From Candidatus Bathyarchaeota archaeon (GTDB lineage Archaea > Thermoproteota > Bathyarchaeia > Bathyarchaeales > Bathycorpusculaceae): a stretch of 64,000 nucleotides of DNA. The stretch is from NCBI GenBank assembly GCA_963777155.1, contig CAVZPM010000009.1, positions 32,001 through 96,000 on the forward strand. Reading direction: 5' to 3'. Positions 1-64,000 of the stretch are shown here, in pieces. Under the pieces are notes generated by a model that was given only the letters and a program-made list of their open reading frames with translations, did no database searches and was not told the DNA's origin. Every line of letters begins with the position of its first letter. Positions within the stretch are counted from its first letter, which is position 1. A program made the position numbers and the translations under genes.

Positions 1-1898
1 AAGAGGATGTCCTTCTGTCTCTGCGAAAGGTTGTAGATAAGATCGATTTTGATGTTCTTAGTCTTATCCACTAAGATTACTGGCTCATCGTTCTCCAGTT
101 TCTTCTTCAGGTTAGGAATCTCGATTTCGTCACCCTGATCTATCTTGTTGTAGTCATCAATGTTTTTGAAAGATAGCGAGATAATGCCGAAGTTAACTAG
201 GTTAGCTGAGTGAATTCTCTCAACGGACTTTGCTATAATTGCTTTAACACCTAGATACATTGGGCAAAGGGCAGCGTGTTCTCTGGAACTTCCTTGTCCA
301 TAAGATTCTCCGGCAACTATAACCGTAGCTAATCCTTTAGTTTTGGCGTCCATTGCTCTTTTTGGGAAGTCTTTGTCAAGCGGTTCAAAAACATATTTGG
401 AGTATTCGGGCACATTGGAACGGTATTTTAGTCTGGCTCCAGCTGGCATGATATGGTCGGTTGTAATTTTATCACCCACTTTTATGCCGATAACACCTTT
501 GATTTCGTCTGGCATTTTATCGTTAACTGGCGGAGCGCCGATGTTGGGTCCCCTTACAATTTCAACGTTTTTGTCAGCATCATTTGGGAAAATAAACATG
601 GAATCATCCACTAGGAACTTGTTTGGCATATCCACTAGGGGGTAATTTATTCCCGTCGTTCGTGGGTCAGTCATCTTTCCAGCGATTGCTGACACCGCTG
701 CAACCTCGGGGCTCACAAGGTAAACTTGCGCGTCTGCGGTGCCGCTTCGTCCCTCAAAATTTCTGTTACTTGTCCTAAGAGAGACGCCTGCTGATTTGGG
801 GCTTTGGCTGTTGCCGATGCAGAAGCCACAGGTTGCTTCAAGCAGTCTAGCGCCGCTATCTATCAGGTCACCGATATAACCGTCTTTTGTCGCCATCTGA
901 AGCACCTGTCTTGAGCCTGGCGCTACTCCAAACGATACGTTTGGGTGAACTTTTTTGCCTTTCATTATTTTGGCGGCGGTGGCTATTTCTTTGTAAGACG
1001 AGTTGGTACATGACCCCAGCATAACTTGGTCAATTCTTAGGTCTCTCAAATTGCTAACTTTGACTATGTTGCCGGGACTGTGCGGTGCCGCTGCAAGAGG
1101 CTCCAGTTCACTAAGGTCCAGGTCAACTACCTTGTCATATTCAGCATCATCGTCAGCTTTTAGCTCGACCCAATCTGCCTCTCTGCCTTGAGCTTTGAGA
1201 AATTTTTTGGTTTCTTCATCGGAAGGGAATATGGAGGTTGTGACACCCATCTCTGCGCCCATATTGGTGATCGTTGCTCGTTCTGGGACGGTGAGGTTCT
1301 TTACACCCGGTCCAGTATACTCCATGATGACACCGACATTGCCCTTAACTGTGAATATTTCTAGCATCTTCAGGACTACGTCTTTGGCGCTAACCCATGG
1401 TTGAAGAGCGCCCTTGAGGTTTATCTTATAGACTTTTGGGCAGGTGATGTAGAATTCGCCTCCACCCATTGCTACTGCAACATCTAGACCACCGGCGCCT
1501 ATGGCTATCATGCCGATGCCGCCTCCAGTCGTTGTGTGACTGTCAGAACCGAGAAGTGTCTTGCCAGGCTTGCCAAACCGTTCCAGATGGACTTGATGGC
1601 ATATTCCATTTCCTGCCTTTGAGTAGATGATACCGTATTTAGCGGCTACACTTTGAAGGTACTTGTGGTCATCAGCGTTCTCAAAACCCACTTGGATTGT
1701 ATTGTGATCAACGTAGCTAACGGAAAGCTCGGTCTTCACCTGTTTGAGACCCATAGCCTCAAACTGGAGGTAAGCCATCGTTCCTGTCGCGTCCTGAGTC
1801 AGGGTTTGATCAACCTTTATTCCTATCTCTTTTCCAGGTACGTATTCGCCTACAACCAAGTGTTTTTCCAGTATCTTCCGTGTAAGGGACTTTCCCAT
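1..1898 (-). CDS. acnA: Aconitate hydratase, 3' end runs off the window
   Basis: Not in the ORF track because it is open at the edge. Minus strand from ATG 1898 reads MGKSLTRKILEKHLV...DQTLTQDATGTMAYLQFE...GNGICHQVHLE...GSDSHT...GSCTNSS...CGFCIG...TSNRNFEGR...ITTDHI...YGQGSSREHAA, the aconitase 4Fe-4S and swivel motifs in one chain. Confidence 0.92.
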   Translation of the reverse strand, partial: MGKSLTRKILEKHLVVGEYVPGKEIGIKVDQTLTQDATGTMAYLQFEAMGLKQVKTELSVSYVDHNTIQVGFENADDHKYLQSVAAKYGIIYSKAGNGICHQVHLERFGKPGKTLLGSDSHTTTGGGIGMIAIGAGGLDVAVAMGGGEFYITCPKVYKINLKGALQPWVSAKDVVLKMLEIFTVKGNVGVIMEYTGPGVKNLTVPERATITNMGAEMGVTTSIFPSDEETKKFLKAQGREADWVELKADDDAEYDKVVDLDLSELEPLAAAPHSPGNIVKVSNLRDLRIDQVMLGSCTNSSYKEIATAAKIMKGKKVHPNVSFGVAPGSRQVLQMATKDGYIGDLIDSGARLLEATCGFCIGNSQSPKSAGVSLRTSNRNFEGRSGTADAQVYLVSPEVAAVSAIAGKMTDPRTTGINYPLVDMPNKFLVDDSMFIFPNDADKNVEIVRGPNIGAPPVNDKMPDEIKGVIGIKVGDKITTDHIMPAGARLKYRSNVPEYSKYVFEPLDKDFPKRAMDAKTKGLATVIVAGESYGQGSSREHAALCPMYLGVKAIIAKSVERIHSANLVNFGIISLSFKNIDDYNKIDQGDEIEIPNLKKKLENDEPVILVDKTKNIKIDLIYNLSQRQKDIL

Positions 1899-2269
1899 AA
1901 ATATCTCATCCTTGGAAAGGATTGTTTTGCTTAACAGCATATAAACGTTGTCAATTTACAGGATGAATACATCACCCCATTTACTTAATACAAATTTAAG
2001 TAAATTTTGGAAAATTGTGCAAAAAATAGCCAAAAAGCGCAAAAATGGAACAATACTGTTGCTGCCACAGTGGAAACAGTTAGGGTACACTGATTGAGTG
2101 AACGGTAGATTGTTCCTGTCAATGGCTTAAGTCATTTTGTATCCCGTTAAAGATAGGTTTTCAATTGGTTAAGAGAAATCAAAAACTGCTGTTTACCTGT
2201 CTGTTTAAAAGCCTTGAATAGTCATTTAGTGAACTTTTCCTGAAAACTCTAATGACTAAGAGCTTAGGG

Positions 2270-2566
2270 TCAGCTCATGAAAGTTGGGTGTGCATCTTCT
2301 TCGTTGATATGATGCATTACATGCAGTGCTAAGCCCGTGGCTGCGCCTGCGGAAAGTCCCAAAAGCAAGTTTGTGAGCCACGAATAATTCCCCACTAGAC
2401 CCAAGACAACTAGGGCATCAAAACCCAATGCAACTGCCAAGTAACCTACACACCACATTTTAACGCTCATACCTCTTGGCTTGTTGATTCCAATTCCTCC
2501 AAGTATGCCTAGCATTATTAGAAAGCCTACTAATGCGTAAATCCAGTCGTAACTCAAACCATTCAC
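2270..2566 (-). CDS. Small 3-TM membrane protein with His-rich C-terminus
   Basis: 98 aa, GTG start, three hydrophobic segments, ends LALHVMHHINEEDAH. Confidence 0.65.
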   Translation of the reverse strand: MNGLSYDWIYALVGFLIMLGILGGIGINKPRGMSVKMWCVGYLAVALGFDALVVLGLVGNYSWLTNLLLGLSAGAATGLALHVMHHINEEDAHPTFMS

Positions 2567-2802
2567 CTGTTATAATTGGCTAAGTTCCGTTTTGAGGTTA
2601 ATTAGGTTATCGAAACCTTAACTGCAGAAAGATACAGTATCAGTAAAACAGCGAGAGCACCGCTATCTTTTTTTACCTACTACAGGAAATCTTTAGGCTC
2701 AAGGGTGTGTAAGCAGTAACAAACTTTGACGAAAGGCAATGCCACAGATGGGCTCAACTCCTGATTAACCGAAAACAGAAACTCATAGAAGCCCAAGTTG
2801 CC

Positions 2803-4785
2803 ATGGAACAAAGTAATTTTGACTTAGCAAAGCAGTTGTATAACCAAATTTTCAACGGAGTTATGGGCAAACAAGCCGATCCGGGAATGGCCGGTTCACT
2901 TTTGTACCACATGGCCATGGTTTCAAAGATGGAATCGGAAACCCAAGTGCTCCTTAATGCACTAAATGTTGTACTGCCGGATGTATCTGTGCAGTTGAGT
3001 AAGATTTACTTTGATTTTGAGTCTGACGCAAAGCAGCTAACCCAAAATATAGTTCCCTTCTCAGTAAGTTTTAAAGAGATCGCCACCAGCTCTCGACCAA
3101 CAAGTGAAGAAAAAATAAAATTGTTTACAAACCTTAAGCAAGAAAATAAAAAAGTCGAAGTCCTCCTAAACAACAAGAGCCCCGAGGCAAGCGAAGCGTT
3201 AGAGAAATTGTTCGACAGGTGGGCAGAGCAAGTTATTCGGATGCGACTTATCCAAGAGTACGAAACAATCAAAGGCTTACTAGTTACAGCTGAGTTGGCA
3301 AAAACCATAGGTTTACCTGCCCTTGAAAAAGTGATGAAAGCAGTCCAAGAAAAGTTTGGTATGGAAACAGTCAGCATTGCCCTCGATGTAACACTTAAGG
3401 TTGGTATGCGACGGGAGAAACTGCAGTCAGTCATGCTTAGCGATCACTTCATAAACATGACCATGAGCAACGAGACCCTTGACGGACACATGGAATTTTT
3501 GAACTGCCCCATATATGGAAGCCATCATTATGCCCATGAAAAATATGGCGTAGACGACAAGGTTTCTGGGTTGTTCTGTACTCATTTCTGTTTTGCCCAC
3601 GCCAAAGCCATGCTTGACACAGTTCTGCCTTTTCCCTTCACGCTATGGCAGCCTAAACTGATAGCGACCCATGGCAACTGTGAATTCTACCTAAAACTTG
3701 CATATACACCAGAAGCAAAGTCAGCAGAGCGGTTTGTTCCTTTAGTAATGTCTTGGAACGTTACTCGCGAATGCAACATGAAATGCAGTCACTGTTACAT
3801 TAACGCGACAGAAAAGAAACTATCAAATGAATTGTCCACTCAAGAAGGCAAAGACCTCATGGACCAAATTTGCCAAGTTAGCAAACCACTACTCATACTC
3901 AGCGGTGGCGAGCCACTCTTGCGCCCAGACATTTATGAACTAATCCGTTATGGCTCATCTAAGGGCTTGAAGATGGGGCTAGGAAGCAACGGAAGTCTCA
4001 TCGATGAGACGGTTGCGGCTAAACTCAAAGCAGCTGGAATAGCAACGGTTTCAATCAGCTTGGACTCCCATATTCCATCGCAACACGACGAGTTCCGAGG
4101 AGTGGCAGGTTCATGGGAAAAAGCAGTCAACGCTTGCAAGGTTTTAAGGAAAAACAATGTGCTCGTCCAAATAAACACCACTCTAACTCAGCAGAACTAC
4201 AACCAAATAGATGATATCATGAGTTTGGCAGAGGAAATTGGGGTTGAAAATTTCCACTTGTTCTTCCTTGTTCCGACAGGTCGAGGTGCTAAACTAGAGG
4301 ATATTTCACCTCAAAAATACGAAGACATGATAACCAATACCTTCGCTAAAGTTGCAAAACACAAGTTAAACGTAAGACCTTCCTGTGCACCTCAGTTTAT
4401 GCGCATTGCCAAAGGCATGGGTTTAGACATGAGGCAGTGGGTTCGCGGTTGCTTGGCGGGCTTGTACTACTGCCGGATTTACCCCAACGGAGACGTAACT
4501 CCCTGCCCCTACCTGCCTATAAAACTTGGGAACGTCCTCGAAGAAGACTTCAAAGAAATCTGGTTTAAATCAAACATCTTCAAAGCATTGAGGAACCCCA
4601 ACGCGCTCAAAGGAAAATGCGGTGCATGCGATTACCGCTCGCTGTGCGGTGGCTGCCGTGCACGGGCTTATGGACTTTCAAGCGACTTTATCGATTACTG
4701 CGGCGATCTTCATGAACCAGAAGAACTTAAGAAAGAGTATTTGACTGAGGACCCATGGTGTGTCTATCAACCAAAAACCTCTTAA
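2803..4785 (+). CDS. Radical SAM/SPASM protein, AhbD/NirJ2 (heme synthase)-like, with a ~310-aa N-terminal extension
   Basis: WNVTRECNMKCSHCY (CX3CX2C), SGGEPLLR, FFLVPTGRG, RPSCAPQFMRI, GCLAG...PCPY, CGACDYRSLCGGCRARAY (SPASM). Confidence 0.85.
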   Translation: MEQSNFDLAKQLYNQIFNGVMGKQADPGMAGSLLYHMAMVSKMESETQVLLNALNVVLPDVSVQLSKIYFDFESDAKQLTQNIVPFSVSFKEIATSSRPTSEEKIKLFTNLKQENKKVEVLLNNKSPEASEALEKLFDRWAEQVIRMRLIQEYETIKGLLVTAELAKTIGLPALEKVMKAVQEKFGMETVSIALDVTLKVGMRREKLQSVMLSDHFINMTMSNETLDGHMEFLNCPIYGSHHYAHEKYGVDDKVSGLFCTHFCFAHAKAMLDTVLPFPFTLWQPKLIATHGNCEFYLKLAYTPEAKSAERFVPLVMSWNVTRECNMKCSHCYINATEKKLSNELSTQEGKDLMDQICQVSKPLLILSGGEPLLRPDIYELIRYGSSKGLKMGLGSNGSLIDETVAAKLKAAGIATVSISLDSHIPSQHDEFRGVAGSWEKAVNACKVLRKNNVLVQINTTLTQQNYNQIDDIMSLAEEIGVENFHLFFLVPTGRGAKLEDISPQKYEDMITNTFAKVAKHKLNVRPSCAPQFMRIAKGMGLDMRQWVRGCLAGLYYCRIYPNGDVTPCPYLPIKLGNVLEEDFKEIWFKSNIFKALRNPNALKGKCGACDYRSLCGGCRARAYGLSSDFIDYCGDLHEPEELKKEYLTEDPWCVYQPKTS

Positions 4786-5111
4786 GTCATAGTTATCTTT
4801 CAAAAACTTCAACAGACAAGTGAAGCGGCTTTGGCAGCCCGCAAACACAGTATTCCAGTGGCTGTGGACCGCCAAATAAATCTTGGAAGGCGCAAAAAAT
4901 GAAGGTTGCCCACCCCCCCTAATACAAACAAAGTCGTTACAGCAGCAACGCCACTTGAATCATGGTTGCCTCAGGATACGCTGAAGGCGCGGATGCACTA
5001 AAGCAACTTGCTTCTCCAACTCAAACCTGTTCAGCATCGTAGCCAGCAACCTTTAGAGTACGTGCAATAATACTATAAGGCAGAAAACCCATATTCGTAT
5101 CCAATCTTAAA

Positions 5112-5483
5112 ATGGGGGAAAAAAAAGCGTTCACATGCAAAAACTCTTCCTGCAGAAAGACATTTGCTACTCCCCTTAAGACAATAAACCTGCAAGAAAA
5201 CACAACTGAACCATACTACGCCTGCCCATATTGCCTTACAAAACTGGAAATGGAACAACCCAAGAGAGAGAAAGAAACAGGTCCTTTTGAACCACTTTCA
5301 AAAAGGCAGTCTGAAAATAATCAGAACGAAAGCAAAGAGAAAAATAGAAATAGAGAAAAGCCCTCAGATTGCCAGCTTCACCTTGGATATTTAAGTGAGC
5401 GTTCTTCAAAAGAGCAAATTCCAGACGGCTGCCTTGTCTGCAAAGACATCGTTGAATGTATGCTTAAAAAAATGCGAGATTAA
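5112..5483 (+). CDS. Hypothetical Cys-rich (zinc-finger-like) protein
   Basis: CKNSSC...CPYC N-terminal module, charged linker, C-terminal CQLHLGYL...CLVC...C module. Confidence 0.7.
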   Translation: MGEKKAFTCKNSSCRKTFATPLKTINLQENTTEPYYACPYCLTKLEMEQPKREKETGPFEPLSKRQSENNQNESKEKNRNREKPSDCQLHLGYLSERSSKEQIPDGCLVCKDIVECMLKKMRD

Positions 5484-5569
5484 ATCAAAATTTTAATAAG
5501 TCCCACTTCATTTAGGAAAAATAAATTAAAAAAACTGGATAGGAAATAATAAGAAGAGAATAAAAGATT

Positions 5570-5938
5570 TTACTTCTTTTTCTTTGCTGCGGATTTGTCT
5601 TCGGTGGTTGCTGCTTCCGTTGCGGGAGCCGGTTCTTCAACTTTTTGATCGTCTTTCTTTTCTTCGATTTCAGTTGTGATCTCTTCGATTGGTTTTGGAG
5701 GCGGTGTTGTTGCCATTGTCCATCCGATCCAAGCCCCAATGAAAAGTATAGCTACGAAGGCAATGAATACTGGCACTGCAATTACCCAAAATTGAATTTT
5801 AAATAGGTCAGTAGTTGAGCTGAGTAGCCCGATAGAGACTAACCAAGTTGGATAGAACAGCGTAACAAGGTAACCGATAGCGACTACAACGCAAACGACT
5901 AGTATTGCTCCACCTATTCCTTGATCTTTGCTAACCAT
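5570..5938 (-). CDS. Two-TM membrane protein, DPM2-like
   Basis: Two TM helices, GWTMATTPPPKPIEE motif and charged tail. Residue pattern resembles DPM2 (see findings). Confidence 0.75.
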   Translation of the reverse strand: MVSKDQGIGGAILVVCVVVAIGYLVTLFYPTWLVSIGLLSSTTDLFKIQFWVIAVPVFIAFVAILFIGAWIGWTMATTPPPKPIEEITTEIEEKKDDQKVEEPAPATEAATTEDKSAAKKKK

Positions 5939-6017
5939 TTAGTGATTCACCACTTTATAGCCATGTATTCGCTTAATCAATTTAAAGTTTGTCATTGCCC
6001 TTCAAGTGCTCGGTTGA

Positions 6018-7274
6018 TCAAGTAGTACCCATTTCCCAGGTTGACAAGTACTTTTTCTGTTCAGCGGTGAGCTCATCGATTGAAACATTCATAGATTTCA
6101 GTTTTAGCTCGGCAACTTTTTCATCGATCTCTTTTGGAACAGTATAGACTTTGGTTTGGAGTTTAGATGTTTTGGCGAGGTGCTCTGAACATAAGGCTTG
6201 GTTTGCAAAAGACATGTCCATGACTTCTGACGGGTGACCTTCTGCGGCTGCGAGGTTAACCAGTCTACCTTCGGCGAGGAGGTAGAGTTTTCTGCCATCC
6301 TTTAAAGTGTATTCTTCCATGTTGGGGCGCATCGTCCGTTTGGCTTTTGTGAGCCCTTCTAAGTCTGGAATGTTGATTTCTACGTTAAAGTGCCCACTGT
6401 TGCACATAATAGCGCCATCCTTCATCTTTTGCAAGTGTTCTTTACGTATGACACTTATGTCACCTGTAGCTGTGACGAAAATGTCACCGATGGGTGCTGC
6501 TTCAGCCATGGGCATGACACGATAACCATCCATGACTGCTTCTAGGGCGCGGGTTGGTTGAATTTCTGTCACTATAACGTTGGCTCCTAAGCCTCGCGCA
6601 CGCATAGCTATACCTCTGCTGCACCAGCCGTATCCTCCAACAACAAAATTTTTGCCTGCGAGTAGAACGGAGGTTGCCCGCATAATACCATCGATGGTGC
6701 TTTGGCCCGTTCCATAGCGGTTGTCAAAGAGGTATTTTGTGTATGCGTCGTTAACTGCTATGATTGGGTATTTGAGGCTACCATCCTGTTCCATGGCTTT
6801 TAGGCGAACTACACCAGTAGAGGTTTCTTCGGTTCCGCCTTTGACGTCTTTAATTTGGTTTTGTCGTTTGCTGTGAAGCATTCCTACGACATCTGCGCCG
6901 TCATCCATTGTCATGGTTGGTTTGAAATCAAGGACTTTGTCTATGCATTTGTAATAGTCCTCAGTATTCTGTCCTCTCCAAGCGAAAACGTGTACCCCGC
7001 TATCTGCTAAGGCTGCGGCAACGTCGTCTTGGGTTGATAGGGGGTTTGAGCCGCATAATGCGACTTTAGCGCCTCCTGCAATAAGTACTTTGATGAGCAC
7101 TGCGGTTTCTTTGGTTACGTGGAGACACGCAGCTATTGTTTGACCTTTAAGCGGTTTTTCTTTCTCAAAGCGAGTTTTAATAATTGTTAGAACAGGCATG
7201 TGCTTTGATGCCCACTCGATCTGCAAGTGACCTTGTGGTGCTAAACTTTTATCTTTAACTTGGAATTCTTCCAT
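6018..7274 (-). CDS. ahcY: Adenosylhomocysteinase
   Basis: [62 protein letters not shown]. Confidence 0.98.
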
Positions 7275-7404
7275 GAATATTCCTTCTTTTTAGGAACATT
7301 GTGTCTTCTACCTATTTAGAATTTGCTTCGAAAAGGCAGGATGTAGGTGCAAACTCGAAAAAGTTTAATTATGCAAGATCCAGACCTACATGTGAGAGGA
7401 TAAA

Positions 7405-8010
7405 ATGAAGGAACCTTTTGCCTCGTTTGTTAAAAAAGAGTTAGGTCCGAGAACGCTATTGATAACATGCGGGTTGCCTGCAAGTTATAAAACAGAAACA
7501 GCAGAGGAAGTCTCCAAAATTAAGGGTTACCCTATTCTCCGCAGCGACTTGATTCGGTTGGAAGTGCTTAAGAATGAAGATATTTTTGATGTGAAAGTTG
7601 CGGGAAACATGAATAAGCGATTATCAGTTTACGATGAAGTGTTTCGCCGCGCTGATGAATTAGCAGCAAAAAGTAAAGACGGCTTAATCTTGGATGCTAC
7701 GTTTGTTACGCAAGAACTTCGCAGACGCTCGGCTGAGATAGCTGCAAAAAACAACATGACTTTTGTTATTCTTCAAACCAGTTGCCCCCAAGAAGTATCG
7801 CTTTCCAGAATTAAGAAGCGAACCAAAGAGAAGTACGAGTCCAACGCATTAACAGAAGAAGCATATCAGGCCAACAAGAACAAGTTTGAACCAGTTGACA
7901 TAGGTGACCTTAAGAAAAAATATCCAACGCTCAAAGTAACTCACCTAACTGTTGATACCTGCCGCGACGAAACCGACCAATGGTTCGTAGTGGGAATGGA
8001 GAAAAAGTAA
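7405..8010 (+). CDS. P-loop kinase, AAA_33/COG0645-like
   Basis: LLITCGLPASYKT (variant Walker A), LRSDLIR, LILDATF. Confidence 0.8.
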   Translation: MKEPFASFVKKELGPRTLLITCGLPASYKTETAEEVSKIKGYPILRSDLIRLEVLKNEDIFDVKVAGNMNKRLSVYDEVFRRADELAAKSKDGLILDATFVTQELRRRSAEIAAKNNMTFVILQTSCPQEVSLSRIKKRTKEKYESNALTEEAYQANKNKFEPVDIGDLKKKYPTLKVTHLTVDTCRDETDQWFVVGMEKK

Positions 8011-8021
8011 AGAGTGCCGCC

Positions 8022-8888
8022 ATGAAAATTGATTTGCACGTTCATTCGAAAGGTTCCGACGGAAAATTCACTATTGCAGAAATAATAAGAGAGGCCAAGA
8101 CCCGAGATATCGACTTACTCGCGATTACAGACCATGACTCCATCGGTTGCCAAACCCAAGCTTTCGCTCAGGCTGAAAACGCAGGCATAAAATACATCAC
8201 TGGTGTAGAGTTGAATGTCACTTTTTCACATCCCAAGTATCATGAGGGAAAAGTAGTTTCATTGGATTTTTTGGGTTTTCAATTCGATTCTAGCAACAAG
8301 GCGCTAGAAAGCAAATTGGAGACAATGGCGAAGTACAGGCAGGAACGGGCGGCTAAAATCCTTGACAATCTCAACGCGGAATTCAAGAAAGAACAGATTA
8401 CAGCATTAACTAAGGACGATTTTCGGAAAATTGAAGAGTCAGTAGACGGGGTATTCGGCAGACCCCATATAGCAGATTATTTAGTTAAAAAAGGAATTGT
8501 TAAAACGCGTCAAGAAGCTTTTGATAAATATCTGGTCAAATGTGACGTGCCAAAGTTCCCACTTCACCTTGAAGAAGCATCAAAACTCATTCGAGGCGCT
8601 GGCGGAAAACTGGTTTTGGCTCACCCTAACGATCCTCATGGAACCTCACTTAAAATTCTGAGTGAAGTTCTTGCTGAGCAGACTGAGATTGTCGAGGAAG
8701 CAATGCTTCCTTACATCGATGGCGTTGAATGTTGGCATTCCCGAAGCACCCCAGAAACAACCGATCAATACATTGCTTTCGCAATGCAGCAGGGACTCAT
8801 CATGACTGGGGGAAGTGACTGCCACCAAAAACCAATCCTGATGGGGACAGTTCAGATCCCAGATTGGGTAGCAAGCCAATTCAAATAG
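8022..8888 (+). CDS. PHP-domain metal-dependent phosphoesterase (TrpH/YciV-like)
   Basis: IDLHVHSKGSDG, AITDHD, GVEL, GRPHIA, LAHP, GGSDCH. ATG 8022 is the likely start. Confidence 0.92.
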   Translation: MKIDLHVHSKGSDGKFTIAEIIREAKTRDIDLLAITDHDSIGCQTQAFAQAENAGIKYITGVELNVTFSHPKYHEGKVVSLDFLGFQFDSSNKALESKLETMAKYRQERAAKILDNLNAEFKKEQITALTKDDFRKIEESVDGVFGRPHIADYLVKKGIVKTRQEAFDKYLVKCDVPKFPLHLEEASKLIRGAGGKLVLAHPNDPHGTSLKILSEVLAEQTEIVEEAMLPYIDGVECWHSRSTPETTDQYIAFAMQQGLIMTGGSDCHQKPILMGTVQIPDWVASQFK

Positions 8889-8896
8889 AAAAAGAC

Positions 8897-9904
8897 TTAG
8901 AGAGTATGAGCATATTCAGTGGCTAGTTTAAAGTAGTCTTGAGCTTCTCTGATTGCAGATGCCTTTTCTTCGTGTTTTATGTTTGTGTCGTCAAGTCTGA
9001 AGCTGATTACTTTGCCGCGCACATACGCACGGTAGCATTTGTAAAATGGGAGCAGCAAGGTTAGCTGTTGGTCATTAGAACACGCGATGTATTGCTCTAT
9101 GAAGCGATCTGCCAGGTTACGTCGTTGCTGGAAATCCAAATCCATTGCTAAGAAGGCAACGTCCGCAGCAACGTCAGAATAACGGAAACGATCGTTAAAT
9201 TCTATAGCATCGAATATACAGATTTTTTCTGTAATGAAAATGTTACCTGAATGAAGATCCCCATGGCAATCTCGAATGCGTTTGTCAACTATTCGACTTT
9301 CAAAAAGTGCATTGTTTTTCTCCATGAAGCAGTTGATTTTCGTTTGAATGAATTGGAAATCTGTTTGCGAAATAGTTTGGTTGATGTATTTTGTGGTTTG
9401 AGCAAAGTTTTCGTCCCAGTTAGTCTTAATTATTTTCAGGGAGCCGAACTCGTTTATTTCTGGACTTGTCTGCGCTTTTGAGTGGAACTCAGCAACTATA
9501 CGTGCTATCTCATCAATTTTTTTTTGGTTCACTTTATTTTGTTTTAGTAGTACTGCCATGATTTTTTCTTGTGGCAACCGCTTCATCTTTAGGGCGTATT
9601 CGACGGTTTCACCGTTGCCGTTTATTTTGATGCTGTTTGATTTGTTGATATTAACAACTTCGAGATATATTTCTGGGCAGAGGCGCCTGTTTAATTCCAA
9701 CTCTTTCTCACAGTAGAAACGCCTTTTTTCAAGGGTTGAGAAATCGAGAAACCCGAAGTTTACGGCTTTTTTCACTTTATAAACATAATTCTTGGTTAAG
9801 AATACAAAGGATATGTGGGTCTGAATGAGGTCTATCTTGCCCGTCTCTTGGGGATAAGCTTCTGGTTTAAGTAGGGCATCTATCACTTGCTCTTGATTTT
9901 GCAT
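8897..9904 (-). CDS. Aminoglycoside-phosphotransferase-like kinase (COG2187)
   Basis: IQTHISFVFL, YKVKK..NFGFLDFSTLEKR, ELNRRL, RDCHGDLHSGNI, FDAIEFNDRFR, DVAFLAMDL, YRAYVRGKV. Confidence 0.9.
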   Translation of the reverse strand: MQNQEQVIDALLKPEAYPQETGKIDLIQTHISFVFLTKNYVYKVKKAVNFGFLDFSTLEKRRFYCEKELELNRRLCPEIYLEVVNINKSNSIKINGNGETVEYALKMKRLPQEKIMAVLLKQNKVNQKKIDEIARIVAEFHSKAQTSPEINEFGSLKIIKTNWDENFAQTTKYINQTISQTDFQFIQTKINCFMEKNNALFESRIVDKRIRDCHGDLHSGNIFITEKICIFDAIEFNDRFRYSDVAADVAFLAMDLDFQQRRNLADRFIEQYIACSNDQQLTLLLPFYKCYRAYVRGKVISFRLDDTNIKHEEKASAIREAQDYFKLATEYAHTL

Positions 9905-10048
9905 GCAGCTGTCTCCTTTCGGATATATTCTTGTGAACTTGCAACCAATAAATATAGGGGTCCATTTTTTTCCGTAAGGATTGGTTTAATGTCTTTCCAG
10001 TTTTGGTTAACTTTATATGCGACTTACCGAAAAGATTTTGCGATAAAA

Positions 10049-10162
10049 GTGGAAATCGACAAAGCAGAGGACCTAAAGCAAACACTCGTGAATAGTGGTT
10101 ACTCTATCGATGTAGCTGAAAAAATTGTAGCGCACTATTTTAAAGATATTGAAAGTGTTTAA
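10049..10162 (+). CDS. Possible small protein (37 aa)
   Basis: GTG 10049 gives MEIDKAEDLKQTLVNSGYSIDVAEKIVAHYFKDIESV, an amphipathic two-helix pattern, with TATA-like TTTATA at ~10012. Confidence 0.4.
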   Translation: MEIDKAEDLKQTLVNSGYSIDVAEKIVAHYFKDIESV

Positions 10163-10763
10163 CGTACTCCAAGACTTTGTCAGCCTGTTCCTTAGAAATA
10201 TGTTTTCCCAGGTATAGTGAGTTTACGATATCCGTGATTTTTGCTAGAGAGTGAACTTGATAGCCGAGTTTTTCTAGTTTTTCTTTACCGCCGTGCTCAC
10301 GGTTTACCACGACTAGCAAATGTTTTACAGAGGCACCGAGATCCTGGAGGGGTTTAATGCCTTCGACTTTGGATAACCCTTCGCTTATTACGTCGTCGAA
10401 GAAGATTATTTGGTCGCCTTTGTTTACGTCTGCACCTGCTATTCTCCCTGTGACACCGTAGGCTTTCTCTTCTTTCCGGACAATAATGCAGGGTAGGTTT
10501 AGGTTGCAGGCAATGCTTGGCGCAATCAATGCACCCTTAAGTTCAATGGAAGCTAACTTGTCTATTTGGTCGACAGCCATTATTCCCTTGATCTTTTCCG
10601 AAGCGGCTTCAGCTATTGTGCAGAGTTGTTTCGGCGCAGAAAGCACTCGTGCTAAGTCGATGTAGTAAGGGCTTGTTGCTCCAGACTTGATTTTAAAACT
10701 ACCGAATTTTAAGCATCCGGAAAAATAAAGAGCGTCAGCCACTCTATCTGTAACAGTTGACAT
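10140..10763 (-). CDS. pyrE: Orotate phosphoribosyltransferase
   Basis: LKFGSFKIKSGATSPYYIDL, IVRKEEKAYG, FFDDVISEG PRPP loop. Confidence 0.92.
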   Translation of the reverse strand: MSTVTDRVADALYFSGCLKFGSFKIKSGATSPYYIDLARVLSAPKQLCTIAEAASEKIKGIMAVDQIDKLASIELKGALIAPSIACNLNLPCIIVRKEEKAYGVTGRIAGADVNKGDQIIFFDDVISEGLSKVEGIKPLQDLGASVKHLLVVVNREHGGKEKLEKLGYQVHSLAKITDIVNSLYLGKHISKEQADKVLEYVKHFQYL

Positions 10764-11151
10764 GTGAAATTTCCCTGAGTTGAATGCTCACTTGCAGATT
10801 TAACCCTTTACCATCTTATTTTTCGGTCACAAGGTGAGTTAAGAAGTAAGATTTTTCCCTCATTAGCCCATCGCAAAAAAGAGTCTGTTTTTTTCCTGAG
10901 CAAAAAGAAGGGAAGACTTTACAAACTTATGATTAAGAGTTATCTACGAATAGTTGCTGTTTGATAGGACAATAACAGTTGCATTTACAGAATTGGGTAA
11001 GGCTTGTTTTGGGTCGATTTTGATATTTGTTTTTGTAAAGGCTGCAGGGTACAGTGTAGAATTGTTAGAGAAGATGAGGTTCTTTTAGGCGCCGACTGAA
11101 TGAGAGCCCTCCGGATTTCCCAAGCCAACCGCAGGTTGAAAAAAACGAGGG

Positions 11152-12126
11152 TTAAACGACCAAGTCAGCCATGTCTACGCTTCTCTCGTAAATCTGCCTA
11201 AGAAAAGACACTGCCGACAAAATCTGAGGCATCAAATCTACCGACGAATCCTTCGCCAACTGTTCAATGCTTGAGTAGGTCGACTCGATTTTCTCGCGTA
11301 GATTTCGAACGTTTTCTGCTAATGAAATATCCTTGTTTAAGAAAGCTCTGATTGCTTGCTCGTTAGCTCCAGAACAGGCAAATAGCAGTTCAGACAGCAA
11401 CTTACGAAGGTCATCAGATAGTTTGATTCCGTTGAGTGCCAAAGTGTTTGAAGCAAACTGAACACAGGAGTCACCGATTCCTTCGATTAGGCTTGCAGCC
11501 AAACGATAGTCTAAGCACTCAATGGGCGTGATCCCAAGTTTATCACTCAACCTTGGATTCTGGATAATCGTCCGAAGAGTTCTTACGAGCAAAAAGTAAA
11601 GTCTGTTGCTTTCGTTGTCACGTGAGACCACGCTTTTAGCAAGCTCGAGATCGCTGTTAATAAAAGAGTTAGTGACATCTTTAATCATCCCTGCGACTAA
11701 ACCATGGTTTCGCTGTAGAATTTTTTCAGGCAAAAACCCAAAAGGTTGTTGTGATATGCTCTGTAGGGAAATCTTGCAAATGTTTTCTTCTACGATCTCT
11801 AAGCCTGCCAGAGAACTAGCTGTTGTCTTAACTATTTTTCTTGCAGTGGCATCGATCCGATCCTTGACTTCAATGTTAATAGTATCATAGCCTAACAAGT
11901 ATCGACCCACAATTTCACGCCCCAAAAAAGGACCGACACCCAAAATTGCAACTTTAGGTTCAGGTTCAGCCGCGTTCTTAGGATCAACAAGAAGTTTACC
12001 TTCACCTGTTACCTCCAAATTTACTAAAGCTCCTTTCTTTAAGCCGTTTTCTTTAGCCCAATCTCTGGGTAGGCAAACAAAGAAAGTTCCTGTTGGTGTT
12101 TGCTGAATTTTACGTGATTCACTCAT
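11152..12126 (-). CDS. phoU: Phosphate uptake regulator (AbrB N-domain + PhoU repeats)
   Basis: RKIQQTPTGTFFVCLPRDWA AbrB-like start, YLLGYD, RLYFLLVR, LIEGIGD. Confidence 0.88.
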   Translation of the reverse strand: MSESRKIQQTPTGTFFVCLPRDWAKENGLKKGALVNLEVTGEGKLLVDPKNAAEPEPKVAILGVGPFLGREIVGRYLLGYDTINIEVKDRIDATARKIVKTTASSLAGLEIVEENICKISLQSISQQPFGFLPEKILQRNHGLVAGMIKDVTNSFINSDLELAKSVVSRDNESNRLYFLLVRTLRTIIQNPRLSDKLGITPIECLDYRLAASLIEGIGDSCVQFASNTLALNGIKLSDDLRKLLSELLFACSGANEQAIRAFLNKDISLAENVRNLREKIESTYSSIEQLAKDSSVDLMPQILSAVSFLRQIYERSVDMADLVV

Positions 12127-12364
12127 ATGCATTTGCACCTTGGGAAGATATAACATATCTAAACTATGGTTTGATTATTTAAATTGAATTGATTTTACAT
12201 AACTTATCGACCAAAAATACAATTCTAAAAGAATAGAGCAAGAATCCTTGGTTTGAATTATTTTAAGAAAAAGAGAAAGGGAAAACAAAAAACAGTAAAT
12301 AACTCAAGAGCATAACTGCCTAACATAAAAATCGTCTCTGACTATTGGTCGAGGTAAGAACTCG

Positions 12365-13939
12365 ATGAACGCGCAAGAAAAACTTCAGAGGGCAATCCAA
12401 GTAACAATCGCCGCGGGATATCAACTAAACAGCGAAGCCTTCGAGTTTCTATGCCAAAACTGCGAAACAAGCGATCCAGTCACCATCATGAATCTCGCTT
12501 TTGAAAGGATACAGGCATTGCAGGAAAAGCCAATGTTTATTGAGAGAGGTTTTTTGGAAGCTCTCCTACAGCCTGCGATATCAGTGCTCGAAACACACTT
12601 GCCAGAGTTAAAAAAACCCCCAGAACCGCAAGCTACTATGGAACCTCTGACGACCCCAGAGACGATTATTGATGAAGCCGAATTCTATCCATACGCAAAA
12701 GACATACCTGCAGACTTCAAAATCATAGAAGACGCAACGGGCAAACTGAGCTCAAACGGAACACTCGACGAATACGTACTTTATTTTCAAGACCGCTTCA
12801 AACGCATTGAACACTTGCTAAGACAGAGAATGGACGTTAAAGCTGCAACCTCAATTCTGGAAGCATTAAAATCACCTGCAAAAACCAAACTAAAAATTAT
12901 CTGCATGTTAACTGAGAAGCGGGATTCAAAGAACCACACTATTCTTTCTGTTGAAGACTTGCAGGGTAGCGCAACTGTGCTGGTACCCCAAAAAGCGGCT
13001 GAAGAAGTTAAGAAGAAAGTCCTCATGCTTCTTCCTGATCAAGTAGTATGCCTGGCCGTAATCAAAACCCGAACCAACCTCCTAATGGTTGAAGACATTA
13101 TCTTTCCAGAGATAGGTAAAAAACAGCAACAGAGGGCAGAAGAACCAGTCTATGCAGTTCTTACTTCCGACATTCATATCGGTAGCACCAAGTTCACTAG
13201 AGATTCCTTTAAAAGATTCATACTCTGGCTCCAAGGTAAATACGGAACTCCAGAGATGCGGGAAATCGCTAGCCGAGTAAAGTACATCTTGGTCGCTGGA
13301 GACATTGTTGATGGCGTGGGAATCTATCCCGGCCAACAATATGAACTGACCATACGCGATGTGCACAAACAATATGACTTTGCTGCAAAATATCTTGAAA
13401 AGATTCCGGATTACATTGAAATCTTTCTCTCTCCGGGGAACCATGATGCAGCTCGTAAATCATTACCGCAACCAGCTATACCTGAAGGGTACCTAACAGC
13501 GATTAAAGGAAAAAAGAACATTCATTCAGTCGGTAGCCCATGTCTTCTAAGCCTTCATGGAGTTGAAGTTCTCATGTACCATGGTAGAAGTTTAGATGAC
13601 ATAATAGCGGTTATCCCTGGAATGGACCATGAACATCCCGAGAAAGCAATGCGGCTACTTATCCAGAGCCGTCATCTAGCACCTGTCTATGGCGGAAAAA
13701 CAATGCTTTCCCCAGAAAACCGAGATTACCTCGTTATCGACAGAGTGCCAGACATTTTCCATGCTGGGCACATACATGTTTTAGGTTATTGTAATTACCG
13801 TGGTGTGCTAGTTGTTAATTCGGGGGGTTGGCAAGACCAAACCGACTATATGGAGAAGTTAGGATTGGTCCCTACACCAGGAAAAGTGCCAGTGGTGAAC
13901 CTGCAAACAATGCATATTACTGTTTTGTCATTTAACTGA
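12365..13939 (+). CDS. polB: DNA polymerase D small (exonuclease) subunit DP1
   Basis: YFQDRF, OB fold, SDIHIGS, AGDIVDGVGIYPGQ, PGNHD, YHG, HLAP, FHAGHIH. Confidence 0.97.
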   Translation: MNAQEKLQRAIQVTIAAGYQLNSEAFEFLCQNCETSDPVTIMNLAFERIQALQEKPMFIERGFLEALLQPAISVLETHLPELKKPPEPQATMEPLTTPETIIDEAEFYPYAKDIPADFKIIEDATGKLSSNGTLDEYVLYFQDRFKRIEHLLRQRMDVKAATSILEALKSPAKTKLKIICMLTEKRDSKNHTILSVEDLQGSATVLVPQKAAEEVKKKVLMLLPDQVVCLAVIKTRTNLLMVEDIIFPEIGKKQQQRAEEPVYAVLTSDIHIGSTKFTRDSFKRFILWLQGKYGTPEMREIASRVKYILVAGDIVDGVGIYPGQQYELTIRDVHKQYDFAAKYLEKIPDYIEIFLSPGNHDAARKSLPQPAIPEGYLTAIKGKKNIHSVGSPCLLSLHGVEVLMYHGRSLDDIIAVIPGMDHEHPEKAMRLLIQSRHLAPVYGGKTMLSPENRDYLVIDRVPDIFHAGHIHVLGYCNYRGVLVVNSGGWQDQTDYMEKLGLVPTPGKVPVVNLQTMHITVLSFN

Positions 13940-13954
13940 CTTAGACACTACCAG

Positions 13955-15181
13955 CTAAATTCTTGTGGGATATTTGGGGGAATATTCAAATAAACGACTA
14001 AAGCGGTTATCACCACCAAGAACATCTCTAATCAAGCTACGGGAAATCTCCAGTCTAATCTTCTTAGTTCTGCCGTATCGACCCATGCTTACAACTTTTG
14101 CGTTTACAAGACCCATCGAATCAAGCTCATTGACCAAAGTACCTAAACGACGTTGCGTAAGAAGCCCAGAGCCCATCTCCCCGCACAATTCGTTGTAAAT
14201 GTCGTATATTTCCCCGGTTGTAGCGCTCGGTTTGTTTAGATGGTAAACACTCAACAGCACCAGCTTGGAATGCAAAGTCAAGTTATTTAGAGCTTCAACC
14301 ACACGGTTGTGCTCAATGTGTTTCTCCGCTTGGCGCACATGCTCTTCAGTAATTATTTTAGCACCTAAACGTTCAGCAACTTCTCCAGCCACGCGTAACA
14401 GATCCAAAGCTCGTCTAGCATCTCCATGTTCCGCTGCAGCTAAAGCTGAGCAAATACTTAATGCTGAATCAGATAACACTCCATCTTGGAAAGATAATTT
14501 TGAGCGTTCAAGCAAAATATTTCTGAGCTCACCAGCATCATACGGTCTAAAGACTAGTTCTTCTTCACTTAGTGAACTAAAGACCCGTGGGTCCAGAAAT
14601 TCTTTTAGGCGCAAATCATTGGATATACCGATTAGGGCAACTTTGCTTTTGGTTAGCGTTTCGTTTATCCTTGTCAATTCATACATGAATGCGTCGCCAT
14701 GTTCCTTAATCAACGCATCAACCTCATCTAAGACTATTATGAATATTACTCTAGATTGATCTAACCCTGCTCGGAATCTGTCGAAAACTTCTCCCGAAGA
14801 TAACCCTGTGAAGGGAATTGATAAACCCACACTTTGGCTCAGACTTGCAAAAACCCTATATTCAGAACCTGTCATCCTGCAGTTTATGTAGCAGAATTTT
14901 ACTTGCGCACCATACTCCTTAGCCTTGGATTCCAGATGACTTAAAACATATTTTGTTACAGCTGTTTTTCCTGTGCCAGTTTTTCCGTAAATGAAGATAT
15001 TTGAACATCTTGAGTCTCTCAACACTGGAGCAACCGTTGCACCTAAAAGTCTGATCTGGTCTTCGCGGTGTGGAAGCTTTTCAGGAAGATAATCATGTCT
15101 TAAGACCTCACGGTCCTTAAACAATTTAACACCGTTAACGAAGTTTTCGAATACATCATCTAATACATTTGAGTTGCCCAT
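13955..15181 (-). CDS. cdc6: Orc1/Cdc6 replication initiator
   Basis: LPHREDQI, GKTGTGKT, IVLDEVD, HGDARRALDLLR, C-terminal wHTH with GRYGRT. Confidence 0.98.
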   Translation of the reverse strand: MGNSNVLDDVFENFVNGVKLFKDREVLRHDYLPEKLPHREDQIRLLGATVAPVLRDSRCSNIFIYGKTGTGKTAVTKYVLSHLESKAKEYGAQVKFCYINCRMTGSEYRVFASLSQSVGLSIPFTGLSSGEVFDRFRAGLDQSRVIFIIVLDEVDALIKEHGDAFMYELTRINETLTKSKVALIGISNDLRLKEFLDPRVFSSLSEEELVFRPYDAGELRNILLERSKLSFQDGVLSDSALSICSALAAAEHGDARRALDLLRVAGEVAERLGAKIITEEHVRQAEKHIEHNRVVEALNNLTLHSKLVLLSVYHLNKPSATTGEIYDIYNELCGEMGSGLLTQRRLGTLVNELDSMGLVNAKVVSMGRYGRTKKIRLEISRSLIRDVLGGDNRFSRLFEYSPKYPTRI

Positions 15182-15217
15182 TAGCCCATCCCTCTTATTC
15201 TATAGGCAACACGGTTA

Positions 15218-15794
15218 TTTCGAGTGGAACAGATAAAGGATACACTACAAAAAACTGGTTTTAGAACACAACAATCCTAAAAATCAATGAAAACAAGCGT
15301 TAACAACCAAACAAAGCAAGAGAAGACACACCCCAACGCTTCTACTGGAGAAATAAGCCACTTAAAAGAAAAGTACTAATTATAATATATGTAAATATAT
15401 ACTCTGGTAGGTTAAAAGTTCTTAAGTATATTAATAATTGTCATCCAAGAAATTAGACAAACATTCTGCAAATATTTTTTCAAGCTTTCCTGTCTTCTTT
15501 TTATCCTAAAACTTCGAGAGGAAACGTAGGGGTGGCCCTAAAACTAATTTATCTATGGAAAACACTTGGTTATAGATGGCAAGTTGTTTGATTTTAGCAT
15601 AATCTCGGTATAATCAACTCCGAGTAAAATTTGCCTCTTTTCGGAATAAAATTATGTTTGGCTTCACGTTCACAAAATTGTGAATACGTATGAAATAACA
15701 AAAATTCTGTTGGATTGTCAAGCTCTTTTTCCTATTAATTACCCTATTTCTGTCTTTCACAAGTGAATAAGCCACCCCTTCACTTCTACTGGAA
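15218..15794. other. oriC: Replication origin oriC with ORB elements and AT-rich unwinding tracts
   Basis: ORB-like boxes: TTTCGAGTGGAAC (+15218), CTCCAGTAGAAGCGTTGGGGT (-15330..15350), TTCGAGAGGAAACGTAGGGGT (+15513..15533), TTCCAGTAGAAGTGAAGGGGT (-15774..15794). Very AT-rich tract at 15361-15480. Lies directly upstream of cdc6. Confidence 0.9.
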
Positions 15795-15989
15795 AACCGA
15801 AACAAGGACTGAACAATAATCTTTCAGCCTATCTGTTTATCTGTGAAGCTGGTAATAGCAATAAAGCTCCAAAAACAGCCGAATCAGCAAAAACAAGCAC
15901 TAATCCACCTTTTCATATGTGTCCAATTCACCGTAACAGCTTTAAGGTGTGAAGTGCAAAGTTGTGAACAACCTTAAGGTGTATCTGGG

Positions 15990-16418
15990 ATGCCGGCTCG
16001 TAAAATGCGCGTTGAGCTGTTCGATAGCGATGGTAATCGATATACCATTGCTTTTGAGGGTCAAGTAACCCGCGATAAAGCTCTGCGCCTACTTGACCTT
16101 GTCGAATTGCTAGGTGGTACACCTGGAGAAGGTCCAACTGTAAGCACAGGGCCAGTGATGCCTAACCGTGCCTTGTCACGTTTTGAGAAAGTCCAGTTGG
16201 TTATCCAAAAGAATTTTCCATTAATTTGGTTCTCTTCTAAAGACATTCAATCCATTTATGAACAGGAACTCAAAGAGCCAGTTGGCCTAAGCACTGTATC
16301 CACTTACCTCTCAAGGATGTCTGCTAAAGGTATGCTGATGAGGACTGGCGGATCAAACAGCCTCAAATACAAGACTGCGCCAAATGTTCCACAGGCAATT
16401 AAGCAGCGTATAAAATAG
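15990..16418 (+). CDS. Uncharacterised origin-adjacent protein with C-terminal winged HTH
   Basis: Small N-domain, Pro/Gly linker, then FSSKDIQSIYEQELKEPVGLSTVSTYLSRMSAKGML..T...KY wHTH pattern. Confidence 0.8.
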   Translation: MPARKMRVELFDSDGNRYTIAFEGQVTRDKALRLLDLVELLGGTPGEGPTVSTGPVMPNRALSRFEKVQLVIQKNFPLIWFSSKDIQSIYEQELKEPVGLSTVSTYLSRMSAKGMLMRTGGSNSLKYKTAPNVPQAIKQRIK

Positions 16419-16476
16419 CTTCACAATCTCTTCACAATATAGCATCAACTTGTGAATGAAGCTAAAGATTTTATTG

Positions 16477-17337
16477 TTAGGTTGTTGGAGGTTCAGCCTT
16501 CTGTAGCAGAGCTTCCATTTCTTTCTTGATAGTATAGAGGAACGGAATCTTTCCTGCTTCCCTCTCAACATATCCTTCTTCATAGATCTTCTTCATCAAC
16601 CGTGCAGTATGCTCTCTACTAAGGTGGACTCTCTCTTTGATTTCCGGGGCAGTCTTCGCGCCTTCTTTTAAGAGCATTTCAAGCACTGTGATCTCTGTGT
16701 CAGTTAGAGCTGCTAAGGCTTTGTCGCGTCTAATGGGTACAGGTGGCAATAGAATTTCTGTTCTAATCTCTTGCTGTGGTTGAGCAACGGATAGTTTCTG
16801 GATTTGTTCCTCGAACCCTGCAATTCTATTTTTAAGAGATTCCTGTGTAGCCACGATGTCTTGGAGCTTTGCCTCTAATCCGGACAACCCAGACGTGATG
16901 GTGACATTGTTTTGCGTGTTTACTGATAAGTTCTTCGTAATTGTCTTTGACATCTCTTGCTGTGATTGGCTAAGCGCGCTAAGTTGGATTTCGAGTGGCT
17001 CGATTTTGCCCTCTAATCTTTCTGCTTTTCGGTGGCTGGCATCAGCTGCGATGTAGCTGCCATCGACTTTGGAAACCATTGTGTCAAATTTGTTAGCTTC
17101 ACGTTTTAATTCACGGTTGAAACTTAGCACAATATCCTCAATGAACTCTCTAGCTTTCTCATATTCTCTATGTGCCCTGCGTATTTGACGATAATATTCA
17201 TACGCAGCTACCGCTGTTAAAGCTAATAATACGCCAAAGATTATTGCCGTTAGGTCAACCGTACTTTTCCTCCCCTGTGATTTGACCGTGACCCCGCGTG
17301 ATTTAACGGTTGCATCACACATCACAGTATTCTCCAT
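16477..17337 (-). CDS. Membrane-anchored coiled-coil protein with C-terminal winged HTH
   Basis: TM LTAIIFGVLLALTAVAAYEYY, long heptad-rich region, then LTDTEITVLEMLLKEGAKTAPEIKERVHLSREHTARLMKKIYEEGYVER wHTH. The real start may be near 17262. Confidence 0.85.
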   Translation of the reverse strand: MENTVMCDATVKSRGVTVKSQGRKSTVDLTAIIFGVLLALTAVAAYEYYRQIRRAHREYEKAREFIEDIVLSFNRELKREANKFDTMVSKVDGSYIAADASHRKAERLEGKIEPLEIQLSALSQSQQEMSKTITKNLSVNTQNNVTITSGLSGLEAKLQDIVATQESLKNRIAGFEEQIQKLSVAQPQQEIRTEILLPPVPIRRDKALAALTDTEITVLEMLLKEGAKTAPEIKERVHLSREHTARLMKKIYEEGYVEREAGKIPFLYTIKKEMEALLQKAEPPTT

Positions 17338-17560
17338 GGAAATTTAAGGTTATTGGTGACATCAATCCATGTTAGATATGACATCACACATCACAAACCG
17401 CCAAAATCCCTTCTGCTTATGTTTATCCATGTGTTAAAATAGCTTTGATTTAGCCTTATTTTGTGGAATAATCCTTGATTATTGAACCTGCGTGATATGT
17501 GATTTACTTCCTAAAAATATGGAAAAAATGATTGAATAACCTGTGATTTGTGACGTCACA
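17272..17560. repeat. Array 1 of the GTGAY/CCTGTGAT motif (13 copies)
   Basis: GTGAY or its reverse complement at 17277, 17288, 17298, 17314, 17321, 17356, 17383, 17390, 17492, 17499, 17543, 17550, 17555. Includes the palindrome TGTGACGTCACA at 17549-17560. Confidence 0.85.
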
Positions 17561-18053
17561 GGAGCTCTTCTGATGGACTAGAAAGCCGTTTTAAGCTCGT
17601 TTCGAGCTCCGTTCTGATGATTTCTATGACTTTTAGGTGGTCTTTTAGTTCCTCTTCCTTGCTAGGTATGTCCTGGTGAGCCTCGACATATTCGTGCAGT
17701 TTATTGGCTATTTCGAGGTATGGGTCGAGAGTTGTGGTCTCAAAAACACCCAAATACCCTAGAAGTAGTACTGTGTAGATGGATTTAATGACGTTTTCAT
17801 TGGACTGTTTTAAGGTCCTATTAAACGATCCACGACTTATTTTAGCCCTTGTTAGCCTTAAAGCGGCTTTTTCATCGTACTTTAGCTGTTTACCCGATAT
17901 ACTCTCGGCTAAAACGTTAATGAGCAAAGTTTCCAGTTGTGTTTTTGTTAAATGGCTATTTTTAGCCAGAATTTGCACAATAGGGTCGTTTAACGCCCCA
18001 TTTAACCAAGCTGTTACGCCGTCTTTTAGCTTCAAATCTATGCTTTCCTCCAT
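17556..18053 (-). CDS. Uncharacterised HTH-like protein
   Basis: LTKTQLETLL...YDEKAALR...ISRGSFNRTLKQS (sigma-70 r4/Tfx-like HTH pattern), followed by IYTVLLLGYLGV. Confidence 0.78.
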   Translation of the reverse strand: MEESIDLKLKDGVTAWLNGALNDPIVQILAKNSHLTKTQLETLLINVLAESISGKQLKYDEKAALRLTRAKISRGSFNRTLKQSNENVIKSIYTVLLLGYLGVFETTTLDPYLEIANKLHEYVEAHQDIPSKEEELKDHLKVIEIIRTELETSLKRLSSPSEELL

Positions 18054-18402
18054 ACTCCAAATGGATACAGATTTGTATACTGCGCCTGCTTTTTATCCTT
18101 TAGACGGACCCTAAACTCTCAAAACCGCTCAATAAAATGGTCAAAACAGCACTAAAACGCTAAAATAACTCTAAATTTCAGACCTTTATTAAAATCTACA
18201 GTAATTTGGTACAATTAACATAATAAAGGCTAAAATATCGGGAGGTTTTTCAGTGAATATGCCTGAACTTTACACAAAAAATGCACTTTTGTAGGCGCAC
18301 CAAACCCGCCACACCTCTTTTTTTAATATTTCCGACGAAATAGCACACAGTTTTAGCTGCCTATTCTATAATTAAAACACATTTTTACATGCAAGTCTCC
18401 CA

Positions 18403-18495
18403 TGTGACACCATTAAAAAAACCTGTGATGTCACTAAAAAACCGTGATTTAGCCAAAATTCACTTGATATCACAACCCTGTGATTCACCTGTGAT
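18403..18495. repeat. Array 2 of the GTGAY/CCTGTGAT motif (7 copies)
   Basis: Copies at 18404, 18425, 18430, 18444, 18469, 18480, 18491. AAAAAACC(T)GTGAT occurs twice. Confidence 0.85.
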
Positions 18496-18530
18496 GCCAA
18501 ACTCCAAGGCGACGATATATGTGTGAGGTG

Positions 18531-19364
18531 CTAAATTTGCTCTGAAAGCCGCTTTAGTTGATCATAAATCTCCGGTCTGAGATCACGGAGTGTAGGAATG
18601 AATGTTTCAGCGGCCCTCAAATCGCCAAAATCTACTTCGCAGACCACAAAATCCTCTTCATCATACTTTGCTTTAGCTAAAACGTCGCCTGTTGGACCCA
18701 CAAGGCGACTTCCACCCCAAAACTGCAGCCCATCCTCAACTCCTGCAAGGTTAACATATGCGAGATACGCGGTATTTTCCAAGGCTCTGGCGGCTGTTAG
18801 GATTTCAAAGTAGCCTCTACGCACCGCCGGTGACGCGGAAATGCAGATTATGAGTTGTGCACCCTTCAATCTCGGCAGCCTAAATACTTCTGGAAAGAAA
18901 ACATCATAGCAAATTGTTAATCCAATGTTTCCGATTTCAGTTTGGAAAGCCGCTGGCTCATATCCAGGCCGAAAATATCTTTTCTCCTCAAACACGCTGT
19001 GAGTAGGCAAGTACATTTTTCGGTATTTACCGATTAAACCCTGTGGCCCAATAAAGACTGCGGTGTTATAGACTGTTGCTTGAGTTTTTTCGCTTAGTTC
19101 AGGCATCCCAAAAATGATGTACATACCTGTTTTCTTGGCTAGCGTCGTTATCTTCTCAGTTGTGGGTCCAGGAATTGTTTCAGCCAACTCGTATACTTGA
19201 TCTAAAATAACATAACCCGTCAAGCACATCTCGGGAAAAATGGCTATATCTGCACCCTGCCGTTTTGCTTCTAAGGTCAAATTCTCAATTTTTTGCAAGT
19301 TCTCGGTTTTGTTTTCCCGTTTACTACTTATCTGGCACAGGGCAAGTTTGATTTTATGCTTCAT
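18531..19364 (-). CDS. Nitrilase-family carbon-nitrogen hydrolase (possible glutaminase partner of NadE)
   Basis: FPE, YRKMYLP, ICYD (E-K-C triad), ARALEN, FWGGS. ATG 19364 is the likely start. Confidence 0.92.
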   Translation of the reverse strand: MKHKIKLALCQISSKRENKTENLQKIENLTLEAKRQGADIAIFPEMCLTGYVILDQVYELAETIPGPTTEKITTLAKKTGMYIIFGMPELSEKTQATVYNTAVFIGPQGLIGKYRKMYLPTHSVFEEKRYFRPGYEPAAFQTEIGNIGLTICYDVFFPEVFRLPRLKGAQLIICISASPAVRRGYFEILTAARALENTAYLAYVNLAGVEDGLQFWGGSRLVGPTGDVLAKAKYDEEDFVVCEVDFGDLRAAETFIPTLRDLRPEIYDQLKRLSEQI

Positions 19365-19374
19365 TTTTCCACTT

Positions 19375-20235
19375 TCAATAGATGTGTCTTGGGAGCCTAA
19401 AATCGTTTCCCACAGTTCTAAACCCAATTTTGGGCGCAATAGGCATTCTTCTTTTATGCTCGTTTGCCAACCAACGAGCTTTTACCTTATCCACTAAATT
19501 CTGTTCAAGATCCAACTGAATCGCGATGTCATTGGTTGTCAAGAAGCGTTCAAGCCCATAGAGGATTAGGTCTAAGGTTTCATATTTGATTCCCAGTTCT
19601 GACTCAGCTAACTGATTCGGCCAGAGCGCAGGTGTCGAAGGCTTCAACGCAAGTTCCTTGGGTATGCCAATATGTATTGCGAGTTTACGTACTTGTGTCT
19701 TGTAGAGGTCAATTATTGGCGCTATGTCTGCTGCTGCGTCTCCCCACTTGGTAAAGTAGCCCATCATCGTCTCGGACTTGTCGGAGCTACCACAGACGAT
19801 TCTGTTCTGTTTGTTAGCGTAGTAATAGAGGTAAATCATTCGTGTCCTAGCCTTGATGTTGCCTTTACAAAGTCTATCTGATTGGTCAAAAACAGGAATT
19901 CCCCCGTAGAAGCAGCTCAAAACCTTGGACATATCGCAAACTTGCGTTTGCAGATGAAATAGTTCTGCAACCACTTTGGCGTCATCAATGTCTTTTTGAT
20001 TAAAATTTTCCTTTTCAGGCAACATTAGGCCTAAGACGTTTTCGCCCCCCACTGCTTGGCTCGACAGACCCGCGATGGTTGCACTGTCCACTCCTCCGGA
20101 GAGACCTAGAACAATCCCTTTTGCCCCTGTGTTTTGAACGTATTCTTTGATGAATCGGCAGATCCTTTCTTGAGTCTCCAAAAAATCTATCTCTAACAAG
20201 GACAGCGTTAACTTCACTTGCAATGGCAGCCTCAA
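19375..20235 (-). CDS. nadE: NAD+ synthetase
   Basis: LGLSGGVDSA, GNIKARTRM, GYFTKWGD, DLYKTQV. Confidence 0.96.
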   Translation of the reverse strand: MRLPLQVKLTLSLLEIDFLETQERICRFIKEYVQNTGAKGIVLGLSGGVDSATIAGLSSQAVGGENVLGLMLPEKENFNQKDIDDAKVVAELFHLQTQVCDMSKVLSCFYGGIPVFDQSDRLCKGNIKARTRMIYLYYYANKQNRIVCGSSDKSETMMGYFTKWGDAAADIAPIIDLYKTQVRKLAIHIGIPKELALKPSTPALWPNQLAESELGIKYETLDLILYGLERFLTTNDIAIQLDLEQNLVDKVKARWLANEHKRRMPIAPKIGFRTVGNDFRLPRHIY

Positions 20236-20316
20236 TAACGATGGTTAGTAGGCAAGTATTTAAGGACAAGCATAAATATTATGAACATTACCAGACGAGT
20301 GAAGAAGGTTTATTGT

Positions 20317-20580
20317 ATGGGGCGAAGAAGGAAAAAAGTTGTTCATATCCCAAAAAAACGATTACCAAAGTTCTTCTCTTGCCCTAGATGCGGAAAAGAA
20401 ACTGTGAGAGTAGAAATCGTCAGGGAAGAAGGTGGTCATGCGACTGCGCAATGCAGCAGTTGTGGCCTTAAAGAAGACTTCCCAGTTAAATCAGCACAAG
20501 GCGAAGTTGACGTTTACTGCATGCTAACCGACAGCGTTTACGGCACCCAAAAAAGAACACCCGTAATAAAAAAAGAGTAA
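20317..20580 (+). CDS. elf1: Transcription elongation factor Elf1
   Basis: MGRRRKK...LPKFFSCPRCG...CSSCG...VDVY. Confidence 0.88.
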   Translation: MGRRRKKVVHIPKKRLPKFFSCPRCGKETVRVEIVREEGGHATAQCSSCGLKEDFPVKSAQGEVDVYCMLTDSVYGTQKRTPVIKKE

Positions 20581-20596
20581 CTGAAGGATCTTTTGT

Positions 20597-21343
20597 ATGC
20601 TTGGACCTATCGAACGGTACTTGCTTGAAAAAATAAAAACCGATCGCTCAATCCACATAACACTTATAGACCCGGAAAAAGTAACTGCTTCCGCAGCATC
20701 ACAGATTGCAGAAAGTTCTAAAAACAGTGGAACAGCCGCCATTATGATTGGAGGCTCGACCTTTGTTTCTGAAAATCATCTCGACGATGTTGTAAAAGCA
20801 ATCAAATCGAAAGTGAACATTCCAACTATTCTTTTCCCAAACAACGTCACAGGAATAAGTAGCCACGCAGACGCGATATGGTTCATGTCCCTGCTTAACT
20901 CAGTAGACCCCTATTTTCTTATTGGCGCTCAAATCTTGGGTGCCCCCCTCGTTAAGAAATATGGTATCGAACCGATTTCTATGGGCTACATCATTGTCGG
21001 CGACGGAGGAACCGCTGGCATCGTTGGGAAAGCAATCTCTGTTCCTTACAACAAGCCTGAACTTGCGGCAGCTCACGCTCTTGCAGGTCAATATCTTGGT
21101 ATGCGTTTTATCTATCTTGAAGGTGGCTCTGGAGCAGCAAACCCTGTCCCTCCTGAAATGATTAGTGCTGTTAAGCACCTGATTGATATTCCCTTGATTG
21201 TCGGGGGCGGCATAAGAAGCAAAGAGCAAGCGTTCACTGCAGCTTCAGCTGGAGCCGACATAATCGTCACGGGAAACGTCACAGAGTCAAACGATGCAAA
21301 CAAGAGAATATCCGAAATCATCGCAGCGATAAAAACAGGATAA
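20597..21343 (+). CDS. pcrB: Geranylgeranylglyceryl phosphate synthase
   Basis: TLIDPEK, IMIGGST, ILFP, YLEGGSG, VGGGIR, IVTGN. Confidence 0.95.
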   Translation: MLGPIERYLLEKIKTDRSIHITLIDPEKVTASAASQIAESSKNSGTAAIMIGGSTFVSENHLDDVVKAIKSKVNIPTILFPNNVTGISSHADAIWFMSLLNSVDPYFLIGAQILGAPLVKKYGIEPISMGYIIVGDGGTAGIVGKAISVPYNKPELAAAHALAGQYLGMRFIYLEGGSGAANPVPPEMISAVKHLIDIPLIVGGGIRSKEQAFTAASAGADIIVTGNVTESNDANKRISEIIAAIKTG

Positions 21344-21435
21344 ATCTTGAAGTTACTTTTAGTTTTTTGTTTTCTTTCTTATTTTAGAAAGCCAAAATAA
21401 CCCATCTTTCTATATCTTGCGGGAGAGCTGTAAAC

Positions 21436-24400
21436 TTGAATATTAGCAAGGGCTATCAAAATTACGTTGAGACACTGGAAAACCAGTTAAGACAACTCTA
21501 CATCATAAGCGATAGCGCCCGAACAAAAGGGCTCGACCCTGCACTAAAAACAGAATGCATAAGAGCTCAGGACATCGCCGATTTGGTAGAAGGTTTGGTT
21601 GGGCCTAAAGGTGTTGCCCTTAGCATCCGTGAGCTCAGCAGCAAGATGCCTCGTGAAGAAATAGCCTTCAAGGTTGCCCAAGAAATTGCTCAAGGCAAAT
21701 TCGCTCAAATGGATCAAGAGCAGCTGGCTGAGCAGGCTATTCGAACGGCGTTAGCAATCTTCACAGAGGGCTTAACCGCGGCGCCAATTCAAGGTATTGC
21801 GCAGGTTAAAATTAAAACAAACGCTGACAGGTCTCGTTATCTTGCGGTTTATTTTGCTGGGCCTATTCGTTCAGCAGGCGGCACAGATCAAGCATTGACT
21901 TTGGTAGTGGGCGATTATGTGCGGCGTGAACTCAACCTGGATAGGTATAAACCCACCGAAGAAGAAGTTTCCCGTTTCGTAGAAGAGCTGCGCCTCTATG
22001 AACGCTCCGTTGGGCGTTTTCAGTATCACATTCCAGACGAAGAACTTCGAAAAGCGCTAAACCTAATTCCTGTCGAATGTACAGGCACAGAATCCGACCC
22101 CGTTGAGGTGTCATCATACCGTAACTTGCAAAGAGTTGAAACAAACCGCGTCCGAGGCGGTGCCCTCCGTGTTGTAAACGATGGCATAGTAGGACGCGCC
22201 CAAAAAGTCTATGTAATCATCGACAAGTTAGGTTTCCAAGGCTGGGACTGGCTGAAAGAGTTCAAGAAGAAATCCGAGAAAAAATCCGGTGGCTTCATGG
22301 ATGACGTCATCGCAGGGCGCCCAATTTTTGCTTTTCCTTCAACCCGTGGCGGTTTTCGCCTAAGGTACGGTAGGTCACGAAACACTGGGCTATCAGCCGT
22401 AGGTATTCATCCTGCAACAATGGCTGTGGTTGAAAATTTTCTTGCAGCTGGCACACAGATGCGTCTGGAATTACCCGGTAAAGGCGGTGTCACTATGCCA
22501 GTCGATAGCATCGAGCAGCCTGTGGTTTTGCTCAAGGATAACTCAGTAGTTCGTGTGTCGCTTGAAAATTACGGCGATATTAAGGGTAAGATTCAAAAAA
22601 TCCTCTTCCTCGGAGATATTCTCATTGATTTTGGCGATTTTCTCTATTGCAACAAGGCACTTCCACCCTCGGGATACGTAGAGGAATGGTGGGCTAAAGA
22701 CCTTCAGAATGCGTTATTCGCTAAATATGGCGCTGATTATAGAAAGACTACAATCTCTTGTAATCTTTCCGTGGAAAAGTTGGAAAGTTTCATACTTGAC
22801 CCTTTTCTAAACAAACCCACAGTTAAAGAGGCAATCGCGCTTAGTCAAAACATAGGTGTCCCACTGTCCCCTAATTGCACGTTCTTCTGGACAAGTTTAT
22901 CTACTATTCAAGAAGTCGAATCCTTGCGAAATTGGTTGGCTTGCTCCGACGTAACTGTAGATGATAGGGGTATCTCTAAAATCACGGGAACTGCTAATAA
23001 TGATGTCGTTACGTCGCTTCGAAAGATCTTTGCACCCCATCGAATCGTCGACGGCAAAGTAGAGTTAATTGGTGAAGATGCGGCTGCTTTCGGATTCACT
23101 CTCGGTTACGGCAATCCACGGTTCACTCAGCCTTTGCAAGCGACTTCGGTACTTGAGTTGCTGAGCCTGCTATCTGGCGTGCAAATCAAAGATAAAGCAC
23201 CAACATACGTGGGTGGACGCATGGGTAGACCCGAAAAAGCCAAACACCGCGAAATGAAGCCAAACGTCCATGTCCTTTTTCCAGTTGGTTTGAAGGGTGG
23301 CTCCCACCGTGATCTGATGGAAGCGGCACGGCAGGGTCCAGTGTTCGTCGAGTTAGCTAAACGCAAATGTCCCAACTGCAAAACATATACACCCAAAGTT
23401 AAATGTGACAACTGTGGCTTTGAAACCGTCCACGAGAAAAGCTGCCCGCGCTGCGGCAGAACAGTGAAAGATAGCGGATGTTCAACCTGTAAAACAGACG
23501 GTGTCCTCTATCAACGGCAGCCTATTAACTTCAAAGAACAAATAGACAAAGCATCAAGCAACCTTGGCTGCCAGGCGCCAAAAATGCTGCGCGGCGTTAA
23601 AGGCTTAACCAACGCAGATAAGACCCCTGAAATCATCGAAAAAGGCATCTTAAGGGCAAAGCATGGATTATCTGTTTACAAGGATGGTACCATACGCTTC
23701 GACGCCACAAACGCTCCCTTAACACATATTACACCAGCTGAAGTCGGTGTATCGATCGAAAAGATGCATCAGATGGGATACCTCGCGGACACCAATGGAT
23801 TACCCTTAACTGACCCTAACCAAGTCTGTGAACTAAAAATTCAAGATGTCGTTATTCCTTGGCGTGCAGGAGAATACTTCGTCCAAATCGCCGCATTCAT
23901 CGATGATCTATTAACTCGTGTGTACAAGCAACCTGTCTTCTATAATGTTAAGAAGGCTGAAGATTTGGTTGGTCACTTGCTTTTTGGGTTGGCGCCGCAC
24001 ACATGTGCTTGCATTTTAGGAAGAGTGGTCGGTTTTACTGATCGTAACTTGATTTATGCTCATCCTGTTTGGCATTCGGCTAAACGTCGTGACTGCGACG
24101 GAGACGAAGACGCCATCATGCTTGCGCTCGACACGTTGATAAACTTTTCACGAATCTATTTGCCTGCGCAAATCGGCGGAATCATGGACGCGCCAATCTT
24201 GCTTATCCCCTTTGTGAACACTAAAGAGGTGCAACGGCAAGCCCACGACTTTGACGTCAGCGCCACCTACCCCATAGAATTTTATAAGAAGACTTTGGAG
24301 AAGTGCGATGCAAGACCCGCAAGTGCTTTAATGGATGTCATTAGTCATCGATTGGGAACTGAAGCCCAGTTTGAAGGCTTCCAATACACAACTCCGTGCA

Positions 24401-24846
24401 CAAACATCAACTTAGGCAACGCCAACAGTTCGTATAAAGAATTCAAATCAATGATAGATAAGCTTCACATGCAGCTGGAACTTGGCGAAAAAATAGAAGC
24501 TGTTGATGCAAGGAAAGTAGCCCTTAAAGTTCTCAACACGCACTTCATGCGTGACATTGCCGGAAACTTGCGTGCATTCTCAACTCAGGGCTTCCGATGT
24601 AAATCCTGCAACAAAAAGTTCCGTCGACTGCCTCTTAAAGGGAAATGTCCATTTTGCGGCGGCAAACTAACACTTACGGTTTATCGAGGTGGAATAGAGA
24701 AGTATCTGGTGGCTGCTCAACAATTGGTGGATAAGTATGGTTTGCCAAAGTACTACACGCAACGCATGGACCTAATCAAGGAAGAGATAGCTATGATGTT
24801 TGATAACAAGAAACCCAAACAAGCCACGCTTTTCGACTTCAAGTAG
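21436..24846 (+). CDS. polC: DNA polymerase D large subunit DP2 (no intein)
   Basis: GPIRSAGGT, GGFRLRYGRSRNTG, GRMGRPEKAK, KDGTIRFD, AKRRDCDGDED, C-terminal zinc finger and PIP box QATLFDF. Confidence 0.98.
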   Translation: MNISKGYQNYVETLENQLRQLYIISDSARTKGLDPALKTECIRAQDIADLVEGLVGPKGVALSIRELSSKMPREEIAFKVAQEIAQGKFAQMDQEQLAEQAIRTALAIFTEGLTAAPIQGIAQVKIKTNADRSRYLAVYFAGPIRSAGGTDQALTLVVGDYVRRELNLDRYKPTEEEVSRFVEELRLYERSVGRFQYHIPDEELRKALNLIPVECTGTESDPVEVSSYRNLQRVETNRVRGGALRVVNDGIVGRAQKVYVIIDKLGFQGWDWLKEFKKKSEKKSGGFMDDVIAGRPIFAFPSTRGGFRLRYGRSRNTGLSAVGIHPATMAVVENFLAAGTQMRLELPGKGGVTMPVDSIEQPVVLLKDNSVVRVSLENYGDIKGKIQKILFLGDILIDFGDFLYCNKALPPSGYVEEWWAKDLQNALFAKYGADYRKTTISCNLSVEKLESFILDPFLNKPTVKEAIALSQNIGVPLSPNCTFFWTSLSTIQEVESLRNWLACSDVTVDDRGISKITGTANNDVVTSLRKIFAPHRIVDGKVELIGEDAAAFGFTLGYGNPRFTQPLQATSVLELLSLLSGVQIKDKAPTYVGGRMGRPEKAKHREMKPNVHVLFPVGLKGGSHRDLMEAARQGPVFVELAKRKCPNCKTYTPKVKCDNCGFETVHEKSCPRCGRTVKDSGCSTCKTDGVLYQRQPINFKEQIDKASSNLGCQAPKMLRGVKGLTNADKTPEIIEKGILRAKHGLSVYKDGTIRFDATNAPLTHITPAEVGVSIEKMHQMGYLADTNGLPLTDPNQVCELKIQDVVIPWRAGEYFVQIAAFIDDLLTRVYKQPVFYNVKKAEDLVGHLLFGLAPHTCACILGRVVGFTDRNLIYAHPVWHSAKRRDCDGDEDAIMLALDTLINFSRIYLPAQIGGIMDAPILLIPFVNTKEVQRQAHDFDVSATYPIEFYKKTLEKCDARPASALMDVISHRLGTEAQFEGFQYTTPCTNINLGNANSSYKEFKSMIDKLHMQLELGEKIEAVDARKVALKVLNTHFMRDIAGNLRAFSTQGFRCKSCNKKFRRLPLKGKCPFCGGKLTLTVYRGGIEKYLVAAQQLVDKYGLPKYYTQRMDLIKEEIAMMFDNKKPKQATLFDFK

Positions 24847-24884
24847 CTAAAGCTTTTCAAGTTAAACTACCAATCTATTGGTCG

Positions 24885-25157
24885 GTGGAAGAGAAAATCA
24901 AAGAAACAATGCATCCTAACGCTTACCTGACGCAAATCAGAAACGTCCATAGCGGTCTTGCGGCTAGAAACAAAATCCTGATTTTGCTTGAACGCCAAGG
25001 CTTTGCGGCTTGCAAGATTGCCAAAGAATCAGGCTTGACTTATGGTGTTGTAATTCACCATCTTAATCTTCTGAAAAATGAAGGAACTATCGAGCGGAAA
25101 GGTAATAAGCGATATATTTGGTTGGTGACGGGTTTTGGACAGAAACGTCTCAGTTAG
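24885..25157 (+). CDS. ArsR-like winged-helix protein
   Basis: RNKILILL...IAKESGLTYGVVIHHLNLLKNEGTIER. Confidence 0.8.
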   Translation: MEEKIKETMHPNAYLTQIRNVHSGLAARNKILILLERQGFAACKIAKESGLTYGVVIHHLNLLKNEGTIERKGNKRYIWLVTGFGQKRLS

Positions 25158-25456
25158 AAAGTACATGCGCAAGGTGAGTTTTGGCATTTTGGGCATTTAA
25201 AGTTGTACTTATTCAGGGCAGCTTTTTCAAGGTCTATGCCCCTGATGTTGGCAAGGGATGCAAGCCAAGCAATGACGTCAGCAAACTCTTTTTCAGTAGC
25301 TTCTTTATCTGTTCCTTTTAGCTCTTGGCCTAACTCGGCGACTTCATCTACAAGCCAGTTGAAAGTTCCATCTATTCCACGTTCGGAATCACGTTTGAAA
25401 TAGAGCTGCTTCATCATTTCTTGAAATTCATGGATTTGCAGCTTCTTCACCTTCAT
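25154..25456 (-). CDS. MazG-like nucleotide pyrophosphohydrolase
   Basis: WLVDEVAEL...EFADVIAWLASLAN..GIDLE, C-terminal CPKC..PC.C. Confidence 0.9.
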   Translation of the reverse strand: MKVKKLQIHEFQEMMKQLYFKRDSERGIDGTFNWLVDEVAELGQELKGTDKEATEKEFADVIAWLASLANIRGIDLEKAALNKYNFKCPKCQNSPCACTF

Positions 25457-25507
25457 TTTTTTACTCGGCTATAACATATTAGCTCAGTTATTCATGGGTT
25501 TCTGTGT

Positions 25508-25540
25508 TTTGGTTGATGCTTTTGTATACAAAAAGCTCTA
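25508..25540. repeat. Dispersed 33-bp element, copy 1
   Basis: TTTGGTTGATGCTTTTGTATACAAAAAGCTCTA, 29/33 identical to 59474-59506. Confidence 0.7.
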
Positions 25541-25765
25541 AAGCTCTAACATGCTAATACTTCTGGGAATCACCTATAGTGCCTACCCCTTAGGGCTTCT
25601 TACACTTCAGCTATCTCTTCACCATGAATCCCGCTAATGAGCTCCTGATATGTTCTGGAAGTCAAATGACCCCACTTTAGGCAAGATTGCTGATGTTTGG
25701 CGCAAGATTAATTAGTTTAGGCGAATATTACGCATGTATCATAGTTACTAGGGTAGCGATATTTA

Positions 25766-25939
25766 ATGAGTATGAGAAAAAAGAAAAAAGATACCGGTCC
25801 AATGCCTGCTGCAAGTGCAGGTTTGCTAAGGTTCTTTGAGGAAGAAACCGAAGGCGTAAAAATCAGGCCAGAGTTGCTTGTGGTCTTCGCGGTTTCACTG
25901 ATAGTTATATCTGTATTGGCCAAAGTTTTCTTCCCATAA
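25766..25939 (+). CDS. secG: Preprotein translocase subunit Sec61beta
   Basis: Below the ORF-track cutoff: MSMRKKKKDTGPMPAASAGLLRFFEEETEGVKIRPELLVVFAVSLIVISVLAKVFFP. Confidence 0.93.
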   Translation: MSMRKKKKDTGPMPAASAGLLRFFEEETEGVKIRPELLVVFAVSLIVISVLAKVFFP

Positions 25940-25945
25940 ACGCCT

Positions 25946-26236
25946 TTATCTTCTAGTTGGCGTAGGGTGCAATACTTCTATTCTTTGAACAGAGTTTAGA
26001 TGCAAGAATAATTCGCTTCTTTCCTCTCGGCTAGCAACCTGCGGAATGGGCTGGGCGATGGTTGACCTTAAAACGATTGCTTCCGCCTCAGATAGCCAGA
26101 TTCCTGACGGCTCATGCGTTACCGCCATCAGGGTGCCTTCAAAACCGTAAGCGGGGTCTAGAATTACCCTGATTTTTTTACCCACGTTTCGCTCCAGCAT
26201 GTGGAATATTGACGGGGGCAGGTCTTGATCTGGCAT
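25946..26236 (-). CDS. Divergent Sm/LSm-fold protein
   Basis: LERNVGKKIRVIL...FEGTL...IWLSEA (Sm1-like) and LFLHLNSVQRIEV (Sm2-like). Confidence 0.65.
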   Translation of the reverse strand: MPDQDLPPSIFHMLERNVGKKIRVILDPAYGFEGTLMAVTHEPSGIWLSEAEAIVLRSTIAQPIPQVASREERSELFLHLNSVQRIEVLHPTPTRR

Positions 26237-26480
26237 AGAGTTCGCAAACTAATAAGATAGGACTTCTAGGGATAAAACAGTTCCCTTACCAAAACATGTT
26301 GGTTTCCAGCTGTAACTACTTGAAAACAGTTCCCTGAATCCTACCCTTAGCGCTCTTTGTGCTAAAACACTGTTTTAACACTTTTATGTTAATCAGATTA
26401 ATGTATTTCGTGTTCTGGATGGAGCGAAGAGCCTGAGCTAAATTTTAATAGGGCTAACAGGTTTCATAGGGGAGAGAAAT

Positions 26481-28289
26481 ATGACGCCTGATGGTTCTCT
26501 TAATCATTCAATGGATAGTGCAACTAAACACTATTCCTCAATGTTTTATCTTCCATCATACAAAAAAGCCCTTTTAGCCGTCGCCGCCATCTGCATTATC
26601 GCAATTAACCTCTCTACCCTGTTACTTTTTCCCTCCTTGAGCAGTTTAGCACTGGGCATTTCCCTCTTCATCATAACCTACACAACCAGCGCAATCGTAA
26701 GCAAATCTCTGCTCAAAAAAGACCCCATATTCTCAATTAGAAGAACATTAGCATTGTCCGCTGTCGGCTGGGCTATATGGCTTGTTTTCATCGTTTTGGG
26801 CGTCGGCTTAAGCTTCTGGTTCGGTTGGTTACTCTGGGTAAAACTTACTCTCCTAGGGTTCGCCGCGGTTGTTACCCTTAGGTTTTTGGTATTCAACGCC
26901 ACCTCCACAGCAGAGAGATGGAGACAACTCTTGTCTATTATGCTCGAACCAATCTTGAGCATTGGGGCCTTTTTGGTTTTTTGGGCATCCATTTCAAACG
27001 CAGTTGTCTTTCAAGTTTTGCCCTTTATCGTTTTATCCCCAATAATTGGTTACTTAGCCGTGTATATGCTTCTTTCTTCTATTGACCGTTTAGGCAAAAA
27101 AAACTACTCGCTTTCAGCGCTACCTCTGTTTAAGGCTTTTCTGCTTAACTGGGTCACCGATCAAAGCGAACCTCTTGAAAAACATCTTGAAACGATGGGG
27201 AGAGATGCAGACATAGAAGTCACCCTGCTAAAGTTTGATGCTGCCAAACCCAAAGCAGCAATAATCGTTCCCCAAGTGCATCCCGGACCATTCAAAAACA
27301 TAGGCAGCAGCCTTTTGCCTTCGCTTCTCAAACGGGAAGTCGAAAAAGAGTTTGGCGGTGATGCTTGTGTTCCATTGGGGCTTCTAGGGCATGAACTGGA
27401 CTTGGCTTCACAATCTCAAAACTACAAGATTGCTAGACAGGTAATTTCTTCTGCCAAGTTTAAGGCTCAAGCAGTCTCGGCTTCTCCACTTGTTTGTGTG
27501 AGCGAAGGCGCCGCAACGACTTCCTGCCAAATCTTCGGTGACACAGCATTCCTCTCTTTTACCCTCGCTCCTAAAACCACTGAAGATTTGCCTCAAGAGC
27601 TAGGACATATAGTCGTTGAGGAAGCAAAAAAGTTAGGTCTCACAAATGCCATGGTTGTTAATTGCCATAACTGCTTAACTAACATAATTGACACATCTGA
27701 GCATCTTGATGAATTGCAGCGGGCGGCTTTTAGGTGCCTCCAAGAAGCCATTGCAATACCAACAAAAAAATTTAGCGTTGGATCTGCCACCGTTTTTCCT
27801 GCAGAATTCAGCCTTAAAGCGGGCATGGGTGCAGGAGGAATCACAGCGATAGTTGTTCAAGTAGAAAACCAGAAAACAGCTTACATAATTATAGATGGCA
27901 ATAACATGGTTCCTGGTCTACGCGAAAAAATTCTTAGCGCTCTATCAAGATTGGGGTTTGAATCCAGCGAAGTCTTTACAACAGATACCCATGCAGTTAC
28001 CGCTTCGATTACGGGGCGGCGAGGTTATAACCCTGTCGGCGAAGTTATCGACCATGCCTTGCTTATTCAGTACATAGGTGAAGTGGCAAAGAAGGCGGAA
28101 GCAAACCTTGAAGAATGCAGTGCTGGAAGCCGAACTTTTGTTGTGCCGCAAGTGCGAGTAATCGGTGAAGACCGCTTAAAATCTATAACTACCTTGGTTG
28201 ACAAGACGATTGTGAAGGCAAAACAAGTTGTGTTTCCTATCTTTGGAGCCGAAGGTTTACTGTTAATCTTGCTTTTGCTACTTTTCTAA
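26481..28289 (+). CDS. DUF2070 family membrane protein
   Basis: About 6 N-terminal TMs, HPGPFKNIGSS, NCHN, IDGNN, TTDTH, C-terminal TM. Confidence 0.88.
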   Translation: MTPDGSLNHSMDSATKHYSSMFYLPSYKKALLAVAAICIIAINLSTLLLFPSLSSLALGISLFIITYTTSAIVSKSLLKKDPIFSIRRTLALSAVGWAIWLVFIVLGVGLSFWFGWLLWVKLTLLGFAAVVTLRFLVFNATSTAERWRQLLSIMLEPILSIGAFLVFWASISNAVVFQVLPFIVLSPIIGYLAVYMLLSSIDRLGKKNYSLSALPLFKAFLLNWVTDQSEPLEKHLETMGRDADIEVTLLKFDAAKPKAAIIVPQVHPGPFKNIGSSLLPSLLKREVEKEFGGDACVPLGLLGHELDLASQSQNYKIARQVISSAKFKAQAVSASPLVCVSEGAATTSCQIFGDTAFLSFTLAPKTTEDLPQELGHIVVEEAKKLGLTNAMVVNCHNCLTNIIDTSEHLDELQRAAFRCLQEAIAIPTKKFSVGSATVFPAEFSLKAGMGAGGITAIVVQVENQKTAYIIIDGNNMVPGLREKILSALSRLGFESSEVFTTDTHAVTASITGRRGYNPVGEVIDHALLIQYIGEVAKKAEANLEECSAGSRTFVVPQVRVIGEDRLKSITTLVDKTIVKAKQVVFPIFGAEGLLLILLLLLF

Positions 28290-28295
28290 GATTGC

Positions 28296-28850
28296 TTATC
28301 TTGATTTTAGTTCTTTCGTTTGCCTCTTAGGTTTTCTCTTTAATTCCGTGCCACAGACTTGACATTCCTTGAATTTACTGCTAGCGGCGTATTCTTTGTA
28401 GCATGCTGGACAATACCTTATCCACTCTAAAAGCCGTTTTATACCCAATGTCGCTAACGACAAAAAATCCACACCCATTTTTGTGGCTACATTCTGTATT
28501 GAATAGTCATCTGTAACTAATTGGGGCATACAACCTGCAGCTTTCAGTTCCAAGGCTAATGCCAAAAGCTGTTTGTCTGTTTCTGACAGCTTGAAGGAGT
28601 CTCCTACTTTGTTGCCGAATGATTCTGCTTTGACTTGAAACTCTTCTGTCGGAGCTTTAACCTTGAGTTTACCACTTTCAATTGCCATTTCAAGCCGCAT
28701 CTTAATCATTGACTTTCTGCGGATTTCTTCCTCAACCTTGGGTACCGTAACCTGTTCGGCGTCCAGAGAAAAAGAGTCAAAACCAGCCACAAAAGCGGAA
28801 GTATCTAACACAATAACTCTTCTAGCGGGAATACTTTGGGAGCTTTTCAT
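28296..28850 (-). CDS. nob1: NOB1 family rRNA maturation endonuclease (PIN + Zn ribbon)
   Basis: VLDTSAF, LSETD, TDDYSIQNVA, CPAC...CQVCG. Confidence 0.93.
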   Translation of the reverse strand: MKSSQSIPARRVIVLDTSAFVAGFDSFSLDAEQVTVPKVEEEIRRKSMIKMRLEMAIESGKLKVKAPTEEFQVKAESFGNKVGDSFKLSETDKQLLALALELKAAGCMPQLVTDDYSIQNVATKMGVDFLSLATLGIKRLLEWIRYCPACYKEYAASSKFKECQVCGTELKRKPKRQTKELKSR

Positions 28851-29710
28851 TATGTTCCCTTAAAAAGCAACCTGTTACGGAGCCTATCGTAAAAGTCTGT
28901 TTCAAGGTCAAAGTCCGTTTCAAAGCGGATAAATGAAGTTATATTGGTGGATTTGGTGACTTTTATGGTCTCATCAGCGCTTGTAAGTCTACGGTAATTG
29001 CCATCGATCAAAACAAGCATCTCTTTAGGACGTTCGACCTTGAAAGAAAGGGTGGAGTCAGCGGGAAACACAAGCGAACGGAACACGGTTAAGGAACAAA
29101 TTGGTGTTAGAACAAACCCATCAACTTCTTGGTCTAGAACTGGTCCTCCTGCAGAAAGCGAATATCCTGTAGAGCCCGTTTGGGTGGCAACAATTAATCC
29201 GTCGGCTTGACTTTTCAAGATGGGTTTTCCGTTTTTGAATACTTGTGTATATAAGATTTTTGAAGGTTCACAGGCGGAAACTACAACATCATTTAAGGCG
29301 TCAGGTAACTTTTCTTTGCCCACTGTAACGGATAGTTTTGCGCATTCTTCTATCTTGTAATCGCCCTTGAGGATTCTATCAACGGCTTTGCGGGCGTCTT
29401 TTGGTTCAACTTCGGTTAGAAATCCTCTAACGCCCATGTTGATTGTTAGAATTGGTGGTTCAGGCTTAGGAACAGTGATGCATGTTCGCAGTATGGTTCC
29501 GTCGCCGCCGATTGCTATTACAAAATCGGTTTTCATTTTTGCTAGTGGAATAAAATCTTCTTTTGAACTAACTTTGTCGGCGAGGCTATCTTCTACATAG
29601 ACTTTCAAGCCTTTCTGTTTCAGGTACTCCGATAGTTCCTCAGTTAGTTTTAGCGCCGATTTTTTATCGTAGCGGGCAACTAAACCTACACTTTTGAACA
29701 CTTTTTCCAC
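28850..29710 (-). CDS. nadK: NAD kinase
   Basis: GGDGTIL, GFL, ALND, ADGLIVATQTGSTGYSLSAGGP. Confidence 0.96.
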   Translation of the reverse strand: MEKVFKSVGLVARYDKKSALKLTEELSEYLKQKGLKVYVEDSLADKVSSKEDFIPLAKMKTDFVIAIGGDGTILRTCITVPKPEPPILTINMGVRGFLTEVEPKDARKAVDRILKGDYKIEECAKLSVTVGKEKLPDALNDVVVSACEPSKILYTQVFKNGKPILKSQADGLIVATQTGSTGYSLSAGGPVLDQEVDGFVLTPICSLTVFRSLVFPADSTLSFKVERPKEMLVLIDGNYRRLTSADETIKVTKSTNITSFIRFETDFDLETDFYDRLRNRLLFKGT

Positions 29711-29793
29711 CGCTCAGTTACTAGCGTAAACCTTAATCTATATATGGGTGTTGTTCTGAATTGCATTAAATAGAATTAATCTGTGGTGAGCGT

Positions 29794-30186
29794 ATGAGCA
29801 GACCAGTAGATGTTGGAGAATTACGCGTAGGCGGCTACATGATGATTGAAGGCGAACCATGCCGCATAGTAGACATAGCTAAATCTAAACCTGGAAAACA
29901 TGGATCAGCCAAAGCAAGAATCGTCGCAATAGGCGTCTTCGACGGCCAAAAAAGACAGTTCGTAAAACCAGTCGACCTTGGCGCAGAAGTTCCAATAATC
30001 GACAAAAGAGCTGGCCAAGTGTTCGCTATTAACCCCACAGGTGTGCAAATAATGGACTTAGAGACCTATGAGTACTTAGATGCTCCGTTCCCAGATGAGC
30101 CAGAACTCAAAGCTAAACTTGTTGCTGGCGCAGAAATTGAATACTGGGCAATACTTGGGAAAGTAAAAATAGTTCGAGTAAAATAG
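29794..30186 (+). CDS. eif5a: Translation factor aIF-5A
   Basis: SKPGKHGSAK hypusine motif. Confidence 0.98.
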   Translation: MSRPVDVGELRVGGYMMIEGEPCRIVDIAKSKPGKHGSAKARIVAIGVFDGQKRQFVKPVDLGAEVPIIDKRAGQVFAINPTGVQIMDLETYEYLDAPFPDEPELKAKLVAGAEIEYWAILGKVKIVRVK

Positions 30187-30264
30187 ATAACTTTTCTTTT
30201 TCTCGGTTTCCTATTTTGTTTTAGTTTCATTAATGTTTATGTTCTAGCTTTGAGCCTTTCTGCA

Positions 30265-30334
30265 TGAAGCCAATGATGCATGAAGAGCCGTCTGAATTGT
30301 GAAGAATAATCAATATGGGGAAACTGAGGCTTCA
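30265..30334 (+). ncRNA. C/D-box sRNA (2'-O-methylation guide)
   Basis: 7-bp terminal stem TGAAGCC/GGCTTCA. Box C ATGATGc 30273, D' CTGA 30292, C' GTGAAGA 30299, D CTGA 30324. Confidence 0.8.
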
Positions 30335-30461
30335 AATTCGTTGATACGCTTACTAAAAAACGGCTTCCCTTGAAAAACACCTCAAATTCTGGGGCTATTA
30401 ACTGTTTATTTTGTGTAAACTTTATCTAAAAGAATAAGAATGTTTAGGCTGGAGACTCTGG

Positions 30462-31805
30462 ATGGCACTAGATAAGCTGGGTTCTTCGTTGACCTCAGCC
30501 ATAAAGAAGCTTTTCAAAGCTGGTGTAGTGGATGAAGCCGCAGTGAAGGAACTTGTCCGCGATATCCAACGTGCCCTGCTTCAAGCAGACGTAAATGTCC
30601 AACTTGTACTAGAAATCTCTAAACGCATCGAAGAACGAGCTCTAAACGAAAAAATGCCTCCTGGAATCTCGCGAAGAGAGCACGTCATAAAAGTGGTTTA
30701 TGAAGAATTAACACGTTTTGTTGGCGACAAACCTGTTCAGCTCAAGGTTGAACCAGGCAAGAAGAAAATTGTCATGTTGGTGGGTATTCAAGGTTCAGGA
30801 AAAACTACTCATGCTGCCAAGCTCGCAAGGTATTTCCAGAAAAGAGGATTAAAAGTTGGCTTGATTTGTGCGGATACATATCGGCCAGGAGCCTATAACC
30901 AGCTTCAACAGCTGTCAACAAGAACAAATACTCCTTTCTTTGGGGACCTTAGGGCGAAAGATCCTGTAAAAGTTGCCAGGGAAGGTCTAAAATTATTTAG
31001 CGATAAAGATTTGATAATCGTTGACACGGCGGGTAGGCACAAGGAAGAGAAAGATCTAATCAAGGAAATGAAGGACCTTGAAAAGAATCTTCATCCTGAC
31101 GAAGTCATCATGGTTATCGATGGCACGATAGGTCAGCAGGCTCTTGCACAAGCAAAAACCTTCCATGAAGCAACCCCCATCGGTGCCATTATCGTAACCA
31201 AACTCGATGGTTCCTCACGCGGCGGAGGGGCACTTTCCGCGGTTGCAGCAACGGGTGCACCAATCAAATTCATAGGTACAGGTGAAAAAATAGAGGACCT
31301 TGAAGCGTTCATTCCCTCGCGTTTCGTCGGTCGCCTTTTGGGCATGGGTGACTTAGAGACGCTTCTTGAAAAAGTTAAAGATGCTGAAATTAATGTTCCC
31401 CAGAAGAAAGCCAAAGACATCATGAGCGGCAACTTTACGTTAACAGATATGTATGAGCAATTCCAAGCGGTTAAAAAGATGGGACCTTTCGGCAAAGTGC
31501 TCAAAATGATTCCAGGAATGTCCGCCGATGTGCCAGAAGAAATGCTAAACACGGCCGAGGGGCGCTTGGATAAATGGGGTATAATCATTCAGTCCATGAC
31601 TCCAGCGGAAAAGGAGAACCCTAAGCTTTTGAATTCTTCACGGGCAAAACGCATCGCACGCGGTTCAGGAACAACAGAAAAGGAAGTCAAAGAACTACTC
31701 AAGCAGTACGTTATGATGCGAAAGATGCTCAAGATGTTTAAACATAAAAAGAAGTTGCCCTTCGGTTTGGGTGGCAAAGGCATGGGTATGCCTGGTATGA
31801 AGTAG
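30462..31805 (+). CDS. srp54: Signal recognition particle protein SRP54
   Basis: GIQGSGKTT, DTAGRH, TKLDG, RLLGMGD, Met-rich M domain. Confidence 0.98.
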   Translation: MALDKLGSSLTSAIKKLFKAGVVDEAAVKELVRDIQRALLQADVNVQLVLEISKRIEERALNEKMPPGISRREHVIKVVYEELTRFVGDKPVQLKVEPGKKKIVMLVGIQGSGKTTHAAKLARYFQKRGLKVGLICADTYRPGAYNQLQQLSTRTNTPFFGDLRAKDPVKVAREGLKLFSDKDLIIVDTAGRHKEEKDLIKEMKDLEKNLHPDEVIMVIDGTIGQQALAQAKTFHEATPIGAIIVTKLDGSSRGGGALSAVAATGAPIKFIGTGEKIEDLEAFIPSRFVGRLLGMGDLETLLEKVKDAEINVPQKKAKDIMSGNFTLTDMYEQFQAVKKMGPFGKVLKMIPGMSADVPEEMLNTAEGRLDKWGIIIQSMTPAEKENPKLLNSSRAKRIARGSGTTEKEVKELLKQYVMMRKMLKMFKHKKKLPFGLGGKGMGMPGMK

Positions 31806-31815
31806 GCTAAGTGCC

Positions 31816-33144
31816 ATGGATGTTCTAGAAAAAGCCTATGAGATTCTCAGCAAATTCCCGCTTTGTGACCACTGTTTAGGTAGACAATTCGCGTTGTTGG
31901 GTTACAGCATGGAGAACAACGTGCGGGGGAACGCATTAAAAGTCAGTTTGACAATGCTTGCCAATGATCTTGCCCAGGAAAAAAAAGTCGAGGGCATAAA
32001 ACGCCTTAAAGTGCTGGCAACGAACGGTTTTTCCAGAGAAGCGCGGGAAACGCTAAAACACTTGAAGAAGCGCCTGCCAAAAAACGAGACGGTTAAATGT
32101 AGCCTCTGCGACGGAAAGTTCGAGATAGTTGACTGCCTAACCCAAAAAGCCCTCCAAGCCGTCGATGGCTTCGAGTTTACTACTTTTCTTGTCGGGATTG
32201 AATTGCCACTGCAGATTGAGGAGCGTGAGGATGAGTTCAAAGCAGCCGTCAACGTTGGTTATGGCGAGAGTATGAAACATGAATTCGGGCGCTTACTTGG
32301 CAAATCAGTTGCTAAGCATACATGCAAGGAAGCAGACTATCTAAAACCCGACATAGTTTTTGTTTTTAATCCTTTCTTAGAAACAGTTCGACTTCAAGTT
32401 AACCCTCTTTTCGTCGCTGGTAGATACCGTAAACTAGTTCGCACTATTCCACAGTCGAAGTGGTTCTGTTCCAGCTGTCGAGGTAGAGGATGTGAGAAAT
32501 GTGGTGGAACAGGAAAACTTTACCCTGAATCGGTAGAGGAGCTATCCTCTAAACCGCTGCTTGAGGCAACCGTGGGAGAGGAAGCATTTTTGCATGCTTC
32601 CGGGCGAGAAGATATCGATGCACGGATGCTGGGTACCGGGAGGCCGTTTGTAATTGAAGTTTCGAAACCTAAGAAACGGTTTGTTGATTTAAATCATATT
32701 GAAACTCAGGTCAATGTGAACGCAGTTGGAAAGGTAGAAGTTTCGGGTTTACATTTTACCACTAAGGATGTTGTAAGACACCTCAAGAATGGTGAGGGTG
32801 CCCAGAAAGAATATCAACTGCTAGCGGAGTTTGAGAATGACCCATCAGAAAAAGATCTCCGTACCATCGAGGAGAAGCTATCGGGTATTTGTATTAGACA
32901 GCAGACGCCTCTTCGCGTTTTGCATCGAAGGGCAGATTTAATCCGAGAAAAGTACATATATCAGGTTAAAGTTAAGAAGGTGTCGCTTAAGAGGGTCCTG
33001 ATGGAAATTCGTTGCCAAGGTGGACTCTACGTTAAAGAATTGGTATCTGGAGATGAAGGACGCACGAACCCAAACGTTTCGGATTTGCTCAACAACAGAG
33101 CGAAGACGCTTAAGCTTGACGTTCTCAACGTAATAATGGAATAG
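31816..33144 (+). CDS. pus10: tRNA pseudouridine(54/55) synthase
   Basis: CDHCLGRQF, GRYRKL, SGREDIDARMLGTGRPF, QQTPLRV, GGLYVKEL. Confidence 0.96.
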   Translation: MDVLEKAYEILSKFPLCDHCLGRQFALLGYSMENNVRGNALKVSLTMLANDLAQEKKVEGIKRLKVLATNGFSREARETLKHLKKRLPKNETVKCSLCDGKFEIVDCLTQKALQAVDGFEFTTFLVGIELPLQIEEREDEFKAAVNVGYGESMKHEFGRLLGKSVAKHTCKEADYLKPDIVFVFNPFLETVRLQVNPLFVAGRYRKLVRTIPQSKWFCSSCRGRGCEKCGGTGKLYPESVEELSSKPLLEATVGEEAFLHASGREDIDARMLGTGRPFVIEVSKPKKRFVDLNHIETQVNVNAVGKVEVSGLHFTTKDVVRHLKNGEGAQKEYQLLAEFENDPSEKDLRTIEEKLSGICIRQQTPLRVLHRRADLIREKYIYQVKVKKVSLKRVLMEIRCQGGLYVKELVSGDEGRTNPNVSDLLNNRAKTLKLDVLNVIME

Positions 33145-33160
33145 TTAAGGTGAAAATTAT

Positions 33161-33457
33161 ATGAGAGGTTCAAAAGGCTATTACACTGGTACTCGCAGTT
33201 TGCTTCGTAAGCCGACTCGCGAAAAAGGTAAACCAAACATTGGAAAGATACTTCAAGAGTACACTCCTGGTTCTCAAGTGATTATAAAGATGGATTCAAG
33301 CGTGCAGAAGAGTATGCCCCATAAACGGTTCCATGGCAAAATAGGGGTCATAGTAGAAAAACGGGGTCGTGGCTACGTCGTTAGCGTTCCCCAAGGCGAC
33401 GCCATTAAAGAAATTATTACCCGCTCAGAACATCTAGAGCCCTATACTGGTAAGTGA
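33161..33457 (+). CDS. rpl21e: 50S ribosomal protein L21e
   Basis: MPHKRFHGKIG, EHL. Confidence 0.96.
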   Translation: MRGSKGYYTGTRSLLRKPTREKGKPNIGKILQEYTPGSQVIIKMDSSVQKSMPHKRFHGKIGVIVEKRGRGYVVSVPQGDAIKEIITRSEHLEPYTGK

Positions 33458-33464
33458 GTCTGAA

Positions 33465-33803
33465 ATGAGCAAGAGAGAAGTAAGTGAAAGCCGTTTAACC
33501 CTTCCACAGGTTAAGAAGGTTCTGGCATCCATCGGAGAAGAAAACCTCGACCAGTTCCAACGCCGAACACTCGATTATGTAAGCAAATTCTCCAAGTGCG
33601 AACCAGAAAAAGCCGAAGAACTCTTGCAAAAACTCCTAAAAGAATATGAACTTGATGAGGCAGAAGCAGTTCAGATTATTAACTGCATGCCTGAAACCGT
33701 TGATGAATTGAGAATTTTTTTAGCAGGCGGACGCAAAATCATAGAAACCTCGAAACTGCACACAATTGTTGAACTTTTAAACGAGAATCGAACGTTAAAG
33801 TAG
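33465..33803 (+). CDS. rpoF: RNA polymerase subunit Rpo4 (F)
   Basis: TLDYVSKFSK, AVQIINCMP..VDELR. Conserved L21e-rpoF-DUF655-ksgA order. Confidence 0.92.
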   Translation: MSKREVSESRLTLPQVKKVLASIGEENLDQFQRRTLDYVSKFSKCEPEKAEELLQKLLKEYELDEAEAVQIINCMPETVDELRIFLAGGRKIIETSKLHTIVELLNENRTLK

Positions 33804-33870
33804 GCGCAAACTACTAAGTATTTTTAAGCAGTAAGCGAGAATAGTCTAGTTGACGGACCTAGTGACTGTT

Positions 33871-34437
33871 ATGGAAAAGCGGTATGAAGAGCATGCTTAC
33901 GTGTTAGATTTCCTTCAACACGGCAAGCCAGGATTTCGCCCCACAGGACGGGCAGGTTATCGAGCGGGAGCCCTTATTCAATGTGTGGGGGAAGAATTCT
34001 TTACTCTATTGGAGGCTTTAGTGAAAGAAGAGTTGATTCTCAAGCCTGGTGACCGCGTGTATGTAGGGAAAGACTCTCGTGAAGAAGTCACATACATTAT
34101 TGGTCGAATCGGGTATGAGGAGTTAACTGCCTCAGCCAAAGCCGAGCTCCCAAGCGTCATAAGCAAGATAGTTACGAACCGAGAAAAATGGTTCGTCAAT
34201 TTCTTCAATACCGCACGGGCAATTACTCCTCGGATGCACGCATTGGAGCTGGTTCCGGGAATCGGCAAAAAGTATATGTGGCAAGTCATCAACGACCGTG
34301 AACGCAAACCGTTTGAAAGCTTTGAGGATTTGCAGAAACGCACTGAACTGCCAAACCCGGTGAAACTGATTACCAAGCGGGTTATGGAAGAACTTGAGGG
34401 TGACAGCAAGTACCGATTATTTACGCGGACACAATAA
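33871..34437 (+). CDS. DUF655 family putative RNA-binding protein
   Basis: YEEHAYVLDF, FTLLE, RMHALELVPGIGKK HhH motif. Confidence 0.92.
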   Translation: MEKRYEEHAYVLDFLQHGKPGFRPTGRAGYRAGALIQCVGEEFFTLLEALVKEELILKPGDRVYVGKDSREEVTYIIGRIGYEELTASAKAELPSVISKIVTNREKWFVNFFNTARAITPRMHALELVPGIGKKYMWQVINDRERKPFESFEDLQKRTELPNPVKLITKRVMEELEGDSKYRLFTRTQ

Positions 34438-34447
34438 GGCATAGCAG

Positions 34448-35266
34448 ATGATTCTTGAGAAAACAAAACAGCTGCTTCAAAACTACCACATCACTCCCAA
34501 CAAGCTTATGGGGCAAAACTTCATGGTTGAGCCCTCACTCTACCCTAAACTCTGTAGCTATGCAGCGCTAAGCAAAACAGATGTGGTGTTGGATGTAGGC
34601 GCAGGTTTCGGCTGGTTAACCTGTTTCTTAGCTGACAAATCCAAAGCGGTGGTGGCGGTCGAGAAAGACCCGAAGGTTGCGGCTGTTCTTTGTGAACAGA
34701 CAAATTACCTAAGCAATGTCACTGTAATTGAAGGCGACGTTTTAAAGGCAATGTTACCAGAATTCAATAAGGTCATCGCGGCTCCTCCCTACTATTTGTC
34801 TTCCCAATTAGTGACATGGCTTTTAGAGCAGAAAATTGATTGTGCGGTTTTGATTTTGCAGACTGAATTTGCTGACCGCCTTGCGGCACCTGTGGGCAAT
34901 GAAGAATATGGTTGGTTAACAGTTGTGACTTACCAAATGGCAGAGGTTGAACTATTGGAAAAAGTCCCCAAAGCTCTGTTCTATCCTCAACCTGAAGTTG
35001 ATTCTGTTGTCCTTTGCCTAAAACCGTGGCACACCAAACCCTTTGAGATAAAAGATCCAACGTTGTTTGTGCACTTGGTTAAGTGGCTATTTACCCAACG
35101 AAATAAAAAATTAGCCAAAGCTGTCTCGCCGTTCATTAGAAGCTATTATAAACTAACCAAACAGGAAGCGGATAAGCTAGCAATTGGCCTCCCTTACAGT
35201 GATAGACGCGTAAGAGAATTGCACCCTGAAGGTTTTGGAGCCATAGCAAATGCACTGTCCAAATAA
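34448..35266 (+). CDS. rsmA: 16S rRNA dimethyladenosine transferase
   Basis: GQNFM, DVGAGFG, PPYYLSS, YGWLTV, FYPQPEVDS, FTQRNK. Confidence 0.94.
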   Translation: MILEKTKQLLQNYHITPNKLMGQNFMVEPSLYPKLCSYAALSKTDVVLDVGAGFGWLTCFLADKSKAVVAVEKDPKVAAVLCEQTNYLSNVTVIEGDVLKAMLPEFNKVIAAPPYYLSSQLVTWLLEQKIDCAVLILQTEFADRLAAPVGNEEYGWLTVVTYQMAEVELLEKVPKALFYPQPEVDSVVLCLKPWHTKPFEIKDPTLFVHLVKWLFTQRNKKLAKAVSPFIRSYYKLTKQEADKLAIGLPYSDRRVRELHPEGFGAIANALSK

Positions 35267-35870
35267 GCGGACTCGCTTTGGCGATTATGTTTTTGATTTA
35301 TACGATGAGGTTTACAATCCAGCTGAGGACACATTCCTATTCGCGGAAAACCTCGAGTTAAAAGAAGGCGAGCGTGTTCTAGATTTGGGCACAGGCTGCG
35401 GAATACTTGGTATTCTCGTAGCAAAAAAGGCAGGTGAAGTGGTGGCGGTTGACTTAAACCCTTATGCAATTCGTTGCGCAAAGGAGAATTCAGCTCTCAA
35501 CGGTGTGCGAAATAAGATGGTTTTTATTCAAACAAGCATGTTTACGGCTCTAAACCCCTGCGTCACCTTTGACTTGATATTGTTTAACGCTCCTTACTTG
35601 CCCTCAGATGAGGGTGAAGATGCTTCTTGGATTGGACGTGCTTGGGCCGGAGGCACCAATGGAAGAGAAGTCATTGACCGCTTTATCTCCCAAGTCCCCG
35701 CCCATTTGAAACCTCAAGGTAGAGTCTTGTTAATGCAGTCTACGCTTACAGGTGTCGAAGAGACTCTCGATGGGTTCAACACTCAAGGTCTTACCGGATC
35801 GATTAAGGCTGAGCATAAGCTGCCTTTCTTTGAGACCTTGACACTTATAGAAGCTAAGGCTGGCTTGTAG
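35250..35870 (+). CDS. HemK2/PrmC-family protein methyltransferase
   Basis: VYNPAEDTFL, DLGTGCG, FNAPYLP, GG..GREVI. Confidence 0.92.
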   Translation: MHCPNKRTRFGDYVFDLYDEVYNPAEDTFLFAENLELKEGERVLDLGTGCGILGILVAKKAGEVVAVDLNPYAIRCAKENSALNGVRNKMVFIQTSMFTALNPCVTFDLILFNAPYLPSDEGEDASWIGRAWAGGTNGREVIDRFISQVPAHLKPQGRVLLMQSTLTGVEETLDGFNTQGLTGSIKAEHKLPFFETLTLIEAKAGL

Positions 35871-35906
35871 AAGAAACAATTTAAAGACAGAAACCAATTC
35901 ATTGTA

Positions 35907-36248
35907 TTGGTGTTAATTATGACGATTTGGTTCTATGTCAAAACAATTGAAGACCCAAAAGCTGTTGGGGACGTTGTTTGTGCTTTCAACTTCATGCAGG
36001 GGCAGCATCCTGAAGACAAGTACTCTTGGATTATTGAGGCTGGGAGAGATGAGCCTGGCTACTGGGAAATCAAGGGCAAATATGCTGCGTTAAAAGATGT
36101 TACAGTAATATGTATCGTCTACAGAATCGGCGATACAGTAGTTTTCGCGGAAATAGATGATGATTTATCCCCTAATTTCATCGACCCGCTGGTAACCAAG
36201 TATGGGTTCGACAACGTAAAATGGTTTGTCGTTCCAGCCAAAAGATAG
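35907..36248 (+). CDS. Hypothetical protein
   Basis: Globular-looking 109-113 aa ORF filling the gap. Family not recognised. Confidence 0.7.
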   Translation: MVLIMTIWFYVKTIEDPKAVGDVVCAFNFMQGQHPEDKYSWIIEAGRDEPGYWEIKGKYAALKDVTVICIVYRIGDTVVFAEIDDDLSPNFIDPLVTKYGFDNVKWFVVPAKR

Positions 36249-36322
36249 TTTAAGGCTCTCTTGCTCAGAGAGTAAAATTCCCTTTTGTAAAGAATTTGTA
36301 AATTTATAATTAAATAGCTTGG

Positions 36323-36808
36323 TTATTGCTTATCGTACTTTTCGACTTCCGAATTCATAACGCAAAGCTCTATACCTGCTTGCTTGAACATTTCAATTGT
36401 GTCGGCGTCGGCGTGGTATCTTTTTTCACAAACCACCCGTTTGATTCCTGCGTTAATTATAATCATCGCACAGGTTCTGCATGGCGTCATCTTGCAGAAA
36501 AGCGTCGCTCCTTCAAGTGGAATACCGAACCTTGCAGCCTGAATTATTGCGTTTTGTTCGGCGTGAAGAGTTCGGACGCAGTGCTGGGTGACTTCCCCAT
36601 TAGAGTTGAATACTTTGCGTAGGTCGTGTCCTGCCTCATCACAATGCGGTAACCCTGCAGGTGCCCCAACGTAACCAGTTGTCATGATTCGTTTGTCTTT
36701 AACGATGACGCAGCCGCTTCTTCCACGGTCACATGTAGCGCGTCTAGCTACGGCTTCACACATGTCTAAGAAGTACCGATCCCAATTAGGTCTTGGATTA
36801 CTGCTCAA
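36323..36808 (-). CDS. dCMP deaminase (ComEB-like)
   Basis: RPNWDRYF, RATC, HAEQNAI, PCRTC. Confidence 0.93.
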   Translation of the reverse strand: MSSNPRPNWDRYFLDMCEAVARRATCDRGRSGCVIVKDKRIMTTGYVGAPAGLPHCDEAGHDLRKVFNSNGEVTQHCVRTLHAEQNAIIQAARFGIPLEGATLFCKMTPCRTCAMIIINAGIKRVVCEKRYHADADTIEMFKQAGIELCVMNSEVEKYDKQ

Positions 36809-36879
36809 TATCTTTACCTCAACGGTTTCAGAGATAGTTCACTAAACAAATTAATAAATTATTTCCGCAGATTAACTAC

Positions 36880-38169
36880 CTATTTCTCGAGGATGTGGAT
36901 TTCTCGGCCGATTTTATGCCGCTCATCCATCTCGACAAATGAGGCAGAATGAGTTAATCGCCCAACATCCAAATTTTTACTAAACATTTCTGTGGAGAAA
37001 GAATAGATACGTTTGAATCCCGCGCTTTCAAGTCGGTCAACTATTGGCATTGTTACCGCTTCGTTGGAGCGAGTTTTAATGTAGGGCGTCACCAGTACCA
37101 AGTGGCCTTTTGGCTTTAGTGTTCTGTATGCTTCTTCGATGAACCCAAAGAACAATGGTTCTAGTTTTTCAATAATTTTCTGCGCGTAAGGACCTGTTGG
37201 GACCTCTCGGAGCGCGGGACCCAAATCAGGTTCAGAAACTATGCAATCTACGGATTCCAACCCAACCTTTTCAGCCATACTACCTACATCGCCCAGCAGA
37301 ACCCTAAAATCTGCATTGACAAGTTCGTATTCTCTGGTTACCCACTCAAGGTTTTCCTTAGTTGCCTTAACGCACCAAGGATTAACATCCATACCCACTA
37401 CCGTTGTCTTCTCCATTAGCGCTTCCTGCAGAATAGTGCCGACGCCGCAGAATGGGTCAAGCAAAGTTTTTCCCTCAGTACACGCCGACAGGTTAACCAT
37501 GATTCGTGCTAGTCTAGGCGGCATGGCAAAAATGACTCGTTGGTTCGGCTTGAAGACGTCTCTTTTCTGGAACTCAAAGGGGTTGTGCACAGCTATGGTT
37601 GTGGCAATCCAGGTTTCTGTTTTACCGATACAGAAAAGCACTTCGGCTTGGTTTTCCACCAGATTTTTCTTTAATACTTCTACATGGCTAAGCTGAGCTT
37701 GTTTTCGCTCGACCGAGTAACCCATGAAATTCGCCTTTTTACCTAAACCTGCCAATTCTTCTTTTACGGCGCTGCCGATAAAACGTTGCATTCGCCCTGA
37801 AACTGGGGAGAATGTGTTATCGGTGAAGTATACGCTTACTCCAAAAAGAAATTTTTTAGGTGTCATGTCGGCGGGGATGTTGCTTGTGGCTATTGTCTTG
37901 ATGATTTGTTTTTGAGCCTGCTTGTTTTTGTTAAGAAATGCCTCTTTGACGATTTGGGTTGGAAATGTGGTTTTTGGTTGACCGATTTTTATGGTTCCAC
38001 CTAAATCCGCTATAGCTGAAGGGGGTATGTTTTTTTCTAGGTTGATGACAAAGAATTCTCGGGAAAAATACTGTACTTCAAACTTGTTGTTTCTTGCGTT
38101 AAAGTATGCGGTTAGCTCCGCTAGTGAGAGTATCCAGTTTTTTCCTGAAATAAACAGGTATGTTGGCAT
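36880..38169 (-). CDS. Trm11/TrmG10-like tRNA methyltransferase
   Basis: MPPRLARIMVNL, LLDPFCGVGTILQEA, SEPDLG. Confidence 0.82.
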   Translation of the reverse strand: MPTYLFISGKNWILSLAELTAYFNARNNKFEVQYFSREFFVINLEKNIPPSAIADLGGTIKIGQPKTTFPTQIVKEAFLNKNKQAQKQIIKTIATSNIPADMTPKKFLFGVSVYFTDNTFSPVSGRMQRFIGSAVKEELAGLGKKANFMGYSVERKQAQLSHVEVLKKNLVENQAEVLFCIGKTETWIATTIAVHNPFEFQKRDVFKPNQRVIFAMPPRLARIMVNLSACTEGKTLLDPFCGVGTILQEALMEKTTVVGMDVNPWCVKATKENLEWVTREYELVNADFRVLLGDVGSMAEKVGLESVDCIVSEPDLGPALREVPTGPYAQKIIEKLEPLFFGFIEEAYRTLKPKGHLVLVTPYIKTRSNEAVTMPIVDRLESAGFKRIYSFSTEMFSKNLDVGRLTHSASFVEMDERHKIGREIHILEK

Positions 38170-38340
38170 TTGGGAATCAAAAAGTAAACCTGACTATATA
38201 AGTTGATAACAGTCAACAGCTTGAATTCGTTATTCTAAGTAAATGACTGGAACGTGGAAAATGCACGGAAGTATCGCCGCATATTTACAAATCGTTTAAA
38301 TATTGCTGGGCGCAAATCCCTTTTACAAAAGGGATGCTGC

Positions 38341-38883
38341 ATGCAAGCACGTAACTACAGGCACGTAAAAAATAGAGCCTATACGCGAAAGAAATACGCT
38401 AGAGGTTTTCCACCACCAAAAATTGTAAAGTTCACTATGGGCGATACAAAAGGTACCTTTGCGATTGAAGGGCAACTGATCGGTCAAGAACGTGCACAGA
38501 TACGTCACAGTGCCTTAGAAGCAGCACGTGTAGCTACCAACCGTATCCTTATGGATAAACTCATAAATGATTATCTTATGGTTGTTCATCCATACCCACA
38601 CATTATCCTGCGAGAAAACAAGATGATTTTTGGCGCTCACGCTGACAGACTACAACAGGGAATGAGACGTTCATTCGGAACAGCAATCGGTACCGCAGCA
38701 AAAGTAGAAGTGGGACAACCCATAATCACCGTCAAAGTGAAAGCTGGCCAAGAGGCAATAGCTAAAGAGTCTCTCAAACGAGGAAGCGCTAAACTTCCAA
38801 TACCATGCAAAATAGTCATCTCCAAAATCAAGATTTCTCCAATCATTACCGAAGCGGTTGAACCGGAGACGGAGACGACTTGA
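38341..38883 (+). CDS. rpl10e: 50S ribosomal protein L10e (uL16)
   Basis: QIRHSALEAAR, LRENKM..GAHADRLQQGMR.SFG. ATG 38341. Confidence 0.97.
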   Translation: MQARNYRHVKNRAYTRKKYARGFPPPKIVKFTMGDTKGTFAIEGQLIGQERAQIRHSALEAARVATNRILMDKLINDYLMVVHPYPHIILRENKMIFGAHADRLQQGMRRSFGTAIGTAAKVEVGQPIITVKVKAGQEAIAKESLKRGSAKLPIPCKIVISKIKISPIITEAVEPETETT

Positions 38884-41303
38884 GCGTCAAAGAGAAAGAA
38901 TTGGTTTTATGGTTTGATAATTTAAGAAATACTGATGTTTCCATTGTTGGCGGCAAGAACGCCAGCCTTGGTGAAATGATTCATGCGGCACTACCTGTGC
39001 CTTTTGGTTTTGCCGTAACCGCATATTCTTATGAAAGATTTATTGTTGAGAAAAAAATCGCTGAACAAATCTACAAAATTATAACAGACACAGTAACTAA
39101 CCCAAACGACCCCAGACAGTACGATACTGCATCCAAAAAAATCCGTGAACTTATAGAAAAGACTCTAATGCCTAAAGACATTGAAACCGCCATAAGAAAC
39201 GCTTACGCCGAATTAAACAAACGTTTTAACTTAAAAGACACTTTTGTCGCGGTACGTTCAAGCGCAACTGCCGAAGACTTGCCTGACGCATCGTTTGCAG
39301 GTCAGCAGGAAACTTACCTAAACGTTAGAGGCGCAGACGACCTCATAGAAAAGGTTAGGAAATGCTGGTCTAGCCTCTTCACGCCAAGAGCAATCTTCTA
39401 TCGAACCGAGAAAGGCTTCCCACACGAAAAAGTTTTCATTAGCGTCGGCGTCCAAAAAATGGTAAACTCCCGCGCTGCAGGAGTCATGTTCACAATTAAT
39501 CCGGTTACAGGTAACAGAGACGAAATCGTAATCGAAGGCAACTTCGGCTTAGGCGAAACCGTAGTTTCAGGTGTCGTTAACCCTGACGATTTCGTTGTGG
39601 ACAAGAACTCGATGCTGATAAAAGAACGCCGTATCTCACGCAAAACTATCAAGTATATCCGTGACCCCAAAACAGGAAAAACAGTCCACATAGACATTCC
39701 TGAAGCTGAACAAAAAATAGTTTGCATAAGCGACCAAGAAATCGCTAAACTTACTGAACTTGCCAAGCGCATAGAGAAGCATTACGGTAAACCTATGGAT
39801 ATTGAATGGGCAATCGACCAGGATCTATCGTTCCCTGAAAACATGATGCTGGTTCAGGCTCGCCCAGAAACCGTTTTCGGATCAAAAACAGTGGAAGCGA
39901 CAAAAATGGAAGAAAATAAAGCTCAAGACCTAAAAGTTGTTGTTCGAGGTATCTCTGCCGGAAGAAGGGGTTACGGCGTAGGCAAAGCAAAAATTGTCCT
40001 AAACCCTGAAGATGCCCACAAAGAAATGCACAAGGGTGACGTTCTCGTCACAGGCATGACTGACCCTGATTTTGTTCCCTTCATGAAAATGGCAAGCGCA
40101 ATAGTTACCGATAAAGGTGGAATCACATCCCACGCAGCTATCGTCAGTCGAGAACTAAACATCCCATGTGTCGTTGGCACCGAAAACGCGACACAACTTA
40201 TGAAGACGGGTCAAGAATACACTGTAGATTCAAGAAACGGAGTAATTTATGACGGCATAATGGCGCAAGCAGTTGCTCCAACCGCAGTAAACAACGGCGG
40301 CGCAGTATTGATGGCAGAGGCAGCTCCCGTGACAGCCACCAAGATTTATATGAACCTCGGAACCCCCGAGATGATTGAACAATACAAGAACCTCCCGTTT
40401 GAAGGCATCGGGCTCATGCGTACCGAATTCATCTTAGCAAGCGCCATCGGACAGCACCCAATGGCGTTTGTTGATGCAGGCCAAAGCCAGCAATTCGTCG
40501 ATAAACTCGCCGATGGTATAGCAACAGTTGCAAGGGCAATCCAGCCAAAACCCGTCGTGGTTCGTTTAAGCGACTTTAAAACTAACGAATACCGAGGCTT
40601 GAAAGGCGGTGAAAAATACGAAATCATCGAAGAAAACCCCATGTTGGGTTGGAGAGGATGCAGCCGCTACATAAGCAAATGGTACGACAAAGCTTTCCGC
40701 CTGGAATGCCAAGCCATTGTAAAATGCCGCAAAGAGTGGGCGCTCAAAAACGTCTACGTTATGCTGCCCATGGTAAGAACCCTCTGGGAGGCTAAAGCAG
40801 TCCTTCAAATCATGAAAGAGGAAGGCTTAGAACGCAACAAAGACTTCAAAGTCTGGTTTATGGCAGAAACACCGTCCATCGGAATTATGGCTGATGAATT
40901 CAGCAAACTCGTTGACGGTTTCAGCATAGGCTCAAATGACATGACCCAAGGCGTGCTCATGATTGACCGCGACAGTGAACGCTTAGGGCAAATGGGCTAC
41001 TTTGATGAACGCGACCCAGCAGTCAAGCGCATAATTGCCCACCTAATCAAAGCTGCCCATGAAAACGGCTGTACTGTCAGCATCTGCGGAGAAGGGCCAT
41101 CTAACCTGCCAGACTTCGCAGAGTTTCTCGTTCGCGTCGGCATTGATAGCATATCCGTAAACAACGACGCCGTTGTCCAGACACGCAAACACGTGGCAAG
41201 TGTTGAACAAAAAATTATCCTAGAGCGATTGGCTGAGCAAGCCGCTTTAGCTCGGGGACAACCACTCAAGAAGCCAACGCAAGACTGGGAATGGTCACAC
41301 TAA
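38880..41303 (+). CDS. ppsA: Phosphoenolpyruvate synthase
   Basis: VGGKNASLGE, VRSSATAEDLPDASFAGQQ, GGITSHAAIVSRE, GLMRTEF, ENPMLGWRG, SIGSND. Confidence 0.97.
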   Translation: MSVKEKELVLWFDNLRNTDVSIVGGKNASLGEMIHAALPVPFGFAVTAYSYERFIVEKKIAEQIYKIITDTVTNPNDPRQYDTASKKIRELIEKTLMPKDIETAIRNAYAELNKRFNLKDTFVAVRSSATAEDLPDASFAGQQETYLNVRGADDLIEKVRKCWSSLFTPRAIFYRTEKGFPHEKVFISVGVQKMVNSRAAGVMFTINPVTGNRDEIVIEGNFGLGETVVSGVVNPDDFVVDKNSMLIKERRISRKTIKYIRDPKTGKTVHIDIPEAEQKIVCISDQEIAKLTELAKRIEKHYGKPMDIEWAIDQDLSFPENMMLVQARPETVFGSKTVEATKMEENKAQDLKVVVRGISAGRRGYGVGKAKIVLNPEDAHKEMHKGDVLVTGMTDPDFVPFMKMASAIVTDKGGITSHAAIVSRELNIPCVVGTENATQLMKTGQEYTVDSRNGVIYDGIMAQAVAPTAVNNGGAVLMAEAAPVTATKIYMNLGTPEMIEQYKNLPFEGIGLMRTEFILASAIGQHPMAFVDAGQSQQFVDKLADGIATVARAIQPKPVVVRLSDFKTNEYRGLKGGEKYEIIEENPMLGWRGCSRYISKWYDKAFRLECQAIVKCRKEWALKNVYVMLPMVRTLWEAKAVLQIMKEEGLERNKDFKVWFMAETPSIGIMADEFSKLVDGFSIGSNDMTQGVLMIDRDSERLGQMGYFDERDPAVKRIIAHLIKAAHENGCTVSICGEGPSNLPDFAEFLVRVGIDSISVNNDAVVQTRKHVASVEQKIILERLAEQAALARGQPLKKPTQDWEWSH

Positions 41304-41372
41304 GACAAGATAGCTTTAGCCCCAAATCCTGTTTTCCTTTACTTTCTTGTATCTGTTGATTGAGGGTGGCTT

Positions 41373-42374
41373 ATGAAAGGGTTTGATTTTGAAGAGAAAA
41401 GAATAAAACAGGAAATCCTTAAACTTGGCGCCAAACGTGTTTTGCTTCAGATGCCTCAGGGATTGAAACCCCAAGCCACCGCCATAGCTAAAACTGTGGA
41501 GGCATGCGGTGCCGTCGCGGTTATTTCAGTCGACCCATGTTACGGTGCTTGTGATATATTGGTTAGTGAGGCGGAAGGTTTGGGTGCGGATTTGATTGTT
41601 CATTTTGGTCATGCTAAAATGGTCAGACAGACGCGGATTCCAACAGTGTACGTGGAGGCAAGGGCGAATGTTTCAGTCCACACGGCGGTGGTTCACGCAA
41701 TTCCTCTGTTGAATGACTACACCCGAATTGGTTTAACTACGTCAGTTCAGCACCTGGGAACGTTAAAGCAAGTGGAACAAATCCTTACAGGAGCGGGTAA
41801 AATGGTCCTAATTGGAAACGCTGGCCAACTGGAGTATGCGGGGCAAGTCATAGGTTGCAACTACAGCAACGCCAAAATTATAGCTGACCAAGTTGACGCG
41901 TTTCTCTTTATCGGCGGCGGAATGTTCCATGCCTTGGGTATCGCTTTAGGTGCTTCAAAGCCAACTATAATAGTGGACCCCTACGATAACAGGGCGTACT
42001 CAATCACCGACCAAGCCCGGCGGCTCCTAAAGCAACGATTCGCAAGCATCCAAGAAGCCGCAAACGCCAAAACCTTCGGTGTCCTCGTTGGGTTAAAACC
42101 AGGTCAACAACACCTTGACAGTGCGCTTAGGGTTAAAACGCTGGCGGAAAAGAATGGGCGAGAAGCGTTTATTTTGGCAGGCAGAGAGCTCACTCCTGAA
42201 ACCTTACTAGAGTTTCCAAGTATAGATACCTATGTAAACACGGCTTGCCCACGTATATCGCTTGACACACCTGGGAAATTCCAAAAACCCATCCTGACAG
42301 TCAACGAGTTTATGGTGGTTTGTGGCGAGGATTCATGGGAGAACATGCTCAAAAAAGGCTTATTCGAAAATTAG
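41373..42374 (+). CDS. dph2: Diphthamide biosynthesis enzyme Dph2
   Basis: PCYGACD, HFGH, GQVIGC, NTACPRI. Confidence 0.95.
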   Translation: MKGFDFEEKRIKQEILKLGAKRVLLQMPQGLKPQATAIAKTVEACGAVAVISVDPCYGACDILVSEAEGLGADLIVHFGHAKMVRQTRIPTVYVEARANVSVHTAVVHAIPLLNDYTRIGLTTSVQHLGTLKQVEQILTGAGKMVLIGNAGQLEYAGQVIGCNYSNAKIIADQVDAFLFIGGGMFHALGIALGASKPTIIVDPYDNRAYSITDQARRLLKQRFASIQEAANAKTFGVLVGLKPGQQHLDSALRVKTLAEKNGREAFILAGRELTPETLLEFPSIDTYVNTACPRISLDTPGKFQKPILTVNEFMVVCGEDSWENMLKKGLFEN

Positions 42375-43033
42375 ACCTCGAACGTTTCTTATCTACGGTT
42401 GAGCCTCAACCTACACCCAAAGCCCATCTGGAACAATATACGACCTCTGAGCAGATCGCCGCCAACATGCTTTACATCGCTGCTTACTCGAACAGCGACA
42501 TCGTTGATAAGTCGGTGCTGGACCTAGGTTGCGGTACAGGTAGGCTTGCTTTGGGTGCCTGTTATCTTGGAGCAAAAGAAGTTATAGGCGTTGACGTCGA
42601 CTCGTTGGCCATTAAAACTGCCCATGAAAACTCTCACAATGCTGGTATGATGGATTGTATTCAATGGATTAACACCGATATTGGCTCGGTTGTGGGGTGT
42701 TTTGATACTGTTTTGATGAATCCGCCTTTTGGGGTTCAGACCCGAGAAGCTGACCGTGCGTTCTTGACCAAAGCTCTTGATGTTGGCAACGCAGTCTATT
42801 CGCTTCATAATCACCCAGAAGTTGACCAACGCTTGATTGGGCAGCTTAAGGGTAGTGGTGGGTTTTTGCAGGTGAAGTCTTCCCCGTTTCTGCAACGGTT
42901 CATCGAAAAAAATGGCGGTCTAGTCGTGGGTGTTTATGCTATGCTAATGACGATTCCCCGCATGTTTGATTTTCACAGAAAACTAAAGTATGATTTTGTC
43001 GTTGACTTATATATTATCCAAAAGAAATCTTAA
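42335..43033 (+). CDS. METTL5-family methyltransferase
   Basis: LEQYTT, DLGCGTG, MNPPFG, VYSLH. Confidence 0.92.
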   Translation: MGEHAQKRLIRKLDLERFLSTVEPQPTPKAHLEQYTTSEQIAANMLYIAAYSNSDIVDKSVLDLGCGTGRLALGACYLGAKEVIGVDVDSLAIKTAHENSHNAGMMDCIQWINTDIGSVVGCFDTVLMNPPFGVQTREADRAFLTKALDVGNAVYSLHNHPEVDQRLIGQLKGSGGFLQVKSSPFLQRFIEKNGGLVVGVYAMLMTIPRMFDFHRKLKYDFVVDLYIIQKKS

Positions 43034-43147
43034 GCAACACCTGAAATTGTATTGTTGTTTAATAATCAAAAGGTTTATTGAGCAGAATGGAAACTAAGCA
43101 TATGCATTTATCAAAATCAAGCTTACTTTAAAGTAAAGGGAACCATC

Positions 43148-43729
43148 ATGAGTCTAAAATCTCCAGAAGAAAAAAGCGGTCATTTAGTGTTGCCTGGCGA
43201 ACGCTTAGGCGTTATTGAAGAATTTATTCCCGACGCTGGGACTTTTGTTAAAGACGGCGTTATCTATTCAAAGATAATTGGGCGGTCACTCGTAGATTTA
43301 CAGAACAGAAAAGTTTCGGTTTACCCCGTTGTTAAAGGCGTTGTTGTACCAAAAGTCTCCACCGTAGTAATTGGCCAAATTGGCAACGCTCAATCAGATA
43401 ACGTCTTGGTTAAAATCTTTAGAATTGGAGACAAAAGACTCTCAGGCAACTTCGGCGGCATCCTTCACGTTTCAGATGTCTCCGACAGATATGTTGACCA
43501 AATAAGTGACGTATGCAAACCAGGGGACATCATCAAAGCCAAAGTCATCAGCGAAAAAAACCAAGTCTTCCATCTATCAATGAACGACAAGGGCTTAGGT
43601 GTAGTGTATGGTTTCTGTTCGCGATGCGGAACCATGCTCGAACAACAAGGATACGACCTAAAATGCCCAAAAGACGGAAATATTGAAAGAAGAAAAATAG
43701 CTCCAGATTACGGCAAAGAACATCTCTAG
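43148..43729 (+). CDS. csl4: Exosome RNA-binding subunit Csl4
   Basis: VLPGERLG, S1 domain, LGVV..CSRCG...CP..GNIERRK. Confidence 0.94.
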   Translation: MSLKSPEEKSGHLVLPGERLGVIEEFIPDAGTFVKDGVIYSKIIGRSLVDLQNRKVSVYPVVKGVVVPKVSTVVIGQIGNAQSDNVLVKIFRIGDKRLSGNFGGILHVSDVSDRYVDQISDVCKPGDIIKAKVISEKNQVFHLSMNDKGLGVVYGFCSRCGTMLEQQGYDLKCPKDGNIERRKIAPDYGKEHL

Positions 43730-43743
43730 GAAGGCGAAAAAGC

Positions 43744-44025
43744 ATGAAAATTAAAGTATTAAAGAAATCAGAAAATGAGCTAAAGATTGAAATCGAAGGC
43801 TCAAGTCATGGGCTTTGTAATCTTTTAGCTAAGCGACTTCTGGAAGACAAAAAAGTAGAGTTTGCAGGCTATGATGTGCCTCATCCTTTAGCTTCAAGCC
43901 CCATCATCTACCTTAGAATGAAAGGTGACAACAAGCCTGAGGAAGCTTTGATTGAGGCTACAGACAGAGTTCGGGAAGCGAATGACGCGTTCGGCAAAGA
44001 GTTGACCCGTGTTCTCAAAGCTTAA
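43744..44025 (+). CDS. rpoL: RNA polymerase subunit Rpo11 (L)
   Basis: IEGSSHGLCNLL...FAGYDVPHPL. Confidence 0.94.
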   Translation: MKIKVLKKSENELKIEIEGSSHGLCNLLAKRLLEDKKVEFAGYDVPHPLASSPIIYLRMKGDNKPEEALIEATDRVREANDAFGKELTRVLKA

Positions 44026-44129
44026 CCCATTACATTTTTTCAATTCTCTTTATTTTATACATCTTTGAATTTGCTTAAAGGGCAGCGTGCTGCTATTTTT
44101 TTAATCCCCTACACTTTACTTATATTTAA

Positions 44130-44720
44130 GTGAAAAAGTTGGCCTGTCCAAAAAAGTTTCGAATAATAAAACCTGAAATCAGAGTGCTGGGCATAGATGA
44201 CGGAAAATTTATTCCGCGTTCCCAAGGCACGGTTATTGCAGTTGGCGTTGTTTTCCGAGGAGGCTGCTCCATTGATGGAGTCATGCATACAAACATTGTG
44301 ATTGACGGCTTAGAGGCCACAGAAAAGTTTGCCGCAATGATTAACAGTTCGCCTCACCACAAGCAACTGCGTCTAGTAATGTTAAACGGGATAACGTTTG
44401 CCGGTTTTAACATCGTTGATATCAAAAGATTGTATACTTCTACTGGTCTTCCTGTTTTAGCGTTGACTCACGACAAACCAGATATGGACGCGGTTTATGA
44501 AGCACTTAAAAACTTGCCAAATTCCGAGGAGCGTTGGAGATTGGTCGTCGAGGCAGGGGAAATATATGAAGTCATCAATAATGGGACTAAGATTTATCTG
44601 GAGTTAGCTGGAATTTCTCTTGCTGATGCACAAAAGATCATCCGATTAACTTCTACAAGGAGTTGTTTGCCTGAACCGCTACGGGTTGCTCATCTAATAG
44701 CTTCTGGAATTAGCCCTTAA
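44130..44720 (+). CDS. DUF99 family endonuclease V-like protein
   Basis: RVLGIDDG, GITFAGFNIVD, PEPLRVAHLIA. Confidence 0.92.
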   Translation: MKKLACPKKFRIIKPEIRVLGIDDGKFIPRSQGTVIAVGVVFRGGCSIDGVMHTNIVIDGLEATEKFAAMINSSPHHKQLRLVMLNGITFAGFNIVDIKRLYTSTGLPVLALTHDKPDMDAVYEALKNLPNSEERWRLVVEAGEIYEVINNGTKIYLELAGISLADAQKIIRLTSTRSCLPEPLRVAHLIASGISP

Positions 44721-44792
44721 CTAAGGCTAACCTAGAAAAAGTTTAAAAGGTACCATGCTAAGGGAATCCCAAAACGTTTGGAGTAACGGACT

Positions 44793-45149
44793 ATGGAATT
44801 CTGTCCAAAATGCGGTTCACGACTTGAGCCAAAGAAATCTAAAAGCGGTAAAGAAGCAACCTTAATTCTTGCCTGCCCTAAATGTGGTTATAAGAAGCCG
44901 GAAGCAGACAAAAAAGTCGAGCCTAAAGTGGCGCCCAAGGTAATTCAACATACTCCTCAGCAGTTTGTAGCTGTTATCGGCAAAGAGGAGCAGAAGCTGA
45001 GTACGTTACCGACGGTTCGTATCGAGTGCCCAAGATGTGGCAACAACACCGCTTATGTTTGGCAAGTGCAAACACGCGGCGCAGATGAATCTTCAACTCA
45101 ATTTCTACGTTGCACAAAATGCAATTACACCTATAGAGAATACAGCTAA
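44793..45149 (+). CDS. tfs: Transcription factor S
   Basis: FCPKCGS...CPKCG and CPRCG...QTRGADE...CTKC with the acidic hairpin. Confidence 0.96.
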   Translation: MEFCPKCGSRLEPKKSKSGKEATLILACPKCGYKKPEADKKVEPKVAPKVIQHTPQQFVAVIGKEEQKLSTLPTVRIECPRCGNNTAYVWQVQTRGADESSTQFLRCTKCNYTYREYS

Positions 45150-45246
45150 ACACTCTATTTTTCTCTCGTTTTTCTCTCGTCTTGCGGGACAGGTTTTAGT
45201 GTCGTTAGGCACATTGTTTTTTAAATTGACAATACATGGTTAATTT

Positions 45247-46311
45247 GTGCGCGGCATGAAAGACCCCATTTTACCCCAGAAAGACCATACGGCTATTTTC
45301 CTTAAACTTCTGCCGCTTATCGCATTCACGATTCCTTTGGTGCTTCTATTTATTCTAAACCCATTGGATCCATACCTAAACCTTTCCGCACAGGATTCTT
45401 TTCAGTCAATGTGGAAAGGACGAACTTTCCAATTATTCTTCATTTGGCTAGTAGCCCTCGAGTTTATTCTAAGTTGGGAAAACATTAAATTTACAATAAC
45501 CAAAAAGCAAAAAACAAGATTTGCTGCTTATGGTTTTGTTTTACTGCTTCCAACATTGTTTATTGTTTCAGAGTACTATTTAGGTTTGAATGGTGCCATT
45601 GCGACCCTGTCCGCACAAAACAGTGCTGCCTTTTCAGGCTCAATGCCTCTAGCTATTGAATACCTTGTCTTCTCACTTGTTTTTTGCCTGACTGTTTTTC
45701 TGTCTTTTGGGAAAAAAGGATTGACGGATTTTGTTTTACCCGCCCTGTTTGTTGGGATAGTCGGTTTCCTCTACACTATCGACAACTTTTTTCCTTATGG
45801 GCAGTTTACACCGTTTCAGTTGTTGGTTCCAACGACTGCTTCTTTTGCCGCGGGTTTTTTGAGTTTGATGGGGTACAATGTTATTTCGGGCACCGAGTTT
45901 GGAACTGGGATGCCGACTCTTCAGGTTACGGGTTCGTTGGGAACGGCGAAGTTTGCGATCGCATGGCCCTGTGCGGGCATAGAGAGTCTTCTTATCTTCA
46001 CGGCTGTGGCTTTGCTATTTTTGAAGAGGATGAACATTTCCTGGAAAGCAAAACTAAGTTTCTTTGTCTTCGGCGCAGTAGTAACATACTTCATTAATGT
46101 TTTGAGAATCGCAAATCTCTTCATCCTTGGAACCCAATATGGAGTAGAATCAAGTCAAGTGCAGTCATTCCACTTCTACCTTGGACCGCTCTACGCGATG
46201 GTATGGATTATCTCATACCCGATGATTATTCTCGCAAGCCTTGGTTTATGGGGAAAAATAAGAAGCAGAAATACTATGAAACCTCAACAAGTACAGCTAA
46301 ACCCTGCTTAA
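45247..46311 (+). CDS. Archaeosortase/exosortase family protein
   Basis: Multi-TM with Cys (IAWPCAG), Arg (INVLRI) and His (FHFY) catalytic triad. Confidence 0.88.
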   Translation: MRGMKDPILPQKDHTAIFLKLLPLIAFTIPLVLLFILNPLDPYLNLSAQDSFQSMWKGRTFQLFFIWLVALEFILSWENIKFTITKKQKTRFAAYGFVLLLPTLFIVSEYYLGLNGAIATLSAQNSAAFSGSMPLAIEYLVFSLVFCLTVFLSFGKKGLTDFVLPALFVGIVGFLYTIDNFFPYGQFTPFQLLVPTTASFAAGFLSLMGYNVISGTEFGTGMPTLQVTGSLGTAKFAIAWPCAGIESLLIFTAVALLFLKRMNISWKAKLSFFVFGAVVTYFINVLRIANLFILGTQYGVESSQVQSFHFYLGPLYAMVWIISYPMIILASLGLWGKIRSRNTMKPQQVQLNPA

Positions 46312-46867
46312 CAAGTATCTGAGCGTTCTGAGGAGGAAGAGACGCAACATCCTCCGCTATAAAAGGACCATACGACTTCATATCTGCACCCATAATTGCG
46401 GGAATGCTCTTAAGAAACCGAATTGTAGACCGTTTGGAGACTATGGGAGAGGCATTTTCGGTTTTAACAACAATTCTTGAAGTCTTGTCTGGTTCAGTTA
46501 TTTGAGTAATTTGTCCCAGCATTAATTCGTCAGCGAATTTGTGGTAGGTTTTGGTGAAGTCGGCAAAGGTTTCAACCATCCGAGTCTCTTCGTTTGTCAG
46601 CAACCCAACTGGCGTTTTTTGGTTTTTGGTTATATTTTTGATGAGTTTTCGGTATCTTGTCTCAAGTAGTTCCTTTAGCATCCGTTCAACGTTAGCGGAC
46701 TCATGTAAAAGCAGGTTCATCTTAACGGATTTTTTGTCAAGAATTTTGTCTTCATCTTTTATATGCTGCAGGTACTCACTGATTTTAACATAGAAGTCAG
46801 GCGGTAGGGCTCCAAGTGTGGGGTCGTCGATTTCTCTTTGCCAAGCAGCGTAAAGTTGATTATACAT
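46274..46867 (-). CDS. gins51: GINS complex subunit GINS51 (Gins15)
   Basis: LPPDFY, R..KL, LTNEE A-domain; C-terminal IMGADMKSYGPF..EDVASLP..NA.ILVKQG B-domain. Adjacent to priS. Confidence 0.9.
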   Translation of the reverse strand: MYNQLYAAWQREIDDPTLGALPPDFYVKISEYLQHIKDEDKILDKKSVKMNLLLHESANVERMLKELLETRYRKLIKNITKNQKTPVGLLTNEETRMVETFADFTKTYHKFADELMLGQITQITEPDKTSRIVVKTENASPIVSKRSTIRFLKSIPAIMGADMKSYGPFIAEDVASLPPQNAQILVKQGLAVLVEVS

Positions 46868-48093
46868 TACTTGGCCACCTCAGCTCTTCTCTTACAGATA
46901 AGCATAACAGCTGCAGCAGTCGGCAACTCAACAGTCTGATTCTTATATGGCCCCAATGTTTCCCCACTCAACTTGAACTCTGGCGCATCAAACACCAACA
47001 CTTTAGCTTTGCCCTTTTTAAAAGCTACCGCTCCCGTGAAGGGGTCAAAGTCCTGCAGGTTTTTGGCTGGGAGCTCAACTTTTTTAAGTCCTGTTTTTCC
47101 ATGCAAGGTGCCATTCATGCGGATTAGGCGGTGGATGTCGGTGGTGACGACGGTGTCGATCTTTGAAGATTGTTTCTCTCGGATGTGCTCGGCTAGTTTT
47201 AACCATGTTTGAACGCTTATGCCGTTGATGCTTTCCCACCTGCCCTCGTTTATGGCTCGCTTAATAATGGCGTTCTTGTTATCCATAAGCGATTTATTCT
47301 TTAAGCCAACAGCTCTGAGGTCTTCTTTTGTGGCGTTTAAAAGAAAATCCTGCATTCCCAGCTTCAGGCGTTTATTCCAACCGAAATTGTGCAAACTAAA
47401 CTTCTTGGTCGCGGAACGTTTTCCACGTTTTTCTCTGGCTTCTTTATCAAATATGTTAATACCCAGTCCTGTGACGTAGTCGACGATTTCTTTGCGTGCC
47501 ATCGCATCTAGCGACCTTACATTTTCAGTTTCAACGTGCACGTGATATCCTCGGTGCCCAGAAAAATAGACATGCAATTCATCTTGGGAAAACCCAAAAT
47601 CATTCTCTAGCATATCAAGCAGTTTGGCAGTTTCGTCACGGGCGGATTGAATACACAAATCGCAAGCCCAAATTTTGGTTTCAAACTTTGTTGCTTCACA
47701 GCATGGGCAAACTTCTGGGGTGATTCCTCTTCCTTCGAAACTGCATTTTACACATTTAAATTCATCGTGGATTTTGTTACATGTAGTTGGGATGTGGTCT
47801 GCGTCTATGTCGAAGACCAGATCGGAACCTATCCAACATTTTTTGTCCATGTCAAAGTCTGGGTTTTCATAGTAGGCGCAACTATGGTAGACGTCGGAGG
47901 GCACGGTTTCGGCAAGGGTTACTCTTAGGCTACTCATGCTACTGAACCTTCTGTGCCGAACCATGAAGCGCTCCTTGAACATGAGATAGCCGAATTCCCG
48001 TTGCTCAAGCATGGAGACAGCAGGAACTGTTGTTGAGGGATCCTGGTAATACTCCGTGAATTTTTGATAAACGTATTCTCGAGAAGCCTCCAT
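46867..48093 (-). CDS. priS: DNA primase small subunit
   Basis: REFG, DLVFDIDAD, FSGHRGYHV, IDTVVTTDIHRLIR. Confidence 0.96.
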   Translation of the reverse strand: MEASREYVYQKFTEYYQDPSTTVPAVSMLEQREFGYLMFKERFMVRHRRFSSMSSLRVTLAETVPSDVYHSCAYYENPDFDMDKKCWIGSDLVFDIDADHIPTTCNKIHDEFKCVKCSFEGRGITPEVCPCCEATKFETKIWACDLCIQSARDETAKLLDMLENDFGFSQDELHVYFSGHRGYHVHVETENVRSLDAMARKEIVDYVTGLGINIFDKEAREKRGKRSATKKFSLHNFGWNKRLKLGMQDFLLNATKEDLRAVGLKNKSLMDNKNAIIKRAINEGRWESINGISVQTWLKLAEHIREKQSSKIDTVVTTDIHRLIRMNGTLHGKTGLKKVELPAKNLQDFDPFTGAVAFKKGKAKVLVFDAPEFKLSGETLGPYKNQTVELPTAAAVMLICKRRAEVAK

Positions 48094-48173
48094 ACCCTAC
48101 CCTCTTCTTAACACAGTAATACTCGATTGTCTTAAATTTAACCTATACCAAAAAAATCGTACTGCTCATCCCA

Positions 48174-49844
48174 CTATAATTTGGGTATTGTTTGGAAGGA
48201 ACCTAAAAACTGAATGGGATTACCACTGAAGCAGAGCATTAAGATCATAAAGATCAGCCAGAGGATGGTAACCTCGAACTCTTTTTTGCGTTGAGGAATC
48301 AACGCATAGACAAAAATATACGGTATATACCAGTATTGGAAGTAAGGCAGTATAAAACTGGGTAAAAGCAGGAAAATCGCTGATAAGGAAAGGAAACTGT
48401 TTTTGTTAAGCATGTAAGTTGCATAAATCAATGTGACTGCAAGGGTTATCAAAATACCTGCGGCTTGGTAGTTCCAGGCGAATTTAGAGTGAGGAGCGAA
48501 AGCGTTGATGGCATTCATGACTAACTCCGTTCTGGTTTGCATCATGAACGGTGCACTCAAGTAAGCCGTAAACCCACTGATCCCCAGTAGTATTATTCCT
48601 AAAAAAACCGCTTTGTTTCGGATGAAGCTTTCAAGATTGTTTTTTTCAAGCATTTTCATTAGACCAACGATAATGATTGGCAAGAGAAAAATGCCCGCCT
48701 GGTACTTGAAAAAGATAGAAATTCCAATGAGCAAAATGAAATAGTCGTAGTGTTCACCCAAAAACATAGTTACCGCAAGCAAGGCAAAGAGAAATGCTAT
48801 TGAATCATACATGCCGCCGGCGGCGTAAAGTACCAGCGACACGTAAATGATGTATAGGCCTGCTATTTTCCAGAATAAATGCGAATTTTTCTTAAGATAA
48901 GCGCTAAGGATGAAGTAGAGGCAAATGTGGGCGAAGAATAGGAAAAGGGCTATTTCAAGTTTGTAAACTAGAACGGGGTCTAAACCGTTCTGAAGCAGGA
49001 TGCCAAATGGCAGAAAAAGTAGGATGCTGCCCAAAGGGTATAGGTGTGGCATTTCTGGCCAAGTTACAAACATGTAGTGTGAGCTGTCTTGGCTTGATAA
49101 AGTTCCTAAAGGCTGGCTAAACACTGAAAAGCCATCTTTGAGAAACAGGGTGGAAACATAACTGTCTCTGACGTGGTCGGTATACCAATTATTGAATGTC
49201 GCAAGAGGATTGGTGTTTACTGATAAAAGAATAAGCCAAAGAACCAACGATAACAAGAGAAGAGCCAACAGGCGGTTGCGGAAGGTCTTGTTAGGAGATC
49301 GTGAAGAAGGCATGTCTTCTAATTTTTCTGTGAGCTTGGGATATGCCCATTTCAATAGGATAATCAGAGCGGAACCTGAGCTTAGTAGAAATATGATCTT
49401 TGCTGAAGTGGCAAGCCAGGAGAACGGGTAGAGGACTTGTGGTTTCTCAACTGTTGCTATAAGGTGGACCCAGCTCGCGTTTGATGTGTTAGAGTAGAAA
49501 ACTACTTCATCATAATTCGGACCTGCAATGAAGGAGTAGGTGATGTTTTGGTCTACTGAGTTTGAGTAGATTGTAGAGTTGGAGTTTACGATGGAAAAGT
49601 TTTTCATGAAGGAAGTAGGGCAGTCAATTGTTACTGTGATGTTTTCTCCGCCGTGGAACGCTCCTATGCCCTGTCTATACATTTCGTTTTGGCTTAATCT
49701 GAAAGAATAGTCTATAACCGTGTTTTTTTGATTGTTGCCTGTAACGACTGGAAACAGGCTTACGACCGACAGAACTATGCCTAGGGCCAAAAACACCAAA
49801 GCGACTAAAAGAAATATTTTAGCCAAGCTATGCCTCTTCGTCAA
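48174..49844 (-). CDS. Polytopic membrane protein, probable GT-C glycosyltransferase
   Basis: N-terminal TM, extracellular beta-rich domain, then ~11 TMs with a WYTDH...WPEMPHLYP loop, MYD and FKYQ. Confidence 0.65.
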   Translation of the reverse strand: MTKRHSLAKIFLLVALVFLALGIVLSVVSLFPVVTGNNQKNTVIDYSFRLSQNEMYRQGIGAFHGGENITVTIDCPTSFMKNFSIVNSNSTIYSNSVDQNITYSFIAGPNYDEVVFYSNTSNASWVHLIATVEKPQVLYPFSWLATSAKIIFLLSSGSALIILLKWAYPKLTEKLEDMPSSRSPNKTFRNRLLALLLLSLVLWLILLSVNTNPLATFNNWYTDHVRDSYVSTLFLKDGFSVFSQPLGTLSSQDSSHYMFVTWPEMPHLYPLGSILLFLPFGILLQNGLDPVLVYKLEIALFLFFAHICLYFILSAYLKKNSHLFWKIAGLYIIYVSLVLYAAGGMYDSIAFLFALLAVTMFLGEHYDYFILLIGISIFFKYQAGIFLLPIIIVGLMKMLEKNNLESFIRNKAVFLGIILLGISGFTAYLSAPFMMQTRTELVMNAINAFAPHSKFAWNYQAAGILITLAVTLIYATYMLNKNSFLSLSAIFLLLPSFILPYFQYWYIPYIFVYALIPQRKKEFEVTILWLIFMILMLCFSGNPIQFLGSFQTIPKL

Positions 49845-49918
49845 ACTGCCCCCTTCATGGATAACAACTGTAGGTATTATTTTCTGCTATAAAAACAAAA
49901 AAGCGTTAACCCGTGGCA

Positions 49919-50683
49919 TTACGAGCGCCAGGCTGTCTTCATAGTATACGAAAGGTAGCTTTTCACTTCGGTCCATGAAAGCTTGGATTTTCCCCGTTTT
50001 CTGTTAACAAACAGAATAGGCGTTTCTTTCATGTTAAAATGTCTTAGCGATGCCTGTCTTATGGTCTCAATTTGGATTTCGTAGGTGTGGCTGTGCAGGT
50101 TGCTTATTGCTTCTTTAAGGAATTCTGTGGAGTAACAGCGAAATCCGCTTGTGCAATCCTTCAGTTTTAAACCAAGAGATGCTCTGGCGATGAAGTTGGC
50201 AGTTTTGCTAATTATTTTTCTCGAAAAGGGCCAACCAGTGATTTTGCCTCCCTTGACATATCTGCTGCCAATAACTATTGCGCAGTTGCATTCAGTCATT
50301 CTGGCTAGAAGCCGGGGTATATCTTGTGGATTATGGGAGTAATCGGCATCCATCGTAAAAACGTACCTAGGGGATTTTTCAGCTGACAGAAAGATTTTGA
50401 AGCCATCAGTTATAGCTGTGCCCAACCCTGTCTTTTTGGGTCGAACATGAAGCATGACGTTGGGGTATTGGTTCTGCTTTTGCTTTACAATATCGGCGGT
50501 TCCGTCGGGGCTGGAATCATCAATTACCAGAATCGACGCATTTATCTTTAAGTTTTCAATGTCGTCGATTAATTTCGCTATGTTTTCGGCCTCTCCATAA
50601 GTTGGAAGAATCACGCCGACCTGTGAGCTACTCATGGGGTTACCAATTAATGGATAAGACATAAAAAATTTTGCCATCCTCAC
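49919..50683 (-). CDS. Polyprenol-phosphate mannose synthase (GT2, DPM1-like), no TM anchor
   Basis: ILPTYGEAENI, IDDSSPDGT, MDADYSH, IGSRY, DCTSGFR, F.NR.RGKSKL. The start may be ATG 50635. Confidence 0.92.
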   Translation of the reverse strand: MRMAKFFMSYPLIGNPMSSSQVGVILPTYGEAENIAKLIDDIENLKINASILVIDDSSPDGTADIVKQKQNQYPNVMLHVRPKKTGLGTAITDGFKIFLSAEKSPRYVFTMDADYSHNPQDIPRLLARMTECNCAIVIGSRYVKGGKITGWPFSRKIISKTANFIARASLGLKLKDCTSGFRCYSTEFLKEAISNLHSHTYEIQIETIRQASLRHFNMKETPILFVNRKRGKSKLSWTEVKSYLSYTMKTAWRS

Positions 50684-50715
50684 AAGAGTCTAATGACCCA
50701 ATAAATCCTAGCAAG

Positions 50716-51741
50716 TCACTCCACCTTAGACATCGTCTTTTGTTTTCTTTTATAATACTGCAACGGGTGATAAATCCGGCGGCACAGTTCATCCCGGTTT
50801 CTACATACGCTATGTGTTTGCAAAACTGAGCATTGGGGGCATATGTACTTTGTTCCTGACCCGCGTTCACCTGCTATGTGCTCAATTTGGTAGCGGGTTA
50901 AACGTTCGTTGTAATCTGAGAAGGTTCTAAACATGTCGTTTAACCCCTCAGGAGTCATCCCAATGTTCACTAGAAACGATGTTAAGGTGAAACGTCCGAT
51001 GTGGGAGAGATGATGGGCTTGGGCGGCATCTGCATAGAGCGCATTTATACATGGTGGAAAAGCCGCTTGGACAACAACTTTGGGCATTTCCTCGATTTCT
51101 TGGCCCATTATTTCCTGCGCCAACTTCAATAACGCTTCAGCGATCAAAGTAATTTCTTTGGGAAGATTTCTTATTTCTGAAACATCAAGCCTTTTCTCTA
51201 CCCGATCCTTTACTTCCTCCTGAAGCAGACGAACAACCTTATCTTTATTTAGATAAACCATGCCCTTATCCATGATTTGGTTAACAAGCTTCCATTCAGA
51301 ACCATGCATGTGAGCAGCATTTTTCAAGTAAAAATTAAAACCTACACGAAAATCCTTGCCCACAATTCCCTCACAAATGTCCCAATCAAAGTCTCGGGCA
51401 ATAGCGGAAATTTTTCCTTTACTTTCACCAAGCAATTGTCCATGTGTTGTTTTTGCAACAGCTAAAGCATATCTTTTTTTTATCCATGAATTCTTAGTCG
51501 CTATAACCAAAATTAGTGCTGCCGCAAAAGAGGAAATTTCAGCCCTTCTATCCCTAACTGCTTCTCCAGTATTAACTTCCAAGATTGCTTTTTCTACGCG
51601 TTCTTGGGCACGGTTAAAAACTGGCTCTTCTGAAGACAAGGTCCCAATCGTAAATTGAAGTTCTTCTATCTGTTTGGATGCTTGTTTTAAAAAAGGGTAT
51701 TTGGCAAAATCTTCAGAAGATAATGCCGATTCCATCTGCAA
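50716..51741 (-). CDS. priL: DNA primase large subunit
   Basis: AKYPFL, WKLVNQ...G.VYL, FPPCI, HIGRF, YQIEHI, Y.CPQC...C...C...HPL.YY. Confidence 0.96.
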   Translation of the reverse strand: MQMESALSSEDFAKYPFLKQASKQIEELQFTIGTLSSEEPVFNRAQERVEKAILEVNTGEAVRDRRAEISSFAAALILVIATKNSWIKKRYALAVAKTTHGQLLGESKGKISAIARDFDWDICEGIVGKDFRVGFNFYLKNAAHMHGSEWKLVNQIMDKGMVYLNKDKVVRLLQEEVKDRVEKRLDVSEIRNLPKEITLIAEALLKLAQEIMGQEIEEMPKVVVQAAFPPCINALYADAAQAHHLSHIGRFTLTSFLVNIGMTPEGLNDMFRTFSDYNERLTRYQIEHIAGERGSGTKYICPQCSVLQTHSVCRNRDELCRRIYHPLQYYKRKQKTMSKVE

Positions 51742-51750
51742 TTGGCGTCA

Positions 51751-52506
51751 TTACTCGGTTTCGATTCTTGGCGCCAAGAAGAAAGTTAACTTTCCCTCTT
51801 TTGTCTGCTGGAAGTCTATTCTCACGGGCATGTCGGAGGAGAACTCGAGGGTTGCGATGTCTGAGGTTGCTGAAGCTGCTTTTATTATTTCGGAGAGGTA
51901 GCTTAAGCTGAATGTTGCCTTAGCTTTCTCTTTAACTTCCAAATCGAGCAGTGCGTCGTTGCCTTTCTGCAAAGTGATGGTTGCACCCATTAAGTCGCCT
52001 GAAGCGCTGAGCGTCAGTTTTTCTGGCTCCGCCTCAATCTTAACGTGGTCGCTTACGAGCTGAGCGTCTTCGATTGCTTGGCTTAACCCTTGGGTTGTGG
52101 TTTTAGCTTTAACGTTGAAGCTTATTTTTGGAGTGGGAACTTCTTCTTCGGAGGCTTCAAGTGTTGGCATCGTAAAGTTTCTGCTGTACTTGCCAGTTAT
52201 CGCTACTAGTAATCGTCCTGTTTTGTCGTCAAGGGCAAGTTCAACGGCTTCTTCTTTGCCTGCACGTTTGAGGAGTTTTAGAAGCTCGCTTATGTTGAGA
52301 CAGATTTTTGTTGGCTCGGTGCAGATGAATTCTTGGAAGATGGATTTTGGCCATTCAAAATCAATCATGGCGACGCGTGATGGGTCCATTGCGCGGAGTT
52401 TTAAGCCTTCAAGGTCGATTTTAAAAGTTGCTTCGTCAACTAGAATTGAGATGGCGGTTGCCATGTCTCTTAGGAGTTTTGCGTCAGACACTTTAAGCTT
52501 GAACAT
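51751..52506 (-). CDS. pcn: PCNA sliding clamp
   Basis: AMDPSRVAM, FSLSYL, DMP, FFLAPRIE. Confidence 0.98.
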   Translation of the reverse strand: MFKLKVSDAKLLRDMATAISILVDEATFKIDLEGLKLRAMDPSRVAMIDFEWPKSIFQEFICTEPTKICLNISELLKLLKRAGKEEAVELALDDKTGRLLVAITGKYSRNFTMPTLEASEEEVPTPKISFNVKAKTTTQGLSQAIEDAQLVSDHVKIEAEPEKLTLSASGDLMGATITLQKGNDALLDLEVKEKAKATFSLSYLSEIIKAASATSDIATLEFSSDMPVRIDFQQTKEGKLTFFLAPRIETE

Positions 52507-52627
52507 ATAACTCTTCCTCGTTCTAATGCATACAGGTCAGTTATATTAGTTTATCATTACACTCTTTGTTTATAAATTTGCCCTAATAAAACTTGCAAAC
52601 ATGTGCTTAAGCTGAAACAATTTTGCC

Positions 52628-52853
52628 TTACACTTCAGTTGGGTATCCGACATCGCGGGTAAATTCATAGTTTACGTAACCTTCTTGCTGGATTAAATGT
52701 TTACTACGGATCAGCTGCTGCGAATTCTTTCATGTTAACGAAACAACGGAGGCAATTTGGCAATACTTCGTACCCGCAATCGCAGGTCTTCTAGTTGCAA
52801 TAATCGTCATTGGCTTAGTATTAGCGCTATTGATAATGAAAAAACGAGCATAA
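52628..52853 (+). pseudogene. Frameshifted C-terminal remnant of a membrane-anchored surface protein
   Basis: Three frames join as LHFSWVSDIAGKFIVYVTF / AGLNVYYGSAAANSF / HVNETTEAIWQYFVPAIAGLLVAIIVIGLVLALLIMKKRA*. A T-rich terminator follows. Confidence 0.65.
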
Positions 52854-53177
52854 CTCAACCCCTATTTTCTTTTTTTGTTTATTATCAGTTTTCCAAAAAC
52901 TCAAGCAACAGACTCGAATGAAAAATATTTTTGTGTTTACGAAAACTCTTTGGGCTCCTTTAATTGTTTAAGCAGCTTTAGTAGTGTTTACTTGAGTCAA
53001 ACTAAGAAACAAGAAAGCGCTGTCTCTCAAACTGTTGGTTGATGTACTTAAGGAGGATTTGGTAATAACTTCTGTGGAAAAAACTTAGCCAACGCGTTAG
53101 AAGCTGCTGGTTTTTGCTTTAAAAGTCATAAAGTATAAGAATGCGTATGTTTCTTTTATGCAAAGCTGGTTGAAATC

Positions 53178-53453
53178 GTGAACGTTCCCAAAGAAGTAAA
53201 GACTTACTGTCCAAAATGTAAAGTTCATCAAATTCACAGTGTAACCCTCTACAAGGCAGGAAAACGTCGAGCATTGGCCAGAGGCGAAAGACACCACGAA
53301 CGCGAGAAGGAAGGTTACGGCGGACAGAAATATCCTCTGCAACATGAATTCGCTAAAACAACCAAAAAACAAACCTTGCGCCTAAAATGCAAAGTTTGCA
53401 ATTACATGCGTCACAAAGACGGCATCCGCCTAAGAAAATTAGCCATACAATAA
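53178..53453 (+). CDS. rpl44e: 50S ribosomal protein L44e
   Basis: TYCPKC..H..H, GYGGQ, AKTTKK...C..C. Confidence 0.97.
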   Translation: MNVPKEVKTYCPKCKVHQIHSVTLYKAGKRRALARGERHHEREKEGYGGQKYPLQHEFAKTTKKQTLRLKCKVCNYMRHKDGIRLRKLAIQ

Positions 53454-53475
53454 AATTAACGGAGTTTGAAAAAAT

Positions 53476-53673
53476 ATGTCTGACTGGAACAAACTTATTC
53501 CAAAACCAAGAAGCGTCTTCCTAAGGGTTAAATGCCAAAAATGCGGCAACGAACAACTCATCTTCAGCAACGCCGTCAATAAGATAGTCTGCAATGTATG
53601 CGGAGAAACCTTGGCTGAACCTTCGGGTGGAAGAGCAAAGATTAACGGTGACGTCCAAGCAGTTCTCGAGTAA
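53476..53673 (+). CDS. rps27e: 30S ribosomal protein S27e
   Basis: PRSVFLRVKCQKCGNEQLIFS...CNVCG..LAEPSGG. Confidence 0.97.
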   Translation: MSDWNKLIPKPRSVFLRVKCQKCGNEQLIFSNAVNKIVCNVCGETLAEPSGGRAKINGDVQAVLE

Positions 53674-53688
53674 GAGATGAATTCCCAA

Positions 53689-53745
53689 ATGGCTGAGCGT
53701 AAGCTAAAGCTGCGACGACTTGGCACTTTTAGAAGGGATAAATGA
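53689..53745 (+). pseudogene. eif2a: Probable internal-deletion remnant of aIF-2 alpha
   Basis: 18-codon ORF MAERKLKLRRLGTFRRDK* occupies exactly the aIF2-alpha slot between rps27e and nop10. Confidence 0.65.
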
Positions 53746-53916
53746 TTGGTTTGGCAACTGCGCAAATGCGTAAACTGCGAAAAATACACTTTGAATAAAA
53801 CTAGTTGCCCCTACTGTGGTGGAGCTGTGAGAATTCCACATCCGCCCAAATTTTCTCCAGACGACAAATACCTAAAGTACCGAATGGCTATGAAAAGGAG
53901 CGCTGAAACCCAATGA
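53746..53916 (+). CDS. nop10: H/ACA RNP protein Nop10
   Basis: TTG start: MVWQLRKCVNCEKYTLNKTSCPYCGGAVRIPHPPKFSPDDKYLKYR. Confidence 0.95.
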   Translation: MVWQLRKCVNCEKYTLNKTSCPYCGGAVRIPHPPKFSPDDKYLKYRMAMKRSAETQ

Positions 53917-54684
53917 AAGAAACCTACATCAAAGAATTTGTTGAAATCCAACCAAACAACCCCGTACTTATCGAAGGGTTACCCGGACTTAGGTCTTGTG
54001 GGAAAAATTGCTTTGCGATACCTAATCAAACAGCTAAAACCCAAAAAAATCGCTTATCTTTATTCACCGCACTTTCCATACTTCGTTTTGGTCAACAAGA
54101 AAGGAAACGTAAGACTTTTGCGAGGAGCATTCTACTACTATCAAAACCCCAAAGGAAACGACATAATTCTCTTCACAGGCGACAGCCAAAGTCAAACCAT
54201 AGAAGGACAATATGAAATTGCCGATCGCATGCTAGACTTCAGTGAAAAACACGGCGTTAAAACAATCGCTACCATCGGCGGCTACCGCATGGAATCCAAA
54301 GAAAAACCCAAAGTCTTCATAGCCGCCACCAGCCAAGACCTCTTACAGAAGGCAATCCAATCAGGCGCATCATTAAGTACATCAGGGAGTCCAATCGTGG
54401 GTACCGCAGGATTAATTCTTGGACTAGCTAAATTCAAGAAAATCGATGCTATTTGCCTGTTGGGTGAAACACGTGGTTATCTGCCTGATCCTTTGGCGGC
54501 TAAAAGCGTTTTGGAAGTGCTGAAGTCAACGTTTAACTTTGACTTGGACCTGGCTGGTTTGAACGAAGAGATAGCTAAAGCAGAAACGATGGTGACACGC
54601 CTACAGCAAATAGAGGAAAAACGAGCGGTGCAAGCTGAAGAAACCCGAAAGCAAGAAGACAAAAAAACAACCTACATTTCTTAA
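53913..54684 (+). pseudogene. PAC2 family proteasome-assembly chaperone with a +1 frameshift
   Basis: MKETYIKE...VLIEGLPGL in one frame continues as GLVGKIA...GDSQ...TIGGY...LLGET.GYLPDP.AA in another. There is one extra base in CCCGGACTTAGGT (~53988-53990). Confidence 0.85.
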
Positions 54685-54912
54685 ATAAAATCTTTCCTTA
54701 TCACTTCGACAGTTTTCGTTGCAGCTGTGCCATCCCCAATTGGAGACACAGAGGCATTTTTTTCTTTTCCTTGAGGGCTTGGTGCATGGCAGCTAAAATA
54801 TTGCTCTTTTCGGTTCCAACCAACTTGGGGCTCGGATAACAGGTGCCATCTTGATTATTTCAGGTCTGCTTCCTGTAACTACAACAACTGGTTTCAAACC
54901 CTGAATCAACGC

Positions 54913-56946
54913 CTAAGTCTTTTTTAGGCATCCTTCTCGAGGCTCATAAATCGTTCCTTCCCGCAGAAGCTGCCCGATCATGCGTTCAACTTCGCCTCTT
55001 GGAATCTTGTGTTTGGTTTCCAACTCGTTAACCAGGGCGTCTTTCTCCACGATACCCGTTACCTTCTCCATATCCATCAGTGTAGACAACACAATCGATA
55101 ATCTGTCGCGGATGCTCTTTGGTCGACCAGTCATGATTAGGTCAATGTCCACTTTGTAGCTGGACATGTCGATTCCAACTTCCTCCAATGACCGCTTCAT
55201 AATTGCAATGGCAGCGTCTGCATCTGCCGCCGTAACTTCCTTGCGCAACGCAACTCTTGCTCTAGCTTCTGCAACTCGAACCAAAGATTCCAGTTGACGC
55301 GCCGTAATTGCAACGGGTGAACCTTCGGTTTCGCTTGCGGAACGCATCGCTAAGTAAAAGTCGCTGAGGCGGTTTAATGCATCCATGCTAAGTTCTGGTT
55401 GGATGCTTTTGGCAAAACTGACATATTTGCGCAGAAGTTCAGCATCGACTTGTGCTTCAACGGGGCTTACTCCTCTTCTATGGATCTCCAGTATGTGCCG
55501 GGACATTTTGCTGTCGGATTCTTTGTTTGGTACGTCTCGGAGGACGAAGATTAGGTCGAAACGTGAGAGGATGGTTACTGGTAGGGATATGTTTTCTGCA
55601 ACGGTTCGGTTGGGTTCATACCTGCCCAACGATGGGTTCGCTGCGGCTAGGACCGCTGTTCTCGCGTTTAATGTGGCGACGATGCCTCCTTTTGCAACTG
55701 AAACAGTATGTTGCTCCATGGCTTCGTGTATGGCAACGCGGTCTTCGGGACGCATTTTATCCATTTCGTCGATGCATGCAATGCCCTTGTCTGCAAGCAC
55801 CAATGCACCTGCTTCAAGACTCATGCTTCCACCCTTCTCTCGAACAACTGCAGCGGTTAAACCTGCTGCTGTCGTGCCTCTGCCTGAAGTGTAGAGACCT
55901 CTTGGCGCTATTCTTGCAACATACTGCAATAGCTGTGATTTAGCGGTTCCTGGGTCACCAATGAGCAAAGCGTTCATCTCGCCTCTAACGTTCACGTCTG
56001 GTAGGCTTTTTGAAACACCACCAAAGAGCAAGTACATTATTGCTTCTTTGATATGCTCTAAACCAAAGATTGATGGCGCGATGGATGTCATGATTTTGCG
56101 ATGTACTTCCGGATCTTTGGATAATGCGACCATTTTCGCTTCTTCTTCAGGTGTGGGTGGCGAGGTTTCTGGTTCTTTACCTAAAACTTCTATGGAATTT
56201 GCGTCCAGTTGAAGAATGAAAGTGCGAAGCTTTCCCATGCCCATAAGTGAAGGTGCAAAAGCGCGTACTGTACCAACGATGGAAACATGATCTCCTGGCC
56301 TAGCTACATCGACTATTTCATCGCCTACAAGCTTCACCGCTAATACGCGCGGAAGCTGTCCGGGAGGTAAATCTTCAGGTTTTTCTTGCAACCTTAGGTC
56401 TTGTGAATCGATGAATGTAGATTCTTCTTGGCTGAACTCGAATGGTCCATCCCTACCACAGTCTGGAGCTACACAAACTGATGGCGCTTTCAAAAACTGC
56501 CCCGTTTGCTCGACTAGATTCATGGTGCCGCACCGTTTGCATTTGAAAGCTCCTAATTGAACCATCGGCCGCACAGGTGTTGCTCTCACAACGATACCTT
56601 CAATCATGACCAGTTTGCTCATTTGTCTTGAGCCAAGCTTCCGGAGCACCTCTTTACCCAGAAGCTTAACGATTCTTACAATGACCTTCTCTATTTTTTC
56701 CGCGTACTCCGCATCTTCGATACGAAGCTGTTCGTAAGCTCCTTTGCCTGCGTGTTGCAGATATTCTTCAGGTTTGTTGAGCAAAAGTTCCGAGAGAGCT
56801 TGATCGAACCCGTAGAGTTCCTCAAAATCAATTGTTAATGATCCTTTTCCTGTGATGGCTAACTGGGCAATTTTCTGGCGGTACTTTTCTTTCTTGAAGA
56901 ATTCTTGAAAACGCTGCTGAGGATCTATGGTTTCGAGTTTAGCCAT
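54913..56946 (-). CDS. mcm: MCM replicative helicase (no intein)
   Basis: Zn finger CKRC...CVAPDC, GDPGTAKSQ, IDEMDKM, EAMEQ, AAANP, ILSRFD, TARQLESL. Confidence 0.98.
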   Translation of the reverse strand: MAKLETIDPQQRFQEFFKKEKYRQKIAQLAITGKGSLTIDFEELYGFDQALSELLLNKPEEYLQHAGKGAYEQLRIEDAEYAEKIEKVIVRIVKLLGKEVLRKLGSRQMSKLVMIEGIVVRATPVRPMVQLGAFKCKRCGTMNLVEQTGQFLKAPSVCVAPDCGRDGPFEFSQEESTFIDSQDLRLQEKPEDLPPGQLPRVLAVKLVGDEIVDVARPGDHVSIVGTVRAFAPSLMGMGKLRTFILQLDANSIEVLGKEPETSPPTPEEEAKMVALSKDPEVHRKIMTSIAPSIFGLEHIKEAIMYLLFGGVSKSLPDVNVRGEMNALLIGDPGTAKSQLLQYVARIAPRGLYTSGRGTTAAGLTAAVVREKGGSMSLEAGALVLADKGIACIDEMDKMRPEDRVAIHEAMEQHTVSVAKGGIVATLNARTAVLAAANPSLGRYEPNRTVAENISLPVTILSRFDLIFVLRDVPNKESDSKMSRHILEIHRRGVSPVEAQVDAELLRKYVSFAKSIQPELSMDALNRLSDFYLAMRSASETEGSPVAITARQLESLVRVAEARARVALRKEVTAADADAAIAIMKRSLEEVGIDMSSYKVDIDLIMTGRPKSIRDRLSIVLSTLMDMEKVTGIVEKDALVNELETKHKIPRGEVERMIGQLLREGTIYEPREGCLKKT

Positions 56947-56948
56947 CT

Positions 56949-57521
56949 TTACTTTTCTCCAGCGTTTTCTAATATCGTGGTTTTCCATTCAGAGATGATT
57001 TTGACTAGTTGCTCGTAGACGAGGCGTTCTTCACTCGTGAATTTCTTTAGAACCTGGTCGCTCTGGGCTGGAGCGGCGGATATGGCAACTATTTTTTTTA
57101 ATCTTGAATTCACGATGTCGCGTGCTAACTGTTTTGCTCGGTCGTATTCTTGGTATTTCTCGGATTGTTTTTGCGATTGATCTCTTAAGTCAGCGATGAA
57201 CCTGCGTAGTTTAGGGTAGAAGTCTCCTGGCAGCTCTGAGATTTGCCCTGGAATTTGCACACCTTCCTTCCACTGTACCTTAAACAACTTCGTGGCATCA
57301 AGGGTTTCATCTTCCCGGAAATGTACAATTCCATTTACGGCGAGTTCTCTAGCTACCCAAAAATAAACTTCGTATTCGTTTCCTTCATCGAATGGACCAA
57401 CAGTGAGTCCTGCAAGCTTGATTTCTGGGCAGTTGCGGTTCGCTACGATTTTAACCATAGAGTTCTCGTAGCAGAAGTCCAATGTGCATATTTTCGACGC
57501 CACTCCCAGTTTCCCTCTCAA
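56949..57521 (-). CDS. gins23: GINS complex subunit GINS23
   Basis: B-domain first (GPF...YFWVARELA..G), then LPGDFY, RLKKI, TSEER. Directly upstream of mcm. Start uncertain. Confidence 0.85.
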   Translation of the reverse strand: MRGKLGVASKICTLDFCYENSMVKIVANRNCPEIKLAGLTVGPFDEGNEYEVYFWVARELAVNGIVHFREDETLDATKLFKVQWKEGVQIPGQISELPGDFYPKLRRFIADLRDQSQKQSEKYQEYDRAKQLARDIVNSRLKKIVAISAAPAQSDQVLKKFTSEERLVYEQLVKIISEWKTTILENAGEK

Positions 57522-58149
57522 TCTGTTTGCCTTTAACGGGATTCAACACATATGGCGAAAGGGGTTTTAAGGGTTTGCACTAGAGTTTTTTTACCGCTTA
57601 AGATTCAATATAAGGTGTTTTCGCTTGTAGTGGTTTTGTTTCTACTCGCAGAAGTTGATAAAGCCCTTCTTCTCGGCAGTTATCTTACAATAAACCCTAT
57701 TGTGGTGTGGCTGACCGTCTCGATTTGCCGATTTTTGTCAATATATTTTTTTAACAGTGTCTTTTCTCTCTTTGTGTGGGTGTGGGGCTATAAAATTGCA
57801 CACTACACTTGAGGCTTTGGAAAGGGGTACCTTTTTAGTTTGGGTTGTTTTCCTCTTTTGGTTTGAGTGTGGGGAGGGTGGATTGTTCCACTCAGTCATC
57901 ATGGGTTCCATGTTGAGTTGTGTGGATGTGAGTGTGGGAGTATGTTGGCGGTTCTATTCCTGTCTCGATGGACTTTTGTCGTGCAGTTCTGGTTTTTGAG
58001 TTTTTTAGAGATTGCTTTGGAATAATGGCCTGGTTGCTGATTTTATACTCTGAAGGATTCAAGCTTTTGATGCATTGCTGAAGAGTTTTAAAGTATGACT
58101 TGGGAGGTTTGCTGCAACCTGTACTCGACAATTAAAGAAATAAATCAGG

Positions 58150-59400
58150 TTATGGCCAAAGTCCCAGTGTTTTAATGGCGTTTGCTACTCTGCCAACTCC
58201 CAGCATCAGCGCACCTGTGCGCATATCACTATCTTCTTTTACAACAATCGCTTCTACATCATTGAATGCTTTAGTCATCTTCGCTTCAAGCTTAGTGTTG
58301 ACTGTTTCCAGCGGCCACTGCTCCCGAGTCAAATTCTGCACCCACTCAAAATAGCTCACGGTAACGCCGCCACTATTGGCAAGAATGTCTGGGATAAGGC
58401 AGATTTCTTTTTCGTAGAGGATTATGTCGGCTTCAGGCGTGGTCGGTCCGTTTGCGGCTTCTGCAACCACTTTTGCCTTGATTTTGTCAGCGTTTTTTTG
58501 GGTGATTTGGTTTTCTAAGGCTGCAGGAATAAGCACGTCGCATGGCAGTTCGAGGAGTTCTTGGTTAGTTATGTTCTTGCAACCCTTGTAGTTTTGCACT
58601 GTTTTGGTTTTTTCTTTGTGTGCCAAAACAGCCTCAGGGTTTAAGCCATCGGGGCAGTAGATCCCACCCGACGAGTCGCTAACAGCTATCACTTTGCATC
58701 CAATTTCCCTTGCCGCTGTTGCAGCGTGGTAACCGACGTTGCCAAAGCCCTGGATCACTACGGAGGCATTCTTTAGTTTTAAACAGTTGTTTTTGGATGC
58801 TTGCTTAACGCAATGGATGACACCTCGCCCTGTGGCTTCCGTTCTTCCCCATGAACCACCAATCTCGACCGGTTTGCCAGTGGCGCTTTCGGGTATTCTG
58901 TAGCCTTTGAGTTGGCTGTAGGTATCCATTATCCATGCCATGGTTTGGGCGTCAGTGTACATGTCGGGCGCTGGGATGTCCATGTGCGGACCAAGGTACT
59001 CTGAGATTAAGCTTACATACCGTCTTGTTAAGCGTTCCAGCTCGTGTTTGCTGAGTTTTTTACTGTCCACACAAACCCCGCCTTTTGCCCCGCCGAATGG
59101 AATATCCGCGATGGCGCACTTCCAAGTCATTAACATAGCTAACGCAGTAACTTCGTCAAGCGTGATGTTTGGATAGAAGCGGATTCCTCCCTTGAAGGGT
59201 CCACGTGCATCCCAATGCTGCACACGAATACCGTTGAAAACACCCACTGAGCCATTGTCCATCCGGATGTCTATGCTTACTGAGATGGAGCGTTTGGGAT
59301 AACTGAGCATTTTTTGCATTCCATGATCAAGCTCGAGCTTTTTGGATGCAAGTTTAAGTTGGGTTAGGGCAACGCTAAGTGCTGTATGTTCTTCCGCCAT
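58150..59400 (-). CDS. gdhA: Glutamate dehydrogenase
   Basis: RGPFKGGIR, MTWKCA, PFGGAKGG, DIPAPD, QGFGNVG, EAANGP, NSGGVTVSYFEWVQN. Confidence 0.96.
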   Translation of the reverse strand: MAEEHTALSVALTQLKLASKKLELDHGMQKMLSYPKRSISVSIDIRMDNGSVGVFNGIRVQHWDARGPFKGGIRFYPNITLDEVTALAMLMTWKCAIADIPFGGAKGGVCVDSKKLSKHELERLTRRYVSLISEYLGPHMDIPAPDMYTDAQTMAWIMDTYSQLKGYRIPESATGKPVEIGGSWGRTEATGRGVIHCVKQASKNNCLKLKNASVVIQGFGNVGYHAATAAREIGCKVIAVSDSSGGIYCPDGLNPEAVLAHKEKTKTVQNYKGCKNITNQELLELPCDVLIPAALENQITQKNADKIKAKVVAEAANGPTTPEADIILYEKEICLIPDILANSGGVTVSYFEWVQNLTREQWPLETVNTKLEAKMTKAFNDVEAIVVKEDSDMRTGALMLGVGRVANAIKTLGLWP

Positions 59401-59473
59401 AAAGTGACGCCTTGTACATTTTGTAAAGTTGGAATGGCTAGATAAGAATTGCCTTTGCCTGTTTTTGTATGGG

Positions 59474-59506
59474 TTTGGTTGATGCTTCCGTATACAAAAA
59501 CGTCTA
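59474..59506. repeat. Dispersed 33-bp element, copy 2
   Basis: TTTGGTTGATGCTTCCGTATACAAAAACGTCTA. Confidence 0.7.
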
Positions 59507-59651
59507 ATTCTCTTTTAACCTACCCTCACTACATTGAGAAACACTGCGATCGATAAACAGCCGTCAAATTGCATCAAACACTAACATTATTGGCTCAAAC
59601 AGAGCGTAATTAACAATTTAGTTAAAAAAACAACCAAATAAAAAAGAAGGT

Positions 59652-61262
59652 TTAGTAGTCAAGAATTTTCTTGACTACGTCGTTTTCCACTTCATGTGCC
59701 AACGGAATTCCCGTGACTTGCGTAGCTATTGTGCTAAGGCTCATCAGGTCACCTCTGGTAAGCAAACCAAGGTTCCATTTGCGGTTGCCAGCCATCAACT
59801 GCTTCAACCCAACCCCGACCCTATCGGTCAAGTACGTATAGACGCCGATGCTTTCCAATGGGATTTCGCCAAAGCGCTTGCCATATTTTGCCCTAAGTTC
59901 CGGTGTAGCGATGAAGAATTTGTCTGGTGTCGCACCGAATTTGTCGGTGAAGTTCTTTGGAAGTTTTCCTTGGGCGGCAAGTTGCTTGAAGTAGCTTGCT
60001 TTCATGGCCGCAGTGATTGGTGAGCGCCCCATCAAGACTGCTTTAACGAGGGGGCCTTCTCCAAAGTTGCTCATGGCAATAGTTTTGAATATGGATGTTT
60101 CTTCGATGAATCCACCTGCCATAACCAAGTCTGGAACGTACTTTCCTTTCTTTTTGAGGATTTGGGCACACTGCATTACCAGCACTTGCAGGAAGAGTGT
60201 AGGGATGCTCATTTCATCCATCATGGGTACGGGGCTCATGCCTGTTCCACCGCCTGCTCCGTCAAAGCTCAGAGCGTCGATTTTGGCTTCTGAAGCAAAC
60301 TTCATAGTGTATGCGACTGCTGAGGGTCGGTATGCGCCTGTTTTGAGGAACACTTTTTTGGCGCCTGATTTACGCAACCACTCGATGTCTTCGAGAAAGC
60401 TCTTTTCTTTAGGTATGCCGACTCTGCTGTGTCGTTCAAAAGTGTTGAAGACCCCCTCTTTGAATGCTTGTTGAACCACTGGGTCTTCAGGGTCTGGGAT
60501 TACGATGTAGCCGCGTTTTTTAAGCAGGATGGCTTTTTCGATGTCTTTGAGGCGTACTTCTCCACCTATGGCTTTTGCTCCTTGTCCCCACTTGCGCTCG
60601 ATGATGTTGACCTCCAGCTTGGACAACGCGTATGCGTCTATGCCCAGTCGTTGGTCTTCAACGTTTGTTTGCACGATAACATCGCCGTATTTTTTGTCCC
60701 AGAACTTACGGAACGAATCCACTCTGCGTTTAAGTTCGGGTGAATGGGTAATTTTGCCGCCTGTTAGGGTGGCTTGTACATCCATCCCGGCTATGTTTTC
60801 TCCGACGGTTACTGAAACGCCTGAAAGTGCGGCACCGATTGCTAAACCATCCCAGTTTACCCGCGCCACCTCGGTAGAGCCGAAAGCTCCTGTTAGAATT
60901 GGCAGTTTTAATGGCATTCCGCCTACGACTGTTTCGACGTTAGCTTTGGGAAATATGGCCGCCTCTGAAGTTTCAGGTATGCCTTGTGCGTCAAAGAGTC
61001 CTGCTTGGATGCTGAAGTGTGACCAGTCTAAGCCGAAGTTTTTGAGAGCTCCTGCGGTGCTAGTTCCGAACTGTGCTGGTTCGGGATAGAGAGCCTCTCT
61101 TCCGCGGAAGGCTGAGAGACTAATTTCGCACATGACTGGGCAATCGCGGATGCAGATAGGGCACATACCGCTGATTGTAGAGGTGTCTTTTAGTCGGGTG
61201 TTTGTCCCGACGGTTGATTTTCCGTTTAGGTATGAACTGTTTCTGTGTATTCTTTCACTCAT
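59652..61262 (-). CDS. Stand-alone FMN-binding glutamate synthase domain protein (GltB2-like)
   Basis: N-terminal CPICIRDC...C, GEN, KWGQGAK.IGGE, LKTGAY, DGAGGGTGMSP, MAGG. Confidence 0.9.
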   Translation of the reverse strand: MSERIHRNSSYLNGKSTVGTNTRLKDTSTISGMCPICIRDCPVMCEISLSAFRGREALYPEPAQFGTSTAGALKNFGLDWSHFSIQAGLFDAQGIPETSEAAIFPKANVETVVGGMPLKLPILTGAFGSTEVARVNWDGLAIGAALSGVSVTVGENIAGMDVQATLTGGKITHSPELKRRVDSFRKFWDKKYGDVIVQTNVEDQRLGIDAYALSKLEVNIIERKWGQGAKAIGGEVRLKDIEKAILLKKRGYIVIPDPEDPVVQQAFKEGVFNTFERHSRVGIPKEKSFLEDIEWLRKSGAKKVFLKTGAYRPSAVAYTMKFASEAKIDALSFDGAGGGTGMSPVPMMDEMSIPTLFLQVLVMQCAQILKKKGKYVPDLVMAGGFIEETSIFKTIAMSNFGEGPLVKAVLMGRSPITAAMKASYFKQLAAQGKLPKNFTDKFGATPDKFFIATPELRAKYGKRFGEIPLESIGVYTYLTDRVGVGLKQLMAGNRKWNLGLLTRGDLMSLSTIATQVTGIPLAHEVENDVVKKILDY

Positions 61263-61445
61263 TTGTCCAAATCTCCAAGTTCCACTAACGCTAAATTGGA
61301 TTCCAGTGCGTTTGTTTAGTATTTAACATTATGCTAAAGCATTTATGTGAAAAAAACGTAAATTATACGAAATAAACGAAACAACCGTTCAGCACTAGAC
61401 GTATGGTAATGCACAAAAAGTCGTCAGTTGCTACTGAACAACTGT

Positions 61446-61784
61446 TTAGAATTTCTCGAGAAACTCTTCAAAATTCTTCCTATCACGCAGACACTTGGGG
61501 CATACACAGCTAAACGGCAAATTCTTAGTCGTGCAAACCTCGTAATACTTGCAGTTAGCGCAAGGAAAGTCTTTACCGCATCGGGTGCAGCTTTGAAGAA
61601 AAACCACTTCGCTACCCAAAATGGCGCTGGTGGCTTCCATGATTTTTTCGATGTTGTTGCAGCTCTTTATGGAGAAGGTGCCTTGGTCACGGTTATAATC
61701 CAGCCCTAGGTGCATCAGCGAGACAAATTTTTCTTTCTCCAGCCGCGGAAGCTTGAAAGCTTTGCTGTTCAAAACCAAAACCAT
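61446..61784 (-). CDS. Hypothetical protein with Cys-rich C-terminal zinc-binding domain
   Basis: CTRC...CANC....C.......CVCPKC. Follows rfcL in the same operon. Confidence 0.75.
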   Translation of the reverse strand: MVLVLNSKAFKLPRLEKEKFVSLMHLGLDYNRDQGTFSIKSCNNIEKIMEATSAILGSEVVFLQSCTRCGKDFPCANCKYYEVCTTKNLPFSCVCPKCLRDRKNFEEFLEKF

Positions 61785-61786
61785 GC

Positions 61787-63025
61787 TTAATACCTGCTCA
61801 TTTTGATTAGGAAATCCACTTCTTCAGCCGTAAACTTAAACCAATCAATAAGGATGTTGGATTTTTGTCTTTGAAGTATCATCTTGATGTAGGGCACAAA
61901 GTCGTGTTTGGCAATTTCGTGAGATACATGGCATTGGGCGCCGATTTTTCCACAGATGGCGTCCAGCATGCTTCTTTTTCCTTTGGTCCAAAACAGCGTA
62001 ATGATGCGAATTGGGGGCGAGATGAACTCGAATTGTTTGTAGGATTGGGGGTTTACTGCGGCTGCCTGCGCTAACTCATTGAAGAAGTATTTTAGGAGGT
62101 GCCAGTTTTCTGTGCCTATTCTGCCTCGGTACATGTCTGCTTGGGACACAAAATCGTACGCCTCCGCAAGTTCTCTCGGGTCGGTGTATCGACGTGGCAA
62201 GTTGTCGCTGACAGAAAGCAGGAAATCGTCGTAGTCGATGCTTGAATAGCTAAGCAGGCTTGTAACTTCAGCTATTGATTGAGCCGAAAAATACCGTCTT
62301 AGGGTTTCGTCCATGCTGATGTCTTTGTTTCTGGAGCTCAACATCACGGTGTCCTGCAAGGTTAAAGAATGGTTTTCTTCGCTTAGACTCTGCAGGTCGT
62401 TTATGGCTGAACGCACATCGCCCCGGCTGTTCTGCGCGATTCGCTCCAGCGCTTCAAACTCCGCTTTCACGTGTTCAAGCAGGCATATTTTTTGTAGTAA
62501 AGCAATTATCAGAGGAATACGCACTTGCTGAAAACGAACAAGCAAACACAACTTCTTAAGCGGACGAAGTTTGTCGATATCAGGGTCGTTTGCAGCCATA
62601 ATGACCGGGACAAGCGATTCATCTATAATTTTCATTATTGCGTTTACGCCACCTCGGTCTTCGTTGCCTGCTATGCCATCAACCTCATCAAGGAAGAGCA
62701 TGTTGCCGCTTTTTTTGGGCACCCCAGAGAAATTATCTAACGCCATGTAAGAGGTAGCCGGTTTGGCAACCGCGTTAACAGCTTTCTCTGAACGCGTATC
62801 GCTAGCGTTCATCTCTATTATCGTAAAACCAAATTCTTTTGCGGCGGCATTGGCCAGCGCAGTTTTTCCAACGCCGGGCGGACCGTACAACAAAACAGCT
62901 TTTTTAGTATGCCTCTTATTCTTAAGCCATTCAACGAGAAGTGACTTGGCTTCTTCGTTGCCCACTATGTCTTCCATCTTTTTTGGGCGGTATTTTTCAA
63001 CCCAGAGCAGGTCATTTCGCAGCAT
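61787..63025 (-). CDS. rfcL: Replication factor C large subunit
   Basis: WVEKYRP, GPPGVGKT, EMNASD, LDEVDG, GDVRSAINDLQ. Confidence 0.96.
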   Translation of the reverse strand: MLRNDLLWVEKYRPKKMEDIVGNEEAKSLLVEWLKNKRHTKKAVLLYGPPGVGKTALANAAAKEFGFTIIEMNASDTRSEKAVNAVAKPATSYMALDNFSGVPKKSGNMLFLDEVDGIAGNEDRGGVNAIMKIIDESLVPVIMAANDPDIDKLRPLKKLCLLVRFQQVRIPLIIALLQKICLLEHVKAEFEALERIAQNSRGDVRSAINDLQSLSEENHSLTLQDTVMLSSRNKDISMDETLRRYFSAQSIAEVTSLLSYSSIDYDDFLLSVSDNLPRRYTDPRELAEAYDFVSQADMYRGRIGTENWHLLKYFFNELAQAAAVNPQSYKQFEFISPPIRIITLFWTKGKRSMLDAICGKIGAQCHVSHEIAKHDFVPYIKMILQRQKSNILIDWFKFTAEEVDFLIKMSRY

Positions 63026-63995
63026 ACTTTTCCTCTATACCTTTCCCAAACTTCGCAAACTGAGCCAAGAGTGCGCTTAGCTGGATGTCGCTGTTGGCAC
63101 CTTGTGTTAAGCGGTAGTCATATTCGCCGATGATGCTGGAGAGGTCAGCTTTCTGTTCCGGCGTGAGGTCGGACATTTTGAAGATTTCCCGTTGGACTTG
63201 TCGGATGATTTCATTGCCTGAAAAGCCAAAGGAGCCCATTATTTCATACATTGTTTTTCTGGCTTCGGTAAAGTCGCCGTAGAGGGCTTTTCGAATCATT
63301 TTTTGGACCTGCATGGGGCTGGCTTCGCCGATGACCATTGACACCGTCTTCTCGTCCACACAGCCTTCCTTGTAGACAGAGGCGGTTTGCAGGGCATTTA
63401 TTGCATGCCGCAGGTCGCCTTCTGAGTAATCTACGATTCTTTCGGCGGCGGTAGGTTCAAGCGTTACATTCTCTTTTTTGGCTATCCATTGCAAATGGTC
63501 TTTCATTGCTTGTTTATCTAATCGGGAGAAGCGGAAGATGGCGCAGCGGCTTTGGATGGGCTCAATGATTTTGCTGGACTGGTTACATATTAGGATGAAT
63601 CTTGATGTGCGGCTGCTGGTTTCCATGATGCGCCTAAGCGCTGTTTGAGCTGGACCTGTCATCTGGTCGCATTCATCCAGAATGATTAGTGCAAAGGGGA
63701 TGTCGCCAAAGCCTGAGCGGCTGTAACGAGAGAAATCTTTAATTCGGTCCCGCACAGTGTCGATGCCTCTCTCGTCGGAAGCGTTAAGTTCAAGAGTGAA
63801 ATTTCTCCAGTTTGCTCCGTAAAGTTCGTGGGCTATGGCTAATGCGATGGTGGTTTTACCTGTACCTGGAATGCCTGCAAGCATAAGGTGAGGCATGGTT
63901 TTTGGTTTCTTCATAAATGCTTTCAGGCTCTCAGTGATGTCTTTTAAGCCCACGACGTCGTCGAGAGTTTTAGGGCGGTATTTCTCGACCCACAT
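63012..63995 (-). CDS. rfcS: Replication factor C small subunit (N-terminus may extend past the window)
   Basis: WVEKYRP, GIPGTGKTT, ELNASDERG, LDECD, AQTALRR, IQSRC. Confidence 0.97.
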   Translation of the reverse strand: MWVEKYRPKTLDDVVGLKDITESLKAFMKKPKTMPHLMLAGIPGTGKTTIALAIAHELYGANWRNFTLELNASDERGIDTVRDRIKDFSRYSRSGFGDIPFALIILDECDQMTGPAQTALRRIMETSSRTSRFILICNQSSKIIEPIQSRCAIFRFSRLDKQAMKDHLQWIAKKENVTLEPTAAERIVDYSEGDLRHAINALQTASVYKEGCVDEKTVSMVIGEASPMQVQKMIRKALYGDFTEARKTMYEIMGSFGFSGNEIIRQVQREIFKMSDLTPEQKADLSSIIGEYDYRLTQGANSDIQLSALLAQFAKFGKGIEEKYAAK

Positions 63996-64000
63996 AAGTG

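Follow-up and report, generated by a model that had tools for sequence, protein, structure and literature searches.

In an uncultured archaeon of the Bathyarchaeia, comparative analysis of the locus beside the replication origin identifies one gene, here called g2, and the arrays of the short motif GTGAY next to it as an accessory unit that is distinct from the two other DNA-binding-like genes of the locus, g1 and g3. The g2 product is predicted to be an integral-membrane, coiled-coil protein with a TrmB-type winged helix-turn-helix (wHTH), and the GTGAY arrays would be its sole clustered sites in the genome. The explanation that we favor as a whole, by a modest balance of probability, is that g2 binds the arrays, represses its own gene, loops out g3, and holds origin-proximal DNA at the membrane; we infer the binding, the autorepression, the looping, and the membrane insertion from sequence.

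The window, that is, the whole stretch of 64,000 nucleotides that was analyzed (C9:32001-96000; feature positions below are counted from its first letter), contains the orc1/cdc6 initiator gene at 13955..15181 on the minus strand (Pfam Cdc6_lid 2.3e-24, Cdc6_C 1.6e-23), which is syntenic in relatives. Next to it lies the oriC core (15329..15796), in which repeat analysis found three ORB-like boxes, two direct (15329-15352 and 15773-15796) and one inverted (15513-15536). In a search of the whole assembly, the ORB-like pattern was confined to the cdc6-g1 spacer of the source genome, and this spacer holds at least two ORB-like copies in 24 of 29 relatives; ORB repeats adjoining orc1/cdc6, the mark of an archaeal Orc1/Cdc6-ORB origin, are thus present at the locus. 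PolD genes also neighbor oriC, the gene block reading polD-cdc6-g1-g2-g3-...-polD. An earlier note on this DNA had placed three DNA-binding-like genes near the boxes, and their ORF coordinates were confirmed, with g1, g2, and g3 sitting 0.2-2.3 kb from the conserved ORB boxes beside cdc6. The GTGAY arrays lie 1.5-3 kb from the boxes, both here and in most relatives, with AT-rich stretches between the site clusters. An Rfam scan of positions 10000-24000 at E up to 1 gave zero matches. The note had also remarked on the absence of a ParA/SegA ATPase from the window, and indeed neither CbiA (PF01656) nor AAA_31 (PF13614) was matched above the Pfam cut-off within C9:32001-96000, the nearest matches being more than 30 kb past the window end. 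The search for a partner NTPase covered these two families, and within that scope the NTPase encoded together with a centromere binder, as in ParABS, SegAB, and ParMRC-type partition, was not found.

The three genes had been proposed to form one module, a view that did not survive comparison: g1 follows cdc6/oriC, g3 has an operator of its own and is found by profile in 164 of the 201 genomes of the class, and g2 and the GTGAY sites have been lost at least four times. The g1 gene (15990..16418, plus strand, 142 aa) adjoins cdc6/oriC and encodes a conserved N-terminal β-hairpin and helix domain followed by a C-terminal winged helix. The latter is seen in the AlphaFold2 model (pLDDT 72.2), for which the best Foldseek matches are the MecI, RosR, and Fur DNA-binding domain, with E about 5e-3 and none reaching 1e-3. 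Where g3 has relocated (loci L067, L074, and L088), g1 remains with cdc6/oriC, and no g1 match was obtained in five tested genomes of families f24, f21, and f33 that have just a distant, distal Cdc6. A complex prediction for Cdc6 with g1 scored 0.00, which gives no verdict either way. Upstream of g1, two direct TGTGAA repeats (15948..15968, plus strand), lying between a TATA-like box and the start of g1 and conserved in genus and order upstream alignments, constitute a candidate operator.

The g3 gene (17556..18053, minus strand, 165 aa) is a near-universal, single-copy Bathyarchaeia gene with an all-helical product, and its earlier designation as an HTH protein holds in part. A sigma-r4/DUF134-like recognition helix is suggested by the hhalign comparison of the g3 profile with DUF134 (probability 85.9%, E 5.2e-6). 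In hmmscan, DUF134 was matched by one of 20 g3 members at E 0.064, and an Atlas lead to a sigma-70 region 4/DUF134-like HTH scored 0.79. The designation is only partly supported because the DUF134 profile match spans just 24 columns, those of the HTH recognition helix, and g3 has no Pfam or NCBIfam family. The structure model of g3 is poor (pLDDT 61.4), a Foldseek search of the PDB returned nothing below E 0.86, and a profile search of PDB sequences yielded chance matches to release factor 2 only. The leader of g3 carries a candidate operator, the palindrome ATACA-N4-TGTAT (18065..18078), which is conserved at the class level: of 40 class-level loci, 34 have ATAC-N5-7-GTAT ahead of g3, irrespective of whether g2 is present, and palindromes of this type are also found in amoA-bearing genomes. 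The g1 and g3 products are thus distinct DNA-binding proteins, each apparently self-regulated and with its own motif.

The product predicted for g2 (16477..17337, minus strand, 286 aa) has a membrane anchor at its N-terminus (about 17203-17259), followed by a coiled coil and, at about 16528-16707, a TrmB/MarR-type wHTH. Residues 211-270 match both Pfam TrmB (E 9e-8, 32.3 bits, cut-off 25.6) and Pfam MarR (4.7e-6, 26.8 bits, cut-off 24.6), which assigns the C-terminal domain to the TrmB/MarR-type winged helices, whereas the score against the Lrs14 family NF040939 is 28 bits for a cut-off of 90, the likeness being confined to the wHTH. Hydropathy reaches its maximum of 2.28 at residues 27-45, a 19-residue hydrophobic segment followed by basic residues, and the stretch between anchor and wHTH gives weak matches to coiled-coil families. 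Pfam matches at E up to 1 comprised the wHTH and coiled-coil-type families, with no sign of the effector (sugar-binding) domain of TrmB proper or TrmBL1. A predicted DNA-binding domain and a hydrophobic segment are thus combined in one polypeptide, as in origin-membrane tethers. This architecture is retained in class-level and amoA-bearing homologues, and the recognition helix (REH..R..K) is invariant across the class, as is the GTGAY half-site. The anchor is missing from part of the wider family, since the g2-like proteins of family f45 show no membrane segment. Where g2 starts is uncertain, its start codon being ambiguous across most of the genus: the stretch aligned to the first ~25 codons of the window's g2 has in-frame stops in 18 of 23 same-genus matches, the exact 286-aa product is absent from the public protein collection, and the true start is probably downstream of 17322. 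The arrays overlap the 5' end of g2 at its annotated start, as had been noticed, but the overlap is probably an effect of annotation.

The claim that 20 copies of one motif bracket g3 in two arrays was borne out by counting. Array 1 (17277..17559), in the promoter and leader of g2, has 13 GTGAY half-sites on the two strands and ends in the palindrome GTGACGTCAC, which overlaps the g3 stop codon. Array 2 (18404..18495), 350-450 bp upstream of g3, has seven, including the palindrome GTGATGTCAC and the TGM-like element ATCAC-N6-GTGAT. The genomic background is 2.31 GTGAY per kb (5276 matches in 2,288,322 bases of the 2.29 Mb assembly), and two 300-bp windows at the locus, with 12 and 8 GTGAY, are the densest in the assembly, so that the motif clusters at this locus only and is not spread evenly over the genome. 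The only other 300-bp window with 8 GTGAY, at C13:56051, is a 30-bp coding tandem repeat for a Pro/Thr-rich linker, and was rejected. The composite sites that lie outside the locus, namely 8 of the 12 heptad pairs and 2 of the 4 palindromes, are isolated and scattered. Raw GTGAY counts were also inflated by clusters in hypF, which arise from the coding motifs TRDPDVIACD and QHHHAH and were set aside; since they make raw window counts misleading, class-level sites were re-counted at the g3 stop codon. Masking by stop-to-stop frames hid real sites and was dropped. An origin of the repeats in a mobile element or as plasmid iterons was rejected in view of the synteny of the polD-cdc6-g1-g2-g3-...-polD block over the order, the class, and another class.

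Conservation of the genes and arrays in relatives from the same order, which the earlier note had proposed to examine, is complete: g1-g3 and both arrays are present in 34 of 34 fetched order-level loci, and in all 34 the densest GTGAY window is located either between g2 and g3 or immediately ahead of g3. Synteny with cdc6/oriC extends through the order and the class to amoA-bearing Nitrososphaeria, another class, where g1, g2, g3, cdc6, and GTGAT arrays recur, six loci of amoA-bearing genomes having the same gene order and 10-13 GTGAY per 300 bp. It fails, however, in f24, f21, and f33, which keep g3, g2, and the sites, but from which the adjacent cdc6 and g1 are gone; in one single-contig genome (2.3 Mb) among these families, the remaining Cdc6 is 344 kb away. 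The origin linkage is therefore usual rather than obligatory: sites near oriC, as expected of an origin tether, are the rule here and in most relatives, with Cdc6 distant in these three families.

The geometry of the sites is more constrained than their surroundings. In the genus alignment, the sites are kept site-for-site while the flanks diverge, and in 81 genus-level loci the distance between the palindromes that bracket g3 is 848-888 bp (median 876), across a sequence that is near random (identity 0.61-0.68 versus 0.59-0.61 in shuffled controls). This spacing, held across a near-random spacer, suggests a bridged loop. In f24 and f21 the upstream array lies inside the nadE coding sequence, whereby its distance from g3 is kept. 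In many families, a palindrome follows closely on a TATA-like box and precedes the start of g2 by 15-25 bp, a placement that makes autorepression of g2 likely, and the transcription start predicted for the genus falls within TGTGATGTGTGAT. The simplest loci have two palindromes and a few half-sites, and no more.

These features also bear on a possible, though less probable, explanation, namely plain transcriptional control, in which g2, tethered to the membrane, represses itself, gates g3 as well, and is perhaps released or degraded on a membrane or cell-cycle cue, the contact between DNA and membrane being incidental and without any role in chromosome positioning. Besides the palindromes at the TATA-like box and the position of the predicted start, this explanation draws on the private promoter motifs of g1 and g3, which are similar in style, on the dispensability of the g2 unit and its persistence away from cdc6, and on the fact that TrmB-family proteins are classical regulators. 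However, 20 half-sites in two arrays far exceed the need of one promoter, array 2 is set back from the g3 start by 350-450 bp and falls within nadE in some families, the length-constrained spacing spans a near-random spacer, and a regulator without a target beyond its own locus needs a local purpose. The placement of sites at the g2 promoter agrees with ordinary autorepression, the outcome that the earlier note had set against its own proposal.

That one of the three proteins binds the arrays had been suggested previously, and g2 now emerges as the best candidate; it is likely the binder, in view of its phyletic match with the sites and of the GTGATA half-site precedent in the TrmB family. Sites were counted at the class level in the 272 bp that start 12 bp before the g3 stop codon, for 40 loci. 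The 27 loci with g2 have 3-13 GTGAY in this region, and the 13 loci without g2 have 0-2, except L070 with 5, in which a 100-N scaffold gap sits exactly at the expected g2 position. The palindrome at the g3 stop is present in 33 of 34 order-level loci and, at the class level, in 24 of 27 loci with g2 versus one of 13 without (again L070). In eight genomes without g2 at the locus, the g2 profile gave no wHTH-covering match genome-wide. Mapped onto a PolD tree of 57 rows, the state of g2 switched at least four times, and in four of four independent pairs the sites switched together with it; it is this joint change at each event that points to g2 as the likely binder, with a sign-test p of 0.125 on four independent events, kin not being independent. 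Because they were lost at least four times, g2 and its sites are dispensable.

It is improbable, by comparison, that the arrays are bound by another protein (g3, g1, an HTH_3+CBS regulator, or an unlinked factor), with g2 a mere neighbor. The arrays do bracket g3, and in several other orders an HTH_3+CBS gene lies between g3 and g2 with the arrays in front of it, L070 being a case with sites and this gene in which g2 was not detected. Yet 12 loci have g3 but lack the sites, the conserved operator of g3 is of another kind, and searches of genomes that retain the sites gave no match to g1, so that g3 and g1 were rejected as binders on phyletic grounds; the HTH_3+CBS gene is absent from the locus in the window's order, and the scaffold gap in L070 lies where g2 is expected. 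Finally, a role of the arrays as replication elements of oriC (accessory initiator sites, a second origin, or a fork barrier) is very improbable in spite of their proximity to the ORB boxes, cdc6, and the PolD genes, the AT-rich stretches between clusters, and the deeply conserved synteny, since no ORB-like box lies in or adjoins the arrays, the sites outlast loss of the adjacent cdc6 and vanish with g2 though cdc6 and oriC remain, and the half-site fits the TrmB-type wHTH precedent and not ORB.

In the mechanism that we propose, with g2 as the binder, g2 dimers would bind the GTGAYRTCAC palindromes and the half-sites phased at 7, 10, and 11 bp. The sites covering the TATA-proximal region and the predicted transcription start of g2 would confer self-repression, and the site on the g3 stop codon would be bridged by bound g2 to the second array, about 876 bp away in the genus, with g3 looped. 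As g2 would be anchored in the membrane, the bound DNA, which in most lineages would be a region 1.5-3 kb from oriC, may be held at the membrane by the pairing of g2 with its arrays. A further, more speculative reading, which we consider rather unlikely, is that g2 on a centromere-like array beside oriC acts as an NTPase-free chromosome anchor that fixes the origin to the membrane from Bathyarchaeia to ammonia-oxidizing Nitrososphaeria, serving to segregate sister origins or to couple initiation with the growth of the membrane. In this reading, the levels of g2 and of the universal regulator g3 would be set by that complex as well. Such an anchor, if real, would be a literal version of the attachment envisaged in the replicon model.

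To our knowledge, no mechanism of chromosome positioning and segregation has been described for Bathyarchaeia or Nitrososphaeria; our literature searches, which bore on that question only indirectly, returned no paper on it for either group, and they found no description of a system of g2 and GTGAY arrays. The main text of the Bathy-6 genome paper is silent on cdc6, orc1, replication, and segregation. The locus offers a concrete candidate, conserved across two classes, and the question is directly testable because it comes down to one protein and one short DNA motif, carried by amoA-bearing genomes of about 1.6 Mb that have relatives in culture. Even in a purely regulatory role, the system would be unusual: an archaeal transcription factor anchored in the membrane, whose multi-site operator of constrained length is confined to one locus and surrounds a core gene of the class next to the origin. 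Moreover, treating the three origin-adjacent genes as separate units, of which each has a cis-motif to itself, helps to annotate g1-g3, all of which are at present labeled 'hypothetical protein'.

Several known systems share some of these features. RacA with ram in Bacillus and RocS in Streptococcus are origin-membrane tethers, and represent a functional class rather than a homology family. In ParR/parC, TubR/tubC, and AspA of pNOB8, helically phased short repeats ahead of the binder's gene serve both as operator and as nucleoprotein assembly site, and these plasmid systems work with a motor (ParM, TubZ, or ParA). The g2 arrays are likewise roughly helically phased repeats ahead of the gene of their predicted binder, but the locus is chromosomal, its window has no ParA/MinD-type gene, and the binder is membrane-anchored. 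For g1, a functional comparison is offered by UBP of Sulfolobales, because it is small, binds DNA as an accessory factor, and has a site (the ucm motif) at archaeal origins, much as g1 lies across oriC from cdc6. UBP is described as a β-rich nucleoid protein of saddle shape that has hundreds of sites and whose gene does not lie at the origin (PMC12141716), whereas g1 combines a winged helix with a small domain at its N-terminus. TrmBL1, a TrmB-family protein, is described as a soluble regulator with a C-terminal sugar-sensing domain and a regulon, binding TATCAC-N5-GTGATA, the Thermococcales glycolytic motif, at 28 ChIP-seq binding sites according to the abstract and 37 peak regions according to the text (PMC4706686). 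With TrmBL1/Tgr, g2 shares the TrmB-family winged helix (by the Pfam TrmB match over cut-off), the GTGAT(A) half-site as an inverted repeat (ATCAC-N6-GTGAT in array 2), and, putatively, repression from a site downstream of the TATA box; it differs in having an N-terminal anchor and a long coiled coil with no sensor domain, and in having one locus with up to 20 half-sites as contiguous palindromes and phased direct repeats (PMC4706686). RicO of Staphylococcus aureus, which acts on nine ricS sites over about 700 kb, carries its DNA-binding domain at the N-terminus and an amphipathic helix at the C-terminus, and its function is backed by ChIP-seq and anucleate-cell counts (bioRxiv 10.64898/2026.03.06.710092). 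No sequence relationship to g2 was found or is expected, and the order of elements is reversed in g2, with its predicted N-terminal transmembrane helix and its C-terminal wHTH; the putative sites of g2 form a single 1.3 kb locus that includes its own promoter. Nevertheless, RicO and, by prediction, g2 unite site-specific DNA binding, a coiled coil, and a membrane element in one polypeptide, the sites of RicO and, in most lineages, the putative sites of g2 lie near the replication origin, and in both the anchoring itself would need no dedicated NTPase (bioRxiv 10.64898/2026.03.06.710092).

The orc1/cdc6 gene (13955-15181, minus strand) follows that of the PolD small subunit (12365-13939, plus strand) and is separated by an 808-bp spacer from g1 (15990-16418, plus strand), which encodes a winged-helix protein. 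Beyond it lie g2 (16477-17337, minus strand), encoding a predicted membrane segment, a coiled coil and a TrmB-type winged helix, and g3 (17556-18053, minus strand), encoding an HTH-like protein; a 477-bp spacer then leads to a nitrilase-family gene, nadE, and the genes for GGGP synthase and the PolD large subunit, in that order. We accept the cdc6-g1 spacer as oriC on sequence grounds, because it contains three ORB-like boxes, because the pattern is confined to it (with three mismatches allowed, both matches in the 2.29-Mb, 39-contig assembly fall here), and because 24 of 29 relatives keep at least two ORB-like copies in the corresponding spacer. The window's genome encodes another Orc1/Cdc6 paralogue, 30% identical to the first, on contig C35 (46959-48059); families f24, f21 and f33 have kept this type alone, and it may mark a second origin.

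The earlier note had described two arrays with 20 copies of a short motif beside g2 and g3, and these were recovered as 13 GTGAY half-sites within 17277-17559 (array 1, ending at the g3 stop codon) and seven within 18404-18495 (array 2, upstream of g3), against a genome background of 2.31 per kb. The arrays are the densest 300-bp GTGAY windows of the assembly, with 12 and 8 matches, and just 8 of its 22,783 windows hold seven or more. The sole other window with eight (contig C13, 56060-56320) is unrelated, being a 30-bp tandem repeat of about eight copies that codes for a Pro/Thr/Val-rich linker. Clusters are confined to the locus; composite sites elsewhere are few and isolated, and no regulon was evident from a genome-wide scan for them. 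In extended form the half-site reads T-GTGAY-n-T, and the preferred spacings between neighbors are 7 bp direct, 5 bp inverted (giving the contiguous palindrome GTGAYRTCAC), and 10–11 bp direct.

Within the order, g2 is present in 35 of 41 relatives, the window's own genome included (27/30 of those of high quality), and adjoins g3 in all 34 loci fetched. The order polD-cdc6-g1-g2-g3-nitrilase-nadE-GGGPS-polD is kept wherever the contig is long enough, and the densest GTGAY window falls in the g2-g3 spacer or directly upstream of g3 in 34/34 loci. Alignments reveal sites conserved one by one between diverged flanks, including ctGTGATttGTGACGTCACa, in which TGA serves as the stop codon of g3. Other families of the order, but not the window's genus, have two further genes on the g1 strand in the g1-g2 interval (L041:7099-9631, also L044-L050), one for a 333-aa protein that matches no Pfam family and one for a HerA-type ATPase of 519 aa (DUF87, E 1.4e-7).

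Across the class, the sites follow g2. Among 40 loci around g3, g2 is present in 27 and absent from 13, and the 272 bp starting 12 bp ahead of the g3 stop codon hold 3–13 GTGAY with g2 and 0–2 without it. The exception, L070, with five, is uninformative, because a 100-N scaffold gap lies precisely at the expected g2 position. Loci with g2 have a palindrome no more than 60 bp from the g3 stop in 24/27 cases, those without it in 1/13 (again L070), and order-level loci in 33/34. In eight genomes without g2 at this position, the g2 profile gave no match covering the winged helix. On a PolD tree (57 rows, FastTree, amoA-bearing outgroup), g2 changes state four times and the sites follow in 4/4 independent pairs, too few for significance (sign test, p 0.125). 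GTGAY clusters within hypF were rejected as by-products of conserved peptide motifs. In other orders, a gene for an HTH_3 + CBS-pair regulator, itself preceded by GTGAY sites, occupies the g3-g2 interval immediately upstream of g2 (L060, L068, L080, L087, L089, L094, L070, L190, L192).

The g2 product has a hydrophobic segment (residues 27-45, hydropathy 2.28), followed by about 150 residues with weak matches to coiled-coil families only and by a TrmB/MarR winged helix (residues 211-270) above the Pfam cut-offs; NCBIfam matches to Lrs14 and Sta1 are both sub-threshold, and the 286-aa form has no public record. The phyletic profile, the invariance of both recognition helix and half-site, and the precedent for GTGATA half-sites in the TrmB family, given in part of PMC4706686, make g2 the leading candidate for the protein that binds the arrays. 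This narrows the proposal that one of the three proteins coats the arrays, with binding itself predicted from sequence. The reported overlap of array 1 with the 5′ end of g2 applies to the window, where motif copies make up the first ~25 codons, but 18 of 23 same-genus matches carry in-frame stops in the homologous stretch, which argues that array 1 occupies the g2 promoter and leader rather than conserved coding DNA. The true start is ambiguous: the window's frame is open from ATG 17337 or ATG 17322 (region 17240-17337), whereas in most genus relatives this stretch is interrupted by stops and offers no ATG, GTG or TTG in frame before the membrane segment. A conserved ACG is preceded at 6–7 nt by a GGAGG-like box, also conserved, and a TTG start is clear in one subclade (L036).

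The three origin-side genes had been proposed as one module, but their distributions and candidate operators indicate that they are not: g1 tracks cdc6, g3 is near-universal with a palindrome of its own, and the sites track g2. Both g1 and g3 are annotated as hypothetical proteins in public sources. The g1 model (pLDDT 72.2) has a conserved N-terminal β-hairpin and helix and a C-terminal winged helix; no Foldseek match reached E 1e-3, and the top ones (E about 5e-3) were MecI, RosR and the Fur DNA-binding domain. Its promoter (15935-15982) comprises a TATA-like CTTTAAGG, two direct TGTGAA repeats and a near-palindrome ACCTTAAGGT directly before the start codon, elements kept across the genus, in part across the order, and likely to be the operator of g1. 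Where g1 and g2 converge (16421-16456), the window has two TTCACAA and one inverted TTGTGAA, a pattern shared by only some genus relatives. The g3 product matches no known protein family and is poorly modeled (pLDDT 61.4), with an empty Foldseek search. An hhalign comparison with DUF134 proteins from relatives (probability 85.9%, E 5.2e-6, over 24 columns only) matched the invariant stretch ISRGxFNRTLxQ of g3 to their recognition helix, and a language-model search gave a weak Sigma70_r4 lead (score 0.79). The g3 profile is single-copy in 164/201 class genomes (111/121 of high quality). Of the 40 class-level loci (L055-L094), 34 carry an ATAC-N5-7-GTAT palindrome between a TATA-like box and the g3 start, whether g2 is present or absent. 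In the window it reads ATACA-N4-TGTAT (18065-18078); amoA-bearing genomes (L181-L186) have it too, and it is likely an autoregulatory site of g3.

The link to the origin holds in order-level loci and in f39, an amoA-bearing family outside the class, but not everywhere. Where g3 is kilobases away (L067, L074, L088), g1 remains next to cdc6. In five genomes of families f24, f21 and f33, the g1 profile finds no match and the sole Cdc6 is a distant type (30–34% identical) encoded elsewhere; in one genome assembled as a single 2.3-Mb contig, it is 344 kb away from g3. All five still have g3, g2 and GTGAY sites.

Of 151 phylum genomes, 108 gave a match to the g2 profile with E no higher than 1e-5, the weaker matches spanning the coiled coil only. 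All 19 f39 genomes match, in loci ordered polD-cdc6-g1-g2-g3-GGGPS-polD. Their g2 products (~205 aa) combine a membrane segment, a coiled coil and a SREHTSRLMKKL helix, and g1, a ~120-aa g3 homologue and the g3 leader palindrome are also found. GTGAY density reaches 10–13 per 300 bp across the g3 3′ end and g3-g2 spacer, and an ATCAC-N5-ATCACA composite occurs 1–3 times per genome in five f39 genomes, one copy always at the locus; archaeal amoA was found in 4/4 tested. In family f45 (L187, L188, L194), g2-like coiled-coil winged-helix proteins lack the membrane segment and no g3 was detected. Their genes adjoin g1, an HTH_3+CBS gene and hypF and are preceded by GTGAY clusters, which reach nine per 300 bp in both L187 and L188, with five at a comparable position in L194.

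A site directly downstream of a TATA-like box occupies the classical position for an archaeal repressor. Upstream in the genus alignment stands a conserved CTTAAA box, from which, by the usual archaeal spacing, g2 transcription would start within TGTGATGTGTGAT; in many families a second palindrome directly follows the TATA-like box, 15–25 bp before the g2 start. TrmBL1, a TrmB-family regulator of Thermococcales, also represses from a site downstream of the promoter, according to part of PMC4706686. Between the stop-codon palindrome and the upstream palindrome the distance is 848–888 bp (median 876, 81 genus-level loci). Array 2 is separated from the g3 promoter block by a spacer of roughly 311–321 bp whose sequence is close to random (identity 0.61–0.68 vs 0.59–0.61 in shuffled controls), and such a length constraint without sequence constraint fits a bridged complex enclosing g3. 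Two conserved blocks, ttaacataataaaggctaaaat (18215-18237) and aactttacacaaaaaatgcacttttg (18272-18300), stand in this otherwise unconserved spacer, with no conserved ORF or Rfam match. Families f24 and f21 have their upstream array within the coding frame of nadE, where the stretch for peptide PERDITSERDIT holds two GTGATATCAC palindromes; because this array keeps about the same distance upstream of g3 as the window's intergenic array 2, we read it as selection acting on DNA. Sites embedded in nadE in this way are at L062:9126-9326, L064:9270-9400 and L079:6016-6103.

From the placement of the sites at its own promoter, g2 would repress itself, and the palindrome spacing suggests that g3 would be enclosed in a DNA loop between the arrays. 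Provided that the hydrophobic segment truly anchors g2, the DNA it binds, origin-proximal in most lineages, would be held at the membrane. Such a complex may matter for segregation or replication, but the unit has been lost repeatedly and persists where no cdc6 is adjacent, both of which argue against a required role. The literature searched, including the main text of the Bathy-6 genome paper, contained no description of the system. RacA, RocS, ParR/parC, TubR/tubC and AspA are further systems for comparison. The closest functional analogue of g2 and its sites, judged from part of the preprint, is RicO/ricS of S. aureus (bioRxiv 10.64898/2026.03.06.710092).

Follow-up and report, generated by a model that had tools for sequence, protein, structure and literature searches.

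The aIF2α gene is missing from its conserved place in an archaeal operon within the window (the whole 64-kb stretch of DNA analysed here), and the 72-bp spacer found in its stead is, by the homology of both its ends, a start-plus-end remnant of the operon-type gene. The most probable explanation, to which we assign a probability of about 0.8, is paralog displacement, in which the operon aIF2α was deleted stepwise after an older duplicate at a second locus took over. Judging by the paralogous gene recovered on contig C38 of the same genome, the factor itself is not lost. According to this explanation, aIF2α would have been duplicated in the ancestor of this Bathyarchaeia genus. One copy would have remained in the block rpl44e-rps27e-aIF2α-nop10-PAC2 and the other would have settled at a second locus (C38 in the genome under study), usually followed by a 124-aa ORF. 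Both copies would still be retained in many species. In the lineage of the window, the second-locus copy presumably took over as the working gene, while successive internal deletions would have removed the operon copy and spared its leader, start, first few codons, last few codons and stop. These surviving ends would also serve nop10, with a AGAAGGGA motif 5' of its TTG and a stop codon abutting its start, and the remnant may act as a short translated leader ORF which hands ribosomes to nop10 by termination-reinitiation. Such a history amounts to a textbook-like paralog displacement with pseudogene decay, not to a loss of aIF2 and not to a new kind of system. It is unusual in that a core initiation-factor subunit in a highly conserved archaeal block is concerned, and in that the decay series is unusually complete.

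The features of the locus are compiled in Table 1. The sequence-only reading had described a gap of 72 bp between rps27e and nop10 that encodes MAERKLKLRRLGTFRRDK and whose stop abuts the nop10 TTG. This description was accurate in every detail: the spacer is bounded by the rps27e TAA and by the TTG at 53746, and the mini-ORF runs from the ATG at 53689 to the directly abutting TGA at 53743-53745. A second in-frame ATG at 53677, upstream of 53689, would add the residues MNSQ (MNSQMAERK...). A Pfam search of the flanking ORFs and the scar ORF assigned no family to the 22-aa scar ORF, and an Rfam scan of 52500-58500 gave no match in or near the scar. The nop10 start codon was TTG in 47, GTG in 10 and ATG in 4 of 61 genomes of the genus, and ATG in 10/10 outgroups; the position of the start is supported by the fact that this variation falls on one and the same codon.

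Table 1 Features of the aIF2α remnant and of the surrounding operon (positions refer to the window)
Feature	Coordinates	Strand	Basis and remarks
rpl44e	53178..53453	+	Pfam Ribosomal_L44, 6.9e-26; first gene of the conserved block; same place in all complete relatives' loci
rps27e	53476..53673	+	Pfam Ribosomal_S27e, 1.4e-20; stop TAA (53671-53673) immediately before the scar
Whole 72-bp spacer, operon aIF2α remnant	53674..53745	+	Spacer length compared with the genus; aligns within the nested deletion series of its own clade
5' remnant: old leader with AAGAGATGA motif, ATG 53689 and first 5-6 codons (MAERK)	53674..53705	+	Start identity
Mini-ORF MAERKLKLRRLGTFRRDK	53689..53745	+	Old aIF2α frame at both ends; same open layout in 23/28 scar genomes
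3' remnant: last aIF2α codons (..GTFRRDK-stop) with AGAAGGGA motif	53719..53745	+	Junction conservation
nop10	53746..53916	+	Pfam Nop10p, 2e-23, aligned from residue 1; TTG start right after the scar TGA
PAC2 (proteasome assembly chaperone family)	53913..54684	+	Pfam PAC2, 1.5e-44 on the second frame; frame 1, 53913-54215; frame 2, 53938-54684

Three further observations concern the surroundings of the operon. Between PCNA and rpl44e, a C/D-box sRNA-like match lies at 52704-52779 on the minus strand (Rfam SNORD34, E 0.0026; with 32.4 bits it stays under the gathering score of 38). A G/T-rich element of ~180 nt without an Rfam match is located at ~57765-57945 of the window. It occurs in 6 copies in the genome (76-82% identity), one of them at C38:49979-50151, ~2.4 kb from the second-locus aIF2α, and in many copies in sister genomes. 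The closest relative, G056 (C22, L064/L065), carries ~2.6 kb more DNA between the PCNA and PAC2 orthologues than the window.

Both ends of the mini-ORF were compared with the operon genes of related genomes. In the genus, the 32 intact operon genes start with MAERKP(E/Q)WPE.GDLVIATIE.VTDYGAY and end with GG.G(T/S)FRREK-stop. The first 17 nt of the window ORF were identical at 13-16 of 17 positions to the starts of the 33 gene-length operon copies, with 16/17 reached in 15 of them. The last 27 nt shared 19-23 of 27 positions with the gene-length copies where the register is right, GTFRRDK-stop corresponding to GG.G(T/S)FRREK-stop. The sequence-only reading had likened MAERK and GTFRRxK to the two ends of aIF2α, and the genus operon genes, which start MAERKP and end GTFRREK-stop, bear this out, as does the alignment to the relatives' genes. 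The genes at the second locus differ at their ends (start MSEHKP, finish GSFKREK-stop), and the scar resembles the operon type. The leader motif AAGAGATGA of the window is represented by AAGGGATGA in the sister clade. Remnant peptides of comparable build were read from other genomes, namely MAGRKLDWPEAGDLALLRRDH in G053, MAERKREWPEAGDLVIATIDAVTDFGAYAKMGGEGAFRRDK in G072 and MAERKPQWPEAGDLVIATIDTVTDYGAYAKLDEYEKRGLLHVSEISSSWIRNIRDFVRAGQNVVACIAKAGGRGSFRREK in G047, beside MAERKLKLRRLGTFRRDK in the genome under study. Homology at the 5' end and at the 3' end is thus joined by an orthologous site and by intermediate forms in relatives.

The operon site was surveyed with a profile search for Nop10p (PF04135) in 31 genomes, comprising the genome under study, 18 of the same genus and 12 of other families of the order. 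A match was obtained in 30 of the 31, the single miss being a genome of 76% completeness. In tblastn searches with the window proteins and the genome's own aIF2α, the order L44e-S27e-aIF2α-Nop10-PAC2, which had been postulated beforehand as conserved in archaea, was present in 10/10 complete outgroup loci. In an eleventh outgroup locus, cut by a contig end, aIF2α-Nop10-PAC2 was still present. The census was then widened to 61 genomes of the genus, all of which contained nop10 (61/61), and the spacer length was taken as the distance between the last rps27e codon and the nop10 start. A short spacer of 62-302 nt occurred in 28/61, including the window (75 nt including the S27e stop), and a gene-length spacer of 798-815 nt (~800 bp) in 33/61. 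Taken over these 33 and the 10/10 complete outgroup loci, the spacer that holds aIF2α spans 798-876 bp. In the 28 genomes, aIF2α is absent as the middle gene. One of the 33 gene-length genomes, G065, has an operon aIF2α of full length with three frame changes; its neighbouring PAC2 is frame-split too, and decay and assembly error are for this reason indistinguishable at its operon copy.

The way in which the gene shrank can be followed in the relatives. The remnants range from ~60 codons of the N-terminus with 20 of the C-terminus to as few as ~6 with 7, and intermediate spacers of 84, 123, 144, 181-184, 234-235, 261 and 302 bp occur in sister species. A quick IQ-TREE analysis of the four flanking proteins, although weakly resolved, placed the window within a clade of 14 genomes which all carry scars. 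The aligned spacers of this clade are nested and imply the steps 144 to 123 (-21), 144 to 84 (-60) and 84 to 75 (-9). A second clade of 19 genomes contains 14 scars of eight other junction types together with 5 intact genes, and on the tree the gene must have switched at least four times between an intact and a shortened or broken state. The net loss at the operon site is ~0.73 kb. The sharing of the shortened state by 28/61 genomes, the nested series and the intermediates indicate that this loss is real, old, shared and stepwise. An internal deletion of roughly 0.75 kb that kept both operon junctions had been proposed from the window alone; its size and the retention of both junctions were correct, but it came about in several nested steps and not in one event.

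A search of the whole assembly for the EIF_2_alpha domain (PF07541) gave matches on contig C38 alone, in two frames. The gene found there starts with MSEHKPEWPESGDLVIATIESVMDYGAY and finishes with GGNGSFKREK-stop. It was predicted that an intact copy elsewhere would turn the apparent loss of aIF2α into a relocation; a paralogous copy is indeed present and a loss of the factor is not supported, the relocation having come about by duplication and loss of the operon copy. The paralogous copy is frame-broken in this assembly, as discussed below. The S1 domain lies on the 155-aa part of the C38 product, and the EIF_2_alpha domain scored 74 bits, above the cut-off, across the frame break. An intact protein of a close relative, P0004 (262 aa, found on 18 contigs), has both the S1 and the EIF_2_alpha domain, and its residues 6-260 align with the solved archaeal aIF2α structures 1yz6 and 3aev. 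The remaining subunits, whose presence the sequence-only reading had wished to see checked, were both found: aIF2β on C8 (139-aa frame) and aIF2γ on C9 (430-aa frame).

When the first 155 residues of the C38 product were searched against the 61 genus genomes, many of these gave two full-length matches, with identities of 68-76% for the one in the operon and of 74-96% for the one outside it. Second-locus copies were present in 44/61 genomes. The operon copy alone was found in 14 genomes, both copies intact in 18, a second copy together with the frame-broken operon copy in 1 (G065), a scar with a second copy in 25, and a scar for which a second copy was not found in 3, which are 52%, 58% and 65% complete. 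In 25 of the 28 scar genomes, the second-locus copy is therefore the only one found. Each of 75 other genomes sampled from the order had one copy, the gene being split over contig ends in two of them. In 5/5 checked genomes with both alpha copies, aIF2γ was single-copy.

An aIF2α tree was calculated from 86 proteins (44 second-locus, 32 genus operon and 10 outgroup), omitting the frame-broken operon copy of G065 and entering the genome under study as its 155-aa part. The genus formed one clade (SH-aLRT 100), within which the second-locus copies (99) and the genus operon copies (86) were each united. The stem of the second-locus clade was 0.29 long, compared with 0.07 for the operon clade, and the internal groupings of both subtrees were broadly alike by eye. 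This clade structure and the similar subtrees fit a single duplication no later than the base of the sampled genus, after which the copies were lost differentially. The second-locus tips were short where this copy is the sole one and long (0.11-0.28) in an 11-genome clade which retains both.

Several observations were made alongside this analysis. In G103, a genome of the neighbouring genus g17 of the same family, the only aIF2α match (C69:2269-3054) is of the second type, with 84% identity to P0004, and the duplication may consequently predate the genus as currently delimited. G056 has two near-identical second-locus aIF2α copies on different contigs, at an estimated contamination of 6%. An ORF of 124 aa (G000:C38:46369-46743, minus strand; L001:1010-1384) begins ~15 nt past the second-locus aIF2α stop and is found at the same place in 47/80 related loci; from this recurrence it is regarded as a conserved partner gene of the second-locus aIF2α. 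Pfam searches assigned no family to this ORF, to the 229-aa and 87-aa ORFs beside the C38 gene or to the 130-aa ORF upstream. The records of the relatives are Bathyarchaeota/Bathyarchaeia MAGs whose sources are peat, fen, soil and sediment.

The 3' end of the remnant is at the same time the upstream region of nop10. The sequence TTT(T/C)AGAAGGGA.AAATA(A/G) upstream of the nop10 start is kept in full and scar genomes alike, and 7/10 outgroups read AAAAGGGA(A/G)AA(A/G)T(A/G)ATG at this junction. The junction sequence doubles as the last aIF2α codons (F-R-R-E-K-stop) and was spared by every deletion. The AGAAGGGA motif, 8-15 nt 5' of the nop10 start, is probably the ribosome-binding site of this gene. 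To judge it as a Shine-Dalgarno site, the 16S 3' end GGATCACCTCC was searched in the genome and gave no match, so that its ribosome-binding role is one which we infer. Throughout the 61 genus genomes the nop10 start lies 0-2 nt from the upstream stop or overlaps it, with TAATG and TAGTG overlaps occurring in relatives.

In 23 of the 28 scars the frame is open as far as a stop at the start of nop10, beginning with a start codon that coincides with the old one or lies slightly 5' of it, and this suggests translational coupling; the old ATG itself is kept in 26/28. The odds are roughly even that the stub has been kept as a translated leader ORF which couples nop10 via termination-reinitiation. 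This mechanism, known from archaea and bacteria, is described for archaeal genes whose start codon overlaps or directly follows the stop codon of the gene before (Huber et al. 2019, PMC6728339; PMC10666635), and the same stop-start abutment, at a distance of 0 nt, exists here. Compared with these coupled pairs, the upstream ORF in the window is a pseudogene stub without a product of its own, and the coupling is deduced from the retention of the frame.

Alternatively, the scar would be a neutral pseudogene stub whose frame is open by chance, with nop10 initiating independently from its own motif, and the chances of this reading fall slightly short of even. Its interior is highly variable, and a frame of 18 codons stays open by chance fairly often. 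Out-of-frame scars, 5 of the 28, argue in the same direction and against coupling. In the closest relative G056, ATA in place of ATG and a loss of 2 nt have abolished start and frame without visible harm. The mini-ORF stops 13 nt early at a TAG in G004, G031 and G043, and it runs on into nop10 in G060. Against neutrality, 9 of ~11 scars counted by junction type are in frame where 1/3 would be expected, with a hand-computed binomial of ~0.001 that is uncorrected for shared ancestry and overstates the evidence because the junction types share it. The three later deletions within the window's own clade (-21, -60, -9) are all multiples of three, and the start codon has largely been kept. The weak codon TTG as nop10 start in most of the genus, always close to an upstream stop, speaks against neutrality as well. 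A more far-reaching proposal, according to which the stub was co-opted as a mini-ORF feeding nop10, under selection for its start, frame and stop, and two aIF2α isoforms share one gamma subunit, is somewhat doubtful and is put forward tentatively.

Paralog displacement presupposes a functional gene at the second locus, and the state of the C38 copy in this assembly therefore deserves attention. Relative to G056, G002 and G010, the C38 gene is one base longer at L001:~1735-1739, where the sequence ..TTAAC(T)AAA(G)CTC.. leaves it ambiguous which base was inserted. The break yields a 155-aa product ending LTKAQYP-stop, and the other 110 codons lie in the +1 frame. A similar lesion is found beside the scar, where PAC2 has one extra base at ~53980-53990; there, E-G-L-P-G-L-G-L-V-G-K is encoded without a frame change in 10/10 other aligned genus loci, and the PAC2 base is probably an assembly indel. 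The frequency of such splits was estimated by searching ORFs from 480 kb of a contig of the closest relative against the genome. At 70% identity or more, 261 sampled ORFs matched, 213 of them in one frame at >90% coverage and 34 split over frames. After 8 of these 34 had been set aside as paralog or antisense artefacts, 26/253, or ~10% of the sampled genes, were frame-split. They contain 29 junctions, several genes being split twice and many lying on C38. Outside the window, frame-split genes occurred on C1, C9 beyond the window, C11, C25, C27, C36, C37 and C38. No clear common sequence motif was seen at the 29 junctions, which comprise homopolymers and other contexts. Given this proportion of split genes, indel error is the likeliest cause of the extra bases in the C38 gene and PAC2, and for the C38 frame break a sequencing or assembly error is considered likely.

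Further comparisons are in line with an error. Of the second-locus copies, 43/44 are in one frame, and 11/11 aligned close relatives read the break site in one frame. The 90%-identity cluster of the 155-aa product contains variants truncated at five other sites on long contigs as well as the intact 262-aa form. A Logan contig of run X2, from a related strain, is without the extra C38 base. The records of many relatives have names beginning with MFD, and Microflora Danica MAGs are described as long-read Nanopore assemblies (PMC12313526). Against an error, the sole aIF2α gene found in this genome is not one uninterrupted frame of ~262 codons, and public runs contained at most 0.34 of the words of the C38 locus. 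The indel load is also uneven: of the 73 ORF queries from the 64-kb window that gave matches, a single one was a genuine split (PAC2; a second split match was an antisense ORF across the scar), compared with ~10% outside.

If the C38 copy were truly frameshifted, the genome would have undergone a real loss of function, leaving a 155-aa S1 fragment and an initiation that relies on beta and gamma alone. The frame break does stand in the assembly, and its 155-aa product, P0001, has an S1 domain and no other. The product P0008 of another strain, in a Logan contig, is also 155 aa long and breaks within the same ~10 nt as the C38 gene, which fits a systematic error as well as a real recurrent lesion. 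A Logan contig of X4 (412 nt, 98.8% identity) spans the site with one unlisted 1-nt gap and was not scored as being without the extra base. Real inactivation is conceivable in view of Haloferax volcanii, whose aIF2α deletion mutant is reported to be viable (PMC8576121). Nevertheless, a real loss is improbable: about one in ten sampled genes of the assembly is frame-split, several of them twice, the truncated cluster variants look like assembly noise, nearly all second-locus copies are intact and sit on very short tips where no other copy accompanies them, and the X2 contig is without the extra base.

A programmed +1 ribosomal frameshift could in principle restore the full-length protein from the C38 gene. 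CCC-UGA is a known shift-prone context, and the zero frame of the C38 gene ends with CCC TGA C (Pro, slip, GAC), the +1 frame going on with DDLVKV... in register with the relatives. The shift site is not conserved, however, the relatives read this region in one frame and no conserved stimulator was seen; moreover, CCC TGA arises automatically whenever a +1 insertion further upstream displaces the frame of the conserved ATC CCT GA(C/A), which makes such recoding very unlikely. The weakest proposal, that a collapsed or chimeric join dropped aIF2α in this MAG only, was the main alternative of the sequence-only reading and has practically nothing left in its favour beyond the errors which the assembly does contain, since the shortened spacer occurs in 28/61 species-level genomes from many studies, some with ~5-10 large contigs, and the junction sequences follow the flanking-gene phylogeny.

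The alpha subunit of archaeal translation initiation factor 2 (aIF2α / eIF2α) has an S1 and an EIF_2_alpha domain (solved structures 1yz6, 3aev, 2aho). In the scar, the operon-type gene is represented by its first and last codons, and P0004 and the C38 gene share the domains and an end-to-end alignment with solved aIF2α. In contrast to a regular aIF2α locus, the window holds 18 codons only, and the presumed working copy is a lineage-specific paralog elsewhere, with a long stem and a broken frame in this assembly. In comparison with the block rpl44e-rps27e-aIF2α-nop10, the genes that remain have the same order and orientation, PAC2 following, and the middle gene is missing. In H. volcanii, two aIF2β paralogs are reported to exist and alpha to be dispensable (PMC8576121), so that paralogous aIF2 subunits would likewise serve one gamma. 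Here, alpha is the duplicated subunit, and one lineage deleted the ancestral copy. Among the papers listed by a literature search, none concerned an aIF2α duplication in Bathyarchaeia, which is not proof of its absence.

The lineage-specific paralog resolves the apparent anomaly of a near-universal initiation factor missing from its operon. For annotation, the case is a warning: marker-gene or synteny checks would call aIF2α absent, and indel-rich MAGs can make the surviving copy look broken. It documents the stepwise displacement and whittling of a core translation gene during which the signals of its neighbour were spared. The genus represents a natural series, from the operon copy only (14 genomes) over both copies intact (18, and G065) to the second copy with a scar (28, including the three in which the second copy was not found). 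This series can be used to ask which role the second aIF2α has and whether remnant ORFs are kept for translational coupling. If one gamma subunit did serve both isoforms, two functionally distinct aIF2 heterotrimers would have existed until one lineage settled on the newer isoform.
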